Shown: in pieces, positions 1 through 64,000 of the stretch
Layout: every line of letters begins with the position of its first letter
Numbering within the stretch: the first letter of the stretch is position 1
Assembly: GCA_949493535.1 (NCBI GenBank)
Contig: CASZWJ010000008.1
Location: 345-64,344 of the forward strand
Direction of reading: 5' to 3'
DNA from: an uncultured Alphaproteobacteria bacterium
Lineage (GTDB): Bacteria > Pseudomonadota > Alphaproteobacteria > RF32 > CAG-239
Length of the DNA: 64,000 nt
The notes under the pieces: generated by a model
Told to the model about the DNA's origin: nothing
Databases searched by the model: none
What the model saw: only the letters and a program-made list of their open reading frames with translations
Made by a program: the position numbers and the translations under genes

Positions 1-1257
1 CGAAAAAATGAAAAATGCCGGAGGGCGGGTTTTTGCCTGCGTAATATAGCGCAATTTGATACGGCGTTTGTTTTTGCCGAGCGGTGGCGGATAATTGTCT
101 ATCATATCGGCAAACCATTTATTGAGCGGTGCTGTCGGAATACGGATATTCCAACGGTCATAAACCTTAAAGACCGCCCGCATGAGTTTATCCAGCCCTT
201 CGCCTTTTAGTGCGGAAATTGTAACGGTCGGCACTCCCTCAGCCTGTGTGAGAGATGTTTTCAGTTTGTAATTCAACTGCTCTAAAGATTCTTTGCGGTT
301 GGCAACATCCCATTTGTTGACGGCAATTACCAAAGCGCGCCCTTCGTCGAGAACCTGACGGGCAATTGTCAAATCCTGCTTGTCGAGGACGGCGTCGGCA
401 TCTAAGACCAAGACGACAACCTGCGCTAAAAACGCTGCGCGTTTAGTGCTGGCTGCGGACATCTTTTCCAAAGAGTCTGAAATACGGGCTTGCTTGCGCA
501 ATCCTGCCGTATCAACTAAATTGATTTTGCGCCCCTGATATTCCCATGCCGTTGAAATTGCGTCACGCGTCACGCCGGCTTCCGGTCCGGTCAGCATTCT
601 TTCGTCATTTAGCAAGGCATTGACTAAGGTCGACTTTCCGACATTCGGGCGGCCCACGATTGCTAATTGAATTGTGCGTTTTCTCCACGCTTCTTCAGAT
701 ATTTCTTCTTCGCCGTTGTCTTCATTGACAGATATTTCCGCTGCTTTTACTTCTTTCGGAAGCTTGACATAATGTTCATGCAAAGCTTCATACAAGTCCT
801 GAAGCCCCAGTCCGTGTTCGGCAGAAAATGGAATCGGCGTGCCGAAACCGAGTTTATAAGCTTCTCCGATACCGTCTTCTTGCGCCTTGCCTTCGCATTT
901 ATTTGCCAGCAGAATAACCGGTTTGTGCATTTGTCTCAACAATTGGGCAAAATGCTCGTCATAGGGTTGCAATCCGTCGCGCGCATCAAATAAAAACAGG
1001 CTGACATCAGCGTCTTCAATGGCTCGCTTGGTTTGCTCCCACATTCTCTTTTCAATATTGTCTTCTTTTGAATATTCATAACCGGCCGTATCAATAATCT
1101 GCAAATTCATGTCGCGCAATTTTGCTGCTGTTTCTCTGCGGTCGCGGGTTACGCCCGGCTGATCATGCACAATTGCGACTTTGCGTCCGGCCAACCGGTT
1201 AAACAAAGTGGATTTTCCGACATTCGGACGTCCGATAATTGCAACTTTTAAACTCAT
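1..1257 (-). CDS. der: GTPase Der/EngA, C-terminus cut by the window edge
   Basis: Minus-strand ATG at 1257 gives MSLKVAIIGRPNVGKSTLFNRLAGRKVAIVHDQPGVTRDR (G1 P-loop). A second GTPase domain and the tail (RYITQAKTRPPAFFIF) run to position 1. It is absent from the ORF track because no stop lies in the window. Confidence 0.9.
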   Translation of the reverse strand, partial: MSLKVAIIGRPNVGKSTLFNRLAGRKVAIVHDQPGVTRDRRETAAKLRDMNLQIIDTAGYEYSKEDNIEKRMWEQTKRAIEDADVSLFLFDARDGLQPYDEHFAQLLRQMHKPVILLANKCEGKAQEDGIGEAYKLGFGTPIPFSAEHGLGLQDLYEALHEHYVKLPKEVKAAEISVNEDNGEEEISEEAWRKRTIQLAIVGRPNVGKSTLVNALLNDERMLTGPEAGVTRDAISTAWEYQGRKINLVDTAGLRKQARISDSLEKMSAASTKRAAFLAQVVVLVLDADAVLDKQDLTIARQVLDEGRALVIAVNKWDVANRKESLEQLNYKLKTSLTQAEGVPTVTISALKGEGLDKLMRAVFKVYDRWNIRIPTAPLNKWFADMIDNYPPPLGKNKRRIKLRYITQAKTRPPAFFIFS

Positions 1258-1269
1258 TTTTTTATTCCG

Positions 1270-2601
1270 TTACTTATAAGCGACAATATCGGCATCATTT
1301 GTTGTAAATACTGTTATGCCGTCAGCAACAACGGGAGAAACTTCAACGCCATCAGACAAGCTGATGTAGCCGATAATTTTTCCGTTATAAGGGGAGACGG
1401 CAAAAACATAGCCGTTTGAACTGCCTACCAGCAGGCGGTTTCCTGCCAAAATAGGCCCTTTGGCAAACAGGCCCGAGCGGTCATCTTCATCTTTTGTAAC
1501 GGGAATACTGGTATTCCAAACAATTTTGCCGCTGGATTTTTCTAATGCAATCAGGTTAAAATCATTATCCAAAACATACATAAATTTTCCGGCAATCCAC
1601 GGCTGGTTAATGCCGCCGATTTCTTTTTCCCAGATTCTGTTGCCTGTGCGCAAATCAATGGCAGTCAGAATATTGCTGTGCCCCAAAGCATAAACGACAT
1701 CTCCGTCAATCACCGGATTTGCCTTGATTCCGTTAATGCTGGCCAAAGAATTGGTACGGCGTCTGGAAATCAGCAGGTCGCCCCACAAGCTGGAACCGGT
1801 ACTGGCTTTAATTGCCCGCAGTTCGCCGCTTGAAAAGGCTGCAATTACCACATCTTGTTCCGGAGAATATGCAGGGCTTGCGCCGCCGACTAAAGTTGTA
1901 TTTTCTGTAGCTGTTTTGTAGCGCCACAATTCGCTGCCGTTATAAGCGTCAAGACAAATCAGCGTGTTATCGATAGTCTGGACAAAGATTTTTCCGTTGG
2001 CAGCGGTCGGCGCAATTCTGATAGGAGCCGAGTTGTCAAAACGCCATATGGGGCGGCCGGTTTTCATGTCTAAAGCAAAAACGCTTCCAAAACCGGTCGT
2101 CGCATAAATTTTCTTGTCAAAATAAGCTAAGCCGGCACCTTTCATTGAAACGGAACGTTCGTCTTTATTCAACGGTTTGACCCTCTTAGACCAGATTTCG
2201 TCTCCGTCATCCAAACGAAAAGCTCTGACTTTTGCATCTGCATCAATCGTGAAAACAACCTGATGCGCAATAACCGGAGCGGCTAAAAGGTAATCTCTTT
2301 TGGAGTTGCCTTCGCCAAAGCCGCTGTCCCACATTTTTTTCAGTTTGCTGTCTGCGGTCAAATGCCCCATAACATGGCGGGAATTGCCGCCTTCCTGAGA
2401 CCATTGTTTATTGGTATAAGGTTTGGGAAGGGTAATTTTTATTTGATTCGGTTCAAAATCGGGAGCCAGCATTTTCGATTCTTTCAAAACAGCTACTCTT
2501 TCTCCGTCAAGCTGAACTTTATCTTTGCCAAACATTCCGCAGGCGCCAAGCATTGCAATAACTGCCAGCAAAACGCCTCTTTGATAATTTTTGCGTATCA
2601 T
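1270..2601 (-). CDS. bamB: Outer-membrane assembly lipoprotein BamB (PQQ-like beta-propeller)
   Basis: Lipobox LGAC near the N-terminus. Repeated propeller blades of the G..W type (DGDEIWS, GRPIWRF, GSELWRY, GNRIWEK, GKIVWNT). Sits 12 nt upstream of der, the classic bamB-der order. Confidence 0.85.
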   Translation of the reverse strand: MIRKNYQRGVLLAVIAMLGACGMFGKDKVQLDGERVAVLKESKMLAPDFEPNQIKITLPKPYTNKQWSQEGGNSRHVMGHLTADSKLKKMWDSGFGEGNSKRDYLLAAPVIAHQVVFTIDADAKVRAFRLDDGDEIWSKRVKPLNKDERSVSMKGAGLAYFDKKIYATTGFGSVFALDMKTGRPIWRFDNSAPIRIAPTAANGKIFVQTIDNTLICLDAYNGSELWRYKTATENTTLVGGASPAYSPEQDVVIAAFSSGELRAIKASTGSSLWGDLLISRRRTNSLASINGIKANPVIDGDVVYALGHSNILTAIDLRTGNRIWEKEIGGINQPWIAGKFMYVLDNDFNLIALEKSSGKIVWNTSIPVTKDEDDRSGLFAKGPILAGNRLLVGSSNGYVFAVSPYNGKIIGYISLSDGVEVSPVVADGITVFTTNDADIVAYK

Positions 2602-2640
2602 TCCCAGTTCCTTAATTGATAGTCTTAGTCTTCTTGTTTA

Positions 2641-3339
2641 TTATTGTTTTTTCTGAGCTTCGTCAATAACATTCAGCATGTCTTGGGCTCTGGCTTTGAG
2701 TGTTTCCGGCGTATTTGCCGCAACGCTGATTTCCTGATACAGGGTTTTTGCTCTGTCAAAATCATTGTCTCTGACGGCAAGCATAGCCAGAAGCTCTTTT
2801 GCAATATTTGTCCAGACGCCGTTTTCTTTTACCAGAGGCTCAAGCATTTCCTGAATCTCCTGAGAGGGAGCGTAATCAAGCTTATAAGAAGCCAGTTTGA
2901 TAATGGCAATTTGTTGCATCTGCGGATTAAAGTTTTCAGCCTTGGAAACTTTTTCCAAAACGGCAATAGCTTCTTCAATTTTGTTTTGTTCAACTAAAAC
3001 ATTGGCTTTTTGAATCTCGGCAATATTTGCATAAACTTCTTTGCCCGATTTTTCGAGCTTGTCCAAAACTTCCATTGCTTCGGCATAGCGCCCCTGATTT
3101 TGCAGGTTCAGGGCATAGGCGTAAGTATTGGAGAATTCCTGATTGCGCTTATCCTGCCATGCTTTAAATGTTTCAAAGCTGACGGCGGCAGTCACGGCGG
3201 CGGCAACGAACAAAATGATAAACAATCCGTATTTATCCCAGATTCTTTTCAGTTTTTCATTTTTAAGTTCTTCATCAATTTCGCGGATGAAAGCATCTTC
3301 AAAATCATTATGCTGTTCCGGCGCTTTTTTCTTTTTCAT
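2641..3339 (-). CDS. YfgM-like membrane-anchored TPR protein
   Basis: Charged N-terminus, a single TM helix (LFIILFVAAAVTAAVSF), then TPR-like helical repeats. It occupies the conserved position upstream of bamB-der. Confidence 0.6.
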   Translation of the reverse strand: MKKKKAPEQHNDFEDAFIREIDEELKNEKLKRIWDKYGLFIILFVAAAVTAAVSFETFKAWQDKRNQEFSNTYAYALNLQNQGRYAEAMEVLDKLEKSGKEVYANIAEIQKANVLVEQNKIEEAIAVLEKVSKAENFNPQMQQIAIIKLASYKLDYAPSQEIQEMLEPLVKENGVWTNIAKELLAMLAVRDNDFDRAKTLYQEISVAANTPETLKARAQDMLNVIDEAQKKQ

Positions 3340-3450
3340 GGTTATTCCTTTCTGAGCTCAGTCATACATTATTCCCATATATAATGCAAAACGCATATAT
3401 CGCCAACAAAATTCTTCCTTTTTGCAAAAATATTTTGCCTATGGGAGTTG

Positions 3451-4626
3451 TTAATCCTTTATAATCTCGTTAATTAAAAACTTTTTAACCCATTTCAAGT
3501 CGCTCATCGGCAGTTTTTTGCCGAAGATAATGGTTTTGTCGTCGGAGATAATTGTCAAAAAACTGCGTTCTGTTGCCGGATTGACCGTAACGATAACCGC
3601 TTTGATGTCTTTTTTCATAATCTCGTCATGCTTGGTCTGGAAAAGCATGTATTTATGGGTGTTGACAATCTTGTCTTTCTTTATCACCAGTTTGTCTTTT
3701 CTGAACAATATGAAAATGGCGGCAACGGAGCACAAACTGCCGATACCGTAGAAAAGCCATAAAAATGTTGTTGAAAAGCCTGATATGTTAAAGCTGACGA
3801 TAAATCCGACCAAAGCAAATATAAAGATGAAAAGCCAAGCCAGAATATTATAAGCGTCCCAAACGATTTTGCGCGATTTGACAACCGTTTTAAGCGGGCC
3901 TTTGTTAAGGCCTATGCGCGAAGAGTGTTTGCTGTTTTCGTTGAACTTGTTTTTTAAATCCAAAATCTCGGACATTTCGCGAAGCGTTTTGCCCAAATCT
4001 TCGGCCTCGCGTTTAACCATGCCTTCGTCTGTGTACGTCAATGTCGGCAGATTCAGCTTTTTGGCATAGTCTTCCCAGATTTTTCTGATGTTCTTGCCTG
4101 ACGTCGAAATATATAACGGAACAATCTTTTCGGGTTTTTTGTGATGAAGCTCAATGATGTATCTGTTTTTGGTCATGAAGCCCCATTGGTAGAACTCTAT
4201 TCTCAGCATGACGCCGGCATAGTTTTTGAGGTCTTCGCGAATACTGGCTTTTTTGCCGAAAGCCGGACGGTTTACCATGGTAATGTTCTGCCCGTCAAAA
4301 AAGATTTTTTTGTAACGGATATGCGAAAACAAAAGGGATAAGACTATTCCCAGTCCCAAAACCATAATCGTAACGTCAAAAAACGTTGCGCTCATGAAAG
4401 GCGTAAACGTCATGGACGTATTGTCTTTAGCCAGTTTGTCAAAAATGCTGTCGTGATTTTTCAGCCCGTTCAGCAGTTCAAACAGACCCAGAGCAAAAAG
4501 CGCGGCACCGAGAATAATTCCCGGCAGCAGAATTTTAAGGTTCATCCGGTCGGATTCTTTTGCCGGCAGCCTGTCGATATTCAGTTTAAAGTTTTGGCTG
4601 AAATGCTTGGGAATTTTTCTGTTCAT
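3451..4626 (-). CDS. Membrane protein of unknown function with an internal duplication, 2 x (two TM helices + PH-like soluble module)
   Basis: 391-aa ORF. There are two hydrophobic pairs (residues ~30-100 and ~260-310), each followed by a ~90-aa beta-rich module. The start could instead be the internal MNLKILLPG. Confidence 0.6.
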   Translation of the reverse strand: MNRKIPKHFSQNFKLNIDRLPAKESDRMNLKILLPGIILGAALFALGLFELLNGLKNHDSIFDKLAKDNTSMTFTPFMSATFFDVTIMVLGLGIVLSLLFSHIRYKKIFFDGQNITMVNRPAFGKKASIREDLKNYAGVMLRIEFYQWGFMTKNRYIIELHHKKPEKIVPLYISTSGKNIRKIWEDYAKKLNLPTLTYTDEGMVKREAEDLGKTLREMSEILDLKNKFNENSKHSSRIGLNKGPLKTVVKSRKIVWDAYNILAWLFIFIFALVGFIVSFNISGFSTTFLWLFYGIGSLCSVAAIFILFRKDKLVIKKDKIVNTHKYMLFQTKHDEIMKKDIKAVIVTVNPATERSFLTIISDDKTIIFGKKLPMSDLKWVKKFLINEIIKD

Positions 4627-4800
4627 ATTAATAATCCTTCTGTATATTTGCAGCGGAAAAGATATTGCCTGAAGAAATACTATAATATTTTTTTCAAATA
4701 ATCATCAATTTTTTATAAAATTAATTCATGCTTTAATTTATTTTAACAATATAGATATAATCTGTGCGGAGAATTAATTAAATATGAAGGATCATATATA

Positions 4801-6561
4801 ATGGGAACCATCAGTATTTTTAACCAGACTTCAAACGTGGTCTTTACCCTTTTGTCATTGTTTTTGCTGTTTTGCGCCAGCATATATGCTTCTAAGGGAA
4901 CCAAGCTCGGAAAAGGTATTTGGCTGCTGTATTGGGGATTGGTGTTGGAGTTTGTCACAATATATATCGGCAAACATTCAAGTGATATTTTCAGCCATGG
5001 CGGCGGTATCGAGGGCTGGGTTTTCGTTGAGTTGCTGCTGAACCTGATTTCCATGATTCTTTTGGCAATGGCAGCCTCGCAAATTCTGGTAAACGGTGTT
5101 CCTGATTTGCCTGTTATCGGCGGTTTTGGCGCTTTGGGCCTGGTTGCCATAATTTATTTTCTGTTCATATCTCCTGATGGCGAAATGGTTTCAAACATGC
5201 GCCAGATATTCCCTCTGACGGGGTTTGCCTATATCTCCGTAAGCTTTTTGTCTCAATGGCGCAACAAACATCACGGCGGCTTTGTTTTTGCGGGTATTGT
5301 TTCGCTCTCGGTTGCTTTCGTCATGGTCTTAAAATTGTTCGGCAATGAATATTTTCTGATGTCTGCGTGGTATGTTCCTGCTTGCACATATGTCTTGCTC
5401 AGCATAGCCTTAATTATGATGAAAGGCGATTTTTATGCCAAAAAGCTTGACGAAAGCCAATTGGAAATAGAAAGATATAACAAGCGTATAGAAGAAATTA
5501 TCAAATCGTCGCCTTTCCCGATTATCATTTCCCGTTTGAGCGATGACCGTATCATTTTGGCGAATAACAATGCCATTAAGCTCTTTGGCATTCGTCAGGA
5601 AGAATTGGAACGTTACCGCTTAAAAGATTTCTTCGCCGATTCTGAAAACCGCCGTTTGTTAAATGAGCGGTTGGAACAGGAACGCGAAGTTCAGGATTTT
5701 GAAGTTTTGGTCACAACCCCGAGCAGCAATACGCCTTTCTGGCTTCTGACTTCGGCCAATGTTATCGATTATAACTATGATGTTGCGCTTTATGCCGCTT
5801 TTCAGGATATTACATCGCGCAAAAACCGCGAAGTTTTGTTGAAAAATCAGGCAATCCGCGATCCTCTGACTTCATTGTTTAACCGCCGTTATTTTGAAGA
5901 TGAGGTATATAAGCGCATTTTGGAATCTAAAACGGCAAACGAACCGTTCAGCGTGTTGATGATTGATGCCGACCATTTCAAAAACGTTAACGATACTTAC
6001 GGACACAAAACCGGTGATAAAGTGTTGATTGAGTTGGCTTCGACCTGTGAACGCGCGTTGCGTGACGTTGATATTGTCGCCCGTTACGGCGGTGAAGAAT
6101 TTGTTATCTTTTTAGCCGGCGTCAATGCTCAAAAAGGCAAAACCGTTGCTGACCGCCTGCGCGAGACAATCTCAGAAATTGTTGTTCACTCCGATGAAGG
6201 GGATGAGGTTCGTTTTACGGTCAGTATCGGCGTTTCTTCCAATGAGATTTCCGATAATATAGACACTCTGATTAAAGCTGCGGACGAAGCTTTGTATAAA
6301 GCCAAGGAAACCGGACGCAACCGTGTTGTCGTCTTTAATAAAGAAGATATGGAAGCCTTTGACAACAGGGAAACTCAGGAACGGATAAAAAATGAGGCCA
6401 ATAACCGGCATCCGATTTTTGATAAAGAAGAAAATGAAGAAATTTCGCTGCTGGACGGTATCGAAGCGCAGCATATCCAGAGCGATACGCCGAAAATAGA
6501 AGACGGCGGTTCGGATGAATCCGGCTTGCTGCTTGGCGTTGACGAAGAAGACTTGAAATAG
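4801..6561 (+). CDS. Membrane-bound PAS/GGDEF diguanylate cyclase
   Basis: N-terminal multi-TM domain and a PAS-like segment. GGDEF domain with an active-site RYGGEEF and an RxxD I-site (RDVD) five residues upstream. Acidic C-terminal tail. Confidence 0.85.
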   Translation: MGTISIFNQTSNVVFTLLSLFLLFCASIYASKGTKLGKGIWLLYWGLVLEFVTIYIGKHSSDIFSHGGGIEGWVFVELLLNLISMILLAMAASQILVNGVPDLPVIGGFGALGLVAIIYFLFISPDGEMVSNMRQIFPLTGFAYISVSFLSQWRNKHHGGFVFAGIVSLSVAFVMVLKLFGNEYFLMSAWYVPACTYVLLSIALIMMKGDFYAKKLDESQLEIERYNKRIEEIIKSSPFPIIISRLSDDRIILANNNAIKLFGIRQEELERYRLKDFFADSENRRLLNERLEQEREVQDFEVLVTTPSSNTPFWLLTSANVIDYNYDVALYAAFQDITSRKNREVLLKNQAIRDPLTSLFNRRYFEDEVYKRILESKTANEPFSVLMIDADHFKNVNDTYGHKTGDKVLIELASTCERALRDVDIVARYGGEEFVIFLAGVNAQKGKTVADRLRETISEIVVHSDEGDEVRFTVSIGVSSNEISDNIDTLIKAADEALYKAKETGRNRVVVFNKEDMEAFDNRETQERIKNEANNRHPIFDKEENEEISLLDGIEAQHIQSDTPKIEDGGSDESGLLLGVDEEDLK

Positions 6562-6569
6562 GAAAAGCC

Positions 6570-7709
6570 ATGGGCTGCAATTATACGGATGAATGTGGCG
6601 GTTGCCGGTATCGGCAACTGGGGCAGGAGGAATATCGGACGAAAAAATGTCGGGATGTTCAGGCTGTTTTGGACGGGCTTAAAGATAAAGATTATCGTTT
6701 TGCCGAGCCGGTTTTTGTTGGAGACAATCAGCGCCGTCGGGCAACATTGGCCTTTTCCTGCCGGAAGGGAAAGCTTGTTCTCGGATTTAACCGCAGCCGG
6801 AGCGCGGAAATCGTCGATTTGGCATCTTGCTACCTGCTGACTCCGAAAATCAATGCGGCTTTGCCTGAACTGCGGCGCCTTCTGGCTGAACTTTGCGCCG
6901 TTAAAATTCCGCAAATGAAGAAAAACAAGCAAGTCGGCGTGACTTGTTTGCAGGGCGGAGATTTGCAGATTACGGAAGCGGATAACGGTTTGGATATCGT
7001 TTTGCAATTTGACGGCGAACTTAATCTTGATTACCGCATGATTATTTTTGAATTTGCCCAAAACAGCAACGATGTTGCCCGCATATCTCACAGGCGTTCG
7101 GAAAACGGGCAGCCGGAAACGATAGTTGAAAAGTCAAAGCCTTATATTAATATTGCCGGGTATGAAGTTTTTATTCCGGCGGGAACTTTTTTACAAGCCT
7201 CTAAAGCTTCGGAACAGGCTCTGATCGAAATAGTTTTGCGCTATGCGGGCGAAAGCGGCGGAAAAATTGCCGATTTGTTTTGCGGTGTAGGTACTTTTTC
7301 TTATCCGTTATCTAAAAATATCAAAAATAAAATTGTTGCGGCCGATTCTTCAAGATCATTGTTGGAAGGTTTTCGGCAATCAGTTAATAAAAACATGATT
7401 CCCAATATTGAGATTGTTGAGAAAAACCTGTTTAAATATCCGCTGGATGAAAAAGAACTGAACGGATTTGACCTTGTGGTTTTTGATCCGCCGCGTGCCG
7501 GCGCCGAGGCTCAGGCAAAAAAAATTGCGGCTATGGGAACTTCCGCGCCGCAAAAAGTCATTGCCGTTTCGTGTAATCCGCACAGTTTTGTAAAAGATGC
7601 CAATATTTTGATTGGCGCAGGCTTCAAATTGGAAGAAATCACGCTGGTAGACCAGTTTGCCTATTCTAATCACAGTGAGCTTGTTGCCTTATTTACAAAA
7701 AAAGATTGA
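6570..7709 (+). CDS. RNA (uracil-5)-methyltransferase, TrmA/RumA family, with N-terminal Cys cluster
   Basis: CNYTDECGGCRYRQ cysteine cluster, the SAM-methyltransferase motif FDPPRAGA, and the catalytic motif VSCNP. Confidence 0.75.
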   Translation: MGCNYTDECGGCRYRQLGQEEYRTKKCRDVQAVLDGLKDKDYRFAEPVFVGDNQRRRATLAFSCRKGKLVLGFNRSRSAEIVDLASCYLLTPKINAALPELRRLLAELCAVKIPQMKKNKQVGVTCLQGGDLQITEADNGLDIVLQFDGELNLDYRMIIFEFAQNSNDVARISHRRSENGQPETIVEKSKPYINIAGYEVFIPAGTFLQASKASEQALIEIVLRYAGESGGKIADLFCGVGTFSYPLSKNIKNKIVAADSSRSLLEGFRQSVNKNMIPNIEIVEKNLFKYPLDEKELNGFDLVVFDPPRAGAEAQAKKIAAMGTSAPQKVIAVSCNPHSFVKDANILIGAGFKLEEITLVDQFAYSNHSELVALFTKKD

Positions 7710-7758
7710 GCTTATATAGTAGTCCTCAGAAAATAACCGCGGAAAGGCGAGGGCATAA

Positions 7759-8412
7759 ATGATAAAAAAAATATATATCGGTATTTTGGCAGGGCTGCTG
7801 AGCGCTTGCGTTTTGCGCGAGCCTTACCGTTATTGCCCTCTGGTCACAATCGACCGTTATGACGCGCGCCTTATCCAAAAAGTTAATTACCAAGACGATT
7901 TTGAAGTTGAGTTCAAAGGCGTTGAAGGCTTTTGCTGGTATGATGAGCGCGTTAAACAGGAAAAAGCGCGGATTACGCCTGTTTTTGTCGTACGCAAACT
8001 GCGTAATACTGATGAAAGCGACGTTCATTTCCGTTGGTTTACCAATACAATCAAAGGCCCGCCGGCTTATCTTGGCAAAAAGTCATATTTTGCTGAGGTT
8101 TCCATGGCTAAAGGCGAACGCAGCAAAGAATTTCGCGGCGAAGCGGTAGATGTAAAAATCCCGCGCGATATGATGTATGAATTTGAAATTTTTGCAGGGT
8201 TGGTCATCTCGCCGCAGGAACAGAAATATAACCGCCGGATTTTTGATGTCGATTTTGACTATTACGAAGATACAGAGACATCAGAACCTTCTGTCGCCAA
8301 GTTAAAAGTTTATCCCGAGCTTTATTATGAAGACGGCAGCGTTGCCGAACCTGAATATATTACGCCCGGCCGGCCGCAAAAGAAGCAAGGTTGCTCAAGC
8401 TGCGGCGTATAA
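7759..8412 (+). CDS. Lipoprotein, unknown function
   Basis: Signal peptide with lipobox LLSAC; 217-aa ORF. Family not recognised. Confidence 0.55.
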   Translation: MIKKIYIGILAGLLSACVLREPYRYCPLVTIDRYDARLIQKVNYQDDFEVEFKGVEGFCWYDERVKQEKARITPVFVVRKLRNTDESDVHFRWFTNTIKGPPAYLGKKSYFAEVSMAKGERSKEFRGEAVDVKIPRDMMYEFEIFAGLVISPQEQKYNRRIFDVDFDYYEDTETSEPSVAKLKVYPELYYEDGSVAEPEYITPGRPQKKQGCSSCGV

Positions 8413-8446
8413 TTTTTTATTTTTTTAACCTCAAGGAGAAGTATCT

Positions 8447-10426
8447 ATGAGTTTATCCCAGCAAAATTCCCTCGCACAAATGGCAAATGCCATTCGTTTT
8501 TTGAGTGCGGATGCTATTGAAAAATCAAATTCGGGTCATCCGGGCATGCCTTTGGGTATGGCGGATGTGGCAACGGTATTGTTTACGAAATTTATGAAAC
8601 TTGATGCTTCTCAGCCGCATTGGTTTGACCGCGACCGCTTTGTCTTGTCTGCCGGACACGGTTCTATGCTGATGTATTCCCTGCTTTATTTGCTGGGGTA
8701 TAAAGATATTGGCATTGAAGACATTAAGAATTTCCGCCAGTTGGGCGCCAAGACCGCCGGACACCCTGAATACGGGCATCTGGCCGGCATAGATATGACA
8801 ACCGGGCCTTTGGGGCAGGGTATTTCTTCCGCAGTCGGCATGGCTTTGGCCGAACGCGTCATCGCCGCCAAATACGGAGAAGATGTCTGCAATCACTATA
8901 CTTATGTCATTAACGGTGACGGCTGCTTAATGGAAGGCATTTCCGAAGAAGCGATTTCCCTTGCCGGACATTGGGGCTTAAATAAGCTGATTGTTCTTTG
9001 GGATAATAATAATATCACGATTGACGGAACGGTAGACAAGGCCAATTCGACTGACCAGATAGCCCGTTTCAAGGCTGTCGGCTGGAATACGATTGAAATT
9101 GACGGCCACGATTACGGAATGATTGAAAGCGCAATCAAAAAAGCCCAAACGTCAGATAAGCCGACCCTGATTGCCTGCAAAACCAAAATCGGTTTCGGCG
9201 CGCCGAACAAATGCGGCACCAGCAAATGCCACGGTTCTCCGCTCGGTGCCGAAGAAGTTGCGGCAATGCGTCAGGTTCTGGATTGGAAGTCTGAACCCTT
9301 TGATATTCCGTCAGATGTTTTGAAAAACTGGCGTGAAGCCGGTTCCGCCCGTGCCGAAGGCTATAAGGCTTGGTCTGAACGCGCCAAAGCCAAGGGACAA
9401 GAATTTTTAGATTTGATTGAAGGAAAATTGCCCAAAGGCTGGAGTAAAGATTTACAGGCTTTGGCCGAAAAAGCCATTGCCGAAAAAACGAAAGTTGCAA
9501 CCCGCAAAGCCAGCCAGATGTGTTTGGAAGCCATTGTGCCGAATGTGCCGGAAATCATCGGCGGCTCTGCTGACTTGGCAGCCTCAAACTTAACTTTTGT
9601 CAACGGTATGAAAAACATCACAAAAGAAGATTATGCCGGAAATAACGTGATGTATGGTATTCGCGAGCATGCGATGGGCGCAATTATGAACGGTATGGCT
9701 CTGCATGGCGGCGTTATTCCTTATGGCGGCACGTTCTTTGTCTTTTCTGATTATATGCGTCCGTCTATGCGCTTGGCCGCTTTAATGGGCATTCGCGTTA
9801 TTTATGTTTTGACGCATGATTCGATAGGTGTCGGCGAAGACGGCCCGACCCACCAGCCGGTTGAACATTTGGCATCTTATCGCGCCATGCCGAATATTTA
9901 TACGTTCCGCCCCTGCGATGTGGTTGAAACGGCCGAGGCTTGGAAGCTGGCGGTCGAAAGCGAAAAAACGCCGAGCATTTTGGCTCTGACCCGTCAGGGA
10001 TTGCCTTTGCTGCGTGCTTCTGCAAAAGAAAACTTAACCGCTAAGGGAGGCTATGTTATTTCGGATGTTGCCGAGGGCAAAAAGCGGCAGGCAACAATTA
10101 TCGCCACCGGTTCGGAAGTATCTCTGGCTGTGGAAGCCCAGAAACAATTGCGGGAAGAAGGAATTGACGTCGCGGTTGTTTCCATGCCCTGCACGGAACT
10201 TTTTGACAAGCAGGATATTTCTTATCAGGAAGAAGTTTTAGGCTCTGCGCCGCGTATTGCTGTTGAAGCTGCTTCGAAATTCGGCTGGGAAAAATATGTC
10301 GGCTTAAAAGGCGATATTATCGGCATGGACGGCTTTGGTGCGTCCGGTCCGGCTGAGGAATTGTATAAATACTTCGGCATCACTAAAGAAGAAGTTGTTG
10401 ACGCTGTTAAAAACTGCATGAAATAA
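8447..10426 (+). CDS. tkt: Transketolase
   Basis: SGHPGMPLGMADVA and GDGCLMEGIS ThDP motifs, full length at 659 aa, with a GGAG RBS upstream. Confidence 0.95.
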   Translation: MSLSQQNSLAQMANAIRFLSADAIEKSNSGHPGMPLGMADVATVLFTKFMKLDASQPHWFDRDRFVLSAGHGSMLMYSLLYLLGYKDIGIEDIKNFRQLGAKTAGHPEYGHLAGIDMTTGPLGQGISSAVGMALAERVIAAKYGEDVCNHYTYVINGDGCLMEGISEEAISLAGHWGLNKLIVLWDNNNITIDGTVDKANSTDQIARFKAVGWNTIEIDGHDYGMIESAIKKAQTSDKPTLIACKTKIGFGAPNKCGTSKCHGSPLGAEEVAAMRQVLDWKSEPFDIPSDVLKNWREAGSARAEGYKAWSERAKAKGQEFLDLIEGKLPKGWSKDLQALAEKAIAEKTKVATRKASQMCLEAIVPNVPEIIGGSADLAASNLTFVNGMKNITKEDYAGNNVMYGIREHAMGAIMNGMALHGGVIPYGGTFFVFSDYMRPSMRLAALMGIRVIYVLTHDSIGVGEDGPTHQPVEHLASYRAMPNIYTFRPCDVVETAEAWKLAVESEKTPSILALTRQGLPLLRASAKENLTAKGGYVISDVAEGKKRQATIIATGSEVSLAVEAQKQLREEGIDVAVVSMPCTELFDKQDISYQEEVLGSAPRIAVEAASKFGWEKYVGLKGDIIGMDGFGASGPAEELYKYFGITKEEVVDAVKNCMK

Positions 10427-10440
10427 TTGCCGAATATGCA

Positions 10441-10474
10441 AAAAAGAGCTGGCCTGAACGGCCAGCTCTTTTTT
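10441..10474. terminator. Bidirectional Rho-independent terminator between tkt and pyrF
   Basis: AGAGCTGGCC-tgaac-GGCCAGCTCT stem flanked by an A-run and a T-run. Confidence 0.8.
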
Positions 10475-10488
10475 GCGCAGATAAATTA

Positions 10489-11325
10489 TCAAATCAGCCC
10501 TTTTTCTTTCAGCAACTCGGCCATCTCTTGTTGGAGCTTGGCTGCTGCAGCTTTGGCCGCTTCGGCAAAGTCATCGCCTGAGCTGGCATGGATAATGCCG
10601 CGGGAGGAGTTGACAAGCAAGCCGCAATCTTCGGTCATGCCGTATTTGGCAACTTCCTGCAAGGAACCGCCCTGAGCGCCGACGCCGGGAACCAAAAGGA
10701 AATGAGACGGAACATATTGTCTGATGTTTTCCAGTTCTTCCGCTTTGGTTGCGCCAACGACATACATCATATTGCCGGAGCATCCCCAGTCCAAAGATGC
10801 GGCCAGCACTTCTTCATAAAGCTTGTAGCCGCTTTGGTTTTGAATGAATTGGAAATCCGAAGCCCCTTTGTTTGAAGTCAGTGTGAGCAGCACGACCCAT
10901 TTGCCTTCATATTCAAGGAACGGTGCAACGCTGTCTTCTCCCATATATGGAGCAACAGTCAGGGCGTCAACATCATAGAACTCGAAAAATGCCTGAGCAT
11001 ACTTTTTTGACGTGTTGCCGATGTCGCCGCGTTTGGCATCTGCGATAATCAGCTTGTTAGGGTAGTTCTTGCGCAGATATTTGACTGTGCAACGGAAAGC
11101 TTCCAATCCGGGGATTCCGAAGCATTCGTAGAATGCAAGGTTCGGCTTGAACGCAACGGCATAGGGTGCTGTGGCGTCAATGATTTTCCGATTAAATTCA
11201 AATAATGCCGCGCCGCTGTTTTCTTTTTTCATGCTTTCGGGCATTTTCTTCCAGTCAGGGTCAAGACCTACACAGAGAAAAGACTGTGTTTTGATAATCT
11301 CATTTTTTAATTCATTAAAGTTCAT
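10489..11325 (-). CDS. pyrF: Orotidine 5'-phosphate decarboxylase, type 2
   Basis: Motifs LCVGLDPD and [10 protein letters not shown]; the 278-aa length is typical of the long form. Confidence 0.85.
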
Positions 11326-11490
11326 AAGCTTTAAAAATTAAAGTGTTTAACATCATGATAACTAAAAAAATAAATAAGTAGCCCCCAATTTAGAACAAAA
11401 AACTGAAAAGGCAAGCTTTTTATTGTAACCAAAACTTAACCAAACGAAAGTATATTTTGAGAATGTATAAAAATCTGATAGGAGAAAATT

Positions 11491-11757
11491 ATGGATTACC
11501 TTTTTGAAGGCATTGGCTATTTGGGCGGTTTGGCATTATCTGTGTCGTTTATCCCTCAGGCATGGAAAACTTTTAAGACCAAAGATGTTTCAGGTTTGTC
11601 GCTCGGGATGTATTCAATTTATAATTTGGGCGTTTTGTGCTGGATTATCTACGGCTTTTATCTCAATTCGGTGCAAATGGTCTTGTTTAACTCAATTTGC
11701 ATCTGCTTTTCGTTTCCGGTTCTGCTGATGGTCTTAAAATATGGAAAAAAACGCTGA
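11491..11757 (+). CDS. SemiSWEET / PQ-loop small transporter
   Basis: 88 aa with three TM helices and a PQ motif (SFIPQAWKTFKTKD). Confidence 0.7.
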   Translation: MDYLFEGIGYLGGLALSVSFIPQAWKTFKTKDVSGLSLGMYSIYNLGVLCWIIYGFYLNSVQMVLFNSICICFSFPVLLMVLKYGKKR

Positions 11758-11774
11758 ATTTTTCAGCGTTTTTC
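11746..11774 (+). terminator. Rho-independent terminator
   Basis: ACGCTGAA-ttt-TTCAGCGT followed by a T-run; overlaps the stop codon. Confidence 0.7.
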
Positions 11775-11912
11775 ATTTTTTGTTTATTAATTGCTAATCT
11801 TTCATTGACATTTGGAACAGCAGTAAATATGTTCAAGCCATAATGAAAATTATAGACGTTTGAATTATTCTCTTAAGAAAATTATAGTTGTAACATTTAA
11901 TTATTATCAAGT

Positions 11913-12647
11913 ATGAAACCAATGGAAAAGATGCAATCGGCAGAACTGCTGATGCCTGATTACGGGATTGCCGTTAAACAAGCCGCAGCCCGAGGTATTG
12001 ACCGAAATGAACAAGATATTTATTTCGGAAAAGTGAAACGCTGTTTCTCCGAAGGGGAGGAAAAGGCAGAGTTTTGCTGGTGTGCTGATATCTATGAAAG
12101 CGAAAAAATGTCTGCGGATATTTCGCCGCATGAATACCGCAAGAAAATTATCTGTGTTTCAGCCGCTTCCGGCAGCACGGATATCTATGCTGCTCAAGAT
12201 GTTGAGGTTGAGGAAATTAAAACGGGAAACGCCTTTGAATACAACGGTGTCCCCCGAATGCTCCCTCGGCGTAAAGCGCAGGAAAATCCTTATGTTTTGT
12301 CTTTGGCGGACGCGCTTGAGATGTTTCATAAGTTCGGATTCATCAAGGCTGAAATCGGCGATATTTTTATCGGAACTTTCAGTTTCAAAAACTTCAATGA
12401 GGAAGATTCTCTGTGTCCGGAGTGGCGAAGGCATTTCGGCATAGGCCTGTGTTATATGATAGAGGTTGTCGTTGACGGTGCCCTTTCTGTCGCCGTTATA
12501 TGTGCATTTAACGAAACAAGGCCCAAAACAGTTATCTGTAATCCGCTGGAGCTGTCCGTCATTCGCCCCTACCAATTGGGCGATACATTTCGGACTGTCT
12601 GCGGGCGGATGACTCTGGTCAACGGAGTAATGACGCCCCAGCGGTAA
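11913..12647 (+). CDS. Hypothetical protein
   Basis: 244-aa ORF bounded by terminators on both sides. No recognisable motif. Confidence 0.5.
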   Translation: MKPMEKMQSAELLMPDYGIAVKQAAARGIDRNEQDIYFGKVKRCFSEGEEKAEFCWCADIYESEKMSADISPHEYRKKIICVSAASGSTDIYAAQDVEVEEIKTGNAFEYNGVPRMLPRRKAQENPYVLSLADALEMFHKFGFIKAEIGDIFIGTFSFKNFNEEDSLCPEWRRHFGIGLCYMIEVVVDGALSVAVICAFNETRPKTVICNPLELSVIRPYQLGDTFRTVCGRMTLVNGVMTPQR

Positions 12648-12671
12648 GTTGCGGCTGTCATACGAGAATCT

Positions 12672-12708
12672 AAAAGCCGTTTGTGTTTTTCACAAACGGC
12701 TTTTTTTT
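12672..12708. terminator. Bidirectional terminator
   Basis: AAAAGCCGTTTGTG-ttttt-CACAAACGGCTTTTTTTT. Confidence 0.8.
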
Positions 12709-13288
12709 AAGATAAAGTGCTGAGCATAGAAAAAATACCTGTCAGAATAACTGTCTGGATAAGATAGTTTCTGAACCATTCGTTATAAAGTCCGCGTCTG
12801 ACAGTGGTATTTCTGCGCAAATCCGTTAATTGGTTTTGCTTAAGTCCGGCGAAATCTGAGCCGGATTCCAAATCGGCAACGGTTATTTTATCGGGGTTAT
12901 GTTTTTTTCTTTTATGCAGAAGAAAAACATACGCCGCAAAAATTGCGCCAATGCCGTAACCAAAGGCAAACAAAAGAGTGTCGCCGTTTTTTAAGCTCAG
13001 GCTGAAGCCCCATATGAGGGCAAACGATACAAAATTGTATAAAAACATAGAAAGCAGGGAAATCCGGTTTCGGACAACCGAGCGAGCCAGCCGCAGCGAG
13101 AAGAAAATCAAAGCGGCGGCCGTAAAAAACCTTAATAATACTAAATCCATTTTTGTTTGATTTGAAATTAAAAATATTTGTTCATGGCTAAAATAGGGCT
13201 GAAAATAAAAAAAGGCAAGGATTTTGTCATAAAAAGGGTGTGAGGCGGGCATTGCTGTCGGAAACCGTTTTAACATTGTTGACTGCAC
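12707..13288 (-). CDS. Small integral membrane protein, unknown function
   Basis: Several TM helices. The real start is probably the internal ATG at 13150 (MDLVLLRFF...), because the upstream extension is not membrane-like. Confidence 0.45.
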   Translation of the reverse strand: MQSTMLKRFPTAMPASHPFYDKILAFFYFQPYFSHEQIFLISNQTKMDLVLLRFFTAAALIFFSLRLARSVVRNRISLLSMFLYNFVSFALIWGFSLSLKNGDTLLFAFGYGIGAIFAAYVFLLHKRKKHNPDKITVADLESGSDFAGLKQNQLTDLRRNTTVRRGLYNEWFRNYLIQTVILTGIFSMLSTLS

Positions 13289-13499
13289 CCATATTAAAAC
13301 GGATTTGCGAATACAATGCCCAAAATAAAAGGCAATTTTTTATTATTAAATTAATTATATCATAAAAAAGGCGTGCGTTGCATGACAGTTTTATTAAACC
13401 ATACGGTACAAAACCGATAAATTGCTTGCAAAAAAGCATTATGGTTATATAGTGGGCGGCAGTAAAATATGTATAAACTTGAAAAAGGAGTTAATTAAT

Positions 13500-14549
13500 A
13501 TGCCTTTAGTTACAATGCGTCAAATCCTTGACCATGCCGCTGAAAATAACTACGGTGTTCCTGCTTTTAACATTAATGATATGGAACAGGTTCTGGCTGT
13601 TTTGAATGCTGCAAAAAAAGTTAATGCCCCGGTTATTTTGCAGACATCTACCGGCGCTCGCAAATTTGCCGGCGACCCGATGATTCGCCACATGATTCAA
13701 GCCGGTATCGAAATGTTCCCCGAACTGCCGATTTGTATCCACCAAGATCATGGTTCTTCCGTAAATATCTGCCAGTCTGCAATTGTTAACGGCTATTCTT
13801 CCGTTATGATGGACGGTTCTTTGGAAGCTGACGGCAAAACACCTTCTTCTTTTGAATATAATGTTAATGTGACTAAAGAAGTTGTTGCCCGTGCTCATGC
13901 CGTTGGTGCGTCTGTTGAAGGCGAACTCGGCGTTATCGGTTCCTTGGAAACAGGCAAAGGCGATAAAGAAGACGGACACGGCGCTGAAGGCGTGATTGAT
14001 AAAAAACGTCTGGTAACGGATCCTGAAGAAGCCAAACGCTTTGTAGAAGCAACTAATGTTGATGCTTTGGCCGTAGCTGTCGGAACTTCTCACGGCGCAT
14101 ATAAATTTACCCGCAAACCGGATGGCGAAATTCTGGCAATTGACGTTATTGAAAAAATTCACAAAGTTCTGCCGAATACACATATGGTTATGCATGGTTC
14201 TTCTTCCGTTCCCCAAGAACTGCAAGATTTGATCAATGCTTATGGCGGCGCTATTCCCCAGACTTACGGTGTTCCGGTTGAAGAAATTGTCCGCGGCATT
14301 AAATCAGGCGTTCGCAAAGTCAATGTCGATACCGACTGCCGTATGGCCATTACCGGTGCTATCCGCAAGATTTTTGCCGAAAATCCGAAAGAATTTGATC
14401 CGCGCAAATATCTCAAACCGGCAATTGAAGAAATGCAGAAAGTCTGCGAAGCCCGTTATATCTCTTTCGGTGCTGCCGGACATGCAGACGGCATTAAAGC
14501 TATTCCGTTGTCAGTTATGGCAAAACGTTACGCTGACGGCGAAATCTAG
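13500..14549 (+). CDS. fba: Fructose-1,6-bisphosphate aldolase, class II
   Basis: Starts MPLVTMRQILDHAAENNYGVPAFN after an AAGGAG RBS. Metal ligands in HQDHG and MHGSS. The ORF-track start at 13422 is an upstream extension. Confidence 0.9.
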   Translation: MPLVTMRQILDHAAENNYGVPAFNINDMEQVLAVLNAAKKVNAPVILQTSTGARKFAGDPMIRHMIQAGIEMFPELPICIHQDHGSSVNICQSAIVNGYSSVMMDGSLEADGKTPSSFEYNVNVTKEVVARAHAVGASVEGELGVIGSLETGKGDKEDGHGAEGVIDKKRLVTDPEEAKRFVEATNVDALAVAVGTSHGAYKFTRKPDGEILAIDVIEKIHKVLPNTHMVMHGSSSVPQELQDLINAYGGAIPQTYGVPVEEIVRGIKSGVRKVNVDTDCRMAITGAIRKIFAENPKEFDPRKYLKPAIEEMQKVCEARYISFGAAGHADGIKAIPLSVMAKRYADGEI

Positions 14550-14569
14550 TTTTAATAAAAAACAACTAA

Positions 14570-14599
14570 AGAAAGGCTCTCTTTTTGAGAGCCTTTTTT
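14570..14599 (+). terminator. Rho-independent terminator after fba
   Basis: AAGGCTCTC-tttt-GAGAGCCTT plus a T-run. Confidence 0.8.
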
Positions 14600-14749
14600 G
14601 TAACAAAAATGTCATACATTTTGTCTGGAACGGCGGTGTGATTTGTGATATGTTAAAACAATTCCAAAAATTATTAGCTCTCTATATTTATAAAATTAAT
14701 CTTAGAGAGTTTTTCATTTCTGCAAATAATAACTAAAAAAAATATAAAA

Positions 14750-15160
14750 ATGAAAACTTATCAAAAATTGCTTCTCTTCGCCGTTTTCGTGTTAATCCTC
14801 ATCATTTGGATTGTTGCAACGACAGAGAAAAAAGAAACCGCTTCCGAACCACCTGCAAAAGTTGAACGGAAAGAACCGGCCGAACCGCAGCTGCCCAAAG
14901 ATCCTAAAGGCGAAAAAATCCTGATGATGTCTTTGCCGGCACAAGACACAACCGTCGTCTTTAAGCTCGATTCAGGCGATGTTGTCAAAATCTCAGAAAT
15001 CAGAAACGAGAGCAATGCTGTTCTTATCTGGACATCTGAGAGCAGGAACTATTATCAGATTATCCTGCGTGACAAATATCCCGATTGGTCGCCGAATGTC
15101 GAAGGCGGCGTTTTCAAACTCAAAAACGGCAGAAAACTGACCGTTAAGTTTGAAAATTAA
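14750..15160 (+). CDS. Membrane-anchored or secreted protein, unknown function
   Basis: N-terminal hydrophobic helix, a P/E/K-rich linker, and a small beta-rich C-terminal domain. Has its own terminator. Confidence 0.5.
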   Translation: MKTYQKLLLFAVFVLILIIWIVATTEKKETASEPPAKVERKEPAEPQLPKDPKGEKILMMSLPAQDTTVVFKLDSGDVVKISEIRNESNAVLIWTSESRNYYQIILRDKYPDWSPNVEGGVFKLKNGRKLTVKFEN

Positions 15161-15182
15161 TCTGCCGAATTTATCTCTTTTG

Positions 15183-15216
15183 ACCTGCCGCAAAATGCGG
15201 CAGGTTGTTTTTTTTG
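15183..15216 (+). terminator. Rho-independent terminator
   Basis: ACCTGCCGC-aaaa-GCGGCAGGT plus a T-run. Confidence 0.8.
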
Positions 15217-15330
15217 TTGCATTTATCTCAAAAGGCAGTTAGAACCACAACCTTGCAAATAATTATTAGCTTTTAAGCATATGTTTGCTTTTTTAGCAGG
15301 ACAATTAACTAATTTAATCATAAAGATATC

Positions 15331-15549
15331 ATGAAGAAAATAGTAATTTTCATATCTGTAATGGTATGTTTGAGCCTTGCGGCCGGAGTAAAAATTTATG
15401 TTGATGAGGTAAATGGCAAGAATAACCCTCAAGAGGAAATAAAACCGCTTGAGCGTGTTCGTAAAAGGCCTTCTTTGCCTTTATCGCAACCGGAAACAAA
15501 GCAACCGGATAAACCGTTGCCGCCGGCAGATTCTGTTAAAAGGTTTTGA
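15331..15549 (+). CDS. Small signal-anchored Pro-rich protein
   Basis: 72 aa with N-terminal hydrophobic segment MKKIVIFISVMVCLSLAAG and a P/K/E-rich tail. Confidence 0.4.
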   Translation: MKKIVIFISVMVCLSLAAGVKIYVDEVNGKNNPQEEIKPLERVRKRPSLPLSQPETKQPDKPLPPADSVKRF

Positions 15550-15595
15550 AAAAACGTCCGCTTCAGAGCATTTCTTGAAGCGGACGCTTGTTTTT
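15549..15595. terminator. Bidirectional terminator
   Basis: ACGTCCGCTTCA...TGAAGCGGACG long stem with flanking A- and T-runs. Confidence 0.75.
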
Positions 15596-15607
15596 ATATC
15601 AGAAATT

Positions 15608-16117
15608 TTATTTTTTCGACATGTGTTCCATACTGGTTTTAATATCTTCCAGATAATCTTCCAAATCCTGTTCATGGTCAAGTTCGTCGCTTAAGATATG
15701 GCGGGCAACATGGAATGTTTCAATATCTTTGGCACTCATGCACAGGTTGCAGATTTGCTGGTAACGGCCGATAGCACAGCGTTCTGCTTCCAAATTTTGT
15801 TCAAGCAGGGTGACGATAAATTCATCAACGGGGGCATCGTAACGGCAGATAGCATGTTTTTTCCATTCTTCCGGATCAAGAACCGGCGTGCCGCCCAGTT
15901 GGATGATACGGTCGCAGACTTTTTTAGCGTGGTCGAATTCTTCTTTTGCATGTTCTAAAAACTCGTCGGCAATGGTCTTACGCATCGGGCCTTTGGCAAC
16001 CTGAGCGCCGATCCAATATTGGTAATAAGCGAGCCATTCTTCGGAATAAGCCGTATTTAAAAGTTTCAAAATTTCGTCTTTGTTTTCTTTAATAATTTTT
16101 TGAGCCATTTGTCCCAT
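15608..16117 (-). CDS. Ferritin-like (bacterioferritin/Dps-like) di-iron protein
   Basis: Start MGQMAQKII after a GGAGAA RBS. Four-helix ExxH-type ligand motifs (EEFDHAKK, ELDHEQDLE). The ORF-track start at 16183 is an extension. Confidence 0.7.
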   Translation of the reverse strand: MGQMAQKIIKENKDEILKLLNTAYSEEWLAYYQYWIGAQVAKGPMRKTIADEFLEHAKEEFDHAKKVCDRIIQLGGTPVLDPEEWKKHAICRYDAPVDEFIVTLLEQNLEAERCAIGRYQQICNLCMSAKDIETFHVARHILSDELDHEQDLEDYLEDIKTSMEHMSKK

Positions 16118-16271
16118 AGTTTTTCTCCGTATAAAAGTTCTGGTTAAATCATTGTTTACGGTTGAGATAATCATCAAAAGCATTAAATCAAGTCAAAAGT
16201 TCTAATAATTTTCTGGCTTTTAAAAAATGCCTGTTTTATGATGAAAATATAATTTTTTAAGGAGTTTTCTT

Positions 16272-16907
16272 ATGGTTAAAATCGCCCCGAGCATTCTTTC
16301 GGCAGACAGTGCCTCGCTTGGAAAAGAAGTTTCTGCGCTGGCATCCGCCGGAGCAGATATGATTCATATTGACGTTATGGACGGCAATTATGTGCCGAAC
16401 CTGACTTTTGGGCCGGGCGTAGTCAAAGCCTTGCGCCCGTATTGCAAATTGCCGTTTGATGTTCACCTTATGGTGCAAAATCCCGATGTGATGATTCGCT
16501 GGTTTGCTGATGCCGGAGCCGATATTATAACGGTTCATGCTGAAACCTGCCCGCATTTGGACAAGACGCTTGAGACGATTCGCCAATATGGCATAAAAGC
16601 GGGCGTTTCGTTGAATCCTGCCACGCCGGAAAACTGCATTGAATATGTTTTGGATAAAGTAGATCAGATTTTGGTGATGACGGTCAATCCGGGCTTTGGC
16701 GGCCAGAGTTTTATTGAGAACCAGCTTGAGAAAATTTCAAAAATCAAAAATATGATTGGAGACCGGCCGATAGAAATTGAAGTCGACGGTGGCATCAATC
16801 CGATGACCGCTTCTGAATGCATTGCCGCGGGAGCTGATATTCTCGTTGCCGGAACATCTGTGTTTGCCGGCGGCGATTATCGAAAAAATATCAATGCTTT
16901 AAGGTAA
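16272..16907 (+). CDS. rpe: Ribulose-phosphate 3-epimerase
   Basis: IHIDVMDG and MTVNPGFGGQ motifs; 211 aa. Confidence 0.95.
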   Translation: MVKIAPSILSADSASLGKEVSALASAGADMIHIDVMDGNYVPNLTFGPGVVKALRPYCKLPFDVHLMVQNPDVMIRWFADAGADIITVHAETCPHLDKTLETIRQYGIKAGVSLNPATPENCIEYVLDKVDQILVMTVNPGFGGQSFIENQLEKISKIKNMIGDRPIEIEVDGGINPMTASECIAAGADILVAGTSVFAGGDYRKNINALR

Positions 16908-16961
16908 TTTTAAGAGAGTGGGCTTAAGATAATCCATTATCACTCTTTAAGGAGATGCAAG

Positions 16962-17666
16962 ATGAAACATGTGGTTATGCTGGTCGAAGACGAAGAGGCT
17001 TTGGCGCTGCTTCTTAAATATAACCTTGAAAAAGAAGGCTATGATGTCATTTGGGAAGCCAGAGGGAACAAAGCTTTGGCAGAGGTTGAAAAAGCCCGTC
17101 CGTCTGTCGTTATTTTAGACTGGATGCTGCCGGAGATTTCAGGTGTCGAAATCTGCAAGCTGATTCGCAGCAAGCCCGATATTAAAACAACCCCGATAAT
17201 AATGCTGACGGCAAAAGGAGAGGAAGAAGACAAAATCAAAGGTTTGTCTGCCGGCGCGGACGATTATGTAACCAAACCGTTTTCCATTCCCGAATTAATG
17301 GCGCGCGTCAAAACCCAGTTGCGCCGTGCTCCGGAACCGCAAGATGAAAAAGAATTTGTTTTTGAAGATATCCGTATGGATTTAGGAACCAAAAAAGTCT
17401 ATCGGGGCGAAAATTATATCCACCTCGGTCCGACGGAATTTCGCTTGCTGCGGATGCTTATGGAAACGCCGGGCAAAGTATATTCCCGCGAATTTCTTTT
17501 GAAAAACGTTTGGGGTGATAATATTTACGTTGAATCCCGCACGGTTGACGTTCATATCCGCCGTCTGCGCAAATCCTTAAACCAGTTTGGTCCTGATTAC
17601 ATTCGTACGGTTCGGGCGACAGGTTATTCCATAGATCGCGGAGATGGCAGCGAAACGGAAGAATAA
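16962..17666 (+). CDS. phoB: OmpR-family response regulator, PhoB-like
   Basis: LDWMLP..SG, MLTAKGEEEDKIKGLSAGADDYVTKPFS and a winged-helix C-terminus closely track E. coli PhoB. There is no phoR, phoU or pst neighbour in the window. Confidence 0.7.
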   Translation: MKHVVMLVEDEEALALLLKYNLEKEGYDVIWEARGNKALAEVEKARPSVVILDWMLPEISGVEICKLIRSKPDIKTTPIIMLTAKGEEEDKIKGLSAGADDYVTKPFSIPELMARVKTQLRRAPEPQDEKEFVFEDIRMDLGTKKVYRGENYIHLGPTEFRLLRMLMETPGKVYSREFLLKNVWGDNIYVESRTVDVHIRRLRKSLNQFGPDYIRTVRATGYSIDRGDGSETEE

Positions 17667-17671
17667 TTTTG

Positions 17672-17700
17672 AAAAGGCATCTGTTGAGATGCCTTTTTTA
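17672..17700 (+). terminator. Rho-independent terminator after phoB
   Basis: GGCATCT-gttg-AGATGCC plus a T-run. Confidence 0.75.
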
Positions 17701-17791
17701 TTGGGCAAGATGTATAATGCGCTTGCTAAAAAGAAGAATTCGGGGCATGATAAGCAAATTAAAATGATAAAATAAAAAGAGTAATACATAA

Positions 17792-18919
<1,128 letters not shown>

Positions 18920-18927
18920 GGTGAAGC

Positions 18928-19890
18928 ATGGAAATTTGCGAAAATAAATCAATCAAAGAAGTTGTCGGTTCTTTTGCCGAAGAAAATTCTCAGGAAGGCT
19001 TGCGCGTTTTTGTTGCCGGCGGTTCTCGTGCCGGTATGGACGATGTTTATGTTGATGAAGCTTATAATCTGGGGCGCCAAATTGCCAGAATGGATTTCAA
19101 ACTTGATTTCGGCTTGTCCAGTTCCGGCATTATGGGGGCTGTTGCCCGTGGTGTGCTTGACGGCTGGAATAAGAAAAAATGCAAAACAACGCCGATTCAG
19201 GGAATCACGACCAAAGAGTATTACAGTCTGTATCAAACCGATGAAATTTTAGGACAGATAGAAGATGTGATTGTTGCCCAAACTTTGGAAGAACGCAAAA
19301 AGAAGTTGCTGAATGCGGATTTTGTGGTCTTTGCGCCGGGCGGTGTTGGTACTCTGGATGAATTAGCCTATGACTGTGTTGCTATGCAGGACGGTTTGCT
19401 GCCGATAAAACCGTTTATTCTCTATAATGTCGATTCGTTCTTTCATCATATGGTTGAATATTTGAAAGAGATTTCGGCAAAAGGCTTTGCTGATCCTGTG
19501 CCTTTTATTATCGTTGATAACAGCGATGAATTAAGCATTGTGTTTCGTTTGCTCAAATTGCGTTATAAAAAAGGCAAAACAACGGCGGAAGTTTATGCCG
19601 CAACTCGTCAGCTGATTTATGAATTGCCGTATTTCATTAAAAAGAAACCTGATTCGTCTGTGCATGTCGAAGATATTATTGCCGATATGCAAAACACCAG
19701 CTTGTATGGAACGGCGGAAGAGCGTCAGGAATTGGCAAATGAGATAGAACTGGCTTATCTGGAAAAAGAAATTGAACGGATGTATGATCGCTTATCAAAA
19801 ACCGGTCGCGATACGTCTATCGTCAGCGATAAATTGGCGAATTTGAAAAAACGCAAAAAAGAAAATGCCAAGAATAAAAGAGAAAAATAA
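18928..19890 (+). CDS. LOG-family (TIGR00730-like) nucleotide phosphoribohydrolase homologue with a long charged C-terminal extension
   Basis: PGGVGTLDEL signature in a Rossmann-like core, followed by a ~100-aa coiled/charged tail. Starts 8 nt after the tgt stop. Confidence 0.65.
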   Translation: MEICENKSIKEVVGSFAEENSQEGLRVFVAGGSRAGMDDVYVDEAYNLGRQIARMDFKLDFGLSSSGIMGAVARGVLDGWNKKKCKTTPIQGITTKEYYSLYQTDEILGQIEDVIVAQTLEERKKKLLNADFVVFAPGGVGTLDELAYDCVAMQDGLLPIKPFILYNVDSFFHHMVEYLKEISAKGFADPVPFIIVDNSDELSIVFRLLKLRYKKGKTTAEVYAATRQLIYELPYFIKKKPDSSVHVEDIIADMQNTSLYGTAEERQELANEIELAYLEKEIERMYDRLSKTGRDTSIVSDKLANLKKRKKENAKNKREK

Positions 19891-19918
19891 AGAAAGCCGC
19901 AAATCAGCGGCTTTCTTT
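19889..19918 (+). terminator. Rho-independent terminator after the LOG gene
   Basis: AAAGAAAGCCGC-aaatca-GCGGCTTTCTTT. Confidence 0.8.
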
Positions 19919-20067
19919 ATTGAATCAATTTAAGAATCTTATTTTTTTGTCTATAGTCTTGCGTTTGAAAATATTGGAATGCGTTGGAAATATGAGGTTT
20001 TGATGCAATCTAAACCAATGATTTTTCGATAAAATTCAAAAAAATGACAAAATATCGAAATTTTTTG

Positions 20068-20096
20068 TTGACGGGGTTAAAAACGTATGATATACA
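20068..20096 (+). promoter_or_regulatory. Sigma70-like promoter of the orphan unit
   Basis: TTGACG (20068-20073), a 17-nt spacer, then TATACA (20091-20096), with an A/T-rich UP-like tract upstream. Confidence 0.45.
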
Positions 20097-20211
20097 TACT
20101 GGCATAAACGAATTAAAATGACTAAGCATTATGAATAAATCACCTCCTGTTATTGTTTCGACTTCGACACGCAACCAGTAGATTTCCCGACATTTAAGAC
20201 GAAGAAACCCC

Positions 20212-20244
20212 ATGCATCGAATTAGAGACGAAACCAGTTCATAA
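20212..20244 (+). CDS. Candidate micro-ORF 1, MHRIRDETSS
   Basis: ATG CAT CGA ATT AGA GAC GAA ACC AGT TCA TAA. Shares the xRIRDET block with two downstream ORFs. Only a purine-rich tract (GAAGAAA) lies upstream as a weak RBS. Confidence 0.3.
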   Translation: MHRIRDETSS

Positions 20245-20304
20245 AAAAGCAGAAAAATCGAATGTCAGACTTCTGAATTAAGCCGCGATGGCACCTGAAC
20301 ACGT

Positions 20305-20340
20305 ATGAACCGGATAAGAGACGAAACTGATACAGTTTGA
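20305..20340 (+). CDS. Candidate micro-ORF 2, MNRIRDETDTV
   Basis: ATG AAC CGG ATA AGA GAC GAA ACT GAT ACA GTT TGA. Same frame modulo 3 as ORF 1 and ORF 3. No clear SD. Confidence 0.3.
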   Translation: MNRIRDETDTV

Positions 20341-20370
20341 GAGAGTTACTAACCTAAAATGTTAAACCGC

Positions 20371-20421
20371 GTGAACCGTATCAGAGATGAGACTCAGCCT
20401 GCAGTTTTTTGTAAATATTAA
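20371..20421 (+). CDS. Candidate micro-ORF 3, (M)NRIRDETQPAVFCKY
   Basis: GTG AAC CGT ATC AGA GAT GAG ACT ... TAA. An in-frame ATG at 20359 would add MLNR. No clear SD. Confidence 0.3.
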   Translation: MNRIRDETQPAVFCKY

Positions 20422-20531
20422 AACCGCAAGCAATGATAAGAGCCTCCCCGAAACAATAAAATAAGGAAGTCAAAAAAATTCCAGGTAGAAGCACCGCCCA
20501 CGGTTTCGGCACTGCCCCTGCAAAATTTTTT

Positions 20532-20563
20532 ATCCCTCGACTTTTCGAGGGATTTTTTATTTT
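20532..20563 (+). terminator. Rho-independent terminator ending the orphan unit
   Basis: ATCCCTCGA-cttt-TCGAGGGAT followed by TTTTTTATTTT. The U-tract is good only on the + strand. Confidence 0.85.
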
Positions 20564-20566
20564 AAA

Positions 20567-21541
20567 TTAAAAACCCGTGCGCTGGTTGAGTTTGAGTTGT
20601 TCAATAATTGCCATAACCGAAAGGAACTGTTCAAAGGTTTCGTCAATCAATTTGCGGTCGGTTGTTTTTCGGAACAAAGACGTACTTTCAAACATGTTTT
20701 TTTTGCAGTCAATGGCAATTAAAAGCTTATTGTCAAAAAAACTGAACTGAATTTTATTGCTCCTATAAGCTTTGCGCACTTTAAGCATGCGTTCCATAAA
20801 AGCCGTTGTTAAAAGAAAGCGCGCTTCCAACTGATCGTTTGAAAAAACTTCAAATTCTTTTTCAAATAAGCTGTCTTCCAATGCCACTTTTTGTAAACCT
20901 TTAATTTTGTTAAAAGCGTTAAAAATGCCTTTATCTTTTAAAACAACGGTTTTTCCGGCAAAGTTTTTGTTCATTTCCAGAAGGATTAAAATGCCGTTGA
21001 AAACCTTTTGAATAGAGACGCCTTTTTCATGCTGCTCGGCAAATTGCAGTTTTTCTTCTGAAATAACCATTCCCACTTCTTGAAAACAGCCGCAGAAATA
21101 ATCATCTCCCAGATGAGTGTTGTATTCGTCAAACAATAAAGATTTTCTAATTGTATCATCATCAATGCAATTCATGAAAGCATATTCGAAATCGCCGAAA
21201 TATTTTATAAATTCGGGCATAACCCGATTTTTGGCTTTGCGTTTATAAAAAAACACCGGCGAGGAAACAATGGCAATCAGCACCAGTAGCGCGAAAAAAA
21301 TTGTTCCGAGCGGCAAGTCGCCGTGATAATGGTATTCTCCATTGTTTTGTTGAAGGAAAAGCCAAAACAGTCCGGCACAAATTGCCGGTAAAATCACAAA
21401 GATAATCAGCAGCCCGATGATAAAAAAACGCAGATATTTTTTACGGCTGGCTTCAATGCCTGAAAATTCAGGCTCCAAAACTGTTTGGTAAAAATTTTCA
21501 AATCCGGCTCTGAGCTGGTCTGTATTGCGTTTTTCTGCCAT
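20567..21541 (-). CDS. LemA-associated membrane protein (DUF3137-like, from memory)
   Basis: 324 aa with two N-proximal TM helices and a large soluble domain. Its start codon directly abuts the lemA stop (TAAATG). Confidence 0.5.
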   Translation of the reverse strand: MAEKRNTDQLRAGFENFYQTVLEPEFSGIEASRKKYLRFFIIGLLIIFVILPAICAGLFWLFLQQNNGEYHYHGDLPLGTIFFALLVLIAIVSSPVFFYKRKAKNRVMPEFIKYFGDFEYAFMNCIDDDTIRKSLLFDEYNTHLGDDYFCGCFQEVGMVISEEKLQFAEQHEKGVSIQKVFNGILILLEMNKNFAGKTVVLKDKGIFNAFNKIKGLQKVALEDSLFEKEFEVFSNDQLEARFLLTTAFMERMLKVRKAYRSNKIQFSFFDNKLLIAIDCKKNMFESTSLFRKTTDRKLIDETFEQFLSVMAIIEQLKLNQRTGF

Positions 21542-22120
21542 TTATTTGAAAAAATCTCCGGCTTTAATTTCTTTTTTTGCGCTTTCTTCTGCTTCAAAGA
21601 ACGGCATTTCATCTTTAATGCCGATAATTTTTGCGACTAATGAACTCGGGAAAATTTCAACGGCATTTTTGAGAGCTGTAACGTTTGAATTATAGAAGCG
21701 TCGGGCGGCGGCAATATGCTCTTCAACTTCATTCAGGCTCTGCATGGCCGTAACCATTGCTTCGTTTGATTTCATGTCCGGATAATTTTCGGCACTGAGT
21801 TTAAAATCATTCATCCGGCTGGAGAGCAGGTTTTCAAGTTCAATCTTCTTGGCCGGATCGGCATTAAATTTGACGCTCATGGCTTCGCTGCGCAGTCTGG
21901 CGATTTCTTCCATCATGCTTTTTTCATGTTCCATATATTTGGCGGCCATGGTCATCAGGTTCGGGATTAAATCATAGCGTTTTTTGAGCTGAACATCAAT
22001 TCCGGAAGCAGATTCTTTCAGCATATTTTTCTTTTTGATAAGAGAAACATAAATGCCGTAAAAAAGAATAACAATGGCACCTAGGATAATCCAAAAGATA
22101 TAACTGTCAAAAATCTCCAT
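21542..22120 (-). CDS. lemA: LemA family protein
   Basis: N-terminal TM helix plus LemA motifs (KKRYDLIPNL, AARRFYNSNV). Confidence 0.85.
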   Translation of the reverse strand: MEIFDSYIFWIILGAIVILFYGIYVSLIKKKNMLKESASGIDVQLKKRYDLIPNLMTMAAKYMEHEKSMMEEIARLRSEAMSVKFNADPAKKIELENLLSSRMNDFKLSAENYPDMKSNEAMVTAMQSLNEVEEHIAAARRFYNSNVTALKNAVEIFPSSLVAKIIGIKDEMPFFEAEESAKKEIKAGDFFK

Positions 22121-22226
22121 TTTTCTGCTCCTTAAATGTTTTTCTTTAATGATAGGGATGATTCATTAATATTTATTAAAAGTATCTTCATTATTGCTTC
22201 GTAAAATGGTTGCAAAGGAGAAAAGC

Positions 22227-23456
22227 ATGCTGAACATAATCTGGGTTTTATTTTTTATAGCCGCCTTTGTTGCTGCGATTTTTAAAAGCTTTTTTATGGG
22301 AGAAAGCGGTGTTTGGACAGAGCTCGTTGCGGCAACCTTTTCTTCATCAAAAAACGCGTTTACGATTTCTCTAAATCTGACCGGAATTTTGTGTTTGTGG
22401 CTGGGGCTTTTGAAAATTGCCGAACAATCGGGAATAACCAATCTGCTTTCAAAAGCTTTGGCGCCGCTGTTTCGCAAAATAATGCCGGAAGTGCCGCAAG
22501 GGCATCCGGCAATGGGATCAATCATTATGAATATGGCTGCAAATGTGCTGGGGCTGGATAACGCGGCCACGCCTATGGGATTGAAAGCTATGGAGCAATT
22601 GCAGGAACTGAACCCTAAAAAAGATACGGCGTCAAACGCCCAGATTTTGTTTATGGTCTTAAATGCGTCGGCCATAACTTTGATTCCGATAACGATTTTG
22701 ATGTACCGCGCAGAATTAGGATCCGCAAATCCGGCTGCGGTTTTTATGCCGATTCTTTTTGCCACGTCAGTTTCAACGTTGGTTGGTTTTTTGTCCGTTG
22801 CCTGGGTGCAAAAACTAAATATTTTCAATCGTGTCATTTTGGCATATCTGGCTGCATTTGCCGCCTTTATTTTCCTGACCGGCTGGTATTTTAATTCTCT
22901 GCCGGCAGAAACAAGGTTAGCCGTTTCGGCAGAATGGGGCAACGGAATTTTGTTTTCGGTCATCGTAACGTTTATTGCCGCCGGATTAATTAAAAAGCTA
23001 AATGTGTATGATGTTTTTATTCAAGGAGCTAAAGAAGGTTTTGAGATTGCCGTGCGGATTATTCCTTATCTGGTTGCCATGCTGGTTGCCATTGCTGTCT
23101 TGCGCAGTTCGGGCGTGCTTGACTTGATCGTCTTGGGCTTTGGCAAAATTTTTGCTCTGATCGGGATTGATACGGCTTTTGTGGCGGCTCTTCCGACTGC
23201 TTTGTTGAAACCTTTATCCGGCAGCGGCGCAAGGGCGATGATGATTGAAACCATGCAGACTTACGGGGCAGACAGTTTTCCTGCTTTCGTTTCCTGTATC
23301 GTCCAAGGTTCGACCGAAACAACATTTTATGTTTTGGCGGTTTATTTCGGTGCGGTAAAAATAACCAAAGTCCGTTCGGCGTTGCCTTGTGCACTTCTCG
23401 CTGATTTTGCAGGAATTGTCGCGGCTGTCTTTTTTGCTTATCGTTTTTATAATTAA
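22227..23456 (+). CDS. Nucleoside-recognition (Gate) domain membrane protein, fused SpmA/SpmB-like
   Basis: Start MLNIIWVLFF after an AAGGAG RBS. Polytopic, with two Gate-like halves. The antisense ORF 22166-22963 is spurious. Confidence 0.65.
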   Translation: MLNIIWVLFFIAAFVAAIFKSFFMGESGVWTELVAATFSSSKNAFTISLNLTGILCLWLGLLKIAEQSGITNLLSKALAPLFRKIMPEVPQGHPAMGSIIMNMAANVLGLDNAATPMGLKAMEQLQELNPKKDTASNAQILFMVLNASAITLIPITILMYRAELGSANPAAVFMPILFATSVSTLVGFLSVAWVQKLNIFNRVILAYLAAFAAFIFLTGWYFNSLPAETRLAVSAEWGNGILFSVIVTFIAAGLIKKLNVYDVFIQGAKEGFEIAVRIIPYLVAMLVAIAVLRSSGVLDLIVLGFGKIFALIGIDTAFVAALPTALLKPLSGSGARAMMIETMQTYGADSFPAFVSCIVQGSTETTFYVLAVYFGAVKITKVRSALPCALLADFAGIVAAVFFAYRFYN

Positions 23457-23503
23457 AGCAATTTTAATCAAGATAAGGCAAAATGGCAAAGAGAGGAAAA
23501 TAA

Positions 23504-23944
23504 ATGAAAGCATTGGTACAAAGGGTTAAAAGAGCCGGTGTAGAAATCGGCGGAGAAGTTTATTCCGAAATCGGGCAGGGGCTGTTAATCCTGCTGGGCG
23601 TGGAAAAGGAAGATTCGCAAAAACAGGCGCAGGAGCTGGCCAAAAAAACGGTAAATTTGCGGATTTTTGAAGATGAACAGCAGAAAATGAATTTATCGCT
23701 ATTAGATATAAAAGGCGAAGCTCTGGCCGTTTCGCAGTTTACCTTGGCCGGAGATACCAGTCGCGGCAACCGTCCGGGGTTTGAAACCGCAGCGCGTCCG
23801 GAATTGGCAAAACCGCTGTATGAATATTTTGTGGATTGTCTGAAAAGCTATGGTATAATTGTCAAAACCGGCGTTTTTCAGGCTGATATGCAGGTCTCGC
23901 TGATTAACGACGGTCCGGTGACCTTTATGCTCGAAAAGAAATAG
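23504..23944 (+). CDS. dtd: D-aminoacyl-tRNA deacylase
   Basis: MKALVQRV..., SQFTL and NDGPVT motifs; 146 aa. Confidence 0.9.
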
Positions 23945-23960
23945 CTTTAGGGGATTGAAT

Positions 23961-24803
23961 ATGGCTGAAAATACAAACAATACGCCGAAATTTGTTGAAG
24001 AAGAGCCCGTTAATTATAATACGGCTGTTTCTGCCGGCATACTGCACAGCGCCGATAAGAATGATGATCAGGTTTTGTTTTTATACAGCCGGTTGATGAA
24101 TCTGCCTTTTTCTAAAATTGAGACAATTTCTCTAATTGAAAAATCTTTATATGCGGAATTATCAAAAAATCCTGATGATACTTTGGCTCTGATTGCGTTA
24201 ATGCAGACTCAGACCGCTCTGGGCAATCATGAAAAAGCCAAAGCGCTGGCTTATAAAATTTGGGAAGTGGGCAACAAGCTCTTAAAAGAAGAAGATTATG
24301 TTTATGTAAATAATCTGTTGAACATCGGCTTGCTTGAAATGGCTTCTGCTTTGCTCAAACCCCGTTTCGAAAATCTTTCTTCGCAAATTGAATTTTACTA
24401 TCCGATGCTCTTAAAGCTTTCGACCATGACCGGAAGTTCCCAACTGATAGAACGTTTGGCAACGCATCCGAATGCACCGGAAAAAGACGATTTATTTTTG
24501 AAAATCATCTCACGCTATAAGAGTTATAACTATACCGACCATTTCAAAAATGTGCAAAAGATAATATTGGAAACGGTTAAAGGCCGTTTGTGCGTTTATG
24601 ACTATGACATTCTCGGGCCGGTTATGGAAGAGATTGAGGTTACATTGTATTTGACCGGAGATACGATTGAACTCCAAAATACGCGTGAAGAATTGGAAGA
24701 AAAACTGGCTGATTATTATAAATCTGCAAATATAGAAAAACTTTCAAGCTTCAGCTGGCGGATAAAATCGGTTTCGTCGCATCCGGCAATGGGGTTTGAC
24801 TGA
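23961..24803 (+). CDS. Hypothetical helical-repeat (TPR-like) protein
   Basis: ATG at 23961 with a GGGGA RBS; the ORF-track start is a TTG 6 nt upstream. Alpha-helical repeat character only. Confidence 0.5.
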   Translation: MAENTNNTPKFVEEEPVNYNTAVSAGILHSADKNDDQVLFLYSRLMNLPFSKIETISLIEKSLYAELSKNPDDTLALIALMQTQTALGNHEKAKALAYKIWEVGNKLLKEEDYVYVNNLLNIGLLEMASALLKPRFENLSSQIEFYYPMLLKLSTMTGSSQLIERLATHPNAPEKDDLFLKIISRYKSYNYTDHFKNVQKIILETVKGRLCVYDYDILGPVMEEIEVTLYLTGDTIELQNTREELEEKLADYYKSANIEKLSSFSWRIKSVSSHPAMGFD

Positions 24804-25841
24804 TTATTTGGGCGTAATGATTGTTTCTGTGCCGGCGCCTTTGGAAGAGCGGCGGATGTCGGCTTCAACTTTGTTTAAAATCTGCTCGCCGGCTTTGTTT
24901 AACAATTTGCGCATCAGTTTGGCAGCAACTTCCTGCTCGTTGTCTTCGCTTGAAAATAAAATAAATCGGTTTTGATGTTCGACGGTTGAAGCGCCGCCTT
25001 CTGTAAATTCGACCCCGACGGATAATACCATTTGCAGGCGGTTTGTGTTGCTGTTAATCGGGTCAACCTTGGCGCGCATGACTTTGGCAGAAATAATGTA
25101 ATCTGCCGCATCTTTATTGTCTGTTATATAAAAAGCTTCATTTTTATCAAAAATCTCTGTCAAAATCTGTTTATGGCTCTCCGAGACAGTATTGTTATAA
25201 AAAGCAACCGGAGCGATATAAAGCAATTTTTTTGGAGAAGGAGGCTCTGCTGCTGTGTGCTCCTGAATAGCTGTTTGTTGCTCGGAAGGCGTTTGCTGAG
25301 AGGAAGTCTCTGCCGTTTGGGGTAATTTTTGTTGCGGATTATCTTCCGGCTGCGTATCTTCCTCTTGGAAAAGTTCATCGTTGTTGAGTTCATGAACGGT
25401 TGTCTCATCCGCCCGAGGGGCGCCATTTTGCGCGGCAGCGGCGGCTAAATCGGTTTTTTTGACATATCCGGTTACTTCAACGCAAATTTCCGTGTCATTT
25501 TGTTTGGTCGTGCGCACGGCTAAATCTTCGACATAATTGTCAACAATATCATAAACCAAAACATTGAAATCGTGTTCATTCGTTTTGCTTTTATATTCGC
25601 TTAATTCAGAAAGGTTTTTGACTGCTTCGAAAGAAGCTTTGTCCGTTGCTCTCAGCCTGACGGAAGACTTGGCTTCTTGTGGTTTTATTTTTTCGCAGGC
25701 TGCCCCGTATAGAGCGGCGGCATCATCGTCAAGCGAGGATGAATCAACAGCCAATGCCATATCGGCAGTCTCCTCGGCCGCGGATATTTCGGCCGAAAGG
25801 CATAAAAGGCTTGCAATTATGGCGAACAGCTTGCTTTTCAT
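24804..25841 (-). CDS. Secreted protein, unknown function, with an acidic Q/E/T/P-rich central linker
   Basis: Signal peptide MKSKLFAIIASLLCLSAEISAAE. Its ATG overlaps the upstream gene's TAA (TAATG coupling). Confidence 0.55.
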   Translation of the reverse strand: MKSKLFAIIASLLCLSAEISAAEETADMALAVDSSSLDDDAAALYGAACEKIKPQEAKSSVRLRATDKASFEAVKNLSELSEYKSKTNEHDFNVLVYDIVDNYVEDLAVRTTKQNDTEICVEVTGYVKKTDLAAAAAQNGAPRADETTVHELNNDELFQEEDTQPEDNPQQKLPQTAETSSQQTPSEQQTAIQEHTAAEPPSPKKLLYIAPVAFYNNTVSESHKQILTEIFDKNEAFYITDNKDAADYIISAKVMRAKVDPINSNTNRLQMVLSVGVEFTEGGASTVEHQNRFILFSSEDNEQEVAAKLMRKLLNKAGEQILNKVEADIRRSSKGAGTETIITPK

Positions 25842-26380
25842 TACCACCAGCTTTGATCATCATTTTGAAGCTGTTTAATGCTTTCTGACCAAGATCCTGT
25901 TTCTTTGCCGGCTTTGTCAGACATCAGCATCTGATATTCTATAATCGGCGTTTGGCTGCCGGAATTGGGCAGGGCATTAACCAAAATCTCCAGAATATAT
26001 TCGGCATCATCCGGCGTGTTGACAATCGTATAATCTCTTGAACCTTCGATAATGTCGTTTGTTACCTTGTGGGCATAATGAAAACCTTCCGGAAGCTGGT
26101 CGTTGAGCCTTTGCGGCGCAGCAATGTATAAAGTTGGTTTCGCTGCTTTTTTCAAGTATAAATCTCTGGTAGCATCAAGCATTTTATTGGTGACGCGGGA
26201 TGCGGCAATGGCATAAACCTGCGGCGTAATGTTATGATCGGCAAAGCTTTCTCGGACAGTAATCTGATTCAATTCTTCGGGAGAAACATATTCTTCGCCT
26301 TGTCCGTAAGTTTTTCCGTTCCAAAGTCGGCAGCCGAAAACGCAAAACGCCAGACTTATGCAAATTATTGTTCTTTTCAT
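25841..26380 (-). CDS. Lipoprotein resembling the LpoB / COG3417 family (tentative)
   Basis: Start MKRTIICISLAFCVFGC (lipobox) after an AGGA RBS. The C-terminal domain pattern (VTNKML..., YILEILV, IEYQMLMSD..GKE..SWS) resembles E. coli LpoB by eye. Confidence 0.45.
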   Translation of the reverse strand: MKRTIICISLAFCVFGCRLWNGKTYGQGEEYVSPEELNQITVRESFADHNITPQVYAIAASRVTNKMLDATRDLYLKKAAKPTLYIAAPQRLNDQLPEGFHYAHKVTNDIIEGSRDYTIVNTPDDAEYILEILVNALPNSGSQTPIIEYQMLMSDKAGKETGSWSESIKQLQNDDQSWW

Positions 26381-26560
26381 TTGTGTCATCCTGTTTATTT
26401 GTCTTTGTTTCAAATATAAAAGGCTTTTAAAAAATTCTCATTAAGTTTTTCGACTTATTCACTTATAATCATGCTAAAAAAACGAGAAAGTCATTTGCTT
26501 TTTTGAAAAAATTACGCTAGGTTAAAAACAAATTTTGCTTTGGATGAGGAGAAAGTTAAA

Positions 26561-26806
26561 GTGAAAAAACTGGTTATTGCTGTCATCATGATGTTTACTG
26601 CCGGCTGCGCCAACAACTTTAAAAATGATTTTAATAATAGTCCCGAACTGTTGAACCGCTGGACCAGTAAAGCCAGTTTTCAACAGTTATGTGACGGCCT
26701 GTTTGAATATCAGGAAGACAGCTATGTTTTGAACCGGATTTTAATAGAGTTTAACCGCCGCAACGTTTCTTATATGAACTGCCGCCAATATGGCGGAGCC
26801 CGCTGA
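26561..26806 (+). CDS. Small lipoprotein, unknown function
   Basis: GTG start after a GAGGAG RBS, then VKKLVIAVIMMFTAGC lipobox. Confidence 0.45.
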   Translation: MKKLVIAVIMMFTAGCANNFKNDFNNSPELLNRWTSKASFQQLCDGLFEYQEDSYVLNRILIEFNRRNVSYMNCRQYGGAR

Positions 26807-26836
26807 GCGGTATTCTGATAGATAAAAAGGCATATT

Positions 26837-27274
26837 ATGGTTATAACGTTTTCTGCAATTTTAATCGGGCTGTTGGCATTGGTCAGGCCGCTGCAAAAAA
26901 ACAGTTTTTATATTTTGCATGCGGCTACAGTGATTTTGGCGGCTTATTATGTTGAAACGCACTATTTTCGCGCCTCGGCTTTTGGAAGTAAAACCATGTT
27001 GCTGTTTTTGGTTTTTCATGCCGTTTCCATAAATATTACGACTTTTGTCGCTTATTTTGCTGATAAGCGCGCAGCTGTTCGCCATGCTTGGCGTGTTCCC
27101 GAAAACACGCTGCATATGCTCGAATTTTTGGGCGGTTGGCTCGGAGCCTTGCTTGCCCAGAAGATTTTTCATCATAAAACGGCAAAAAAAAGTTTCAGAA
27201 ATATGTTTTGGTTAATGATATTTTTGGAGTTTTTGGCCATTATGATCATATTGAAATATTTGAAGCTGATTTAA
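26837..27274 (+). CDS. DUF1294-like membrane protein
   Basis: 145 aa. The AYFADKRAAVRHAWRVPENTLHMLEFLGGWLGALLAQKIFHHKT segment matches the DUF1294 signature as I recall it. Confidence 0.6.
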   Translation: MVITFSAILIGLLALVRPLQKNSFYILHAATVILAAYYVETHYFRASAFGSKTMLLFLVFHAVSINITTFVAYFADKRAAVRHAWRVPENTLHMLEFLGGWLGALLAQKIFHHKTAKKSFRNMFWLMIFLEFLAIMIILKYLKLI

Positions 27275-27294
27275 CTTAAACCATAGGAAATTTA

Positions 27295-29064
27295 ATGAGT
27301 ATTAGTCTGAAAGCAGTCGGTAATGTTCCTGTTATGGAATTTTCCGCCCACTACAAAAAAATGTGGCCTTATGTCAAACCCTATTGGGTTCGGGCAATAA
27401 TCGCCGTTGCTTTAAGTATTCCGATTGGTGCTTTGGATGCGGTTATTGCGCTGTCGCTCAAACCCTATATGGATATTGTTTTGGTCGACAAATCCGCGCA
27501 GTCTCCGGCTTTCATTCCGCTGGTGATTGTTCTTTTTACGATTTTTCAAGGCGGCTTAAATTATATGGCGACCTATATGAATGCCTGGGTCGGCATGAAA
27601 ATCACGCAAGATGTCAAACGCGAATTGTATAAAAAGCTTTTGGCTTTTGAACCGGGCTTCTTTGATAAAAACGATTCCGGCATTATTATTCAGCGTTTTT
27701 CCGGCGATGTTGATGCGGCCTGTACAGGGTTGCTGGATAACGTGCGTACTTTTGCTTCGCGCATTTTCTCGTCAATTTCCTTAATCGGTGTGCTGATTTA
27801 CAACTCCTGGCAGCTGTCAATCATAGCGATAATCGTCTTGGCTTTGGCGCTTCTGCCTTTGGCTTATGTCCGGCGGCTGATTAAAAATGTGGTTACCGAA
27901 CAGGTTAAAGAAGGCGGAACGATATTAACCAAATATAACGAAACTTATTCCGGCAACAAGACCGTTGCGTCGTATAACTTGCAAAAGCGCATGTATGACA
28001 AATATGATTCTACGTTAAAACGTTTGTTCAAACTGGGAATTAAAATGGTGCAAAAAACTGCATGGCTGACGCCGATGATGCACATTATGGTTTCTATCGG
28101 CGTGGGTGCGGTTATCGGCTTTGGCAGTTATCTGATTGTCAACGGCACAATCACCAGCGGCAGTTTTGTGTCTTTTATCACCGCTTTGATTATGTTGTAT
28201 AATCCTGTTAAGAATATCGGCAAAAGCTTTAATGCCGTGCAGGTTTCTTTCCTTGCAATTGAGCGTATCAGCGAAGTTTTGGATTTGGAGCCGGAAATAA
28301 AGTCTTTGCCAAATGCCGTTGAACTAAAAAAAATCAAAAAGAATATCAAATTTGAAAATGTTGATTTTGAGTATGATGCCGGAGCTCCGGTGTTAAAAAA
28401 TATCAGTTTGGACGTTAAGGCCGGAACGACAATGGCATTTGTCGGAAACTCCGGCGGCGGAAAAAGTACAATAGTCAGCCTGCTTCCGCGGTTTTATGAT
28501 GTCTGCGGCGGTCGTATCCTGATTGACGGAACTGACATTCGAGAATTTGATATAAATAGCCTGCGTGATAAAATTGCCGTTGTTTTTCAAGATAATTTCC
28601 TCTTTGGCGGCACATTGCGCGACAATATTCTGCTGGGTAAGCCGGATGCAACCGAAAAAGAGATTGAAACGGCTGTCAAAATGGCCTGCCTTGACGATTT
28701 TGTGGCTGATTTGGAAAAAGGGCTGGATACCGAAATCGGAGAACGGGGTGCTTTGCTCTCCGGCGGTCAGCGCCAGCGATTGTCAATAGCCCGCGCTTTT
28801 GTAAAAAATGCGCCGATAGTCATTTTGGATGAAGCGACTTCTGCTTTGGATAACAAATCGGAGGCTGTTGTTCAAAAAGCAATTGAAAACCTGATGAAAG
28901 ACCGAACTGTCTTTGTCATCGCCCACCGTCTGTCGACCGTTCAAAATGCAGACCGGATTGTCGTTATCAATGACGGGCAGATTGTTGAGAGCGGAACCCA
29001 TAAAGAACTTCTTGAGTTGGAAAACGGTGCTTATCGGACATTGTATAACGCCCAGTTCAAATAA
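27295..29064 (+). CDS. ABC exporter, fused permease/ATPase (MsbA-like)
   Basis: Six-TM N-terminal domain, Walker A GNSGGGKST, signature LSGGQRQR, Walker B ILDEATSALD. Confidence 0.85.
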   Translation: MSISLKAVGNVPVMEFSAHYKKMWPYVKPYWVRAIIAVALSIPIGALDAVIALSLKPYMDIVLVDKSAQSPAFIPLVIVLFTIFQGGLNYMATYMNAWVGMKITQDVKRELYKKLLAFEPGFFDKNDSGIIIQRFSGDVDAACTGLLDNVRTFASRIFSSISLIGVLIYNSWQLSIIAIIVLALALLPLAYVRRLIKNVVTEQVKEGGTILTKYNETYSGNKTVASYNLQKRMYDKYDSTLKRLFKLGIKMVQKTAWLTPMMHIMVSIGVGAVIGFGSYLIVNGTITSGSFVSFITALIMLYNPVKNIGKSFNAVQVSFLAIERISEVLDLEPEIKSLPNAVELKKIKKNIKFENVDFEYDAGAPVLKNISLDVKAGTTMAFVGNSGGGKSTIVSLLPRFYDVCGGRILIDGTDIREFDINSLRDKIAVVFQDNFLFGGTLRDNILLGKPDATEKEIETAVKMACLDDFVADLEKGLDTEIGERGALLSGGQRQRLSIARAFVKNAPIVILDEATSALDNKSEAVVQKAIENLMKDRTVFVIAHRLSTVQNADRIVVINDGQIVESGTHKELLELENGAYRTLYNAQFK

Positions 29065-29096
29065 AAAAATTCCCTCTGATGAGGGGATTTTTTAAT
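29064..29096. terminator. Bidirectional terminator
   Basis: CCCTC-tgat-GAGGG with flanking A- and T-runs. Confidence 0.65.
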
Positions 29097-29706
29097 CTTT
29101 GCTCCAATCAACCACAGGCAAATCTTTTCCTTGCGGCAAGTTATAATGCCACCATTCATGGGCAATAGGTTCCAGTCCAATGCTTTCCATCAGCTGCCGC
29201 AAATCATTTCTGTTCTTAATTTCTTCGTCCATATCAGGATTAACATAATCTTGTCTTGCTTTTTGTAAATGTTGCTGAAAAGCGTTAGTTTCGCCTTGGC
29301 AGACTTGTTTGGCATATTCTGGTGTATAAGCGTCAACTTTGGTCGGATACTCAAGTTCTTGCCCTTTTTCATCGCAGAGGCAGCAATCTATGGCTGCTGC
29401 ATGGCAATGTAAAGAACATTCGCAGGTAGCTGCGAAAAATTCGGACAGGGGTATAATTTTGCGCATTATCTGATGAGCTGCCGGCGGGCGGTATGCGTCA
29501 AAAATTTTTAATTTTTGACGTCGTTTCTGCAAAACGGGAGCCAATTTTTGCAATTTTCCAAAAAGTTCTCGACAGACAAAAGCCCTGTTTCCAAAGCCTA
29601 TATTGTCATAAACGGCTGTTTGCAACATATTTTCTTTGGTTGCATACATCATTTCAACAATAAAAGGGTCACTTTTTATTTCTGCCAGATCTTCACTAAG
29701 CATCAT
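29092..29706 (-). CDS. M15-family D-Ala-D-Ala dipeptidase (VanX/DdpX-like)
   Basis: SLHCHAAAID and HEWWHY zinc/catalytic motifs. Starts 5 nt downstream of the batD stop. Confidence 0.75.
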   Translation of the reverse strand: MMLSEDLAEIKSDPFIVEMMYATKENMLQTAVYDNIGFGNRAFVCRELFGKLQKLAPVLQKRRQKLKIFDAYRPPAAHQIMRKIIPLSEFFAATCECSLHCHAAAIDCCLCDEKGQELEYPTKVDAYTPEYAKQVCQGETNAFQQHLQKARQDYVNPDMDEEIKNRNDLRQLMESIGLEPIAHEWWHYNLPQGKDLPVVDWSKD

Positions 29707-29711
29707 TTTTT

Positions 29712-31496
29712 TTATTTGTACAAGTCAGGCAAAAGTTTTTCGTTTTGTTTGGTTCTGACATGTTTTTTTTCAACATTTTCAAACGCGGCAATAAATGCTT
29801 TGGCATCCCAGTTCCCTTTGTTGTCAGAATAAAGCTCTGCGGTCAGTTTATCAAGTTCTGCGGCAAATTCTTTATCTTTAACCAGTTTGTTAATGTCATT
29901 AAAGCCGTTAACTTTCATCACGCCGTATTTTTCTGCGCACCACTCGGGCAGGGCGTCTCTTATTGCGCGCAAATCTTTTTCTTTGGCCTTTTTGACAATA
30001 TATTTGAGATAATCGTTAATCTGCTCTTTTGCGCATGCCGGATGTTTTTTTCTAAAGAGCAGATAACTCAAAGCGATGCCTAGTCCGAAAGCGCCGAGAA
30101 GCAATAAAATTATTTCGGTATTGCCGAAGCGGCTGAGTTTTTCTGTTATTTGCGTTGTTGAAGCAGATGTTTGTTTGTCGGCAGCAGGTTGGGTTGGCGA
30201 GGGCGCCAAGGCCTGTTCTGCATTGGAAATTCTGGGTGTTTCTTGTTCTTCGGCAACCAGCGGATTTGCCGCAACGTCTATTTCTTTTGACGGGATAACC
30301 GCTGTTTCTGCTTTTTCTGAAACCGTGTCAAACCAATGGACTTTTATTTCGGGAATAGTTATTTTTCCTGATTTGCTCGGGATATAAACGTTTGAAATTT
30401 TGACAATGGAAACGACAGAGCCCCGCTCAATGCTCATTTCCGTTGCCGGTTTCTCCGGATATTGCTTCAAGCCGTCGGTCTCGCCGAATTTAATTTCTGG
30501 CAGTTGGCTGTCAAGGACGCCGTTGGCTTTGAGATAAATTGTACGGTGAACAGCCTCTCCAACCTTAAACTCGGGGGTTTCCGGCTCCCACTTGTCGACC
30601 AGCAGCAGATTATTTGCCGGCAGCCACCAATAACCGTTATTGGCAGCAGGAACGGGCTTGACCTCAATTTCAACCGGCTGGCTACGGAGAATAACCGGTT
30701 CCCTTTCGGCAAAAGTAAAACCGAGCGTGGCTCCCAAATCATCGCCGAATATGTCTTTAAACGGGTCAATGTGTTTTTGCGGCCTGCCTAAGACGTAACC
30801 TTCAAAACGGGCGGAAGGGATTGTCAGTCTGCCGCTGCGCTGCGGAAAAAAAGCATAGCGGAAAACAATTTCTCTCATGTTTTTGCCGTTGACGGCCAGC
30901 GGATTGATTTCCGGCGTGCCGAGCGAACGGATAATCCAGTCTTTTGTATTGACAGCTTCAAACGTCGGCTCATGCCCTTGCAGGCCGCCGCTGTCAATGA
31001 GGCTCAGCGTATAAATGATTTCCTGTTGCACATAGGGGTTGTTATTGCTGGTGCGCCCTTTAAGAGAAAAGCGGTCGTCAGTTTTGCCCGCAGTTTGTTG
31101 CTGAGCAGAGGCGGAACCGGTGGGAAGAACATTTATCGTGATGGGCAGGGTTGCGATATTGTCTTGAATTGTAAAAGCCGGTATAACAATTTTTCCGGTT
31201 TTTTTAGGGCGCAGTTTATAAAAATCCGTGACCGTTTTTTTATAATCATTGTTAATCATTTGTATTTGAGAGTAATTTCCGGCCTGCAAAATATCAAAAT
31301 CTTCGCGCAGCGGCTCAATATCGAGCTTTGCCGGTTCAATATTTTCATAAACAATCTTCAGCTCAAGATTGTTTCCCTCCGAAACGGTCGTTTTGTCAAC
31401 GCTGGCGGTAACCGACGGTTCGGCAGCATTGGCGCTGAAGGCAAGAATGGTTAAAAACAGAAAAAATGCAAATTTTTTCATTTTACTCATCTCCAT
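29712..31496 (-). CDS. batD: BatD-like oxygen-tolerance protein
   Basis: Signal peptide, a large beta-rich ectodomain, a late TM helix (IILLLLGAFGLGIALSYLLF) and a cytoplasmic tail. Last large gene of a Bat-type operon. Confidence 0.6.
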   Translation of the reverse strand: MEMSKMKKFAFFLFLTILAFSANAAEPSVTASVDKTTVSEGNNLELKIVYENIEPAKLDIEPLREDFDILQAGNYSQIQMINNDYKKTVTDFYKLRPKKTGKIVIPAFTIQDNIATLPITINVLPTGSASAQQQTAGKTDDRFSLKGRTSNNNPYVQQEIIYTLSLIDSGGLQGHEPTFEAVNTKDWIIRSLGTPEINPLAVNGKNMREIVFRYAFFPQRSGRLTIPSARFEGYVLGRPQKHIDPFKDIFGDDLGATLGFTFAEREPVILRSQPVEIEVKPVPAANNGYWWLPANNLLLVDKWEPETPEFKVGEAVHRTIYLKANGVLDSQLPEIKFGETDGLKQYPEKPATEMSIERGSVVSIVKISNVYIPSKSGKITIPEIKVHWFDTVSEKAETAVIPSKEIDVAANPLVAEEQETPRISNAEQALAPSPTQPAADKQTSASTTQITEKLSRFGNTEIILLLLGAFGLGIALSYLLFRKKHPACAKEQINDYLKYIVKKAKEKDLRAIRDALPEWCAEKYGVMKVNGFNDINKLVKDKEFAAELDKLTAELYSDNKGNWDAKAFIAAFENVEKKHVRTKQNEKLLPDLYK

Positions 31497-33246
31497 ATCG
31501 GTTTAATCTGTATTCTCTGGCAATAAAAGCTTTCAGCAAACCGCCCGGATCTTCGGGAATTTGTCTGAATTGCTGGGCGCGAGCCTGTCGTTCTTCATCA
31601 TATTTATTATCGTCATCGCCCTTTTGCAACTCTCCGCCGGCGGGTTTAGGCTCTTCATTCTCTTCTTTTTCATCAGACTTGTCGCCTTGCTGATCTTGCT
31701 CTTCTCCGTTCTGATTATCCTGATTTTCGCCGCTGTCCTGCTGATTCTGCTGTCCTTGCTGCTGATTATCTCCGTTATCGCCTTGCTGGTTTTGCTGTTG
31801 ATTTTGATTATCCTGCTGTTCGTCCTGATTCTCGTCTTGGCCGGACGGCTGATTTTTATTCTCGTCATTTTCGCCGGAATTATTCTGTGACCGGTCTTGT
31901 TGGCTTTGGCTGTTATCCTGATTTTGATCCTGATTCTGGTTTTGATTCTGATTTTGCTGCTGTTGGTTTTGCTGTTGTTGCTTTTTCAGATATTCAAGAT
32001 TAAATTTGGCGTCTTCGTGTTCGGGAGCTTCTTTCAAAACTTCTTCATACTTTTTGATTGCATCTTCAATTTTGCCGCTTTTAGCCAAAGCATTGCCCAG
32101 ATTATACTGTGAAGTAATGTCTTTTTTGCCGGCATAATTTTGCGCTGCCGCCTTATAATCGCCCAAACGGTATTGCGCCGCCGCTTTCCAGTCTTTATCT
32201 TCAAATTTTTGTTCGGCCTGTTTAAAATCTCCGCCATTAAAAGCCTGCAAGCCTTCTTGGTTGTTATTAAGGAACCAGCCGGCCTGAGCGTTACCGGCAA
32301 ATCCGAGCAGGAGCAGAATGGCAAAAATGCCGCGGCGGAAAAAATATAAGCAGCAAAGCAGCGGAATAATTGAAAGGTAATAGCCCGAATCTATCCACAT
32401 CGACTGCATGTTTTCGCTTTGCTTCAACTCGCTGATATTTTGGTTGATGAAATTGTCCAAAGCCATAATGTCTTGGTCGCCGGGGCTGAGCATTTCATAA
32501 ATGCCGTTGCCGTAACGGCTTATCAGTTTCAGTTTTTCGTTTTTATCCTGATTCGCTTCAATAACGCTGACACGGTATTTTTGCGCGGCGGCATTTTTCG
32601 CCGCTTCCAAGGCCAAATCCAACCGTTCGCCGACATCGCTGGTAAAAATGACGATATTGCCGTTTAAATATCCGCCGTTTTGCAGCTTTTCTGCCGCAAA
32701 AGCAATCGCACGGTCAAGGCGGTCGCCGTTACTAGGCATAATGTCAAAATTAACGGCCGGCAGCAGGTTTTTGATAATATCCGGATCATCAGTAATCGGC
32801 GTGATTAAGAAAGGTTCGTTTGTATAGACAATCAAACCGGTCTGCGCGGTTTTTAAACCGCTGAGCATATCTTTTATCTTAAATTTTGCCCTTTCCAGAC
32901 GGCTTGGAGCCGGCGGCGTTTTTTTCATCTCGCTGGAGAGGTTGAGCAGAATCATCACCGGATTTTCCGGACTCATCATCGGTGCTTCAAGTTTTTTCCA
33001 TGTCGGCCCTGCAATGGCGATAATCGTGCTGCAAAACGCAATCAGGCTGAGCCGGCCCAACATGCGTCGCTGGCCGCTCGAACCTTTAATCAAGAGAAAG
33101 TTCAAAAGTTTTTTATCGCAAACGTTTTCCCATGAAGATTTGCTGCGGATGCTGCGAAAATAACGCCAGTAAAAAAACAGCGGAAAAGCCAGAAGCAACA
33201 GCCACCACGGGCGCAGAAAATGAAAATTTGTAAAAAACTGTTCCAT
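31483..33246 (-). CDS. batB: Fused BatB-BatC-like protein (TM + vWA + TM + TPR + Q/N-rich acidic tail)
   Basis: vWA fold with a degenerate MIDAS (NLSSEM in place of DxSxS). TPR block (YRLGDYKAAAQNY...NLGNALAKSGKIEDAIKKYEEVL). Its ATG overlaps the batA stop (TAATG). Confidence 0.65.
   Translation of the reverse strand: MEQFFTNFHFLRPWWLLLLAFPLFFYWRYFRSIRSKSSWENVCDKKLLNFLLIKGSSGQRRMLGRLSLIAFCSTIIAIAGPTWKKLEAPMMSPENPVMILLNLSSEMKKTPPAPSRLERAKFKIKDMLSGLKTAQTGLIVYTNEPFLITPITDDPDIIKNLLPAVNFDIMPSNGDRLDRAIAFAAEKLQNGGYLNGNIVIFTSDVGERLDLALEAAKNAAAQKYRVSVIEANQDKNEKLKLISRYGNGIYEMLSPGDQDIMALDNFINQNISELKQSENMQSMWIDSGYYLSIIPLLCCLYFFRRGIFAILLLLGFAGNAQAGWFLNNNQEGLQAFNGGDFKQAEQKFEDKDWKAAAQYRLGDYKAAAQNYAGKKDITSQYNLGNALAKSGKIEDAIKKYEEVLKEAPEHEDAKFNLEYLKKQQQQNQQQQNQNQNQNQDQNQDNSQSQQDRSQNNSGENDENKNQPSGQDENQDEQQDNQNQQQNQQGDNGDNQQQGQQNQQDSGENQDNQNGEEQDQQGDKSDEKEENEEPKPAGGELQKGDDDNKYDEERQARAQQFRQIPEDPGGLLKAFIAREYRLNRYGDE
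31690..31985 (-). repeat. Low-complexity Q/N/D/E-coding tract inside batB-batC
   Basis: Encodes QQQQNQQQQNQNQNQNQDQNQDNSQSQQ...QNQQQNQQGDNGDNQQQGQQNQQ from imperfect CAG/CAA/AAT/GAT short repeats. Confidence 0.9.
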
Positions 33247-34250
33247 TATTTTCTCCTGCTTATCGCGGCCAAAACAGAGGCCAGTACCAAAGCCGCAATC
33301 AACGGAATATAGAAAAGCTCTTTGGTTTCGACAATGTATTGTTCGTCATTTTCCGTCGGTTCAAGTTTGTCTATGTTGTTGTAGATTTTTTCCAAAGAGG
33401 CGGTGTCCGTCGCCCGAAAATAGTTTCCTTTGGTTTCTTCGGCCAGTTTTTTCAGGCTGGCTTCGTCAAGATCCTGATTGGGGGCGTTAAGGCGCAATCC
33501 GAAAAAAGATTGAACCAAAGAAGTGTCTGACCCGACGCCGATTGTATAGATTTTAACGTTTTCGTTTTTTGCCAGATTAATTGCTTCGGGCATGCTGAGC
33601 GACCCGTCATTATTTTCGCCGTCCGTCAGCAGGATAACGATTTTATTGTCTTTGTTCGGCGTATCTTTCAGAGTTTTCAGCGCCAAACCGACGGCATCGC
33701 CGATAGCGGTGGAATCTCCGGCCATGCCGGCATCCATATTCCATAAAATCTCCTGAATGGAACGTTTGTCATAAGTAATTGGCGCCTGCAAATAAGCGCG
33801 TGTTCCGAACAAAATCAGCCCCATACGGTCTTCATAGCGTTTTCTGATAAATTCTCCCGCCACTTTTTTTACCGCGTTCAGGCGGTTGCTCTGCCGGTTG
33901 CCGATTGTAAAATCAGGTTGCAGCATAGAATTGGAAATATCCATCACCAATAAAATATCGCGGCTTTGGCTGCGGGAGCGTATCGGTTCGCCGACCCATT
34001 GCGGACGTGCGGCGGCAGCTACTAACAAGGCATAAATGAGATAGAGCAAAAATAAGCCTTTGCCGGAACCCTTGGCGGTATTGAGTGTTCCCCATACGCC
34101 TCCTGATTTAACCGAAATCTTTTGCAAATCCTGAACAAAGGGTACACGCAGCGCGTCTCCGTGCAAACCTTTAACGGCCGGAAGGAGATAACGGAGAATA
34201 ACGGGAACTATAAGTAGGAAAATTGCGGCAGGATAGGCAAAATGGTTCAT
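33246..34250 (-). CDS. batA: BatA-like vWA membrane protein
   Basis: Intact MIDAS DISNSM, N- and C-terminal TM helices. The ATG at 34250 overlaps the upstream TGA (ATGA). The ORF-track start at 34277 is an extension. Confidence 0.75.
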   Translation of the reverse strand: MNHFAYPAAIFLLIVPVILRYLLPAVKGLHGDALRVPFVQDLQKISVKSGGVWGTLNTAKGSGKGLFLLYLIYALLVAAAARPQWVGEPIRSRSQSRDILLVMDISNSMLQPDFTIGNRQSNRLNAVKKVAGEFIRKRYEDRMGLILFGTRAYLQAPITYDKRSIQEILWNMDAGMAGDSTAIGDAVGLALKTLKDTPNKDNKIVILLTDGENNDGSLSMPEAINLAKNENVKIYTIGVGSDTSLVQSFFGLRLNAPNQDLDEASLKKLAEETKGNYFRATDTASLEKIYNNIDKLEPTENDEQYIVETKELFYIPLIAALVLASVLAAISRRK

Positions 34251-34720
34251 AAATTGTCTCCAATCCATTTTTGACAATATTCCTGCAAAACTTTAGCGTC
34301 CTCAGGCGTATAAGTCTGGCTGTCTTGCTGGATATAAGGCGCGTTAATTAAAAGTTCTGCCGGCCGGCCGTCGAGTGCCTGTTTGCTGTGGGCATTAAGA
34401 AAATCAAGCCAGTCTTTGCCGAGCAAAGTGGTTGCGCCTTTATATTTGAAAACACAAATTCTCCGCAGAATTTCAGACATTTGTTCGGCAGCATAAACGG
34501 CATTCGCCGTAGAAATATTGCGTAAGAGTTTCAACGCATAGCGGCTTTTGCTGTAGCGCCGCAAATATAAGGCAAACTGAATCATTAAAAGGATTAAAAT
34601 AATGCCGGCCAGTACCAGCCACCAGCCATAGGCTACTGGAAACAGGGAAACGCCCTGCGGCAGATGAATATCGCGTAATTCCGGCAAATTGTCATTCATT
34701 TGAAATACCTCTGGTTTCAT
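34247..34720 (-). CDS. DUF4381-like membrane protein (first gene of the Bat operon here)
   Basis: LRDIHLP...YGWWLVLAGIILILL motif typical of the small protein that precedes batA. Confidence 0.6.
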   Translation of the reverse strand: MKPEVFQMNDNLPELRDIHLPQGVSLFPVAYGWWLVLAGIILILLMIQFALYLRRYSKSRYALKLLRNISTANAVYAAEQMSEILRRICVFKYKGATTLLGKDWLDFLNAHSKQALDGRPAELLINAPYIQQDSQTYTPEDAKVLQEYCQKWIGDNL

Positions 34721-34780
34721 CCTTTGTCTTTTCTCATAAATTTAAGCGTTTGCGGCAAAAATATCAAGCGCTTTATCCAT

Positions 34781-34815
34781 AAAAAAATCCTTCCTTGATT
34801 TCAAAGAAGGATTTG
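34781..34815 (-). terminator. Rho-independent terminator of the upstream gene
   Basis: On the minus strand, AATCCTTC-loop-GAAGGATT followed by a T-run. It separates 34825-35526 from the Bat operon. Confidence 0.7.
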
Positions 34816-34824
34816 TAAGAGAGT

Positions 34825-35526
34825 TTATTCTCTGTAACGCACAATATCCGCAACTCGGACTTCTTCGCCGATAATATTGGGAACTTTCAGCACGCGCAAA
34901 TAAAAAAGCTTGGCTCGGATAGAAGCTTCGTTTTCGGGATTAATCCCCTGACGGCAGTCTTCAAACAGAGCATTCGTTAAACTTAACACACTAAGCCCGA
35001 TGTTTTTGTCGAGCTTTTGGAAATCAGGATAAATCTCGGTAAGAATAGCAGCGTTTAACATATTATACTTTCCCCATAAACTTTCATTTTTGGCGGAAAA
35101 GAAAATATTTTGCGCAATCTCACAGGCTTTCAACTCTCGCCTCCAATCTTTCAACTGCATAAAACTTTTGTCATTCGCCTGAAGGATGTTAATCCTTATT
35201 TTGAAAATAGGGATGAGTTTAGCCAGTTTTTTATTCGATTCCAGATTGATTGCCATTCTTCGTTCATCTTCAGCTTCAACTGTCAGCTCTTTCTCCAAAA
35301 TTTCAATTTCGGGAATAAGTTGTTCTTTGCTTTTACTGAAGATAACCTTGCCGTTAATACTAAGCCTCTTGACCAGACTTTTGCATAATTCCGCTTCAAT
35401 TGCCATTCCGGAAGTTATTCCGTCAGAAAGATCTGTTGAAACCAAAATTTCAAATCCGTTCGGCAATAGCAAAGCGACAGCGTTTTCTCTGATTTCTACA
35501 TCACTAATAATGTCATTAATTATCAT
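34825..35526 (-). CDS. Hypothetical protein
   Basis: 233-aa ORF with its own terminator. No motif recognised. Confidence 0.5.
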   Translation of the reverse strand: MIINDIISDVEIRENAVALLLPNGFEILVSTDLSDGITSGMAIEAELCKSLVKRLSINGKVIFSKSKEQLIPEIEILEKELTVEAEDERRMAINLESNKKLAKLIPIFKIRINILQANDKSFMQLKDWRRELKACEIAQNIFFSAKNESLWGKYNMLNAAILTEIYPDFQKLDKNIGLSVLSLTNALFEDCRQGINPENEASIRAKLFYLRVLKVPNIIGEEVRVADIVRYRE

Positions 35527-35587
35527 ATTAAAAGTTTTTTATTACAGCTATAATAGCACGTTTTATCTAAAAAACAATGGCATTTAT

Positions 35588-35622
35588 AAAAAAATACCGC
35601 TTGGTAAAAGCGGTATTTTTTT
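35588..35622. terminator. Bidirectional terminator downstream of tyrS
   Basis: AAAAATACCGCT-tggtaa-AGCGGTATTTTT. Confidence 0.75.
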
Positions 35623-35624
35623 GC

Positions 35625-36875
35625 TTAAGCTTTTTTCAAAAGCCCGTGTTTTTTCTTTCCTTGAGAAAGTTTAACGGAACCGTCTTTGAAATCATTGTCG
35701 CTTATGATATAATTTTCATCGCTGACGGTAACATCATTTAGTTTCAGGCCGCCTTGTTTTATCAGTCTGCGGGCTTCGCCTTTGCTGGCAACAAAGCCGA
35801 TTTGCAAAAAGGCGTCCAATACGCCGATGCCGGCATTTCCCTGAATGCTGGGCAGTTCGCCGCCGGCAAACCCTTGTTCGAAAACTTTGACGGCTGTTTC
35901 TTGCGCGGCTGCGGCTTCTGCTTCGCCGCGGCAGATTTTGGTTGCCTCAAATGCCAGAATTTTCTTGGCTTCGTTAATTTCCTGATCTTTCAAAGCTTCC
36001 AAACGGCGGATTTCGTCAATCGGCAAATCCGTATAAATGCGCAGGCATTTTCCGACTTCCGCATCGCCGATGTTGCGGAAGTATTGGTAATAGTCATAAG
36101 CTGAAAGCTTCTCATCGTTAATCCAAACGGCGTTGCCCTCGGATTTGCCCATTTTCTTGCCGTTAGAATCTGTAATAATCGGACTTGTGAAACCGAAAAG
36201 CTCAACGTCATATTTGCGGCGTCCGAGTTCGGTTCCGGAGGTAATATTACCCCATTGGTCTGAACCGGCAATTTGCGCGCGGCAGCCATACTGCTGATAA
36301 AGTTCGCAGAAGTCATATCCCTGCAACAGCATATAGTTAAACTCCAGAAAAGACATCGGTTGCTCGCGTTCCAGACGAGATTTGACACTGTCCATCGTCA
36401 GCATGCGGTTCACCGAATAATAAGTGCCGATGTCGCGCAGGAAAGAAAGATAATTAATATCTTTAAACCAATCCCAGTTATCAACCATAACGGCATCATT
36501 TTTACCGTTGCCGAATTTCAAAAACTTGCTGAAAGATTTTTTCAAGCCTTCAATATTGTGAACCAGAGTTTCTTCGCTCAGGAACGGGCGGAGTTTGTCT
36601 TTGCCTGAAGGGTCGCCGATGCGTGCCGTTGCGCCGCCGACGAGTGTCAGCGGTTTATGTCCGCATTTTTGAAACCAACGCATCATCATTAATGGCACAA
36701 TATGCCCGACATGCAGGCTGTCGCCGGTCGGATCCGAACCCAGATAACCAACGGCCGGCGTACCGGTTCTTTCACATTCGGCCAAATAGTCGTCAAAGCC
36801 GCTTTCGTTTGTGCATTGATTGTAAAAGCCGCGTTCAGCCATCAGGTTCATAAATTGCGATTTAAATTGTGTCAT
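35625..36875 (-). CDS. tyrS: Tyrosyl-tRNA synthetase
   Basis: HIGH-type motif (SLHVGH), KMSKS-type motif (KKMGKSEG), and a C-terminal S4-like domain. Confidence 0.95.
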   Translation of the reverse strand: MTQFKSQFMNLMAERGFYNQCTNESGFDDYLAECERTGTPAVGYLGSDPTGDSLHVGHIVPLMMMRWFQKCGHKPLTLVGGATARIGDPSGKDKLRPFLSEETLVHNIEGLKKSFSKFLKFGNGKNDAVMVDNWDWFKDINYLSFLRDIGTYYSVNRMLTMDSVKSRLEREQPMSFLEFNYMLLQGYDFCELYQQYGCRAQIAGSDQWGNITSGTELGRRKYDVELFGFTSPIITDSNGKKMGKSEGNAVWINDEKLSAYDYYQYFRNIGDAEVGKCLRIYTDLPIDEIRRLEALKDQEINEAKKILAFEATKICRGEAEAAAAQETAVKVFEQGFAGGELPSIQGNAGIGVLDAFLQIGFVASKGEARRLIKQGGLKLNDVTVSDENYIISDNDFKDGSVKLSQGKKKHGLLKKA

Positions 36876-36950
36876 TTTCCCTTTCCTTATAATAAATTCT
36901 TAACGCATAGTAGCATATATTTAAGATAGTGCAACAGATTCGGTAAACTT

Positions 36951-38060
36951 ATGGATATAATAAAAAAGATAAAGGCATTGGGATTGATGAGCGGCTCGTC
37001 TCTGGATGGGATATCCGCCGCGGTTATTACAACCGACGGGGTCGATGTTTATGACGTCGGCCGGACGATAAACGTGCCTTATGACGACGATATCCGTGAA
37101 CGGCTGCATGCTTTAATCGGCAAGAAGCCCGAAACGCCGGAACTGGAAGACAAGCTTAAAGCCCTTGAGGCTGATTTGACCAAAGCGCATGCCGAAGTTG
37201 CGCTTGACGTTATCGACTATACCGGAGAAAAAGTCGATGTAATCGGTTTTCATGGGCATACGATGCTTCATGATCCGAAAAATCATTATTCTTATCAGCT
37301 CGGCGACGGGCAAATGCTGGCAAACATAACGCAGACAAAGGTCGTCAATCGTTTTTGCAATGCCGACATTTTAGCCGGCGGGCAGGGCGCACCTTTGGTT
37401 TCGTCTTATTATGCGGCTTTGGTTGATACTTTTGAAAAGCCTGTGGCTGTTGTCAATATCGGCGGTATCTCCGATTTGACCTGGATTGGCGATAATGGCG
37501 AGTTGGTTGCTTTTGATGTCGGTCCCGGAAATGCGCCGGTGAATGACTGGGTGCGCCGCCATGCTGCCATGCAAATGGATTATGACGGTAAATTGGCCGT
37601 AACGGGAAATGTAAACGGTAAGGTATTGGCAAACTTGATGCGCCACAAGTTTTTTGCCCAAGTGCCGCCGAAATCAATCGACCGCGATATTTTCAAAGAC
37701 AAGCTTGAGCATCTTGAAGGCTTGAGCTTAGAAGACGGTGCGGCGACTGCGACTGCGTTTATTGCCGAAGCGGTGGCTTATTCCGTGGCTTTGTATGTGC
37801 CTAAGCGTCCCAAACAGATAATTGTCTGCGGCGGCGGTGCCAAAAATCCGACTTTAGTGCGCTTTCTGCGCCAAAAATTGGAAGGGATAGAAGTTCTGAC
37901 GTCCGGCCAGCTGGGCTGGCGGCCGGATACTCTGGAAGCGGAGGCTTTTGCTTTTCTGGCGGCAAGAAGATTATACGGCTTGCCTATTTCCTTTCCGTCG
38001 ACGACCGGTGTCAGGGAGCCGATTATCGGCGGCGAAATTAATATTCCGCAAGATTTCTAA
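36951..38060 (+). CDS. anmK: Anhydro-N-acetylmuramic acid kinase
   Basis: GLMSGSSLDGIS N-terminal motif and an ASKHA-fold pattern; 369 aa. Confidence 0.9.
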   Translation: MDIIKKIKALGLMSGSSLDGISAAVITTDGVDVYDVGRTINVPYDDDIRERLHALIGKKPETPELEDKLKALEADLTKAHAEVALDVIDYTGEKVDVIGFHGHTMLHDPKNHYSYQLGDGQMLANITQTKVVNRFCNADILAGGQGAPLVSSYYAALVDTFEKPVAVVNIGGISDLTWIGDNGELVAFDVGPGNAPVNDWVRRHAAMQMDYDGKLAVTGNVNGKVLANLMRHKFFAQVPPKSIDRDIFKDKLEHLEGLSLEDGAATATAFIAEAVAYSVALYVPKRPKQIIVCGGGAKNPTLVRFLRQKLEGIEVLTSGQLGWRPDTLEAEAFAFLAARRLYGLPISFPSTTGVREPIIGGEINIPQDF

Positions 38061-38067
38061 AAAAATA

Positions 38068-38095
38068 TTGACAAAAATAATAAAAGTGCTATTTA
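38068..38095 (+). promoter_or_regulatory. Strong sigma70-like promoter upstream of the tRNA-like gene
   Basis: TTGACA (38068-38073), a 16-nt spacer, then TATTTA. Confidence 0.5.
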
Positions 38096-38403
38096 AGAAC
38101 GCGTTTTAATATTTTTTTGGTTTAAGCCTTTGTTTAATGGTTAATGAAAATCCATTTTTTTTATATATCAAAAAAGGGGAGAGATGTGGTTCGCGTTCGT
38201 TCTTTTCCATTCCATAGCTGAAATTGTAATACATAATTGAATGTGTGCTCTTTTCTGCCCTTTTTTATTTGCTTGGAAATTATATGGTTTAGAAATGCCA
38301 TTTTTTTATAATAAAAGTGTTTTATTAACCCTGTAATCCGACCGGCAGAGTTACGCTTGACGCCTCTGTTTTTCAGACTGCGTTAATGCACTGCCGGTTA
38401 CAT

Positions 38404-38475
38404 CCGTATTTAGCTTAGTGGTTAGAGCGTCTGAGTGATCGTCAGAAGGCATCGGTTCGAATCCGGTAATACAGA
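38404..38475 (+). tRNA. Non-canonical tRNA-like gene, anticodon GAU (Ile)
   Basis: A 72-nt cloverleaf can be drawn. D arm GCTT/GAGC with a GG loop; anticodon stem TCTGA/TCAGA; loop GTGATCG; perfect T arm ATCGG-TTCGAAT-CCGGT; discriminator A. Deviations are C1-G72, a C2.A71 mismatch, G32, C37, G38, a 4-nt variable loop and no encoded CCA. Confidence 0.55.
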
Positions 38476-38500
38476 CAAAATCGAATTTTTCTTACTAGCC

Positions 38501-38537
38501 AAAAAGAGGTTCTCTGTGAAGAGCGCCTCTTTTTTTT
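38501..38537 (+). terminator. Rho-independent terminator after the tRNA-like gene
   Basis: AGAGG-tt-CTCT-gtga-AGAG-cg-CCTCT followed by T8. Confidence 0.8.
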
Positions 38538-38740
38538 GTGGATTTATAATTGACTCCGCGGTTTTCCTGTATTAAAGTGAGCGCAGTTTTAATCAATTTT
38601 GCTTAAAAGAATAAGAAAAAAGATGCGCAATTTTTACATATATTCCGTTCTCATCAATATTATCCCTTAGGGGATTGCATCTTTTCTATACATAAATTTT
38701 CCAATTCAATATCAAAAACAATAAACTAGGGTATTTGTAC

Positions 38741-41700
38741 ATGACAAAATACTATGCTGACGTTAAGGCTAAGCCTGACTTTGTCGAAGTCGAAAAAGAG
38801 ATTCTCAAATTTTGGGAAGACAACAATACTTTTGAAAAATCCGTTCATAACCGCGACGGTGCGGCCGAATTTGTTTTTTATGACGGACCTCCGTTTGCCA
38901 ACGGCACGCCGCACTACGGACATATTATGGTTTCTTATGTCAAAGACGTGGTTGCCCGCTATCAGACGATGAACGGCAAAAAGGTCGAGCGCCGTTTGGG
39001 ATGGGACTGCCACGGTCTGCCGGCCGAAATGTCTGCCGAAAAGCAATTGGGCGTTTCCGGACGCAAGCAGATTGAAGAATTCGGCGTTGAAAAATTTAAT
39101 GATTTCTGCCGTTCGGACGTTTTGAAATATTCGGGAATTTGGGTCGATATGTTCAAACGCATCGGCCGCTGGGTGGATTTCAACCATGATTACAAAACAA
39201 TGGATTTGTCTTTCATGGAAAGCATTATCAATAACTTCAAACAGCTTTATGAAAAAGGGCTGGTTTATGAAGATTACCGCGTATTGCCTTATTCTTGGGC
39301 TGCTGAAACGCCGTTGTCCAACTTTGAGGTTAACCAGGGCTATCAGGACAAGACGGATAATGCCATAACGGTAATGTTCAAGCTCGAAAACGGCATGAAT
39401 GTTTTGGTTTGGACGACAACTCCGTGGACTTTGCCGTCAAACCTGATGCTGGCCGTCGGCAATGAAATCGATTATGCCGTAATGGAAGAAAACGGCGAGA
39501 AATATTTGCTGGCTCAGGCTCTGCTCGGACGATACAAAAAACAGCTGGAACACGCAACGCAGGTCGGCACAATCAAAGGTAAAGATTTGGTCGGCATGAG
39601 CTATGAACCGATGTTCCCTTATTTCAAAGAGTTGAAAGAAAAAGGCGCATTCAGAGTATTAAGCGGCGAGTTCGTTTCAACCGAAGACGGTACCGGCGTT
39701 GTTCATATCGCCCCGGGTTTCGGTCAGGACGACTTTGATGCCTGCCGTGCGTATGATGAAAACTTTCCTGTTGTTTGTCCGGTTGACGAAGCCGGCAAGT
39801 TTACGGCGGAAGTTCCTGATTATCAGGGCAAACAGGTTTTTGAAGTTAATGATTCCGTCATGCAATGGCTGAAAGAGAATGGTCTGCTGGTAAAAAAAGA
39901 GCAATATACCCACTCTTATCCTTTCTGCTGGAGAACGGATACGCCGTTGATTTACAAGGCAATGTCTTCTTGGTTTGTCAAAGTAACCGATTTCCGCGAT
40001 GAAATGGTGAAGAATAACCAGCAGATTAATTGGGTTCCTGATCATATTAAAGACGGACGCTTCGGCAAATGGCTGGAAGGCGCGCGCGATTGGTCTATTT
40101 CCCGCAACCGTTTCTGGGGAACGCCGATTCCGGTTTGGAAATCGGATAATCCGAAATTCCCGCGTGTGGATGTTTTCGGTTCCGTTGCCGAGATTAAGGA
40201 AAAAACCGGTATTGAGGTTACCAACCTGCATAAGCCTTATATTGACAATGTGGTTTATCCGAACCCCGACGATCCGTCAGGACAAACAATGATGCGCCGT
40301 GTCAGCGATGTTTTTGACTGTTGGTTTGAATCAGGTTCAATGCCTTATGCCCAAGTGCATTATCCGTTTGACAACAAAGAATGGTTTGAAAACCATTTTC
40401 CGGCAGACTTTATCGTTGAGGCAATGGATCAGACCCGCGGGTGGTTCTATACCTTGACGGTTTTGTCAACGGCATTGCATAACCGTCCGGCTTTCAAAAA
40501 CTGCATCTGCACCGGTCTGCTGATGGCCGAGGGCGGGCAGAAACTCTCCAAACGTTTGAAAAACTATCCGGACCCGAATGAAGTTTTGGATACAATCGGT
40601 TCCGATGTTTTGCGCTGGTTCTTGGTTTCTTCTCCGGTTTTAAAAGGCGGGAATCTGGCTGTTGATAAAGAGGGTAAGGAAATCTCCAAAGCCGCCCGCG
40701 TGGCATTGATTCCGTTGTGGAATGCTTTTTATTTCTTCACGCTTTATGCCAATGCCGAAGGTTACAAAGCTAAAGAAATATCTTCTTCATCGGAAGCGAT
40801 TGACAATTACATTTTGTCAAAGCTCAAACGCTTGAGCCAAATTGTAAAACAGGGAATGGATACCTATGATGTCGCCATGGCAACCAATGAAACGGCTGCT
40901 TTTATGGAAGTTCTCAACAACTGGTATATCCGCCGTACCCGCGACCGTTTCTGGGAAGGTGACAAACAGGCCTTTGACGTGCTCTACACGGTTTTGGTCA
41001 ACTTGAGCAAAATTTTGGCACCCTTAATGCCGTTTGTTTCAGAATATGTTTTCAAAACGCTGACCGGTGAAGAATCCGTCCATTTGACAGATTATCCGAT
41101 GCTGGAGCAAATTAAGCTGGATGAAAAACTGGTTTCTGAAATGGACTTTTTGCAGGATTTATGTTCTGCCGGCAAGTTTATCCGCGAAGAAAAGAATCTG
41201 CGCAACCGCCTGCCGTTGCAAAGCCTGACCGTAGTCGGAGATAATCTCGGCTTTATCGGCACGCAGTATCAGGAAATTATCAAAGACGAACTGAATGTCA
41301 AAGAAGTCAAACTTGATAATAATCTGGCGGCCTATGCAGATAAGACGGTTTATCTTTATACTCCGCTGCTGGGCAAAGCTTTGGGTAAAGATATGGGGCC
41401 GGTTATGGGCGCTTACAAACAAGGCAAATGGGAACTCAATGCCGACGGTACTTTGAGTATTGCCGGTCAGAATTTGACAAAAGATCTGTTTGAAGTTCGT
41501 CTGAATATGAAAGACGGTGTTGCCGGTCAGGCCTTTGCCGATAATAAAGCCGTTGTGACGCTTGATACCAATGTGACCGATGATTTGCGCCGCGAAGGCA
41601 TGGCGCGCGATTTTGTCCGCTTGGTTCAGCAGCTGCGCAAAGATAAAGACTTTAATATTTCTGACCGTATTGAGCTTTGCTACTCAACAAACAATGCCGA

Positions 41701-41854
41701 ATTGGCTCAGGCTCTGTCCGACAACAAAGCCTATGTTGCCGAGCAGGTGCTGGCTGTTAAGGTAAACAACAGCTGTGCTGAGGGAACATCCGCCGATATA
41801 GACGGTGCCGAAATTATGTTCAATGCCAAAGTCAGCGACATAAAAGTAGCTTAA
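38741..41854 (+). CDS. ileS: Isoleucyl-tRNA synthetase, type 2 (eukaryote-like form)
   Basis: FYDGPPFANGTPHYGH (HIGH) and KLSKR (KMSKS); ~1037 aa with no C-terminal zinc-finger extension. ATG at 38741; the ORF-track start is a TTG 6 nt upstream. Confidence 0.95.
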   Translation: MTKYYADVKAKPDFVEVEKEILKFWEDNNTFEKSVHNRDGAAEFVFYDGPPFANGTPHYGHIMVSYVKDVVARYQTMNGKKVERRLGWDCHGLPAEMSAEKQLGVSGRKQIEEFGVEKFNDFCRSDVLKYSGIWVDMFKRIGRWVDFNHDYKTMDLSFMESIINNFKQLYEKGLVYEDYRVLPYSWAAETPLSNFEVNQGYQDKTDNAITVMFKLENGMNVLVWTTTPWTLPSNLMLAVGNEIDYAVMEENGEKYLLAQALLGRYKKQLEHATQVGTIKGKDLVGMSYEPMFPYFKELKEKGAFRVLSGEFVSTEDGTGVVHIAPGFGQDDFDACRAYDENFPVVCPVDEAGKFTAEVPDYQGKQVFEVNDSVMQWLKENGLLVKKEQYTHSYPFCWRTDTPLIYKAMSSWFVKVTDFRDEMVKNNQQINWVPDHIKDGRFGKWLEGARDWSISRNRFWGTPIPVWKSDNPKFPRVDVFGSVAEIKEKTGIEVTNLHKPYIDNVVYPNPDDPSGQTMMRRVSDVFDCWFESGSMPYAQVHYPFDNKEWFENHFPADFIVEAMDQTRGWFYTLTVLSTALHNRPAFKNCICTGLLMAEGGQKLSKRLKNYPDPNEVLDTIGSDVLRWFLVSSPVLKGGNLAVDKEGKEISKAARVALIPLWNAFYFFTLYANAEGYKAKEISSSSEAIDNYILSKLKRLSQIVKQGMDTYDVAMATNETAAFMEVLNNWYIRRTRDRFWEGDKQAFDVLYTVLVNLSKILAPLMPFVSEYVFKTLTGEESVHLTDYPMLEQIKLDEKLVSEMDFLQDLCSAGKFIREEKNLRNRLPLQSLTVVGDNLGFIGTQYQEIIKDELNVKEVKLDNNLAAYADKTVYLYTPLLGKALGKDMGPVMGAYKQGKWELNADGTLSIAGQNLTKDLFEVRLNMKDGVAGQAFADNKAVVTLDTNVTDDLRREGMARDFVRLVQQLRKDKDFNISDRIELCYSTNNAELAQALSDNKAYVAEQVLAVKVNNSCAEGTSADIDGAEIMFNAKVSDIKVA

Positions 41855-41871
41855 ACTCAGGCTGATAAGTG

Positions 41872-41905
41872 AAAAAATACCGCAAAAAATTTGCGGTATT
41901 TTTTT
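41872..41905 (+). terminator. Rho-independent terminator after ileS
   Basis: AAATACCGCAAA-aaat-TTGCGGTATTT plus a T-run. Confidence 0.8.
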
Positions 41906-42100
41906 ATGCCGTTTCTTCTTTAGGTTGTGAAAAACGAAGACTCATTATTTATTAACTAATCCGCTTTAAGATAACCCGCGAATATATCCGAACTGTAACA
42001 GAAATATGACAACTAGCCGTATTGGACAAAAACAGTTGTTTTTCTCTCTAAAATAGGCTATGATTAAACAAATATAAAATTTTTTGCGGAGTAAAAAGCC

Positions 42101-45100
42101 ATGGCTGAAAACAAAATGACCGTTCAAGAAGCTGTTGATTTAATCACTAATAACAAATTAGAGTTTTCAGATGAACAGCTGGCGCAAATGAATGAAGCCT
42201 TTTTTGATGACTTTACAAATAATCCCGGCAACGATGTTAAAGATGCGAGAGATATTGCCCTTGGCTTGGCAGAAGAAAGAATTACGGCTCTGGCTGCGCA
42301 AGATTCATATGATGCCGCCGATTTAGACAGCATTATGGCTTTGGCTGGCTCCATCAGCGCCTTTTCAAGAGAGGCCGATATTGCGAAAGAAGTATTGGCA
42401 AAAGCCCAAAAACAAAAAGACGAACTTGCGGCCTCCGCTCCGGAAAATGGAGGAAAAGAAAGCGAGCAGGAATATGAAGTCGGGGAAACAGCCGCTGGTG
42501 ATACTCAAGCAAATGAAGAACAAGTAGAAGATGTTTCTGTAAATGAGGGAGCCGAAGTGCCGGCTCCGGAAAATCAGCACGATACAGCCGAACCTGAAGC
42601 TTCTATCGGAGCGGAAGATGTAGAAGAACAGATGGAAGAAGCAGAGAATGTTCCCGAAGACCAAGCAGAATTAGAAGCTTTTGACAAAGAATACGGCATT
42701 GATACGATGACGGCAGAACAGCTGGAAAAAAATGCCGAGGTTATGGATGCTTCAGAATTTCATCCTTTTGAACTTAATGAGGAGGGGAAGCTTGTTCATC
42801 CTGAATTTCAGGATGAATATGATGCCATTCAGAATTTAGAAATTACTGATGAAAATGGTGAGCCGTTATCGGAAGAAGAGCAGAAAAAAGCCAAAGAGAA
42901 TCTGATAGAAACAGCTGTCTATGAAGCAGACATGCTCACCCGCGGAACAGCCAAAGGTGATGAAGAGGCTGTAAAGGCTCAATATGTTTCAAATCTTAAA
43001 TCTTCTTTACAGAAGGCTGTTGTCAGCACGGCTTTTGCCTCGGAGATTGAAGGTAAACCTCAAAACAGGGAAACTTATGGTGCGGCTTTTGCCAAAGCGG
43101 CATCTCAAGAAGGCGGATTAAAAACCAGCCTGAAAAATATTATGGCCTATGCCGGCGTTGTCAATGGTGAAATGACCAAATTAAGAGTCCGCCTGCAGAA
43201 TAAGTTTAAGGAAATCCCGGCTGTTCAAAAGATGAGCGCTAAAATAGCCGCTTTTGATAAAAGTATGGGCGAAAAACATCCCAAGATGTGGAAAACGGCA
43301 AAACGAGTCGGCGGTATTTTAGCCAAAAGAGCTAAAGGAATAGCCGTTTATACGGCTGTCGGAGCAACGGCCGGCCCGATAGGCTTGGCAGCTTTAGCTG
43401 TTAAAAGCGGTTATGATTCCTATAAAGGATTAAGTGAAAAAGCTAAAAAAGAGGGTATGACATTAGGTCAGTATGCAAAAACGCATAAAATGGAAGTCGG
43501 TCTGGCTTTTACAACGTCTGCTTTGTCACTGGCCGGCTCAGCTCTCGGCTTGGGAGCCGGTGGTTCAGAGATGGCGCAAACCGTTTCTCCTTATTTGAAA
43601 ACGGCAACCAGAGCTTTGGCAATTGGTCCTAAAGCAGCCAAAGCAGCTTTCCACGGTCTGAAAGCCGCTGCGATTAAGATGGGATGGAAAAAAGGTAATG
43701 TTCAAGAAGAATTGGCAGCAGCCAAAGCAGCTCTTAACCAAACTGTCGATGCAACAATCGGTATGGTGGCCGGTAGTTATTTAAATGAAGGAATTCAAGG
43801 TTTGCAGTCACAAGATGACAATCAGGTAGACGGCATCACTGGTGAATCTGTTTCTATTAATAATGATGCGGCAATGGGGCCTGAAACACCGGAAGCATTT
43901 GACGCAAGAATGACCGCGGAAGCCGCAGCCTTTGATAAGGATGGTGACGGTATTGCCGATGTGTTGGACATTGATCATGGCGAAGGCTGGGCAACGGCCA
44001 ATGAAACGCAGCTTGACCGCTTGATGGATGCGGATCCGCGCGGAGTAAATGCAATTTTGAATGACGGAAAGTGGCATTCTTCTGCCGAGCTTCATGATAT
44101 GATGGACAGCGGCCAATTCACAGAAGAACAGTTAAAAGCCATTCATGCTTTGGCTTCCAGAGAATTTGACGAAAACGGTCATATTATAGATAAAGATTTG
44201 AATAAGCTTTATGAAGATTTAGCCAAACAAGCAGCTAAATCAGCAGAACCTCAGGAAGAAGTCAAAGATGAAAAGCCGGTCATTGAAAACGAACCGCAGG
44301 AAAGGACACCGGCAGAACAGAAAATGTATGACTCTATTTTGGCTACCATTTCCAAGGGCGAAGATATGAATGACCCTGCAGTTAAAGCCTCTGTCGAAGC
44401 TTTGGCCGAAGGATATTTTAATGATGTCAAAGGCGCTTTGGCTGCCGGAAACGAGCAGGCTGCGGTTGATCTTCTCCATGGTATTCACAAGCAAGGCGAA
44501 GCTGTAGAGGTTCAGGAAGCAACGCAGAGAGAAGATGACGACAGCCGCGGTGTCAGACATGCCAAAGAAGATTTGGCTAAAGTCAGCGGCAAGCTTGATG
44601 AGGCAAAAGCCGCTTTGGCTGCGGATCCAAATAATGAAAAGTTGCAGAGAGAAGTTGAAAAGCTTGAAAAAGAATTTGATAAGAAGAGCCTGAATCTTGA
44701 TAACAAAGAAATCAAGCAGGAACGTTCTGAATTAAAAGATCAGATTAACAGGGATAACACTTCCGTTAAAAATCTGGATTGGACTCGTGAACAGATAGAG
44801 AAAAATTTGGGAATTTCTCAAGAAGCTGCCGATAAGCAATTAGCCGCCGCCGGATTTGATTTGAACAATCTTCCGAAAGATACTGCGGAATTGCCGAAAA
44901 ATATTCAAGATTTGATTAATGCGCATAATCAATATGCTCAGGTTGATCAAACCGAGGAAGCGCTTCGCGGCCGTGTTGCTGAAAATGAGCAGGCAAGAGA
45001 AGATTTAAAGGATCAGGAACGAGAAAACAAAGAGGCAATGAAAGACGTCAAAAAAGGCCGAGGTTTCAGCACGGATGATGAAAAACGGGCTGGTATTGAA

Positions 45101-45904
45101 GACAGATTGCCCGGTCAAAGCGACTTTCGTGACAGCGAGCTGGCCAGTTCTTTGGTAGGCATGGCCAGAGGCGAAAATGAAGCCGCCACTCAGGAACCGG
45201 AAAAGGTCGAGAGCAATGAAGAAGCTGTTGATAAATTCCTGAGGGATCAAGTTGCTCAAGGCAAAATGACAGAAGATGAGGCCAGCGAACATCGCGAGGC
45301 TCTGATAAAAGCCGCTGATGAAAGAAAAGCAAATATGGAATATGCCCAACAATTGGGTAATCCGGATAATTGGCAAGAATATCAGGCAAAGATTGAGCCG
45401 AGTCCGATAATGGATAAGCCGAAAGAAGCACCGGTTTATCAGCCGGAAAAAGAAGGTGCGACATCGAATAAAGAGCAAGAAGAGAAACAGGAAACTTCCG
45501 AAGTTGTCGTAGAGCCTCTGGTTGCAGAATCCAAAGCCGGAAATATCTCTTATAGTATGGATGATAATGGCCAGTATAAGACCGGCGGAACAATATCTGT
45601 CATAAATGATTATGAAAAATATAAGGATATTGAAAAAGAAATTTCCGCAGGTATGGGGAATACACCGGGCAAAAGTATGATAGTCGGACATAAAACCCAA
45701 ATTGCATATATGGCCGATGCAATCAATAAAGATATTGAAGCCCGCATGGCTCGCGGTGAAGATGTGCCGCATGCTAAAGAAATGATGGACTTGAACAACA
45801 AGCAACTGAAAGCTATGGGGCTTGAATATGATAAAGAAGGCCATCTGCATTCAAGCAAAGCCAACGGCGGTAATATCCAGACCCGCGGAAAGGACCGTGA
45901 CTAA
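42101..45904 (+). CDS. Large (1267 aa) acidic coiled-coil-rich orphan protein with a central hydrophobic block
   Basis: Long uninterrupted ORF with strong E/D/K/A bias. Putative TM helices around residues ~405-500 (GIAVYTAVGATAGPIGLAALAV; VGLAFTTSALSLAGSALGLGAG). No family recognised. Confidence 0.7.
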   Translation: MAENKMTVQEAVDLITNNKLEFSDEQLAQMNEAFFDDFTNNPGNDVKDARDIALGLAEERITALAAQDSYDAADLDSIMALAGSISAFSREADIAKEVLAKAQKQKDELAASAPENGGKESEQEYEVGETAAGDTQANEEQVEDVSVNEGAEVPAPENQHDTAEPEASIGAEDVEEQMEEAENVPEDQAELEAFDKEYGIDTMTAEQLEKNAEVMDASEFHPFELNEEGKLVHPEFQDEYDAIQNLEITDENGEPLSEEEQKKAKENLIETAVYEADMLTRGTAKGDEEAVKAQYVSNLKSSLQKAVVSTAFASEIEGKPQNRETYGAAFAKAASQEGGLKTSLKNIMAYAGVVNGEMTKLRVRLQNKFKEIPAVQKMSAKIAAFDKSMGEKHPKMWKTAKRVGGILAKRAKGIAVYTAVGATAGPIGLAALAVKSGYDSYKGLSEKAKKEGMTLGQYAKTHKMEVGLAFTTSALSLAGSALGLGAGGSEMAQTVSPYLKTATRALAIGPKAAKAAFHGLKAAAIKMGWKKGNVQEELAAAKAALNQTVDATIGMVAGSYLNEGIQGLQSQDDNQVDGITGESVSINNDAAMGPETPEAFDARMTAEAAAFDKDGDGIADVLDIDHGEGWATANETQLDRLMDADPRGVNAILNDGKWHSSAELHDMMDSGQFTEEQLKAIHALASREFDENGHIIDKDLNKLYEDLAKQAAKSAEPQEEVKDEKPVIENEPQERTPAEQKMYDSILATISKGEDMNDPAVKASVEALAEGYFNDVKGALAAGNEQAAVDLLHGIHKQGEAVEVQEATQREDDDSRGVRHAKEDLAKVSGKLDEAKAALAADPNNEKLQREVEKLEKEFDKKSLNLDNKEIKQERSELKDQINRDNTSVKNLDWTREQIEKNLGISQEAADKQLAAAGFDLNNLPKDTAELPKNIQDLINAHNQYAQVDQTEEALRGRVAENEQAREDLKDQERENKEAMKDVKKGRGFSTDDEKRAGIEDRLPGQSDFRDSELASSLVGMARGENEAATQEPEKVESNEEAVDKFLRDQVAQGKMTEDEASEHREALIKAADERKANMEYAQQLGNPDNWQEYQAKIEPSPIMDKPKEAPVYQPEKEGATSNKEQEEKQETSEVVVEPLVAESKAGNISYSMDDNGQYKTGGTISVINDYEKYKDIEKEISAGMGNTPGKSMIVGHKTQIAYMADAINKDIEARMARGEDVPHAKEMMDLNNKQLKAMGLEYDKEGHLHSSKANGGNIQTRGKDRD

Positions 45905-45916
45905 CTGAAAGGCTAT

Positions 45917-45951
45917 AATTGAGGCTCCTTGAAAATTTCGGAGCCTCAATT
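45917..45951 (+). terminator. Hairpin terminator
   Basis: AATTGAGGCTCC-loop-GGAGCCTCAATT with a weak U-tract. Confidence 0.6.
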
Positions 45952-46115
45952 ATTTGCAATAAATAGAGCCGTACTTCCGTTTGTTACAGAATTATTACAA
46001 TTTTATAAAATAAGAAAAAATTGCCTAATTTGACAAAAACAGTATTGCCTTTAGGTTGTTTTTGTGATAAAGTACTTGAAAATTTAGGTTATAAAGGAAA
46101 TTTTAGGGGGAAACA

Positions 46116-48098
46116 ATGGCACGTAATTTCCAAAATATGACAAAAGAAGAACTTTCACTCATCATTACCGAAGCTGATTTTGCTGAACTTACTTCGGCAG
46201 ATTTGAGTGCCTTGGAGAAAGCGGCAAAAGAAGCAGGCATTTTGACCGAACAGTATGCTAATATCATAGGTCTGGCAAGTAACAACAAAGTCTATGAAGA
46301 AATCAAAAATGATAAAAACAGTTCGGAAGAAGATAAAGCTGTCGCTTTGGCTGCCCGCAATGAATATAACCGCAATTTGCGTCAACGGATGACGAATAAA
46401 TATTACAATGCCGAAGAAATTTTGAGTATGGCAGTTGTGCAAAACGGCAAATATTTTTTCCCAGATAAAATTACCAAAGGCGAAATGGATTTCTTGGTAG
46501 AATCCGGCGCTTTGCGCTGGTCTGATTTTGGTGCCAGCAAAGATTATAAAGTCGGTCAGGAAAAAGAATCCAACCTGGAATCAATTAAAAAAACAATTGC
46601 CCAAGATGCAGAAAAACGTGCTTTGTTAGCTCAGCTGCTGCCGCCTTTGGCAGAAAATGCCGCCAAACGCGAAGCTGTTGCCGCTCAAGCTAAAAAGGCT
46701 GAAACTTCGTCATTGCCGGCTGATTTGCAGAAATCATACGATTTTTGGAATAAATTCAATGAGAAAAGCGAAGAAACCGGTGTTAAATTTGACATTGAAA
46801 ATGTTTCTAACCGCAGCTTGATTGTTGAGGCCAAAAAAGACGGCAAAACAATGTTCAAAGGTATTGATCACGGAACCAAAGGCTTTGATATCGTCAAACG
46901 CGATAAATCAGCCGAACCGTATGAAATTTTTGATTTGCTGGTTAAAAAAGCTAAAGCTTCTAATCCGAAAACCAAAATTCGTATTAAAGATAATGTTAAA
47001 GATGAAGTTTTGCGCAACAAAATTTTAATTGCCTGCGCTAAAAACAATATGATGCCGGTTGGCAATCTGCCAGAAGGTTTTGATTTCGAAGAATTAAAGG
47101 CCTTGGTCAAAGATGCCAAAACGACAGAAGATATTAACGATTTGGCTGTCAATCTTTATCAACCGCAGGAATTCGGCATCGGAGCCGAAAGAGCTGAAGA
47201 AAATGCAAGAGACACAATTGTTCCTGTTGTGTTGCCGACATATAAAATAAAAGAACAAGAAGAAAAACAAACGGTAGTTGTTCCTGTTCAGAATAAAACA
47301 GGAAAAGAAGACGGCAAACGCGGCGGCGCAGCCGTTGCTCCGATTGTTGCTTCAAACGGCAATGGCGGCAGCAATGTTCCTCCTGCCAATAAAGATAAAA
47401 AGAAGAAAAAATCAGGCGGTGCTCTGAGCCGTTTCTGGAACAAAGCCAAAGTATGGGTTATGGCCGGTGTCGTTGCCGCTGCCGGTTTGTTCGGAGTTAA
47501 AAGCTGCCAAAACAATCAGGATAAAATGGCTGATAAAATTGAACAAATCAGCAAGAAAAGCCTATCGGATTGCGATGCTGTACAAGCTCTGATTGATGAA
47601 AAATATGATGACGGATACGATGCAGGTTATGAAGCCGGCAAGAAAGATTGTGAAAGCAGCAAACCGAAACCGGTTGTTAAGAAAAAAACTGTGCCGGTTA
47701 AGAAAAAAGTTACACCGGTTAAGCCTGCTCCGGTCTTTTTGCCGGGAGATACAATCAAAGGCGACCCGATTATCGTTCCGGGAGATACAATTAAAGGTAA
47801 ACCGGTATATGTTCCCGGTGATACAATCAAAGGTGAGCCTGTTATTCTCGCTGCGGACACCATTCCGGCTAAGCCGGTACCGGCCAAACAGCCGAAAGCT
47901 AACCCCTCCAGCGTTCCTTTGACAGAAATTGACGGCAGCATCAAACATGAAAAAGACTATGATTTGAATGACGCCAGAGATTTGGAGGCAAACGGTAAGA
48001 CGGCGGCTTCTAAGAAAAAAGAACCGGAAAAATCAAAAGATACCGTGTTAAACTTTATGGATTTGTATAGCTTGACTCAAAATCAAAAGCAACACTAA
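46116..48098 (+). CDS. 660-aa orphan bitopic protein (charged N-domain, single TM, K/P-rich repeat-bearing C-domain)
   Basis: Long ORF with a TM helix VWVMAGVVAAAGLFGV around residue 450 and PGDTIKG repeats downstream. No family recognised. Confidence 0.7.
   Translation: MARNFQNMTKEELSLIITEADFAELTSADLSALEKAAKEAGILTEQYANIIGLASNNKVYEEIKNDKNSSEEDKAVALAARNEYNRNLRQRMTNKYYNAEEILSMAVVQNGKYFFPDKITKGEMDFLVESGALRWSDFGASKDYKVGQEKESNLESIKKTIAQDAEKRALLAQLLPPLAENAAKREAVAAQAKKAETSSLPADLQKSYDFWNKFNEKSEETGVKFDIENVSNRSLIVEAKKDGKTMFKGIDHGTKGFDIVKRDKSAEPYEIFDLLVKKAKASNPKTKIRIKDNVKDEVLRNKILIACAKNNMMPVGNLPEGFDFEELKALVKDAKTTEDINDLAVNLYQPQEFGIGAERAEENARDTIVPVVLPTYKIKEQEEKQTVVVPVQNKTGKEDGKRGGAAVAPIVASNGNGGSNVPPANKDKKKKKSGGALSRFWNKAKVWVMAGVVAAAGLFGVKSCQNNQDKMADKIEQISKKSLSDCDAVQALIDEKYDDGYDAGYEAGKKDCESSKPKPVVKKKTVPVKKKVTPVKPAPVFLPGDTIKGDPIIVPGDTIKGKPVYVPGDTIKGEPVILAADTIPAKPVPAKQPKANPSSVPLTEIDGSIKHEKDYDLNDARDLEANGKTAASKKKEPEKSKDTVLNFMDLYSLTQNQKQH
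47742..47885 (+). repeat. Four tandem 36-nt (12-aa) coding repeats
   Basis: PGDTIKGDPIIV / PGDTIKGKPVYV / PGDTIKGEPVIL / AADTIPAKPVPA, starting at 47742, 47778, 47814 and 47850. Confidence 0.9.
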
Positions 48099-48100
48099 GA

Positions 48101-48134
48101 AAAAAACCGCAGCAGAACAGCTGCGGTTTTTTTT
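48101..48134 (+). terminator. Rho-independent terminator
   Basis: CCGCAGC-agaaca-GCTGCGG plus T8. Confidence 0.8.
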
Positions 48135-48192
48135 GTGTTTATAAAAATTTAAAAGACAGATGCTATAAAGGCAGAAAATAATAAGGAGAAAA

Positions 48193-49119
48193 ATGATGCC
48201 TGCTCAAAAGAAATTCAAATTGGGAAATTTAAAGAATTATGCAATAGTTGCCGTAGCCGCATTTTCTGTTATGGGAACGCCGTCCAAGCTTCAGGCGCAG
48301 AATAATGTTAAGCCTGAAATTGAACATTTTAATTTGAAAAAGGCTTCTGAGCGGGATAAAGCCCTTTATAATGCAATAACGAATGTCTTGGAAATCAAAT
48401 ATTCGGAAGAAGAGGCTGCGACAAAAGCCGGTCAGATTATGTCTCAAACCTCTGAATTCAGTCAGGAACAGGCAAATAATTACATCCGCTTTACGGTCGA
48501 GAAGCTTATGGGCGATGAATATCGCGAAGCCATGGAAAAAGCCAAAAGAGAAGTCGACGGAAATATTGAAACCCGAGAGCCTGAAAAAGCAAAGGAAGGT
48601 CAGGGCGGTCAGAAAACAGTTACTCGGAATAAGTTTGGCAAAGAAGAAAAAACGGTTGTTGAAGGCGGCAATAAAGTGACCACAACTATTGTTGAAGAAA
48701 AAGTGTTCAGAATTGGAGATTTAACGCCGGCAGAACGGGCGGATTTTAATAAAATGCTGAATAAAATCAAAGTTGCTTATGAACTGCGCGGTAAGATCAA
48801 TAAGAATCTGATAAATATGCAGGCTCAGCATAATGCGCAAGCCGCTTTCATGAGTTCTTCCCGCGAAAAGCTTTTCGAAGCGGCTGTTCGCGGCATAAAG
48901 TTCCGCGATATAGATGATAAATCTTTTGCCGCCTTTAATCCTAAAACCGGAGAAGGCAGAATTTTTGCTCCGCGAGACGAAATGTCCCGAGTTCAAAAAC
49001 AGGTTGAAAAAGCCGGCGGAATTGAATCTTTTGTAATGGAAGTTCAAAAGAAAAAAGCCAATACCGGCGAAACAAAAGGAAATATACCGTTGATTTCTTT
49101 AGACGGAAACATCCGTTAA
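48193..49119 (+). CDS. Secreted 308-aa orphan protein, E/K-rich
   Basis: Signal-like N-terminus (YAIVAVAAFSVMGTPSKLQAQ), with an RBS AAGGAG upstream. Confidence 0.6.
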   Translation: MMPAQKKFKLGNLKNYAIVAVAAFSVMGTPSKLQAQNNVKPEIEHFNLKKASERDKALYNAITNVLEIKYSEEEAATKAGQIMSQTSEFSQEQANNYIRFTVEKLMGDEYREAMEKAKREVDGNIETREPEKAKEGQGGQKTVTRNKFGKEEKTVVEGGNKVTTTIVEEKVFRIGDLTPAERADFNKMLNKIKVAYELRGKINKNLINMQAQHNAQAAFMSSSREKLFEAAVRGIKFRDIDDKSFAAFNPKTGEGRIFAPRDEMSRVQKQVEKAGGIESFVMEVQKKKANTGETKGNIPLISLDGNIR

Positions 49120-49123
49120 AATA

Positions 49124-49152
49124 AAAACCCCGAAAATTTTCGGGGTTTTTGT
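49124..49152. terminator. Bidirectional terminator
   Basis: AAAACCCCGAAAATTTTCGGGGTTTT. Confidence 0.85.
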
Positions 49153-50244
49153 TTAAGCTTCAATGTATTTTCTTAAATAACGCGTATTTTTGCCGATACG
49201 GGATAAAATTTCATAAGAAATTGTTCCGGCATCGCGCCCCATATCGTCAAGCGTATAAAAATCATCAATCAAATAAGCTAAATCGCCGACTTTGAGTGCG
49301 TCAACATTGGTTACGTCGCAAATGATGTTATCCATTGACACGCGTCCGATAATCCTTGCTTCGCTGAGTTTGCCGAGCGTTTTAAAAAATACTTTTCCCA
49401 CATTGGAGAGAGAACGGGGAATACCGTCGCCGTAGCCGATTGAAATAATGGCAATCTTGCGCGGGGAATTAGCCCGATAGGTTGCGGAATAGCCGACAAA
49501 TTCGCCGACAGATAAATCTTCAACCTGCAAAACCGGCGCTTTGAGATAAACCACGTTCTTCATTTGGTTTTCGCGGTACGGTGCGGTATTGATGCCATAC
49601 ATTGCGGCACCGAGACGTACAATATCCTGTTGAAAGGCGATGCCGAGAAAAACGCCGTCGGAAGCAGACAAAGACCCCGGAATTTTGGGAAAGAACTCTT
49701 CTTTCAGACGGCAAAAATTATCCAGTTGGTGCTTATTCATAAAATGGTCTTTTTCATCGCCGCAGGCCAGATGAGACATAACCAGCCCAAACTCTTTTCG
49801 CTCGCTTTCGCTCAGGTTTTTCAGCTCTTTTTCTCGAAATCCCAAACGATTCAGCCCCGTTTCAATATGAATGACCGGTTTAATGCCGTCAATGCGGTTT
49901 TCTTTCCAGTATTCAAGCATTTCGGGCGAACTGATTACCGGAATCAATTTTAATCTTTGGAAAATTTCCAAACTGTCTTGCCCGATTCCCTGTAAAACAT
50001 AAATAGACGCGTCCGGAACGAATTTTTTAATTTTTTCCCCCTCAACGGCATGGGCAACAAAAAAATTGCGGCACTGCGCCTTTTCATATAAAGTTCTGGC
50101 AACGATTTCGGCATTCAAACCGTAAGCGTCATCCTTGACAACGGCGGCGGCGGTCGATTTGTTTGCCAGTTGTTGCAATTGTTTATAATTGTCTACCAAA
50201 TGGTTTAGATTGATTTCTAAAATTGGTCTTGTCAAAATACTCAT
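49153..50244 (-). CDS. alr: Alanine racemase
   Basis: PLP-lysine motif AVVKDDAYG and a C-terminal beta domain; 363 aa. Confidence 0.9.
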   Translation of the reverse strand: MSILTRPILEINLNHLVDNYKQLQQLANKSTAAAVVKDDAYGLNAEIVARTLYEKAQCRNFFVAHAVEGEKIKKFVPDASIYVLQGIGQDSLEIFQRLKLIPVISSPEMLEYWKENRIDGIKPVIHIETGLNRLGFREKELKNLSESERKEFGLVMSHLACGDEKDHFMNKHQLDNFCRLKEEFFPKIPGSLSASDGVFLGIAFQQDIVRLGAAMYGINTAPYRENQMKNVVYLKAPVLQVEDLSVGEFVGYSATYRANSPRKIAIISIGYGDGIPRSLSNVGKVFFKTLGKLSEARIIGRVSMDNIICDVTNVDALKVGDLAYLIDDFYTLDDMGRDAGTISYEILSRIGKNTRYLRKYIEA

Positions 50245-50298
50245 AATTAACTAAAATCCTTTCCAATTTAACGTATTTTTCGTTCAGGAAAAATTTAA

Positions 50299-51045
50299 GT
50301 GAAGTTTATCGACACTCACATTCATTTGCAAGACTATAAACAAAAATGTGCAACGGATATTATTGCTTCGGCAAAGGCTTCCGGCGCAGAGAAATTAGTC
50401 TGCGCGGCAATTGTCGAAAAAGACTGGGAACGGATTGCCTCTTTGGCAGAAAGTAATCCCGATTTTGTTATTCCGGCATTTGGGCTGCATCCGTGGTATT
50501 TGGAAGAGGCAAATAAAGGTTGGGAACAGCGTTTGGAAAGCTTTTTAAGCCGTTTTCCGTCGGCATTGGTAGGTGAAACCGGACTTGACCGTATCCGTTT
50601 TCGGGAAAAAGAACCTCAGTTCCAAATTTTTCAAACCCATGTTGCTTTGGCAAAAAAACATTGCCGCCCGTTATTGATACATGCCGTAAAAGCCGCGGAA
50701 TGGCTGGAGGAATGTTGGAATAATCTGCCGCAAAAATTTGTGATGCACTCTTTCAACGGGCGTTTTGAGTTAATGCAAAAAGCCTTGGCTGCCGGCAGTT
50801 TTATTTCTTTTTCCGCGTCAATTTTTGCCAATGCGGATAAAGAGCGGATTATCTCGTCTGTTCCGGCGGACAAGCTTTTGGTCGAGACCGACGGTCCGTA
50901 TCAGGCAGCGGAAAAGGGGGCTGAAAGCGAACCATCTTCCATTCCCGAACAAATAGAAAAGATAGCCAGTATCCGCGGAGAAGAGCCGGAGAAGCAGGCA
51001 GAACAAATCTTAAAAAATTCTTTGGAGTTTATAAAGCCATGGTAG
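50299..51045 (+). CDS. tatD: TatD-family metal-dependent hydrolase
   Basis: GTG start, then KFIDTHIHL and the HxH, H and D metal-ligand pattern. Confidence 0.8.
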   Translation: MKFIDTHIHLQDYKQKCATDIIASAKASGAEKLVCAAIVEKDWERIASLAESNPDFVIPAFGLHPWYLEEANKGWEQRLESFLSRFPSALVGETGLDRIRFREKEPQFQIFQTHVALAKKHCRPLLIHAVKAAEWLEECWNNLPQKFVMHSFNGRFELMQKALAAGSFISFSASIFANADKERIISSVPADKLLVETDGPYQAAEKGAESEPSSIPEQIEKIASIRGEEPEKQAEQILKNSLEFIKPW

Positions 51046-51782
51046 ATGAGAGGTTTTTAAGAACCAAACTTTTGCTCGGAGAAGAAGGGCTTGAAAAGCT
51101 GAAAAATTCGACGGTTATGGTGATAGGGCTCGGAGCCGTCGGCGGCTATGCGCTGGAAGCTTTGGCGCGTTCAGGGGTCGGACACCTGGTTTTGGTTGAT
51201 TTTGACAGTTTTGATTTAACCAATATTAACCGGCAGATATTGGCTCTGAGTTCAACTGTCGGTCGCAAAAAAATTGATGTGGCGAAAGAACGCGCGCTTG
51301 ATATTAATCCTGAGTGCCATGTCGAAACCAAAGATTTGTTTGTCAATGCCGAAACTTTGCCGGAACTGTTGTCTGAGAAAGTAGATTTTGTTGTTGACGC
51401 GATAGATGCGCTTAACCCCAAATGCTGTTTGATTGAAGCTTTGCACAAAGCGCAAATTCCTTTCATCTCTTCCATGGGTGCCGCTCTGAAATCAGACCCG
51501 TCCTGTATTCACTATGGTAAATTAAGCGCGACCAAAAACTGCGGCTTATCCAAATTTATTCGCAAAAGGCTGAAAAAACGCGGCGTTGATATCAGCAAAA
51601 TTTATTGCGTCTCATCAGACGAACAGGTCGATTTGCCCGAAACCGCCATTATCTGTAATGAAGAGGGCGAAAATCCGAACGGGCGCAAGCGAAACACTTT
51701 AGGTTCGCTGCCGACCATAACTGCAATTTTCGGCTTAACGATTGCCAATCAGGCTGTTAAAGAATTGATAAAGGACAAATAA
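51039..51782 (+). CDS. tcdA: ThiF/MoeB-fold tRNA threonylcarbamoyladenosine dehydratase-like protein
   Basis: GLGAVGG Rossmann motif and DFD...NINRQ; the ~247-aa length is typical of TcdA/CsdL. Overlaps the tatD stop by 7 nt. Confidence 0.65.
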   Translation: MVDERFLRTKLLLGEEGLEKLKNSTVMVIGLGAVGGYALEALARSGVGHLVLVDFDSFDLTNINRQILALSSTVGRKKIDVAKERALDINPECHVETKDLFVNAETLPELLSEKVDFVVDAIDALNPKCCLIEALHKAQIPFISSMGAALKSDPSCIHYGKLSATKNCGLSKFIRKRLKKRGVDISKIYCVSSDEQVDLPETAIICNEEGENPNGRKRNTLGSLPTITAIFGLTIANQAVKELIKDK

Positions 51783-51783
51783 T

Positions 51784-52998
51784 ATGGAAAAAACGCCAAA
51801 ATCTCTCCGGCTGCATATTGCGCTTATGGGGCGCGTCAATTCGGGAAAATCAAGCTTTCTGAACTTAATAACCGGACAAGATATCTCAATAACTTCCGAA
51901 CAGGAAGGCACCACTACCGATGTGGTTGAAAAAAATCAGGAACTTTTGCCGCTCGGTCCCGTCACATGGTTAGATACGGCCGGTTTGGGCGACGCAACGG
52001 AATTAGGGGAAAAGCGTCTGGCAAAAACTGCTGCCGCTTTTGACCGCAGCGATATTGTCATTTTGGTATGCGAAGGCAACAAAATCGGAGAATATGAAGA
52101 AAAGATTATCGCCGAAGCCGCAGAACGCAAACTGCCGTTAATCAAAATTTTTAACAAAGCGGATATGTATCCGTCGGAGGGCGGGGGTATCAGCGTTGTT
52201 TCAACGGACAAAGGCAGTCGCGATAAAATTTTAAATCAGCTAAAGGCCGAGTTGATAAAAGTTTGTCCGGAAGATTTTATCAATACGCCGGCCGTTTTAG
52301 GAGATTTGGCGCCGGAACACAGCCAGATTGTCATGATTGTTCCGATAGATTTTGAAGCGCCGAAAGGCCGTTTGATTATGCCGCAGGTTCAGGCTGTCCG
52401 CGACGGGCTGGATCATAACCAGATTGTAACTGTTGTCAAAGAAAATGATTATGTTCGGGCGTTGGAAAATATGAAAACGCAGCCGGCCTTGGTTGTTTGT
52501 GATTCGCAGGTTGTTGACTTTATGGTTGAAAAGACGCCGAAAAACATTCCCTGCACCACTTTTTCGATTTTATTTGCCCGCTTGAAAGGGGATATTATTA
52601 AACTGGTGGAAGGTGCGGCCGCAATCAGCCGTTTGCAGGACGGAGATAAAGTTTTAATAGCGGAATCCTGTACGCATCACGCCGTGGAAGATGACATCGG
52701 CCGTGTTAAAATTCCGCGCTGGCTGACGGCTAAAACCGGCAAAAAATTAGAAATTAACCATGTGGCCGGACATGATTTTCCGGCAGATTTGGCAGATTAT
52801 AAATTGGTCGTTCAATGCGGCGGCTGCATGCATAACCGCCGGGAGATTCTTTCTCGCATCAATAAATGCGAAAGCCTGAATGTGCCGATTACCAATTACG
52901 GCGTTTGCATTTCTGAGCTGAAAGGCGTTTTGGAACGCGTTTTGCAGCCTTTTCCTCAAGCATTAAAAAAATATCAAACTATGAAGAAAGCGGCTTAA
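51784..52998 (+). CDS. hydF: [FeFe]-hydrogenase maturation GTPase HydF
   Basis: G1 GRVNSGKSS, G3 DTAG, NKAD, and a C-terminal FeS ligand pattern CTHH...QCGGC. Starts 1 nt after the tcdA stop. Confidence 0.75.
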   Translation: MEKTPKSLRLHIALMGRVNSGKSSFLNLITGQDISITSEQEGTTTDVVEKNQELLPLGPVTWLDTAGLGDATELGEKRLAKTAAAFDRSDIVILVCEGNKIGEYEEKIIAEAAERKLPLIKIFNKADMYPSEGGGISVVSTDKGSRDKILNQLKAELIKVCPEDFINTPAVLGDLAPEHSQIVMIVPIDFEAPKGRLIMPQVQAVRDGLDHNQIVTVVKENDYVRALENMKTQPALVVCDSQVVDFMVEKTPKNIPCTTFSILFARLKGDIIKLVEGAAAISRLQDGDKVLIAESCTHHAVEDDIGRVKIPRWLTAKTGKKLEINHVAGHDFPADLADYKLVVQCGGCMHNRREILSRINKCESLNVPITNYGVCISELKGVLERVLQPFPQALKKYQTMKKAA

Positions 52999-53087
52999 AA
53001 GTCCTTTTATTTTCTTGATATTAGGGCCTGAATAGAATAATTATTAAATAAATTTAAGCCTAAAGTTTGTTGGAATGGAATAAAAGA

Positions 53088-53954
53088 ATGAAAATGATAA
53101 AACCTATTGTCAATATTTCTAAGGTGATTGACAATTATGATGCTGTTGTTGTCGGATTTTCCGGCGTCTTGAGCGAAGGCGGCGATATTAAGTCAGAAGC
53201 TCTGAGCGCTTTGATTAATATAAAAAAGGCCGGCAAACAGATAATATTGCTTTCCAACAGTCCGTTGCGGGTTGCCTCTTTGGCAAAAATCCTTCATCAA
53301 AATAAAGTGCCTTTGGCGTTGTTTGATGCCGTGATTACCGCCGGAGAAATTCTGCATTATCATCTCAAAGCCGGCAGCGGAGATTACGGCGCTATCGGAA
53401 CAACTTATTACACAATCGGCAGCCAAGAAGAATTAGGCGTCTTTTCTCAGTTGGATTTTGCGGCGGCAGATGAGCTCTCCAAGGCAGATTTTTTATATAT
53501 GGGCGGCGTTAATGCCGTTGAAGATACGATAGATACTTATCGTCCGCTTTTGGAGCATGCGGCCAGTCTGGCAATGCCGTTAGTCTGCGCCGGCAACGAC
53601 ACTTCAACTTACAAAAACGGCAAAGTTTGTTTGGCCTCGGGGGCAATTGCCGAACAATATGCCATTCTCGGCGGAAAAATCATAACTGTCGGCAAGCCGG
53701 ATATAAAGGTTATGGAATATGCGCTCGACGGTATTGAAGACTTGAACAAAGCCCGTGTTTTGCTAATCGGCGACAATTTGACGACAGATATCAAAGGGGC
53801 AAATTTGGCGGGGATTCATTCTGCTTTGGTTTCTAAAGGCGTTCATGTTAATTTTTTGGGCGAGGGATATATTCCGGATGTGGCCAAAACCCGTGAACTC
53901 TCGACTAATTTTGATACCAGCCCCGACTATGTCATTTCTAATCTGAGGTGGTAA
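53088..53954 (+). CDS. HAD-IIA-like protein (TIGR01459-like) lacking the nucleophilic Asp
   Basis: Motif II LLSNS and motif IV GDNLTTDIKGA are present. Motif I reads VVVGFSGVL where the family has hhhD.(W/F)GV. Confidence 0.6.
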   Translation: MKMIKPIVNISKVIDNYDAVVVGFSGVLSEGGDIKSEALSALINIKKAGKQIILLSNSPLRVASLAKILHQNKVPLALFDAVITAGEILHYHLKAGSGDYGAIGTTYYTIGSQEELGVFSQLDFAAADELSKADFLYMGGVNAVEDTIDTYRPLLEHAASLAMPLVCAGNDTSTYKNGKVCLASGAIAEQYAILGGKIITVGKPDIKVMEYALDGIEDLNKARVLLIGDNLTTDIKGANLAGIHSALVSKGVHVNFLGEGYIPDVAKTRELSTNFDTSPDYVISNLRW

Positions 53955-53958
53955 TTTG

Positions 53959-54528
53959 ATGAAGCTGTCTCGGGCGCAAATTGCAGCTGTTCTTGTTTCT
54001 GCAATTATAATTTTTGCAATTTCGTGGAAATGCTGCCATTATACGGAGACAGGCTATGCTCCGTCTTATCCCGATAATATTGTGTCCGTTTCTAAAGAAA
54101 TTTCGGCAGATGAGTTAAATGCTTTTCTGAAAACATTGCGCCGTTACCGGCAAGAAAAAATAGATGAACTGGGTTTTGCCGATATCTCAATGGTCGGCGG
54201 CGCGTCTTTGGCTGAGGCCAACCCTGTTGTGGCACGCTGGCTGCGGCGCAAAGGGTGGAATGCCGAACGTTTTTTCTATATTGAAAACCGTGTTCGTACA
54301 ATTGTTGCGACAATCTCAAGAGATGAAGAAATTGCCGGAAATCGCCGGTTAATGCTGGAACAGGCGCAGATGCTGGAGAATAAGGAGCTGGCAGAGGCTT
54401 TGCTGAGAAATGCCGAAGAGCAGAATAAAAAATTCAATATTGAGCGCATTTCTAACTCTGAATATAAGCTTGTTAAGCCGAGAATAGAAGAAATTAACAT
54501 TTTGCTTGATGGGCAAAAAGCTAATTAG
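53959..54528 (+). CDS. Membrane-anchored hypothetical protein
   Basis: N-terminal TM helix (IAAVLVSAIIIFAISW). The 3' end overlaps the convergent ABC-F gene by 8 nt. Confidence 0.5.
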   Translation: MKLSRAQIAAVLVSAIIIFAISWKCCHYTETGYAPSYPDNIVSVSKEISADELNAFLKTLRRYRQEKIDELGFADISMVGGASLAEANPVVARWLRRKGWNAERFFYIENRVRTIVATISRDEEIAGNRRLMLEQAQMLENKELAEALLRNAEEQNKKFNIERISNSEYKLVKPRIEEINILLDGQKAN

Positions 54529-56338
54529 CCGCGTCTAATTCTTCTTTTAATGCTTGGATTTCCAGCCATTGGTTTTCTGCCGCTTCGCAGTCTTTTTGCA
54601 GTTTGACAAGTTCGGCGCTCAGCTTTTCAAATTTTTCACGATTTGTATTGTATAAATCGCCGTCGCAAAGCTGTTGCTCCGTTTCATGGATTTTTTGTTC
54701 ATAATCGCTGACCTGCTGCGGCAGAACTTCAAGAAGGCGCTGCTGGTTATAGCTGAGTTTACTGGCTTTTTTCTGCGTTTGCGGCTGTGGGGCGGGTTTG
54801 GCTTGGATGCTTTTTTTCACATTTTTTGCCGGTGCCGGCTTTTCTGCCAGTTTTTGTAACAGCTCGCTGTAACTGCCTGCATGTTCATAGATGCTGCCGT
54901 CGCCTTTCATATAAATAACCGAACTGGCAACACGGTCAAGGAAATCTCGGTCATGGCTGACAATCAGCATGGTGCCTTCATAATCGCTGAGAACCTCTTG
55001 CAAAAGGTCAAGCGTATCCATATCCAAATCGTTGGTTGGCTCGTCCAGAACCAAAAAATTTGACGGTTGTGCCAGAGAAACGGCTAACATCAGTCGGTTT
55101 TTCTCGCCTCCGGACAATGCCGAAACCGGACAATGAGCCTGATCGGGGCGGAACAGAAAGTCTTTCAGATAAGCGACAACATGGCGATATTGTCCGCGGA
55201 CAAGGATATGGTCGCCTTTGTCGCACAAAGTCTGCCAAAGCGTTTTCTTCGGGTCGAGGCTTAGCCTGTTTTGGTCAAAATAAGCTTCTTCAAGGTTCTT
55301 GCCCAAACGCACAAAGCCGGAATCCGGCGCCAGACGTTTGGTAAGAAGTTTGATGAGCGTTGTTTTTCCGGCACCGTTCGGCCCGACAATGCCGATTTTG
55401 TTGCCCTTTATAATTCGGGTGGAAAAATCTTTGACAATTTCCCTCTCGCCGAAAGCTTTGCAGATATGTTTAGCTTCAATCACCAGTTTGGAACGAAAAT
55501 CGCCTTCTTCGACATTCAAATCAATATTGCAGATTTGCTTGATTTGTTCTTTGCGCTCGGCACGAAGCTGATATAAACGGCGCAGGCGCCCTTGGTTGCG
55601 CCGCCGTCTGGCTGTCACGCCTTTATGCAGCCATTCGGTTTCTTCTTCAATTTTTTTATTAAGGTTTTTTTGCTCGATGATTTCTTGGTCAATAACCTGT
55701 TCCTGCCATTCTTCAAAATGGCTGAATCCTTTGTTGTTGCGCCGCATGATACCGCGGTCGAGCCAGAAAGTCGTTTGCGAAATATTGTTTAAAAACATGC
55801 GGTCGTGCGAAATAACGACGACGGCTCCTTGAAAGCGGGCAATTATTTTTTCTAAAGTTTCAATCGTGGCAATATCTAAGTGGTTGGTCGGTTCGTCAAG
55901 CAGCAAAATATCAGGGCTGTCAACTAATGTCTTTGCCAAAGCGGCTTTGCGGCGTTCGCCGCCGGAAGCGGTGGCGGGGTCGGCTTCGGCAGCAATATCA
56001 AATTGCTGAATAAGCATGTCTGCCTTATATTCCTGCCCTTCGCCGTTAAGGGGCAATCCGGATAAAACGACGTCGCGCAAGGTTTTATACCCGCTGAAAT
56101 CGGGTTCTTGCGGCATATAAGCCGTTTTAACGCCGGGCTGGATAAAAATTTCGCCTGCATCAGGTTCGATAATGCCGGAAATCACTTTAAGAAGGGTCGA
56201 CTTTCCCGAACCGTTGCGGCCGACTAAAGAAATTTTGTCGCCGGCATTTATATATAAGTCAACATTGCTGAAAAGCTGATTTGTGCCGAAACTGAGTTCG
56301 GCCCCTTTAATCGCATAAATCGGCGGAGCTGCTTCCAT
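54521..56338 (-). CDS. ABC-F family ATPase (Uup-like, with C-terminal coiled coil)
   Basis: Two cassettes (GRNGSGKST / ASGGERRK; GPNGAGKTT / LSGGEKNR), no TM domain, and a K/Q-rich C-terminal coiled coil. Confidence 0.85.
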   Translation of the reverse strand: MEAAPPIYAIKGAELSFGTNQLFSNVDLYINAGDKISLVGRNGSGKSTLLKVISGIIEPDAGEIFIQPGVKTAYMPQEPDFSGYKTLRDVVLSGLPLNGEGQEYKADMLIQQFDIAAEADPATASGGERRKAALAKTLVDSPDILLLDEPTNHLDIATIETLEKIIARFQGAVVVISHDRMFLNNISQTTFWLDRGIMRRNNKGFSHFEEWQEQVIDQEIIEQKNLNKKIEEETEWLHKGVTARRRRNQGRLRRLYQLRAERKEQIKQICNIDLNVEEGDFRSKLVIEAKHICKAFGEREIVKDFSTRIIKGNKIGIVGPNGAGKTTLIKLLTKRLAPDSGFVRLGKNLEEAYFDQNRLSLDPKKTLWQTLCDKGDHILVRGQYRHVVAYLKDFLFRPDQAHCPVSALSGGEKNRLMLAVSLAQPSNFLVLDEPTNDLDMDTLDLLQEVLSDYEGTMLIVSHDRDFLDRVASSVIYMKGDGSIYEHAGSYSELLQKLAEKPAPAKNVKKSIQAKPAPQPQTQKKASKLSYNQQRLLEVLPQQVSDYEQKIHETEQQLCDGDLYNTNREKFEKLSAELVKLQKDCEAAENQWLEIQALKEELDAAN

Positions 56339-56340
56339 AA

Positions 56341-56763
56341 TTACAAGTCTTCTTCAACCAGTTTGACGCTTTCAATTTGCCACTCGACGCCTTTAGCTGC
56401 CCAAAGGAAAAAGTCGTCTATTTTATCAACGGAAATTCCCGTTTTGGTGCCGATATCGTAAATTGTGTCGACTTCGGTATCCGAAAGTTCATGGTCGGCA
56501 ATAGCCAGCATAATCATCTCGCGCAGAATATAACGTCTGATGCGGACATCTTTAATGCTGTTCAGCCGATTGATTATGTCAACGGCTTTAAGGGCGCTTT
56601 TGGTTTTCAGGCGCCGCATGTCGTAGCCCATTTCAAAAGCCTGAAGTTTCAAATAATTTATCTTGATGTCGTTAGGCTTTTTATCAATGTTGAGAATATA
56701 TCCCAAAGCATCAAGGAGAATATTTTTTTGCTGGTCGCTGAATTCTTTTTTTTGAATAGCCAT
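56341..56763 (-). CDS. TerB-like (DjlA N-domain-like) small helical protein
   Basis: Start MAIQKKEF. The pattern ...LAIADHELSDTEVDTIYDIG... resembles the TerB fold. It lies 2 nt upstream of the ABC-F start. Confidence 0.4.
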   Translation of the reverse strand: MAIQKKEFSDQQKNILLDALGYILNIDKKPNDIKINYLKLQAFEMGYDMRRLKTKSALKAVDIINRLNSIKDVRIRRYILREMIMLAIADHELSDTEVDTIYDIGTKTGISVDKIDDFFLWAAKGVEWQIESVKLVEEDL

Positions 56764-56896
56764 GAAAATTCTTTCGATTGTACACAATTAAACCGCTTTG
56801 TTTATATAATAGAAAATAAAGATTTGCAAAAAAAAATAAAACAATTATATAATAGCCACAGTTTTGTTAATAAAATATTAAGATATGGAGTAGGCC

Positions 56897-57295
56897 ATGC
56901 CCTTGAAAATTGAACTGAAACCGCACGAAAGCATTATTATCGGGGAATCTCTGATTACCAATGACGGCGAGCGCACCCGTTTTTATATTGAGGGCAATGT
57001 TCCTATCTTGCGCGAGAAGTTTATTCTGCGTGAAAAAGAGGCTGATACGCCGAGCAAAAGGGTTTATTTTGTCGTTCAACAGATGTATTTGTCAAAAAAT
57101 GCCGAGAAGCTGCGCCCGATTTATCTTGAATATGTCCGCGATTTGCAAAATGCGGCGCCGAGTTTGATACCTTATATTTCTGTTGTTAATGACAATATTA
57201 TCAATGAGGACTATTACAGCGCGATTAAAAATGCCGATAAGCTGGTGAAAAAAGAAGACGAATTGTTCGGCAAGGCGCTGCGCGGAGATCTTTAG
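56897..57295 (+). CDS. flbT: Flagellar biosynthesis repressor FlbT
   Basis: MPLKIELKPHESIIIGESLITNDGERTRFYIEGNVPILREK is the characteristic FlbT N-terminus. Located immediately upstream of the flagellin genes. Confidence 0.85.
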   Translation: MPLKIELKPHESIIIGESLITNDGERTRFYIEGNVPILREKFILREKEADTPSKRVYFVVQQMYLSKNAEKLRPIYLEYVRDLQNAAPSLIPYISVVNDNIINEDYYSAIKNADKLVKKEDELFGKALRGDL

Positions 57296-57413
57296 TCTAT
57301 AAAATTGTGGATAATTGCGTAAATTGTCTAACAATTATCAAAAAAAATTAATACTTTGTTAATAACGGGTGCGGCGCCTGCTAAAGGGTGGCCGTATTGA
57401 GAGTAACAGAAGC

Positions 57414-57429
57414 TGCCCTGAGCAGGGCA
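57414..57429 (+). promoter_or_regulatory. 5'-UTR hairpin of flagellin 1
   Basis: TGCCCT-gagc-AGGGCA, about 30 nt upstream of the ATG. Confidence 0.4.
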
Positions 57430-57458
57430 TATATTTCGCAGTATTGGGAACAAAGAAC

Positions 57459-58901
57459 ATGGCAGACATCTCATTAACAGCAAGCATGCGTTCTAATTTA
57501 TTGTCTTTACAAAATACTCAAAAATTGATGGATATGACGCAAGAGCGTTTGTCTACGGGGAAAAAGGTCAATTCCGCAATTGATAATCCTTCTTCGTATT
57601 ATACGGCGCAGTCATTAAATAACAGGGCTAATGATTTGAGCTCTTTGCTTGACAGTATGGGACAGGGAATTCAGACGTTGAAAGCGGCTGATGAAGCAAT
57701 TAAGACGATTACGTCTTTTGCCGAGCAAGCGAAAGCTATTGCCAGTTCCGCTCGTGATGTTCCCAGTTTTTATGATAAATATGCTATTACATCGGAAGAG
57801 GTGTCTGAGCCTGTAAGCGGAAGCTTTATTGTTGATGCGCGTGATAATCTGAGTAAATTTACTCTTGATGTGAAGCTTGCCGATCAGCAGGCCGGTGCTA
57901 AATTTACGATTTATAATTCTGATGGCGGAACTTCTCTGGTTGATCTCTCGGAGCTTACGGGAACACCTGATCAGGATAGCGTAACGGCTTTCGTCGTGAA
58001 TAAACTTCAGGGGCTGGGTTTGAATGCTAAAGCTGAAACCGCTGCTGACGGTTCTTTTACCGGAAAAATTGAGGTGTCCAGTACTGACGGTACGGCAATT
58101 TCTTGGGTGAATGATGCGACGACGGGAATTGCTGATGATTCAAGTGCGGCACGTTTGGTTACATTGGATAAAGACAGTACCGGTGCAAACTCTGCGACAA
58201 TAGCAGCTGAAATTTCTCGTGTTGCAAAAGATCCTGCGGATAATGGTTTAATTGCAGAACCTTATGCCAAGACGTTTTCTATTACGGCAACGGGCAAAGA
58301 ATTCAGGGTTTTTGCTGTTCCCGGAGATTTGGAAAGCGAAAAAGTTCTTGAAACATTGGGAATAGAGGGTAGCCGTAAGGCTGGCGATGCTAAGGAAATT
58401 AGCGCGGAAAGAGTTAGTTATGCTAAACAGTTTAATGATATTCTTGAGCAGATTGACGCTTTGGCTAACGATGCGGGTTATAAAGGCGTTAATTTGTTGC
58501 AGGAAAATAACCTGAAAGTTATTTTTAACGAAAGCCGTTCGTCTTTGATTGAAATTCAGGGCGTTGATGCGTCCTCTAAGGGTTTGGGTATCTCTCAGGC
58601 TCAGGATAACTGGCAAAAAGACAGTAATATTGAGTACTCGATAGGTAATATTGAAAAGGCTATTTCAAAATTGCGCACCATTGCTTCCGAGTTTGGTAAC
58701 AACTATTCCGTAGTGCAGAGCCGTGAAAACTTTACGGATAATGTTATTAACGTCTTAACGGAAGGCGCCGATAAGTTGATTCTGGCGGATATGAACGAAG
58801 AATCGGCAAATATGCTGGCTTTGCAGACCAGACAACAATTGGCGGTCAATTCTTTGAGCATGGCTTCTCAGGCGGCTCAGGCAGTGTTGAAATTGTTCTG
58901 A
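57459..58901 (+). CDS. Flagellin, Caulobacter FljK-type
   Basis: Start MADISLTASMRSNLLSLQNTQ after a GGGAA RBS. RLSTGKKVNSAIDNP and the C-terminal LALQTRQQLAVNSLSMASQAAQAVLKLF match the alphaproteobacterial flagellin pattern. The ORF-track start at 57369 is an extension. Confidence 0.85.
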   Translation: MADISLTASMRSNLLSLQNTQKLMDMTQERLSTGKKVNSAIDNPSSYYTAQSLNNRANDLSSLLDSMGQGIQTLKAADEAIKTITSFAEQAKAIASSARDVPSFYDKYAITSEEVSEPVSGSFIVDARDNLSKFTLDVKLADQQAGAKFTIYNSDGGTSLVDLSELTGTPDQDSVTAFVVNKLQGLGLNAKAETAADGSFTGKIEVSSTDGTAISWVNDATTGIADDSSAARLVTLDKDSTGANSATIAAEISRVAKDPADNGLIAEPYAKTFSITATGKEFRVFAVPGDLESEKVLETLGIEGSRKAGDAKEISAERVSYAKQFNDILEQIDALANDAGYKGVNLLQENNLKVIFNESRSSLIEIQGVDASSKGLGISQAQDNWQKDSNIEYSIGNIEKAISKLRTIASEFGNNYSVVQSRENFTDNVINVLTEGADKLILADMNEESANMLALQTRQQLAVNSLSMASQAAQAVLKLF

Positions 58902-59138
58902 TTCTTTTTGTCGGATTTAGAGAGACTCGCTGGTTTTATATTATTTTTGCTTTTTTTATTATCAAAAAATTAACTTTTTATATCTACTATAAACAATAGA
59001 TATAAGGGAAAACAGGTTTTTGTAAGACTTTGGATTGAGAAAGGCTGTAAATTCAATGCGTAAGGCTTAAATAACTTGTGAAAGGATTTCGTCCTTAAAA
59101 AAGGCATTGCTTTGATGCTGATTTTGTGTTAATATAAA

Positions 59139-59168
59139 ACTTGTAATGTTAGTAGAACATTCACAAGT
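59139..59168 (+). promoter_or_regulatory. 5'-UTR inverted repeat of flagellin 2
   Basis: ACTTGTAATGTT-agtag-AACATTCACAAGT (one bulge), about 30 nt upstream of the ATG. Confidence 0.45.
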
Positions 59169-59197
59169 AATGTGTTCCAAAGTATTGGAGAAAGAAA

Positions 59198-60619
59198 ATG
59201 GCAGATATATCACTTACAGCGAGCATGCGCTCAAACCTGTTGTCATTACAGAATACCCAGAGTTTGATGGATATGACACAAGAGCGTCTCTCCACCGGAA
59301 AAAAGGTTAACTCGGCAATAGATAACCCTTCTTCCTACTATACAGCTCAATCATTAAATAACCGCGCAAACGACCTTAGTGCATTGCTTGACAGCATGGG
59401 GCAAGGTATTCAGACTATTAAAGCGGCTGATGAAGCTTTAACAACAATTACTTCTTTTGCAGAACAAGCAAAGGCTATCGCAAACTCCGCTCGTGACGTT
59501 TCAGGTAACTTTGATAAATATGCAATTACTTCAAACGAGGTTACCGAAGGAATTACCGGCGATTTCGTTTTGGATGCCCGCGCAGATTTAAGTACCTTTA
59601 ACTTAAAATTGTCTACGGCAGATAAATCGGCCGGTGCTAAATTTACCGTATATTACGGTAACAATCAGTCAAAAGAAATCACAATTGATGCAGCAACCGT
59701 CACGGCTGGCGATACGTTGGGCGATATCACATCCTACGTTGTTAACCAATTGCAAGGATTGGGATTGAATGCAGAAGCAGATGCTTCCGGCAATGTCAAA
59801 GTTTCCAGCACGGATGGCACAGCTATTTCTTGGGTAAATGGCAGCGGTGCTACCAAATTGGCTGATGACGCAAGTGCTGCTAAAAAAGTATCCCTGACCG
59901 CCGATGGCAATGGTGCAAACTCAGCAACAATTGCCGGCGCAATTAAAGATGCCGGCGTAACCGGTTTAACTGCTGCTGCAGATGGTAAACACTTCTCTGT
60001 AATGGCGAAAGATTTGCAGTTCCGCATTTTTGCAGCTGACGACAGCCTTGCCAATAAAGAAGCTTTGGATAAATTGGGCATTGAAGGCAGCCGCAAAGCC
60101 GGCGATGCTTCTGCTATTACAGCAGAACGTACCAGCTATGCCAAACAGTTTAACCAGATTCTTGAGCAGATTGATGCTTTGGCAAATGATGCAGGGTACA
60201 AAGGTATTAACCTGTTGCAGGAAAATAACCTGAAAGTTATTTTCAACGAAGACCGTTCGTCAATGATTGAAATTAAAGGTGTTGACGCATCATCTAAAGG
60301 TTTGGGTATTTCTCAGGCTCAGAATGATTGGCAAAAAGACAGCAACATCGAAGCAGCAATCAGCAGCATTGAAGGTGCTATTTCAAAATTGCGTACAATC
60401 GCATCTGACTTTGGTAACAACTACTCTGTAGTTCAAAGCCGTGAAGAATTCACTGACAATCTGATTAACGTATTGACTGAAGGTGCAGACAAATTGACTT
60501 TGGCTGACATGAACGAAGAGTCCGCAAATATGTTGGCTCTGCAGACCAGACAGCAGCTTGCTATTAACTCTTTGAGTTTGGCTTCTCAGGCTGCCCAGTC
60601 AGTTCTGAAATTGTTCTAA
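59198..60619 (+). CDS. Flagellin paralogue, Caulobacter FljK-type
   Basis: The N-terminal ~110 aa and C-terminal ~150 aa are nearly identical in protein to flagellin 1, but with many synonymous DNA differences. The central domain is divergent. Confidence 0.85.
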   Translation: MADISLTASMRSNLLSLQNTQSLMDMTQERLSTGKKVNSAIDNPSSYYTAQSLNNRANDLSALLDSMGQGIQTIKAADEALTTITSFAEQAKAIANSARDVSGNFDKYAITSNEVTEGITGDFVLDARADLSTFNLKLSTADKSAGAKFTVYYGNNQSKEITIDAATVTAGDTLGDITSYVVNQLQGLGLNAEADASGNVKVSSTDGTAISWVNGSGATKLADDASAAKKVSLTADGNGANSATIAGAIKDAGVTGLTAAADGKHFSVMAKDLQFRIFAADDSLANKEALDKLGIEGSRKAGDASAITAERTSYAKQFNQILEQIDALANDAGYKGINLLQENNLKVIFNEDRSSMIEIKGVDASSKGLGISQAQNDWQKDSNIEAAISSIEGAISKLRTIASDFGNNYSVVQSREEFTDNLINVLTEGADKLTLADMNEESANMLALQTRQQLAINSLSLASQAAQSVLKLF

Positions 60620-60636
60620 GTCTAATCTTAAGAATA

Positions 60637-60668
60637 AGACTCCCGGTTATTAAACCGGGAGTTTTTTT
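60637..60668 (+). terminator. Rho-independent terminator after flagellin 2
   Basis: ACTCCCGGT-tattaa-ACCGGGAGT plus T7. Confidence 0.85.
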
Positions 60669-60819
60669 ATATGTGATATTGCAAATGCATGCTTATGGCT
60701 TGGGGGTTCTTAAGGATAAAATCGACATAAATTTTGACAAAATATTTTTAATGTGCTTGTATTTATATTATTTTCATGTATACTAGTGAGTTGAAATGGA
60801 CAAAATGCAAGAGTGAAAT

Positions 60820-62619
60820 ATGATGGAATATGAAGCATTAATGGCTGAAGTCAAAAAAGCTTTGGCTGAAGATAAAGATATAAAAATCAAAGCGGCGGAT
60901 ATTGATCATTTGTCTCCTGAGCAGATTGATAATATTCAGAATATATTTAATGAATTCAGTCTTAAATATATTGAACAGGCGCGTCAAAATAAACAAATAG
61001 ATGATGAGGCCGCAGAGTACCTTTCCGGAATTTATGGCGATGCAATGGAAACCTATCGCGTGCTTTACCGTAATATAACGGCTTCACTGCTGAATGAATA
61101 CCGTCCGGATAAAATCAGGCGTTTGAAAGAGTTGGGCGAAGAACTTGCCCCGGATGAGATTAACGCAATTGATCTGGATACCGGTATTGTTGAAGAAAAC
61201 GTAGCTGTTGACGGCCTTCATAATAATATGTCCAAATATAAAGAATATCAAACCAAGCATATTACGCCCTTTACGAATATGCGGCTGACTTTTTATGATT
61301 TCCGTGACAATCCGGTATATGTTATTTTGCCGGGATTGAAGAATGTGCGTCGGGCAATTGATAAAATAAAAATGCCGGTTTATGACGAGCAGGGCAAACT
61401 TATATCTGCCGGCGGCAAGTATTATATGCACTATCGTGAAGATGTTTCTAAAATCCGGCTGAAATATATAAAAGAATTGAGCAGTAAATACGGTGCCGAT
61501 ACGATCGCTTACCGTAAAGCATTACGCAAACTGGAACCTCAAATCCGGCGCGAAATAAGCATGCTTCCCAAACCACATCAACATTTGAAAGATGTTGTCC
61601 GCATGACAATAACGCGCAAATATTATACGGATACGACTGAGACATTAGATATGTTTATTAATGCGCCGCAATACAATGTGAGCGTTTCTGAAATAAAAGA
61701 TAGCTTCCATGATAACAGCAATGACTTTTCAAAATACGGAACAAAAAACTATCGTGAGAAAAGAGCTTATTTGAATATGGAAAACAATGGGAATCTCTTT
61801 CAGGTTGAAACGCAAATTAAAATAACCAAGCTTTATGAAGGCGATATTCACACGCATTTGATTTATGCGGGAGAAGAAAATGCCGAAAGCCGCGATAACA
61901 GCCTTTTATTGATAACGTCAAAGAATACAGGACAAAAAGGTTTGCGCTTTTGGGAAGAGAATATCGGGCGTTTTAAGGGAACGGCTGATCGTCTGATTGC
62001 GAAAATGAACATTTTTAAGCACCAGCTGGCAATTCAAAAGATTAATAAGGATTCTATAAGGGCTTATAACCTTCAGGTTCTGGATAAAGCTTTCCGTATT
62101 GAAGATGCCAAGTTGGCGAACGGCCGGCCGTTTGATGCCGAAGTTTATAGTCCGCAGAGACGCGCTAATGAACAAATCTTTAGCAGCGTTGCCGAATTTA
62201 TTTCCAGAAATTTTATTTACCGCCCTTTTAAGGCTTATGATATGGAACAGGCTTTTAATGTAAAGGATGATGAATTGAAATCCTTGGGGTTATTGGTAAG
62301 GTCAGAACAAATTCAGGATTTTGCAGACCGTTACAGTTCGTTCATTATGGAAAAATACAACGGGCGGATTAGCGGTCATGAAACGTCATATATAAGCGAT
62401 TCTTATTATGACGCCGATTATCCTGAACAAGTTCTCAAAGATGAAAGTTTTCCGGATTCAGATGAACTCGAGGTCTTGGAGGCATTGGAAGGGGAAGGCC
62501 AATCGGAATATATTTATAAAAGACTTGATAATAAACGCAGAAATTATCATAATAAACGGCATCAAGCCATGAAACATAATTTAAGAAAGGCTTTTTATAA
62601 AAATCTTATGACCCGCTAG
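60820..62619 (+). CDS. 599-aa orphan protein with a possible divergent RelA/SpoT-like nucleotidyltransferase core
   Basis: Long ORF with its own promoter region. Motif remnants LKNVRRAIDKI, DVVRMTI, KDSF...NYREKRAYLNM, VETQIKITKL and HTHLIY fall in the order of RSH synthetase motifs. This was judged by eye only. Confidence 0.6.
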   Translation: MMEYEALMAEVKKALAEDKDIKIKAADIDHLSPEQIDNIQNIFNEFSLKYIEQARQNKQIDDEAAEYLSGIYGDAMETYRVLYRNITASLLNEYRPDKIRRLKELGEELAPDEINAIDLDTGIVEENVAVDGLHNNMSKYKEYQTKHITPFTNMRLTFYDFRDNPVYVILPGLKNVRRAIDKIKMPVYDEQGKLISAGGKYYMHYREDVSKIRLKYIKELSSKYGADTIAYRKALRKLEPQIRREISMLPKPHQHLKDVVRMTITRKYYTDTTETLDMFINAPQYNVSVSEIKDSFHDNSNDFSKYGTKNYREKRAYLNMENNGNLFQVETQIKITKLYEGDIHTHLIYAGEENAESRDNSLLLITSKNTGQKGLRFWEENIGRFKGTADRLIAKMNIFKHQLAIQKINKDSIRAYNLQVLDKAFRIEDAKLANGRPFDAEVYSPQRRANEQIFSSVAEFISRNFIYRPFKAYDMEQAFNVKDDELKSLGLLVRSEQIQDFADRYSSFIMEKYNGRISGHETSYISDSYYDADYPEQVLKDESFPDSDELEVLEALEGEGQSEYIYKRLDNKRRNYHNKRHQAMKHNLRKAFYKNLMTR

Positions 62620-62627
62620 GAGGCAAA

Positions 62628-63761
62628 ATGCGCCGCATATCATTGTTTTTGTTCGGTCTTTTGGCAACGACTTCGTTGGCTCAGGCTCAAGCTGTATTAT
62701 CTTTGGATGGAGACAGTGTCGTTTCATCGCCGGCTCAGCAAGAGCAGGCTAAAGCACCTGACGTAAAAACAAATACGGAAAATAAGGAAAAAGATAAAGG
62801 TATTTTTTCTTTTTTGAATTTTTGGGATAAAAAGAAGAAACCGGATGTTCAGATTGAAGCCGGTTCGACAGAAACGGTTTTGGAAAAATTAACCCGTATG
62901 GCCGGAGAAGGAGATGTCAACGCGCAGCTGACTTTAGGCTATATGTATCTTTACGGCGAAGACGGCGTTGAGGTTAATCACAAGAAGGCTTTTGAATATT
63001 ATAAAATGGCTGCCGAGCAAAATGATGATGTAGCTGTTAATAATCTTGGTAGCTTGTATTACAGCGGCATAGGAACAAAGCGAAATTCTTTGGCTGCGGC
63101 TCAAATGTTTGCCAAGGCGGCTAATTTGGGCAATGTGGAAGCTACGGTCAATTTGGCTTTTATCTATCTTTCCGGTTATGGCGTCTCTCAAAATCCGGAA
63201 GAAGCGATGAAGCTGTTTGAAGTCGCTTCGAAAGAAAATAATCCGACGGCTAATTTTATGATGGGCTATGCCCATTTCAAAGGGTACGTTGTTAATAAGG
63301 ATTTGCGCCTTGCTTTCGATTTGATTAGAAAATCAGCCAATGCCGGATATGATGATGCCCTTTATATTCTGTCTTTAATGTATATGAACGGCTGGGGAAC
63401 GCCCCAAAACTATGGTAATGCCGTGCGGGCGCTGAATAAAGCCGTAGATCAGGGCAATGTTGCGGCAATGATGGAACTTGGCAATATTTTGGCTGTAGGG
63501 CAGAAATATCCGCGCGATATCTATAAAGCCCATATTTTGTTTAATATTGCATCAGTTCGCGGAGCAGAGGATGCCGACAATCGACGTAATATTCTTGAAC
63601 AAAATTTAGAAATTGAAAAATTGCTTCAAGCGCAGGCAGAGGCAGAAGCTTATGTTGAAAAGCCCAGCGAGTTAACGGTTTATATTCATCGCACTTTTGG
63701 CGATAATATAAAGAAATATATTAATGACGGGATTGAAGCGCGTAATAAACATAAAAAATAA
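62628..63761 (+). CDS. Secreted Sel1-like repeat (SLR) protein
   Basis: Signal peptide LFGLLATTSLAQAQA and at least six SLR units (e.g. AFEYYKMAAEQNDDVAVNNLGSLYYSGIGTKRN). Starts 8 nt after the previous gene. Confidence 0.8.
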   Translation: MRRISLFLFGLLATTSLAQAQAVLSLDGDSVVSSPAQQEQAKAPDVKTNTENKEKDKGIFSFLNFWDKKKKPDVQIEAGSTETVLEKLTRMAGEGDVNAQLTLGYMYLYGEDGVEVNHKKAFEYYKMAAEQNDDVAVNNLGSLYYSGIGTKRNSLAAAQMFAKAANLGNVEATVNLAFIYLSGYGVSQNPEEAMKLFEVASKENNPTANFMMGYAHFKGYVVNKDLRLAFDLIRKSANAGYDDALYILSLMYMNGWGTPQNYGNAVRALNKAVDQGNVAAMMELGNILAVGQKYPRDIYKAHILFNIASVRGAEDADNRRNILEQNLEIEKLLQAQAEAEAYVEKPSELTVYIHRTFGDNIKKYINDGIEARNKHKK

Positions 63762-63877
63762 AGGCAAAAATCCTTCTTGGCTTGTTGTAATTTGAGGCTA
63801 TGCAGAAAGATTATTGGTTATAGGAACTCTTTTTATCGGACGCAGTTTATTAGGTAGCTCTGAGCGGATTAAGCCAT

Positions 63878-63911
63878 AAAAAAACGCAGATAACTTATCT
63901 GCGTTTTTTTT
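63878..63911. terminator. Bidirectional terminator
   Basis: AAAAAAACGCAGATAA-ct-TATCTGCGTTTTTTTT. Confidence 0.8.
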
Positions 63912-63926
63912 GAATGTTAGTTGCTT

Positions 63927-64000
63927 TTATTTTCCGGCCGGTTTAACCGGAGCATTAACTTTCTTTTGCAAATCTGCAATCAAAGCATCAATATTGCCGC
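63927..64000 (-). CDS. 3' end of an unidentified minus-strand gene (partial)
   Basis: The open minus-strand frame ...GNIDALIADLQKKVNAPVKPAGK* ends with TAA at 63927-63929, just upstream of the terminator. Confidence 0.4.
   Translation of the reverse strand, partial: GNIDALIADLQKKVNAPVKPAGK

Follow-up and report, generated by a model that had tools for sequence, protein, structure and literature searches.

The array unit described here is a stand-alone element of about 460 nt that runs, on direct reading of the sequence, from promoter to terminator (20103-20563, + strand; all positions are those of the window, i.e. the whole 64-kb stretch of DNA analysed). It carries serial micro-ORFs, three of which open with variants of one octapeptide. 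The unit is conserved among orthologues far above the neutral rate, its substitution pattern shows the conservation to act on amino acids, in plus frames, and the octapeptide recurs in phages with Shine-Dalgarno (SD) sequences. Because the variation among orthologues follows the genetic code and the same octapeptides occur in phages, peptide-level selection on the micro-ORFs is supported. A ribosome-directed function appears most likely for them; in its full form, a translated micro-ORF array acting on the translating ribosome, this explanation is one on which our confidence is evenly divided.

The sigma-70-type promoter and the three 24-nt blocks proposed in the initial annotation are borne out by direct reading (Table 1), and its + strand terminator was recovered by the terminator scan. 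The promoter spacer ends in TG at its 3' end, giving an extended -10, and transcription is predicted to start near 20103. A simple promoter scan left TATACA unscored, as it requires T as the last base of the -10 hexamer, which here ends in A. The -35 and the TGn motif are retained in all variants, the L211 version reading TGT TATCTA. The inverted repeat directly upstream is unique within the window (0 matches in shuffled sequence), and no second copy of this palindrome turned up when the window was searched for a regulon that shares it. The segment 20020-20067 is 92-98% identical across all orthologues, L211 included, and the sequence to its left about 57-77%; conservation in the orthologue alignment begins abruptly at ~20020. 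The repeat is a candidate binding site for a regulator.

Table 1. Features of the array unit and its immediate 5' flank.
Feature	Position	Strand	Description or basis
Inverted repeat TTTCGATA-N21-TATCGAAA	20024-20060	.	Directly 5' of the -35; candidate regulator site
Sigma-70-type promoter	20068-20096	+	-35 TTGACG 20068-73, 17-nt spacer, -10 TATACA 20091-96
ORF0, MNKSPPVIVSTSTRNQ-stop	20131-20181	+	Conserved micro-ORF, 16 codons, Pro-Pro motif
ORF1, MHRIRDETSS-stop	20212-20244	+	Block copy 1 ATGCATCGAATTAGAGACGAAACC; block 23/24 identical in L211
Hairpin A	20234-20313	+	ORF1 end CCAGUUCAUA (20234-43, across the stop codon) pairs with ORF2 start UAUGAACCGG (20304-13)
ORF2, MNRIRDETDTV-stop	20305-20340	+	Block copy 2 ATGAACCGGATAAGAGACGAAACT; orthologue comparison
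Hairpin B	20327-20384	+	ORF2 tail CUGAUACAGUU pairs with ORF3 start region AACCGUAUCAG
ORF3, VNRIRDETQPAVFCKY-stop	20371-20421	+	Block copy 3 GTGAACCGTATCAGAGATGAGACT at 20371, GTG start; orthologue comparison
ORF4, MIRASPKQ-stop	20433-20459	+	19/22 identical in L211
Hairpin T2	20472-20531	.	CCAGG...CCUG 20481-20520, flanked by A7 run and T-run; folds of both strands
Intrinsic terminator T1	20532-20563	+	Terminator scan: 9-bp stem, 4-nt loop, T-run

The hairpin of T1 occupies 20532-20553 and is followed by the T-run. In L208, L211 and L215/L217 the interior of its stem is swapped for a different, still-pairing sequence with the T-run retained, and the compensatory changes include a U-G pair functional on the plus strand alone. 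In the window, as in every orthologue, T1 ends 3 nt short of the convergent DUF3137 gene's stop codon. The stem of T2 is present in all variants, changes falling in the loop, and its G-U pairs favour the minus strand; T2 is a probable bidirectional terminator that would also serve the convergent DUF3137-LemA operon. The hairpin that had been assigned to the LOG gene as its terminator (19889-19918) is present, but bidirectional, and its score in the terminator scan came from the minus strand. The array unit, which we infer to be transcribed and translated, has LOG, TGT, DUF3137 and LemA as neighbours, with no processing, export or modifying gene among them. No gene lies downstream on the + strand, so the regulated gene of a leader-peptide attenuator is missing.

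The block paralogues start M/V-[H/N]-R-I-R-D-[E/Q]-[T/P], and their unconstrained tails end 2-8 codons past the octapeptide in the bacterium. Their core, AGAGAYGARAC, is exact at only these three sites of the window and forms no cluster in 0.9 Mb of related genomes; repeat finding retrieved the repeats independently (family D1) as copies 70-83% alike with spacings of 59, 93 and 66 nt. The frame shared by the three blocks, which the initial annotation had emphasised, holds in the source strain (93/66 nt) but is a coincidence of that strain, not a constraint: the spacings are 95/66 in L205/L215 and 87/64 in L211. Codon 5 is AGA in every bacterial block copy, AGA and CGA making up 13% and 4% of the Arg codons of window genes. 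The supposed absence of + strand ORFs longer than 20 codons does not hold, 20387-20464 encoding 25 aa, but the ATG of this ORF is lost in L211 and it is unconserved. Two further conserved micro-ORFs, ORF0 and ORF4, had been overlooked. Bacterial micro-ORFs are 8-16 codons long with weak or absent SD motifs, although this genome does use such motifs (23 of 42 long ORFs); the reported lack of an SD thus applies to the bacterial copies and fails for the phage copies, all of which are SD-led.

The comparison set consists of 11 distinct orthologous copies from related gut MAGs. Blocks are 83-100% identical, whereas the spacers reach only 43-74% in L211; the neutral reference, taken from 4-fold-degenerate sites in the neighbouring DUF3137 and LemA genes, is 60-71% identical between the window and L205/L211. 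Across the orthologous copies the 24-nt blocks stand out as conserved islands, with 92-100% identity where neutral sites have about 60%. The conserved ORF parts (141 sites) contain 20 changes, 15 of them at third positions (simulation P=4e-5) and 14 in codons that are still synonymous (simulation P=5e-6). At the 4-fold Arg site all four bases are used, at the Ile third position T, A and C alone. Stop codons swap for other stops among orthologues, and the shared stops are older than the divergence of the lineages. The synonymous bias predicted by selection on a peptide M-[H/N]-R-I-R-D-E-T was found in this way across the orthologous variants, as the initial annotation had anticipated. Its caveat that the complementary V-S-S-L-I frame would be equally synonymous loses support in the orthologues: changes that are synonymous in the plus frame produce I>M, S>W and R>L in that frame.

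Individual ORFs follow the same pattern. ORF0 changes only synonymously (TCG>TCA, GTT>GTC, ATT>ATC, AAC>AAT), apart from T>N in L211 and from L081, the one strain that tolerates R>H plus the loss of the stop (stop>Trp). A single ORF0 codon is deleted in frame in orthologues, the stop changes from TAG to TAA or arises by CAG>TAG, and the start is shifted exactly one codon in frame in L216/L217 (ATT ATG AAT > ATG AAA AAT). The sole change in the ORF1 block of L211, CAT>CAC, is synonymous; the spacer 3' of this block is only 43% identical there, against 23/24 for the block, and the tail differs (TTQT-stop). ORF2 shows GAC>GAT, CGG>CGC, ATA>ATT and ACA>ACT/ACC, all synonymous, and TGA>TAA at the stop, with E>Q in L211 and T>P in L215/L217 as replacements. 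In ORF3, CGT>AGA in L215/L217 alters two bases and keeps Arg, and L211 has GAT>GAC; in L211 and L215 the ATG at 20359 upstream of it is either missing or lies in another frame, and its tail varies in length with replacements among orthologues. ORF4 (6-8 codons) is shortened to MIRASP by AAA>TAA. The two tracts read earlier as anti-SD sequences of a seed-bearing sRNA proved to be codons: CACCUCCU (20141-48) encodes S-P-P of ORF0 (TCA CCT CCT) and CCUCCCC encodes A-S-P of ORF4 (GCC TCC CCG), where synonymous TCC>TCA disrupts the CU tract in L211.

Hairpins link the ends of ORF1 and ORF2 to the next start. Hairpin A (inverted repeat I25) is found in MFE folds and keeps 8-9 of 10 pairs in 10 variants; L211 substitutes a shifted 7-bp helix, CAUAAAG/CUUUAUG, still running from the ORF1 stop to the ORF2 AUG. 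Hairpin B (inverted repeat I17) keeps 9-10 of 11 pairs in 11/11 variants, its mismatch relocating in L215/L217. The ORF2 start codon has P(unpaired) ~0 in folds of the window, L211 and L215, and the ORF3 start region is largely paired (mean P(unpaired) 0.25-0.31). No alternative pairing of the terminator/antiterminator kind could be defined. The hairpins are largely invariant, so covariation is thin, and the RNAalifold covariation term is slightly unfavourable. Long-range closing helices (I1/I2) were dropped, since their 5'-side changes in L211 lack compensation.

Viral contigs searched with the back-translated pattern ATGAAYMGNATHMGNGAY[G/C]ARAC yielded 7 loci, all of them micro-ORFs of 8-24 codons with a purine-rich SD 6-11 nt 5' of the start. 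They read MNRIRD[E/Q]T plus 0-16 further codons, several stopping right after residue 8 or 9, and belong to at least 5 phage lineages, in 3 of which they form tandem arrays in promoter-bounded units of their own. Diverged sister copies (MINNRIRDGP, MSNIRIRDVP, MMARARDQP and MNRARDQP, each followed by a stop) adjoin the matches. All copies, from the bacterium and from phages alike, contain R-I-R or R-A-R and with it a +X+ motif, and codon 5 of the phage copies is AGA or CGA. The phage loci differ widely in GC content (31 to 56%), and this suggests a universal target. The L222 unit comprises a promoter that matches the consensus at 12/12 positions, a 17-codon sORF containing PPP and two micro-ORFs, the next promoter following ~380 nt downstream; that of L228 fits promoter, three micro-ORFs and terminator into ~500 nt. 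The first sORF of L222/L225 carries R-P-P-P ahead of the array, and the arrays of L226-L228 have no polyproline sORF. A scrambled control pattern matched 3 loci, all inside ORFs of 122-216 codons. The viral match count per pattern lies near the chance expectation, ~2.6 on a rough estimate from an assumed collection size, and the significance of the family therefore rests on the character of the matches (stand-alone, SD-led, tandem). Whether the array unit and the phage loci together make up a family, so far undescribed, of micro-ORF arrays with tandem 'R-x-R-D' copies is, in our estimate, an evenly balanced question. A metagenome scan with a two-motif pattern listed mostly chance matches or unrelated repeats, the array unit not among them, but two of the loci, L132 and L151, proved on inspection to be genuine arrays in phages. 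A blastn search of plasmid and phage records gave no match, PHROG annotation of the phage neighbours was uninformative, and Rfam did not match the phage loci.

Among 80 loci from other species retrieved by LOG-protein synteny, none has the array unit or its motif. In these species the site is occupied by an ABC exporter or by other genes, or is empty; it is a hypervariable insertion hot spot. The ABC exporter gene that related species have there shares the orientation of the array unit, and the ABC-transporter leader of a neighbouring species shows no similarity to the unit. A moron-like insertion at this hot spot probably brought the array unit into its narrow bacterial clade. The initial annotation's view that the motif matches no described RNA or peptide family stands: Rfam gave no gathering-threshold match in the region, Rfam 15 (including tmRNA, 6S and alphaproteobacterial sRNAs) matched the window only at a tRNA-Ile outside it, the E-value setting returned sub-threshold terminator-type noise only, ARAGORN found no relevant tRNA or tmRNA, and a literature search on the peptide string returned one irrelevant match. 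We take the octapeptide to resemble XRE-family N-termini (MNRIRELR...); a sponge or mimic of a real gene start MNRIRDET was discarded, no such gene existing in the window or related loci.

We propose that the array unit is an independent transcription unit in which a regulated sigma-70 promoter and tandem terminators would frame translated micro-ORFs, and that the key event would be the translation of the first eight codons rather than a stable product. The nascent basic-x-basic motif followed by Asp, with the minor A-ending Arg codon 5, may cause a ribosome pause, arrest or early peptidyl-tRNA drop-off. Since hairpins join ORF ends to following starts, a ribosome on one ORF could unmask the next start codon, in a cascade. 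The output might report on translation status or modulate it, through sequestration of ribosomes or tRNA-Arg or, alternatively, through control of the fate of the array RNA itself and of the 3' stretch in which it overlaps the convergent DUF3137-LemA transcript. Arg/Lys-X-Arg/Lys is a tunnel-dependent arrest motif (PMC8298421, PMC12583479), and early AGA codons as well as minigenes of 3-8 codons cause peptidyl-tRNA accumulation (PMC2490762). Toxic minigenes (lambda bar; AGA/AGG 'hungry codons') are likewise phage-carried ORFs of few codons behind strong promoters, have a minor Arg codon among the first five, and act by early peptidyl-tRNA release with sequestration of a specific tRNA (PMC2490762 and references therein). 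Phage copies of the octapeptide, with 8-11 codons and an SD, fit the minigene format of a very short ORF (at most 8 codons) plus a start signal, and the invariant minor Arg codon 5 hints that the array micro-ORFs may provoke drop-off too. Unlike the array, lambda bar minigenes are 2 codons long and show no peptide conservation; the octapeptide is conserved in phages and a bacterium, is arranged in tandem, and lacks an SD in the bacterial copies. As the bacterial ORFs continue for 2-8 codons after the octapeptide, an effect tied to termination does not hold generally. Some observations run against an action on the ribosome: the D-E/Q-T/P conserved beyond R-x-R is needless for a pure +X+ or rare-codon mechanism, and the bacterial ORFs lack an SD though about half of the genome's genes have one. 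That M-N-R-I-R-D-[E/Q]-[T/P] is a universal ribosome-directed octapeptide minigene, with which phages from several phyla, and one gut bacterium or more, would pause ribosomes or trap them and tRNA-Arg, we put forward as a doubtful extension.

Were the peptides themselves active, an N-terminal fMet-N-R-I-R-D-E-T 'warhead' would bind a conserved cellular target, and the tandem phage copies, like the three bacterial paralogues, would raise the dose. Such free, trans-acting micropeptides, which we regard as unlikely, would agree with selection at the amino-acid level, with a sequence kept across phages of widely differing GC and with D-E/Q-T/P, superfluous to a purely ribosomal R-x-R effect; phage ORFs ending after residue 8 or 9 would then define the minimal product. 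However, peptides of 8-11 residues whose tails vary freely from 0 to 16 residues would be unusual ligands and should not last long in the cytosol, no gene for processing, export or modification is near, and both the invariant minor Arg codon 5 and the ORF-to-ORF hairpins would go unexplained. The +X+ motif of all copies also suits a sensor of macrolides, ketolides or another exit-tunnel ligand, in which arrest on a micro-ORF remodels the RNA. Short leader peptides of mef/msr and erm work so (PMC4335068, PMC8298421, PMC12583479), and the leaders of erm, mef/msr, cat and cml share with the array a constrained stretch of the first 5-9 codons, free tails, R-x-R and hairpins connecting the sORF to downstream sequence (PMC8298421, PMC4335068, PMC12583479). 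Such drugs occur in the gut, the habitat of the organism, and related species have an ABC exporter at the site. Yet the array, with three to five serial ORFs and with relatives in phages, is followed by neither a resistance determinant nor any other gene on the + strand, the neighbouring species' transporter leader is dissimilar, phages would gain no obvious benefit from sensing macrolides, and the D-x-T/P conserved after R-x-R is unnecessary for +X+ arrest; drug sensing therefore seems improbable to us. Leader ORFs of the mgtL/mgtP type sense translation capacity through prolines, and short acidic nascent chains destabilise ribosomes intrinsically. The array resembles them in polyproline placed ahead (S-P-P in ORF0, R-P-P-P in L222/L225) and in early acidic residues, but controls no downstream gene, and the L226-L228 arrays do without the polyproline sORF.

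An action of the RNA itself, with the blocks as protein-binding or base-pairing motifs of a sponge or seed sRNA, possibly within a minus-strand DUF3137 3'UTR, and with a coincidental codon pattern, draws on the better fold of the minus strand (z -4.9 vs -2.4 for the plus strand), on blocks lying between hairpins, CU-rich tracts and bacterial copies without SD, and on an AGAGAY core that persists despite synonymous options (codon 5 always AGA or CGA). We judge it quite improbable. Plus-frame degeneracy fits the genetic code, down to CGT>AGA and an in-frame start shift, while the minus frame suffers replacements and one CU tract is broken synonymously; the SD-led phage copies differ in nucleotides yet encode the same peptide, with no Rfam match; pairing partners of the blocks are unconserved, and hairpin A takes a new register in L211. 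Promoter, T-run terminator and the plus-only U-G pair all lie on the + strand, and a minus-strand RNA or 3'UTR was rejected on this polarity and the codon evidence. AbcR and the 'cuckoo' CCUCCUCCC sRNAs are likewise orphan alphaproteobacterial promoter-to-terminator units with CU-rich tracts, but measure ~100-150 nt against ~460 nt, the array has no Rfam match, and its tracts are codons of conserved ORFs, one of them disrupted synonymously. CsrB/RsmZ sponges present GGA in hairpin loops, whereas AGAGAYGARAC lacks GGA and lies partly in stems and linkers. A functionless, decaying remnant (a pseudogene with repeats, a degenerate CRISPR-like array or a minus-strand type I toxin locus of 43 aa) is highly improbable: the insertion hot spot, the imperfect, irregularly spaced repeats and a hydrophobic minus-strand ORF of 43 aa, called as a gene by one pipeline, would fit it, but the blocks are conserved far beyond the neutral rate and the shared stops predate lineage divergence. 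All changes that L205 shows in that ORF are replacements, L211 carries it frameshifted, and a search of 5.8 billion proteins gave no further homologue; it was dropped as unconserved together with one of 67 aa, and a type I toxin-antitoxin locus was rejected with it. CRISPR repeats are near-identical and regular, whereas the copies here are unevenly spaced and their differences are patterned by codons.

ORFs of 8-16 codons are missed by gene callers and usually dismissed, and the comparative evidence for selection on amino acids is unusually clean in this case. Synonymous-only variation between repeat copies offers a way to find translated micro-ORFs, and a simple census pattern is supplied with it. 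One octapeptide ties a bacterial orphan transcript to phage tandem arrays that differ greatly in base composition. Should the peptide act on the ribosome, it would provide a compact, transferable module for studies of early-elongation pausing and drop-off, and possibly a new phage route to manipulating host translation. The octapeptide module, if real, would tune or sense host translation, would rank among the shortest conserved ORFs known, and would represent a new class of translation modulator acting without a protein product.

The micro-ORF unit is housed in an intergenic gap of 676 nt between two genes, of the LOG family and of DUF3137. Re-reading of the window places the promoter, the terminator and all three 24-nt blocks exactly at the positions given by the initial annotation. 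The exact core AGAGAYGARAC is confined to the three block sites within the 64-kb window, and no clusters of it occur in 0.9 Mb of related genomes. An Rfam search, which the annotation had proposed, matched no family in the region, and ARAGORN likewise found nothing.

Features of the micro-ORF unit and its surroundings in the window
Feature	Position	Strand	Remark
LOG-family gene	end 19890	+	left neighbour of the gap
ORF0	20131-20181	+	additional micro-ORF, MNKSPPVIVSTSTRNQ then stop
ORF1, ORF2, ORF3 (blocks)	from 20212, 20305, 20371	+	M-[H/N]-R-I-R-D-E-T
ORF4	20433-20459	+	MIRASPKQ then stop; includes the second CU tract
T2	20481-20520		hairpin
T1	20532-20563	+	terminator
DUF3137 gene	20567-21541	-	right neighbour, co-transcribed with LemA
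265-aa ORF	22166-22963	-	presumably spurious; almost fully within the next gene
Gate-domain transporter gene (420 aa)	22194-23456	+

A query with the LOG protein returned 80 syntenic loci, all from MAGs of uncultured gut, rumen or faecal Alphaproteobacteria (including 'Proteobacteria bacterium CAG:495' and Candidatus Scatocola), and the micro-ORF element is absent from all 80. The LOG/DUF3137 junction (window 19891-20566, and its equivalents in L001-L080, L212 and L213) is a hypervariable insertion hot spot across species, containing a 585-aa ABC exporter, a methyltransferase-like ORF, lipoprotein-like or other ORFs, or nothing. The LemA-DUF3137 pair itself is missing from many related species. 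Because the LOG-syntenic loci lack the element, orthologues were sought via the DUF3137 protein, and the contigs encoding its closest relatives were fetched. The element is present in lineages whose DUF3137 has at least 85% identity; those at 80% or less have an ABC exporter in its place. Eleven distinct orthologous variants were recovered, the well-diverged L211 among them. In two sister lineages (L204, L208) the assemblies break within the element or at its margin, the contigs running 18 and 86 nt beyond the stop of DUF3137, which may reflect strain heterogeneity or repeats.

Conservation has a sharp boundary at ~20020, strains being ~30% different leftward and nearly identical rightward. 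Against L082/L083, L209 and L219 this appears as a mosaic edge (window ~19880-20020), with the same DUF3137 gene and unit and a diverged LOG side; the divergence covers the 3' end of LOG together with its terminator and ~130 nt beyond. The pattern suggests a recombination breakpoint just upstream of the promoter region. The 18 nt before ORF0 (window 20112-20129) are almost wholly replaced in the L205/L215 lineage, nearly unchanged in L211 despite its much greater divergence elsewhere, and present in a third version in L216/L217, which suggests that the 5' leader is swapped as a cassette.

In comparisons of the window with L205 or L211, fourfold-degenerate sites of DUF3137 and LemA show only 60-71% identity. 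The inter-block spacers of L211 lie at or below this level (43-74%), the blocks retain 20-23 of 24 nt, and identity is 92% over the 48 nt preceding the -35. Judged by their excess over fourfold sites and spacers, the blocks are islands under purifying selection. When all variants are translated, the plus-frame peptides are kept while nucleotides shift: CAT>CAC in ORF1; CGG>CGC, ATA>ATT, GAC>GAT, ACA>ACT/ACC and the stop TGA>TAA in ORF2; GAT>GAC and a two-base CGT>AGA with Arg kept in ORF3. Paralogues and orthologues pooled show all four bases at the fourfold Arg site, only T, A and C at the Ile site, and only transitions at twofold sites. ORF2 carries the replacements E>Q and T>P. Of the 20 changes within the conserved ORF parts, 15 affect third positions and 14 occur in codons whose amino acid is retained (P=4e-5 and P=5e-6 under random placement, values that are indicative since the segments were picked after inspection). 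The antisense frame (V-S-S-L-I-R-F), which shares these third positions, undergoes I>M, S>W and R>L through changes that are silent in the plus frame. The earlier proposal of selection on a peptide thus holds across the 11 variants, where plus-frame variation is mostly third-position or synonymous; the unit is conserved, and what selection maintains is the peptide encoded by the plus frames. The frame shared by the three blocks, which that annotation noted, is unconserved (spacings 93/66, 95/66 and 87/64 nt), so the blocks are separate ORFs and not parts of one gene.

ORF0 varies by four synonymous changes, one in-frame codon loss and stop-for-stop swaps, and its ATG is shifted exactly one codon in frame in two lineages; the exception is strain L081, with R>H and the ORF0 stop lost. 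The tract CACCUCCU, formerly read as 'anti-SD', is the S-P-P codons of ORF0, and the second CU tract is the A-S-P codons of ORF4, broken in L211 by a synonymous TCC>TCA, which argues against a seed function. A minus-strand RNA, first suggested by the better overall folding of that strand, is contradicted by promoter and T1 polarity: the -35 and TG-extended -10 are both kept in L211, the T1 U-run exists on the plus strand only, and in L208, L211 and L215 the T1 stem interior has another sequence that nevertheless pairs. Within the RNA, the ORF1 end pairs with the ORF2 start (hairpin A) and the ORF2 tail with the ORF3 start. When the window, L211 and L215 are folded individually, the ORF2 AUG has virtually no probability of being unpaired, and the ORF3 start is largely base-paired; hairpin A of L211 has a different register, in which the ORF1 stop remains linked to the ORF2 AUG. 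These predicted folds suggest an ORF-to-ORF coupling cascade; most helix pairs are invariant among variants, and covariation support is accordingly weak. T2 could act as bidirectional terminator of the DUF3137-LemA operon, with 3' ends overlapping by ~90 nt (window 20476-20563); an operon ending there would make its RNA and the micro-ORF transcript mutually antisense over that length.

A back-translated MNRIRDET pattern, searched over 2.9 million viral contigs, matched four loci, and three more with E/Q permitted at residue 7; permitting H at residue 2 gave no match in the same contigs. All matches are stand-alone micro-ORFs, each preceded at a distance of 6-11 nt by a purine-rich SD. They encode MNRIRDETKTF (two tandem copies), MNRIRDET (two lineages), MNRIRDQT, MNRIRDQTN, each followed by a stop, and one form of 24 codons. 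The scrambled control MTEDRIRN, of equal information content, matched three loci, all inside ORFs of 122-216 codons. Match counts are similar for control and micro-ORF patterns and close to the ~2.6 per pattern expected by chance (an estimate from an assumed collection size), so that the evidence for a family lies in the character of the matches, not their number. Diverged copies adjoin exact ones (MINNRIRDGP and MSNIRIRDVP in L226/L228; MMARARDQP and MNRARDQP in L227, all ending in stops), and the consensus read from both is M-x(1-3)-R-[I/A]-R-D-x-[T/P]. The related phages L222 and L225 differ only synonymously (AAT/AAC, GAT/GAC, ACG/ACC). In the L222 unit a promoter that matches the consensus perfectly is followed by an R-P-P-P-containing sORF of 17 codons and by two micro-ORFs, with the next promoter ~380 nt downstream; that of L228 has promoter, three micro-ORFs and terminator in ~500 nt. 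In layout these units look like the bacterial one, and by sequence comparison the octapeptide ORF is a family common to the bacterium and phages of 31-56% GC. In L226/L228 (~8399-8530) the last codons of two micro-ORFs (CCT TGA CA) overlap TTGACA, possible -35 elements, and translation and initiation there might mutually interfere. In L223 (~5750-5925, minus orientation), just downstream of the MNRIRDET micro-ORF, a GC-rich stretch of ~170 nt has ends, GTGCGGTGGCGGAATAGGTAGACGCC and GAGGTGCAAATCCTCACCCGCAC, that resemble a tRNA acceptor stem with D-arm/T-arm, separated by a long insert; ARAGORN and Rfam made no call on it, and it may be a tRNA-like or interrupted RNA.

Confinement of the unit to a narrow clade, its place in a hot spot, its own promoter and terminators, and a GC content of 38% in the 2-kb segment that contains it versus 43-44% in neighbours would fit moron-like acquisition from a phage. 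No Rfam family matched, and the literature search turned up no description of the octapeptide. The kinds of element resembled, minigenes and short leader peptides, are already known; we know of no tandem conserved-octapeptide ORF arrays without a downstream gene that are common to phages and a bacterium.

Two readings of the array compete. The main rival is that the micro-ORFs encode a free, trans-acting micropeptide; we favour a translation-dependent RNA, minigene- or arrest-like. Constraint is limited to the first eight codons, the tails being unconstrained or missing altogether. A basic-x-basic motif, known as a setting for tunnel-dependent arrest (PMC8298421, PMC12583479), occurs in every copy. 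Codon 5 is AGA in all bacterial copies and AGA or CGA in all phage copies, yet AGA accounts for only 13% and CGA for only 4% of the Arg codons of this genome; early AGA codons and minigenes of 3-8 codons lead to a build-up of peptidyl-tRNA and to sequestration of tRNA (PMC2490762). In two lineages a polyproline sORF lies upstream of the array. The bacterial copy of the array is without SDs: expression could run through coupling or re-initiation, or translation could be deliberately weak, and either may hold. From the free tails, the basic-x-basic motif, codon 5 and the polyproline sORF, the target of the translation-dependent RNA would be universal in nature, the simplest candidate being the ribosome that translates the micro-ORF.

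Follow-up and report, generated by a model that had tools for sequence, protein, structure and literature searches.

On balance, we consider the tRNA-shaped gene that stands ahead of ileS in the window (the whole 64-kb stretch of DNA that was analyzed) to be a non-decoding tRNA-like RNA gene, which occupies the 3' portion of a small noncoding transcription unit, rather than a tRNA-Ile; it would take no part in sensing isoleucyl-tRNA synthetase (IleRS), the ileS gene being controlled separately by a probable attenuator in its leader. This interpretation corrects the tempting view that a 'tRNA-Ile' lying beside ileS should be a regulatory mimic. It also presents a tRNA-derived RNA with a selected fold and a drifting anticodon, which would extend the short list of bacterial examples, tRNA-Other among them, in which a tRNA shape has been put to use beyond translation.

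The gene (38404-38476, forward strand) is called tRNA-Ile(gat) by ARAGORN, and its cloverleaf scores 54.5 bits with the Rfam tRNA model against a gathering score of 29, the sole non-standard pair being 2-71. Its letters from 38404 to 38475 are CCGTATT TA GCTT AGTGGTTA GAGC G TCTGA GTGATCG TCAGA AGGC ATCGG TTCGAAT CCGGT AATACAG A. The acceptor stem starts with C1-G72, continues with a C2.A71 mismatch and is A/U-rich in its remainder; the anticodon loop of 7 nt reads GUGAUCG (G32-U33-G34A35U36-C37-G38), with a pyrimidine at position 37 and G at both 32 and 38; the variable loop has the 4 nt AGGC; and the discriminator A73 is followed by CAAAAT, so that CCA is not encoded. The initial annotation had described a non-canonical tRNA-Ile(GAU)-like cloverleaf on account of such anomalies, and both programs bear it out, every anomaly that it listed being present. 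The elbow is regular, for the T-loop TTCGAAT is closed by the pair G53-C61, the D-loop contains GG, and canonical nucleotides occupy every position engaged in tertiary contacts (U8, A14, G15/C48, G18G19, G26/A44 and T54/A58). Three canonical tRNA genes of the clade (Phe, Arg and Glu) encode CCA and have G+C-rich stems, neither of which is found in the tRNA-like gene. The weak acceptor stem of the window copy keeps minimum-free-energy folding from recovering the cloverleaf, the computed fold being on a par with shuffled sequence (z -0.41). The sequence is identical across 8 contigs of the same species and represents the only tRNA of the 64-kb window, within which no rRNA was found. ARAGORN detects no tmRNA, and no match to the tmRNA or Y-RNA families of Rfam was obtained; the tRNA-like gene has neither a tag ORF nor a Ro-binding stem, and its 5' end pairs with its 3' end in an ordinary acceptor stem.

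Comparison with relatives provides the main evidence on the nature of this gene. A homologue lies in the same slot of locus L093 (L093:1763-1833), the ileS of which is 92% identical to that of the window; it scores 57 bits with R1, a covariance model built from the single sequence of the element, and 44 bits with the Rfam tRNA model, and like the window copy it has C1-G72 and A73 and encodes no CCA. Between the two copies 14 of the 42 stem positions differ, and still 20 of the 21 pairs are kept (simulation P = 3e-5, the covariation of the tRNA-like being based on two or three sequences), five pairs being changed on both sides, namely 4-69, 6-67, 11-24, 28-42 and 52-62. Another tRNA-like in the same slot, at L095:4610-4708, has all 21 pairs and scores 57 bits with Rfam; its stems are 36-48% identical to those of the other two copies, versus 74-75% for the unpaired positions, and it may have replaced the ancestral copy instead of descending from it. 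The anticodon loop of the L093 copy is reduced to 6 nt (CUACUG), and that of the L095 copy carries an insert of ~30 nt folding into an extended arm, because of which model R1 missed this copy; Rfam and ARAGORN both detected it. Since the stems vary and stay paired, and since the anticodon loops differ, the GAU triplet of the window copy appears to be incidental and the tRNA-like probably non-decoding. To judge from the aligned copies, it is the cloverleaf fold that is under selection and not the anticodon loop. Among the explanations offered by the initial annotation, that of a specialised or non-translational tRNA is the one that these compensated stems and variable anticodon loops favor.

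The distribution of the tRNA-like gene is narrow. ARAGORN finds it in the anmK-ileS slot of none of 80 related species (0/80), its matches in their loci being ordinary tRNA-Glu, tRNA-Phe and tRNA-Arg at other positions only; model R1 retrieves only ordinary tRNAs from the same 80 loci, and Rfam agrees with ARAGORN that the slot is empty in the 15 closest ones. A canonical tRNA-Phe in L065, considered as a possible occupant of the same slot, was rejected because its gene context differs. Exact and degenerate DNA patterns representing the element, its T-arm and the adjacent hairpin (see below) gave no match in collections of genomes, viruses and metagenomes. As it appears from these searches, the tRNA-like is confined to a few closely related mouse-gut alphaproteobacteria. 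In L097, the nearest relative, only a mutated and shortened 5' half is left, which has diverged far beyond its flanks (flank identity 78.6%); this suggests a high neutral rate at the remnant, one that the window copy has resisted. (At least one close lineage, L097, can thus do without the tRNA-like.)

The tRNA-like gene appears to belong to a longer noncoding unit lying between anmK, which encodes anhydro-N-acetylmuramic acid kinase (36951-38060, forward strand; NCBIfam NF007141, 420 bits) and is its upstream neighbour, and ileS. The gene order tyrS(-), anmK(+), ileS(+) is kept in contigs of the same species and in near relatives, and the content of the anmK-ileS spacer is highly variable across loci, from 0.64 to 2.7 kb. 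Going from anmK to ileS on the forward strand, the unit would begin with a predicted promoter at 38068-38095, about 300 nt upstream of the tRNA-like and recognized by its match to the consensus (-35 box TTGACA at 38068-38073, a 16-nt spacer, then TGc and TATTTA at 38087-38095), the block of which is kept in L097, L093 (twice), L095/L096, L099, L100 and L005. There would follow a region of ~240 nt (38100-38340) in which the alignment shows the conserved blocks AATCCATTTTTTT, GTAATACATAAT and TTTTCTGCCCTTTT, and for which Rfam returns nothing at E<=10. The small ORFs found on both strands of 38100-38400 are not conserved, being interrupted by frameshifts or stops in L097, L093 and L095, and the possibility that they encode small proteins was rejected on this ground.

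Directly 5' of the tRNA-like lies a 58-nt hairpin (ACCGGCAG...CTGCCGGT; 38341-38398, forward strand) of -27.7 kcal/mol and z -5.4, which shows compensatory changes in its basal stem (AG/CT, GG/CC and AA/TT) as well as in its inner stem. A model of this hairpin, R2, detects it only in the window, L097, L093 (two copies), L095 (two copies), L100 and L101, and weakly in L102 and L103; L100 to L103 are relatives with AnmK at 73-76% identity, in which the hairpin is clear (the former two) or weak (the latter two) and the tRNA-like is absent. The unit would end, after the tRNA-like, with an intrinsic terminator at 38501-38537 (forward strand), composed of a stem formed by AAAAAGAGG and CCTCTTTTT and a following T run. 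This terminator, already proposed from the window sequence, folds well (-18.4 kcal/mol, z -3.4) and is matched at 94.6% identity by the unit 1 terminator of L095; terminators of this kind precede the ileS promoter in L001, L005, L093, L095, L097 and L100. Promoter and terminator are both duplicated in L093 and L095, where the tRNA-like is found ~1.1-1.2 kb upstream of ileS, beyond another transcription unit and a terminator. The proximity of the tRNA-like to ileS in the window, for which the earlier figure of 265 nt is exact when measured up to the ATG at 38741, is accounted for by the presence of one copy of the unit in this lineage versus two in tandem in relatives. Metatranscriptome unitigs (38268-38441 and 38350-38499) cross both ends of the tRNA-like, with a coverage that is sparse (2-4x), does not exceed that of neighbouring genes and may derive from DNA. 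(Other sequencing runs, initially taken for RNA, have the appearance of DNA assemblies.)

In the mechanism that we propose, enzymes handling tRNAs would recognise the shape of the domain, with RNase P acting at its 5' side, followed by trimming of the 3' end and addition of CCA. Either a stable tRNA-like small RNA would then be released, leaving the upstream RNA with an end in the hairpin, or the tRNA-like would serve as a structural, stabilising module inside the larger RNA; a comparable mechanism has been proposed for tRNA-Other of Bacillus cereus (see below). A more specific proposal, which we think rather unlikely, is that promoter, hairpin and tRNA-like together constitute a small regulatory RNA, hitherto undescribed, in RF32-like alphaproteobacteria of the gut, the tRNA-shaped domain being a functional mimic that was possibly co-opted beside the isoleucine attenuator in the window species. 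A tRNA-binding enzyme or toxin might take such a domain as decoy or substrate; alternatively, the domain might serve as a 3'-end processing handle for the upstream RNA. Comparable combinations of a conserved elbow and acceptor with an altered or replaced anticodon arm, and with possible processing by RNase P, are seen in tmRNA, in the bacterial Y RNA YrlA and in mascRNA, which is a tRNA-like 3' processing signal on MALAT1 and serves here as an analogy.

The nearest parallel in bacteria is tRNA-Other of Bacillus cereus, a pseudo-tRNA forming part of a longer regulatory RNA (Rogers et al. 2012, PMC3399842). Both are tRNA-shaped genes limited to a narrow lineage that appear to have no part in translation and to be contained in a longer noncoding transcript, and for both the recruitment of a tRNA gene to another role can be proposed. 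The two have no sequence relationship, however, and whereas expression, extended transcripts and a phenotype have been demonstrated for tRNA-Other (PMC3399842), the element described here is known from its sequence together with sparse metatranscriptome reads. Moreover, its anticodon arm varies greatly between orthologues, a covarying hairpin precedes it, and its neighbours are anmK and ileS, or else the unit's own second copy, with no genomic island or integrase found beside it.

The most serious alternative, though in our judgment an unlikely one, is that the tRNA-like is a neutrally decaying tRNA pseudogene, i.e. a redundant or acquired copy eroding at the pace of each lineage. Its restriction to three close lineages, its absence in 80 other species and the mutated 5' half retained by L097 would fit such erosion, as would the missing CCA, which sets it apart from the real tRNAs of the clade, the C2.A71 mismatch in an A/U-rich acceptor stem, a computed fold no better than that of shuffled sequence, and the abnormal anticodon loops of all three copies. 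Neutral decay, however, does not produce compensatory double substitutions of the kind that left 20 of 21 pairs intact through 14 stem changes (P = 3e-5), nor would it be expected to spare every tertiary-contact nucleotide; the L097 remnant, diverged far more than its flanks, indicates how fast an unconstrained copy may change and hence what the window copy seems to have resisted. The earlier suggestion of a decaying tRNA copy consequently holds for the sister lineage L097, but it fails as a simple account of the window copy, the stems of which are kept by compensatory change.

We regard it as improbable that the tRNA-like is a relic of mobile DNA, that is, a tRNA-derived attachment site or the cargo of an integrating element with no role as RNA. 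The variable content of the anmK-ileS spacer and its duplicated units are compatible with this origin, and tRNA genes are common targets of integration (PMC3399842). There is also a stretch beside the terminator in L001 that resembles the tRNA-like (z 4.6); its interpretation as a decayed orthologue was rejected, since it is better explained as the unit's second copy in degenerate form. Integrases and other mobile-element genes are missing from the spacer of every locus, and the repeats consist of whole units from promoter to terminator instead of att-like repeats of a tRNA 3' end. Furthermore, the conserved T-arm pattern finds no match in viral and metagenome contigs, nor does an exact 27-mer across the anticodon arm in viral contigs, and the covarying structure points to a constraint acting on the RNA.

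Less credible still is the idea, raised in the initial annotation, that a mimic of tRNA-Ile binds IleRS and thereby titrates it, regulates ileS or reports on it, by analogy with the thrS operator or with T-boxes. The window copy does carry G34A35U36 and A73 and is co-oriented with ileS at a short distance, but a terminator and a separate promoter intervene between the two genes. The orthologues lack GAU and even the 7-nt loop, they lie in a separate unit much farther from ileS, and with 0/80 species having the element in the slot there is no linkage to ileS in relatives, so that this part of the annotation is abandoned. A separate leader-peptide element is, besides, present in all 86 loci examined, nearly all of which are without the tRNA-like. 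The identity set of E. coli tRNA-Ile, reportedly defined by Nureki and coworkers in 1994, is said to comprise G34, A35, U36, A37, A38, A73, C4-G69, U12-A23 and C29-G41. By these E. coli rules, which may not hold for a type-2 IleRS, the tRNA-like possesses G34, A35, U36, A73 and U12-A23, but has C37, G38, U4-A69 and U29-A41 in place of the expected A37, A38, C4-G69 and C29-G41.

The likeness to the operator of E. coli thrS, in which ThrRS binds a mimic of the anticodon arm, is limited to a tRNA-like shape near the gene of an aminoacyl-tRNA synthetase. That operator is inside the leader of the thrS mRNA, overlaps the ribosome-binding site and has a conserved anticodon-like loop, whereas the tRNA-like studied here belongs to a unit apart, with a terminator of its own, and has a variable loop. 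T-box riboswitches occur upstream of ileS in Firmicutes, and translational T-boxes in Actinobacteria (PMC1262725); a search of the entire window at the gathering score gave no T-box match, and neither did one of 37800-39000 at E<=10, a region where no Rfam family other than tRNA is matched. In common with a T-box, the ileS leader would couple expression to the charging state of tRNA-Ile, but it would do so through a translating ribosome and not by direct binding of the tRNA, and the tRNA-like is located outside this leader.

That the gene yields a functional elongator tRNA-Ile(GAU) of unusual form, decoding AUC and AUU, can hardly be maintained, even if both ARAGORN and Rfam call a tRNA with U33 and GAU in a 7-nt loop, given its pyrimidine 37, G32/G38, weak and mismatched acceptor stem and missing CCA, the scarcity of tRNA-Ile-like genes with TGATC in the loop and hence C37 (4 matches in 185,579 species genomes, none resembling the tRNA-like), and its orthologues, which are unable to decode or, in the nearest relative L097, lost, so that the tRNA-Ile of those species must lie elsewhere.

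Returning to the preferred interpretation, in which the noncoding unit and ileS are controlled apart, ileS would depend on a promoter and a leader of its own. Its predicted promoter at 38550-38578 (forward strand; TTGACT, 17 nt, TAAAGT in a consensus scan) is kept in relatives as ATTGACTC...TGTATTAAA. The initial annotation had noted that the leader can form a long stem (38619-38626 with 38677-38684) enclosing a hairpin at 38662-38675, and both prove to be real and conserved. An isoleucine-rich leader ORF that these structures enclose, and which is the likely regulator of ileS, had been overlooked. In the window this ORF, MRNFYIYSVLINIIP*, extends over 38623-38670 (forward strand) and has 15 codons, 4 of them for Ile. 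An equivalent ORF of 14-16 codons is found in 86 of 86 loci examined, giving 73 distinct peptides with an Ile content of 34.7%, compared with 4.7% for four large proteins encoded in the window. The peptides always end with I-P-stop and nearly always with I-I-P-stop, that of L100 having L-I-P.

The end of the ORF runs into the hairpin, ATCCC-TTAG-GGGAT (forward strand), the 5' arm of which consists of the final Ile codon with the Pro codon after it, and the loop of which contains the TAG stop. Its core columns are invariant across 81 sequences, always with the stop codon in the loop, and in nearly all relatives a T-rich tract lies 3' of it; it was listed as terminator-like in our scan, its stem being only 5-6 bp and weak on its own. 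The 5' strand of the long stem (AAAGATGC, 38619-38626, forward strand) holds the start codon of the leader ORF, and its 3' strand (GCATCTTT, 38677-38687, forward strand) runs into the T-rich tract. RNAalifold applied to the 81 distinct leaders recovered only the invariant hairpin and no antiterminator or alternative helix; it does not find the long stem because the 3' strand shifts position between species, the placement of the stem relative to the T-run being variable. The long stem was therefore assessed by comparing cognate with non-cognate duplexes among the 81 leaders, which gave a mean of -10.1 kcal/mol for the former versus -7.0 for the latter (Mann-Whitney p = 4e-21).

These features indicate that the ileS leader is most likely an isoleucine-sensing leader-peptide attenuator. 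When charged tRNA-Ile is scarce, a ribosome would stall at the Ile codons of the ORF and block the leader structures, allowing read-through into ileS; the geometry implies that a ribosome stalled at the last Ile codons would cover the 5' arm of the hairpin, and the covarying stem would join the start-codon region of the ORF to the T-rich segment past the hairpin. As no antiterminator is apparent, the hairpin is short and the stem shifts, the direction and level of this control (intrinsic termination, Rho or translation) can only be inferred.

In its general plan, a short ORF rich in cognate codons with a hairpin and a T-rich tract 3' of it, the leader (38619-38687) resembles the attenuators of trp, his and ilv and that of E. 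coli pheST with pheM. It differs from these classical systems in being very compact, with the stop codon in the hairpin loop and a near-invariant I-I-P end, and in having a stem that spans the entire ORF, with the start codon in one of its paired strands; no classical 2:3 antiterminator is found. An 'ileS leader CDS', CCNA_03934, is annotated in Caulobacter (PMC4117421), to which the present leader can be likened by its annotation. A whole clade of uncultured gut alphaproteobacteria thus seems to have placed a type-2 IleRS under an unusually compact, Ile-rich leader peptide, which bears on the regulation of aminoacyl-tRNA synthetases outside model organisms. The enzyme itself is encoded at 38741-41854 (forward strand) and belongs to the type-2, eukaryote-like IleRS (TIGR00392, 894 bits). 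Its Pfam domains are PF00133, PF08264 and PF19302, the zinc-finger C-terminal domain being absent from the contig listing, and it resembles the models of MupA and MupB over the full length, with scores below the cut-offs of both.

The tRNA-like element at 38404-38476 on the forward strand, the only tRNA called in the 64-kb window, reads CCGTATT-TA-GCTT-AGTGGTTA-GAGC-G-TCTGA-GTGATCG-TCAGA-AGGC-ATCGG-TTCGAAT-CCGGT-AATACAG-A-C. It is labelled tRNA-Ile(gat) by ARAGORN and reaches 54.5 bits with the Rfam tRNA model (gathering score 29), in which 2-71 is the sole non-standard pair, and the nucleotides that build the elbow are canonical throughout. Reading of the sequence bears out the anomalies described in the initial annotation, namely C1-G72, the C2.A71 mismatch and the A/U-rich acceptor stem, G32, C37 and G38 in the anticodon loop, a variable loop of 4 nt, and A73 with no CCA encoded; in three canonical tRNA genes from the clade, CCA is encoded and the stems are G+C-rich. 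The proposed terminator at 38501-38537 likewise folds well (z -3.4), and the distance from the element to the ileS ATG (38741) is indeed 265 nt. MFE folding of the window copy by itself yields no cloverleaf (z -0.41), because the acceptor stem is weak. On balance, we tend to regard the element, for which membership in any sequence family was not found, as a non-decoding tRNA-like module within a noncoding unit that is young and restricted to this lineage; it probably serves either as a recognition target of tRNA-processing enzymes or as a structural or stability element.

The main rival is neutral decay of the element, which we consider unlikely. Closer relatives were reached via homologues of AnmK and the 90% cluster of ileS. 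In one of these (L097, AnmK 94%), the entire spacer is 78.6% identical to that of the window, and the slot holds a heavily mutated 5' half of the element, its 3' half being deleted. A clear homologue is present in L093 (ileS 92%) at 1763-1833 (57 bits with R1, our single-sequence covariance model of the element, and 44 bits with Rfam), lying 480 nt 3' of anmK and about 1170 nt 5' of ileS; it keeps C1-G72, A73, the 4-nt variable loop, the T-arm and the absence of CCA, and its anticodon loop is CUACUG, six nucleotides without GAU. The same slot of L095 (AnmK 89%), with flanks homologous to those of the window, contains a third copy at 4610-4708 (Rfam tRNA 57 bits), about 1.1 kb 5' of ileS, in which the acceptor starts with a normal G1-C72 and the anticodon loop carries an insert of about 30 nt folding into an extended arm. 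ARAGORN reports this copy as tRNA-Stop(tta) with an intron; a group I intron is ruled out by the size of the insert.

Although 14 of 42 stem positions differ between the window and L093, each copy still forms 20 of 21 pairs: both partners have changed in five pairs that remain paired, C2.A71 is replaced by C-G, and one pair no longer forms. When 14 stem substitutions were simulated at random, at least 20 pairs were kept in only 3 of 100,000 trials. The copies of the window, L093 and L095 form 20, 20 and 21 of 21 pairs, respectively, their stems being 36-67% and their unpaired positions 74-83% identical. The remnant in L097 is far more diverged than the sequence flanking it, implying a high neutral rate that the window copy has resisted; together with the stem covariation, this argues that the element of the window species is not a simple decaying pseudogene. 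Judging from these sequences, whatever reads the element would need no anticodon loop, and the GAU triplet is most plausibly incidental. In a scan of 185,579 species genomes, four genes resembling tRNA-Ile had TGATC in their loop, none of them related to the element. C37 replaces A37 (loop CTGATCA) in a pair of tRNA-Ile(GAU) genes that are otherwise canonical, one from an Ignavibacteriales MAG (L091:329-404) and one from another MAG (L092:7152-7228); the difference may be genuine or stem from an assembly error.

A link of the element to ileS, for which a lack of linkage in relatives had been set beforehand as the refutation, does not hold: within 3 kb either side of ileS, ARAGORN found no tRNA-like gene in the equivalent slot of 80 related species, only three ordinary tRNAs elsewhere (Glu, Phe and Arg), R1 matched nothing at these loci beyond those for Phe and Arg, and Rfam had no match in the 15 closest. 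These are species-level genomes of uncultured gut Alphaproteobacteria with ileS matches at 83-93% amino-acid identity; labelled runs containing the sequence are mouse-gut metagenomes. Eight same-species contigs carry an identical copy, so the element is fixed in the window species; these contigs are uninformative on constraint. The element also failed membership tests for canonical tRNA-Ile, for T-boxes and for the operator of thrS type that had been suggested.

Locally, tyrS(-) and anmK(+) are followed, after a spacer of about 680 nt, by ileS(+), which encodes an IleRS of type-2, MupA/MupB-like architecture. Two aminoacyl-tRNA synthetase genes, tyrS (35625-36875, reverse strand) and ileS (38741-41854, forward strand), thus flank anmK, an arrangement kept in the near relatives examined. 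Directly 3' of the anmK stop codon lies a strong, conserved promoter-like block (38068-38095, forward strand; TTGACA, 16 nt, TGc-TATTTA), followed by a conserved noncoding stretch of about 240 nt in which no ORF is conserved on either strand, a 58-nt hairpin (38341-38398, forward strand; z -5.4), the tRNA-like element and the terminator. The hairpin stems covary, with basal pairs AG/CT, GG/CC or AA/TT and the inner stem TTGACGC/GCGTTAA replaced by TTAATA/TATTAA; the base is entirely different in the more distant L100. The hairpin model matches only the window, L097, L093 and L095 (twice each), L100 and L101, and weakly L102 and L103, with no match in the 80 species loci, and the unit matches no Rfam family. 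Its conserved noncoding part spans 38068-38398 in the window, 1315-1749 in L093, 4140-4606 in L095, 1370-1707 in L097 and 4130-4461 in L100. By this distribution the unit is older than the tRNA-like element, since it is still present at 75-76% AnmK identity, where the element is absent; none of L100 to L104 (AnmK 73-76%) has a tRNA-like gene.

L093 and L095 have two promoter-to-terminator copies of the unit in tandem (L093:1315-2205 and 2217-2804; L095:4140-5047 and about 5050-5645; a further copy is at L001:1-560), and the terminator in the window shares 94.6% identity with that of the first L095 unit. The second copy in relatives is degenerate, with a stretch resembling the tRNA-like element (z 4.6 in L001). 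Because the window and L097 carry just one unit, the element adjoins the ileS promoter in the window. Metatranscriptome unitigs span both borders of the element, with thin coverage not above that of neighbouring genes, so the unit is at most a candidate transcript.

All relatives show sequence conservation from the terminator on. A predicted ileS promoter on the forward strand (TTGACT, 17 nt, TAAAGT) lies 3' of the terminator, and is followed by a leader ORF (38623-38670, forward strand) encoding MRNFYIYSVLINIIP and a stop. Such an ORF occurs in 86/86 loci examined, mostly with 14-16 codons and in 73 distinct peptides; it uses all three Ile codons, and its Ile content is 34.7% vs 4.7% in four large window proteins. 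It always ends in I-P-stop, in nearly all cases I-I-P-stop (L-I-P in L100). A hairpin takes its 5' arm from the last Ile codon and the Pro codon and its loop from the stop codon; its core is invariant in 81 sequences, and a T-rich tract lies on its 3' side. The long stem proposed for the leader is real, the start-codon region pairing in every species with a segment 3' of the hairpin (cognate duplexes mean -10.1 kcal/mol vs non-cognate -7.0, p = 4e-21). From these sequence features we read the leader as an Ile-sensing leader-peptide attenuator, in which ribosome stalling at Ile codons would mask either the hairpin or the start-proximal strand and would prevent the closed leader structure; we infer the sense and level of ileS control. 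It would be a new, compact variant of this kind, in which a classical antiterminator was not found; Rfam finds no T-box in the window. An 'ileS leader CDS' annotated in Caulobacter from ribosome profiling provides a precedent in alphaproteobacteria (PMC4117421), Actinobacteria and Firmicutes having T-boxes instead (PMC1262725).

In another contig (L094:1-654), the IleRS differs from that of the window at 12/1037 residues only, and the leader peptide MMNNFLIHTIPSIIIP matches those of species (L027 and L031) with ileS only about 87% identical to the window's; either the assembly is chimeric or the 5' end of ileS has undergone recombination. The ATTCC motif of the leader ORF (window 38642-38646) is conserved in nucleotides across relatives in differing frames (Y-S, H-S, I-P), which suggests a role at the RNA level, and base pairing of the motif with the hairpin's GGGAT arm is possible. 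At 38728-38736, the ribosome-binding region of ileS (TTAGGGTAT) is very similar to the sequence making up the loop and 3' arm of the leader hairpin (TTAGGGGAT, 38667-38675), and both regions are conserved across species.
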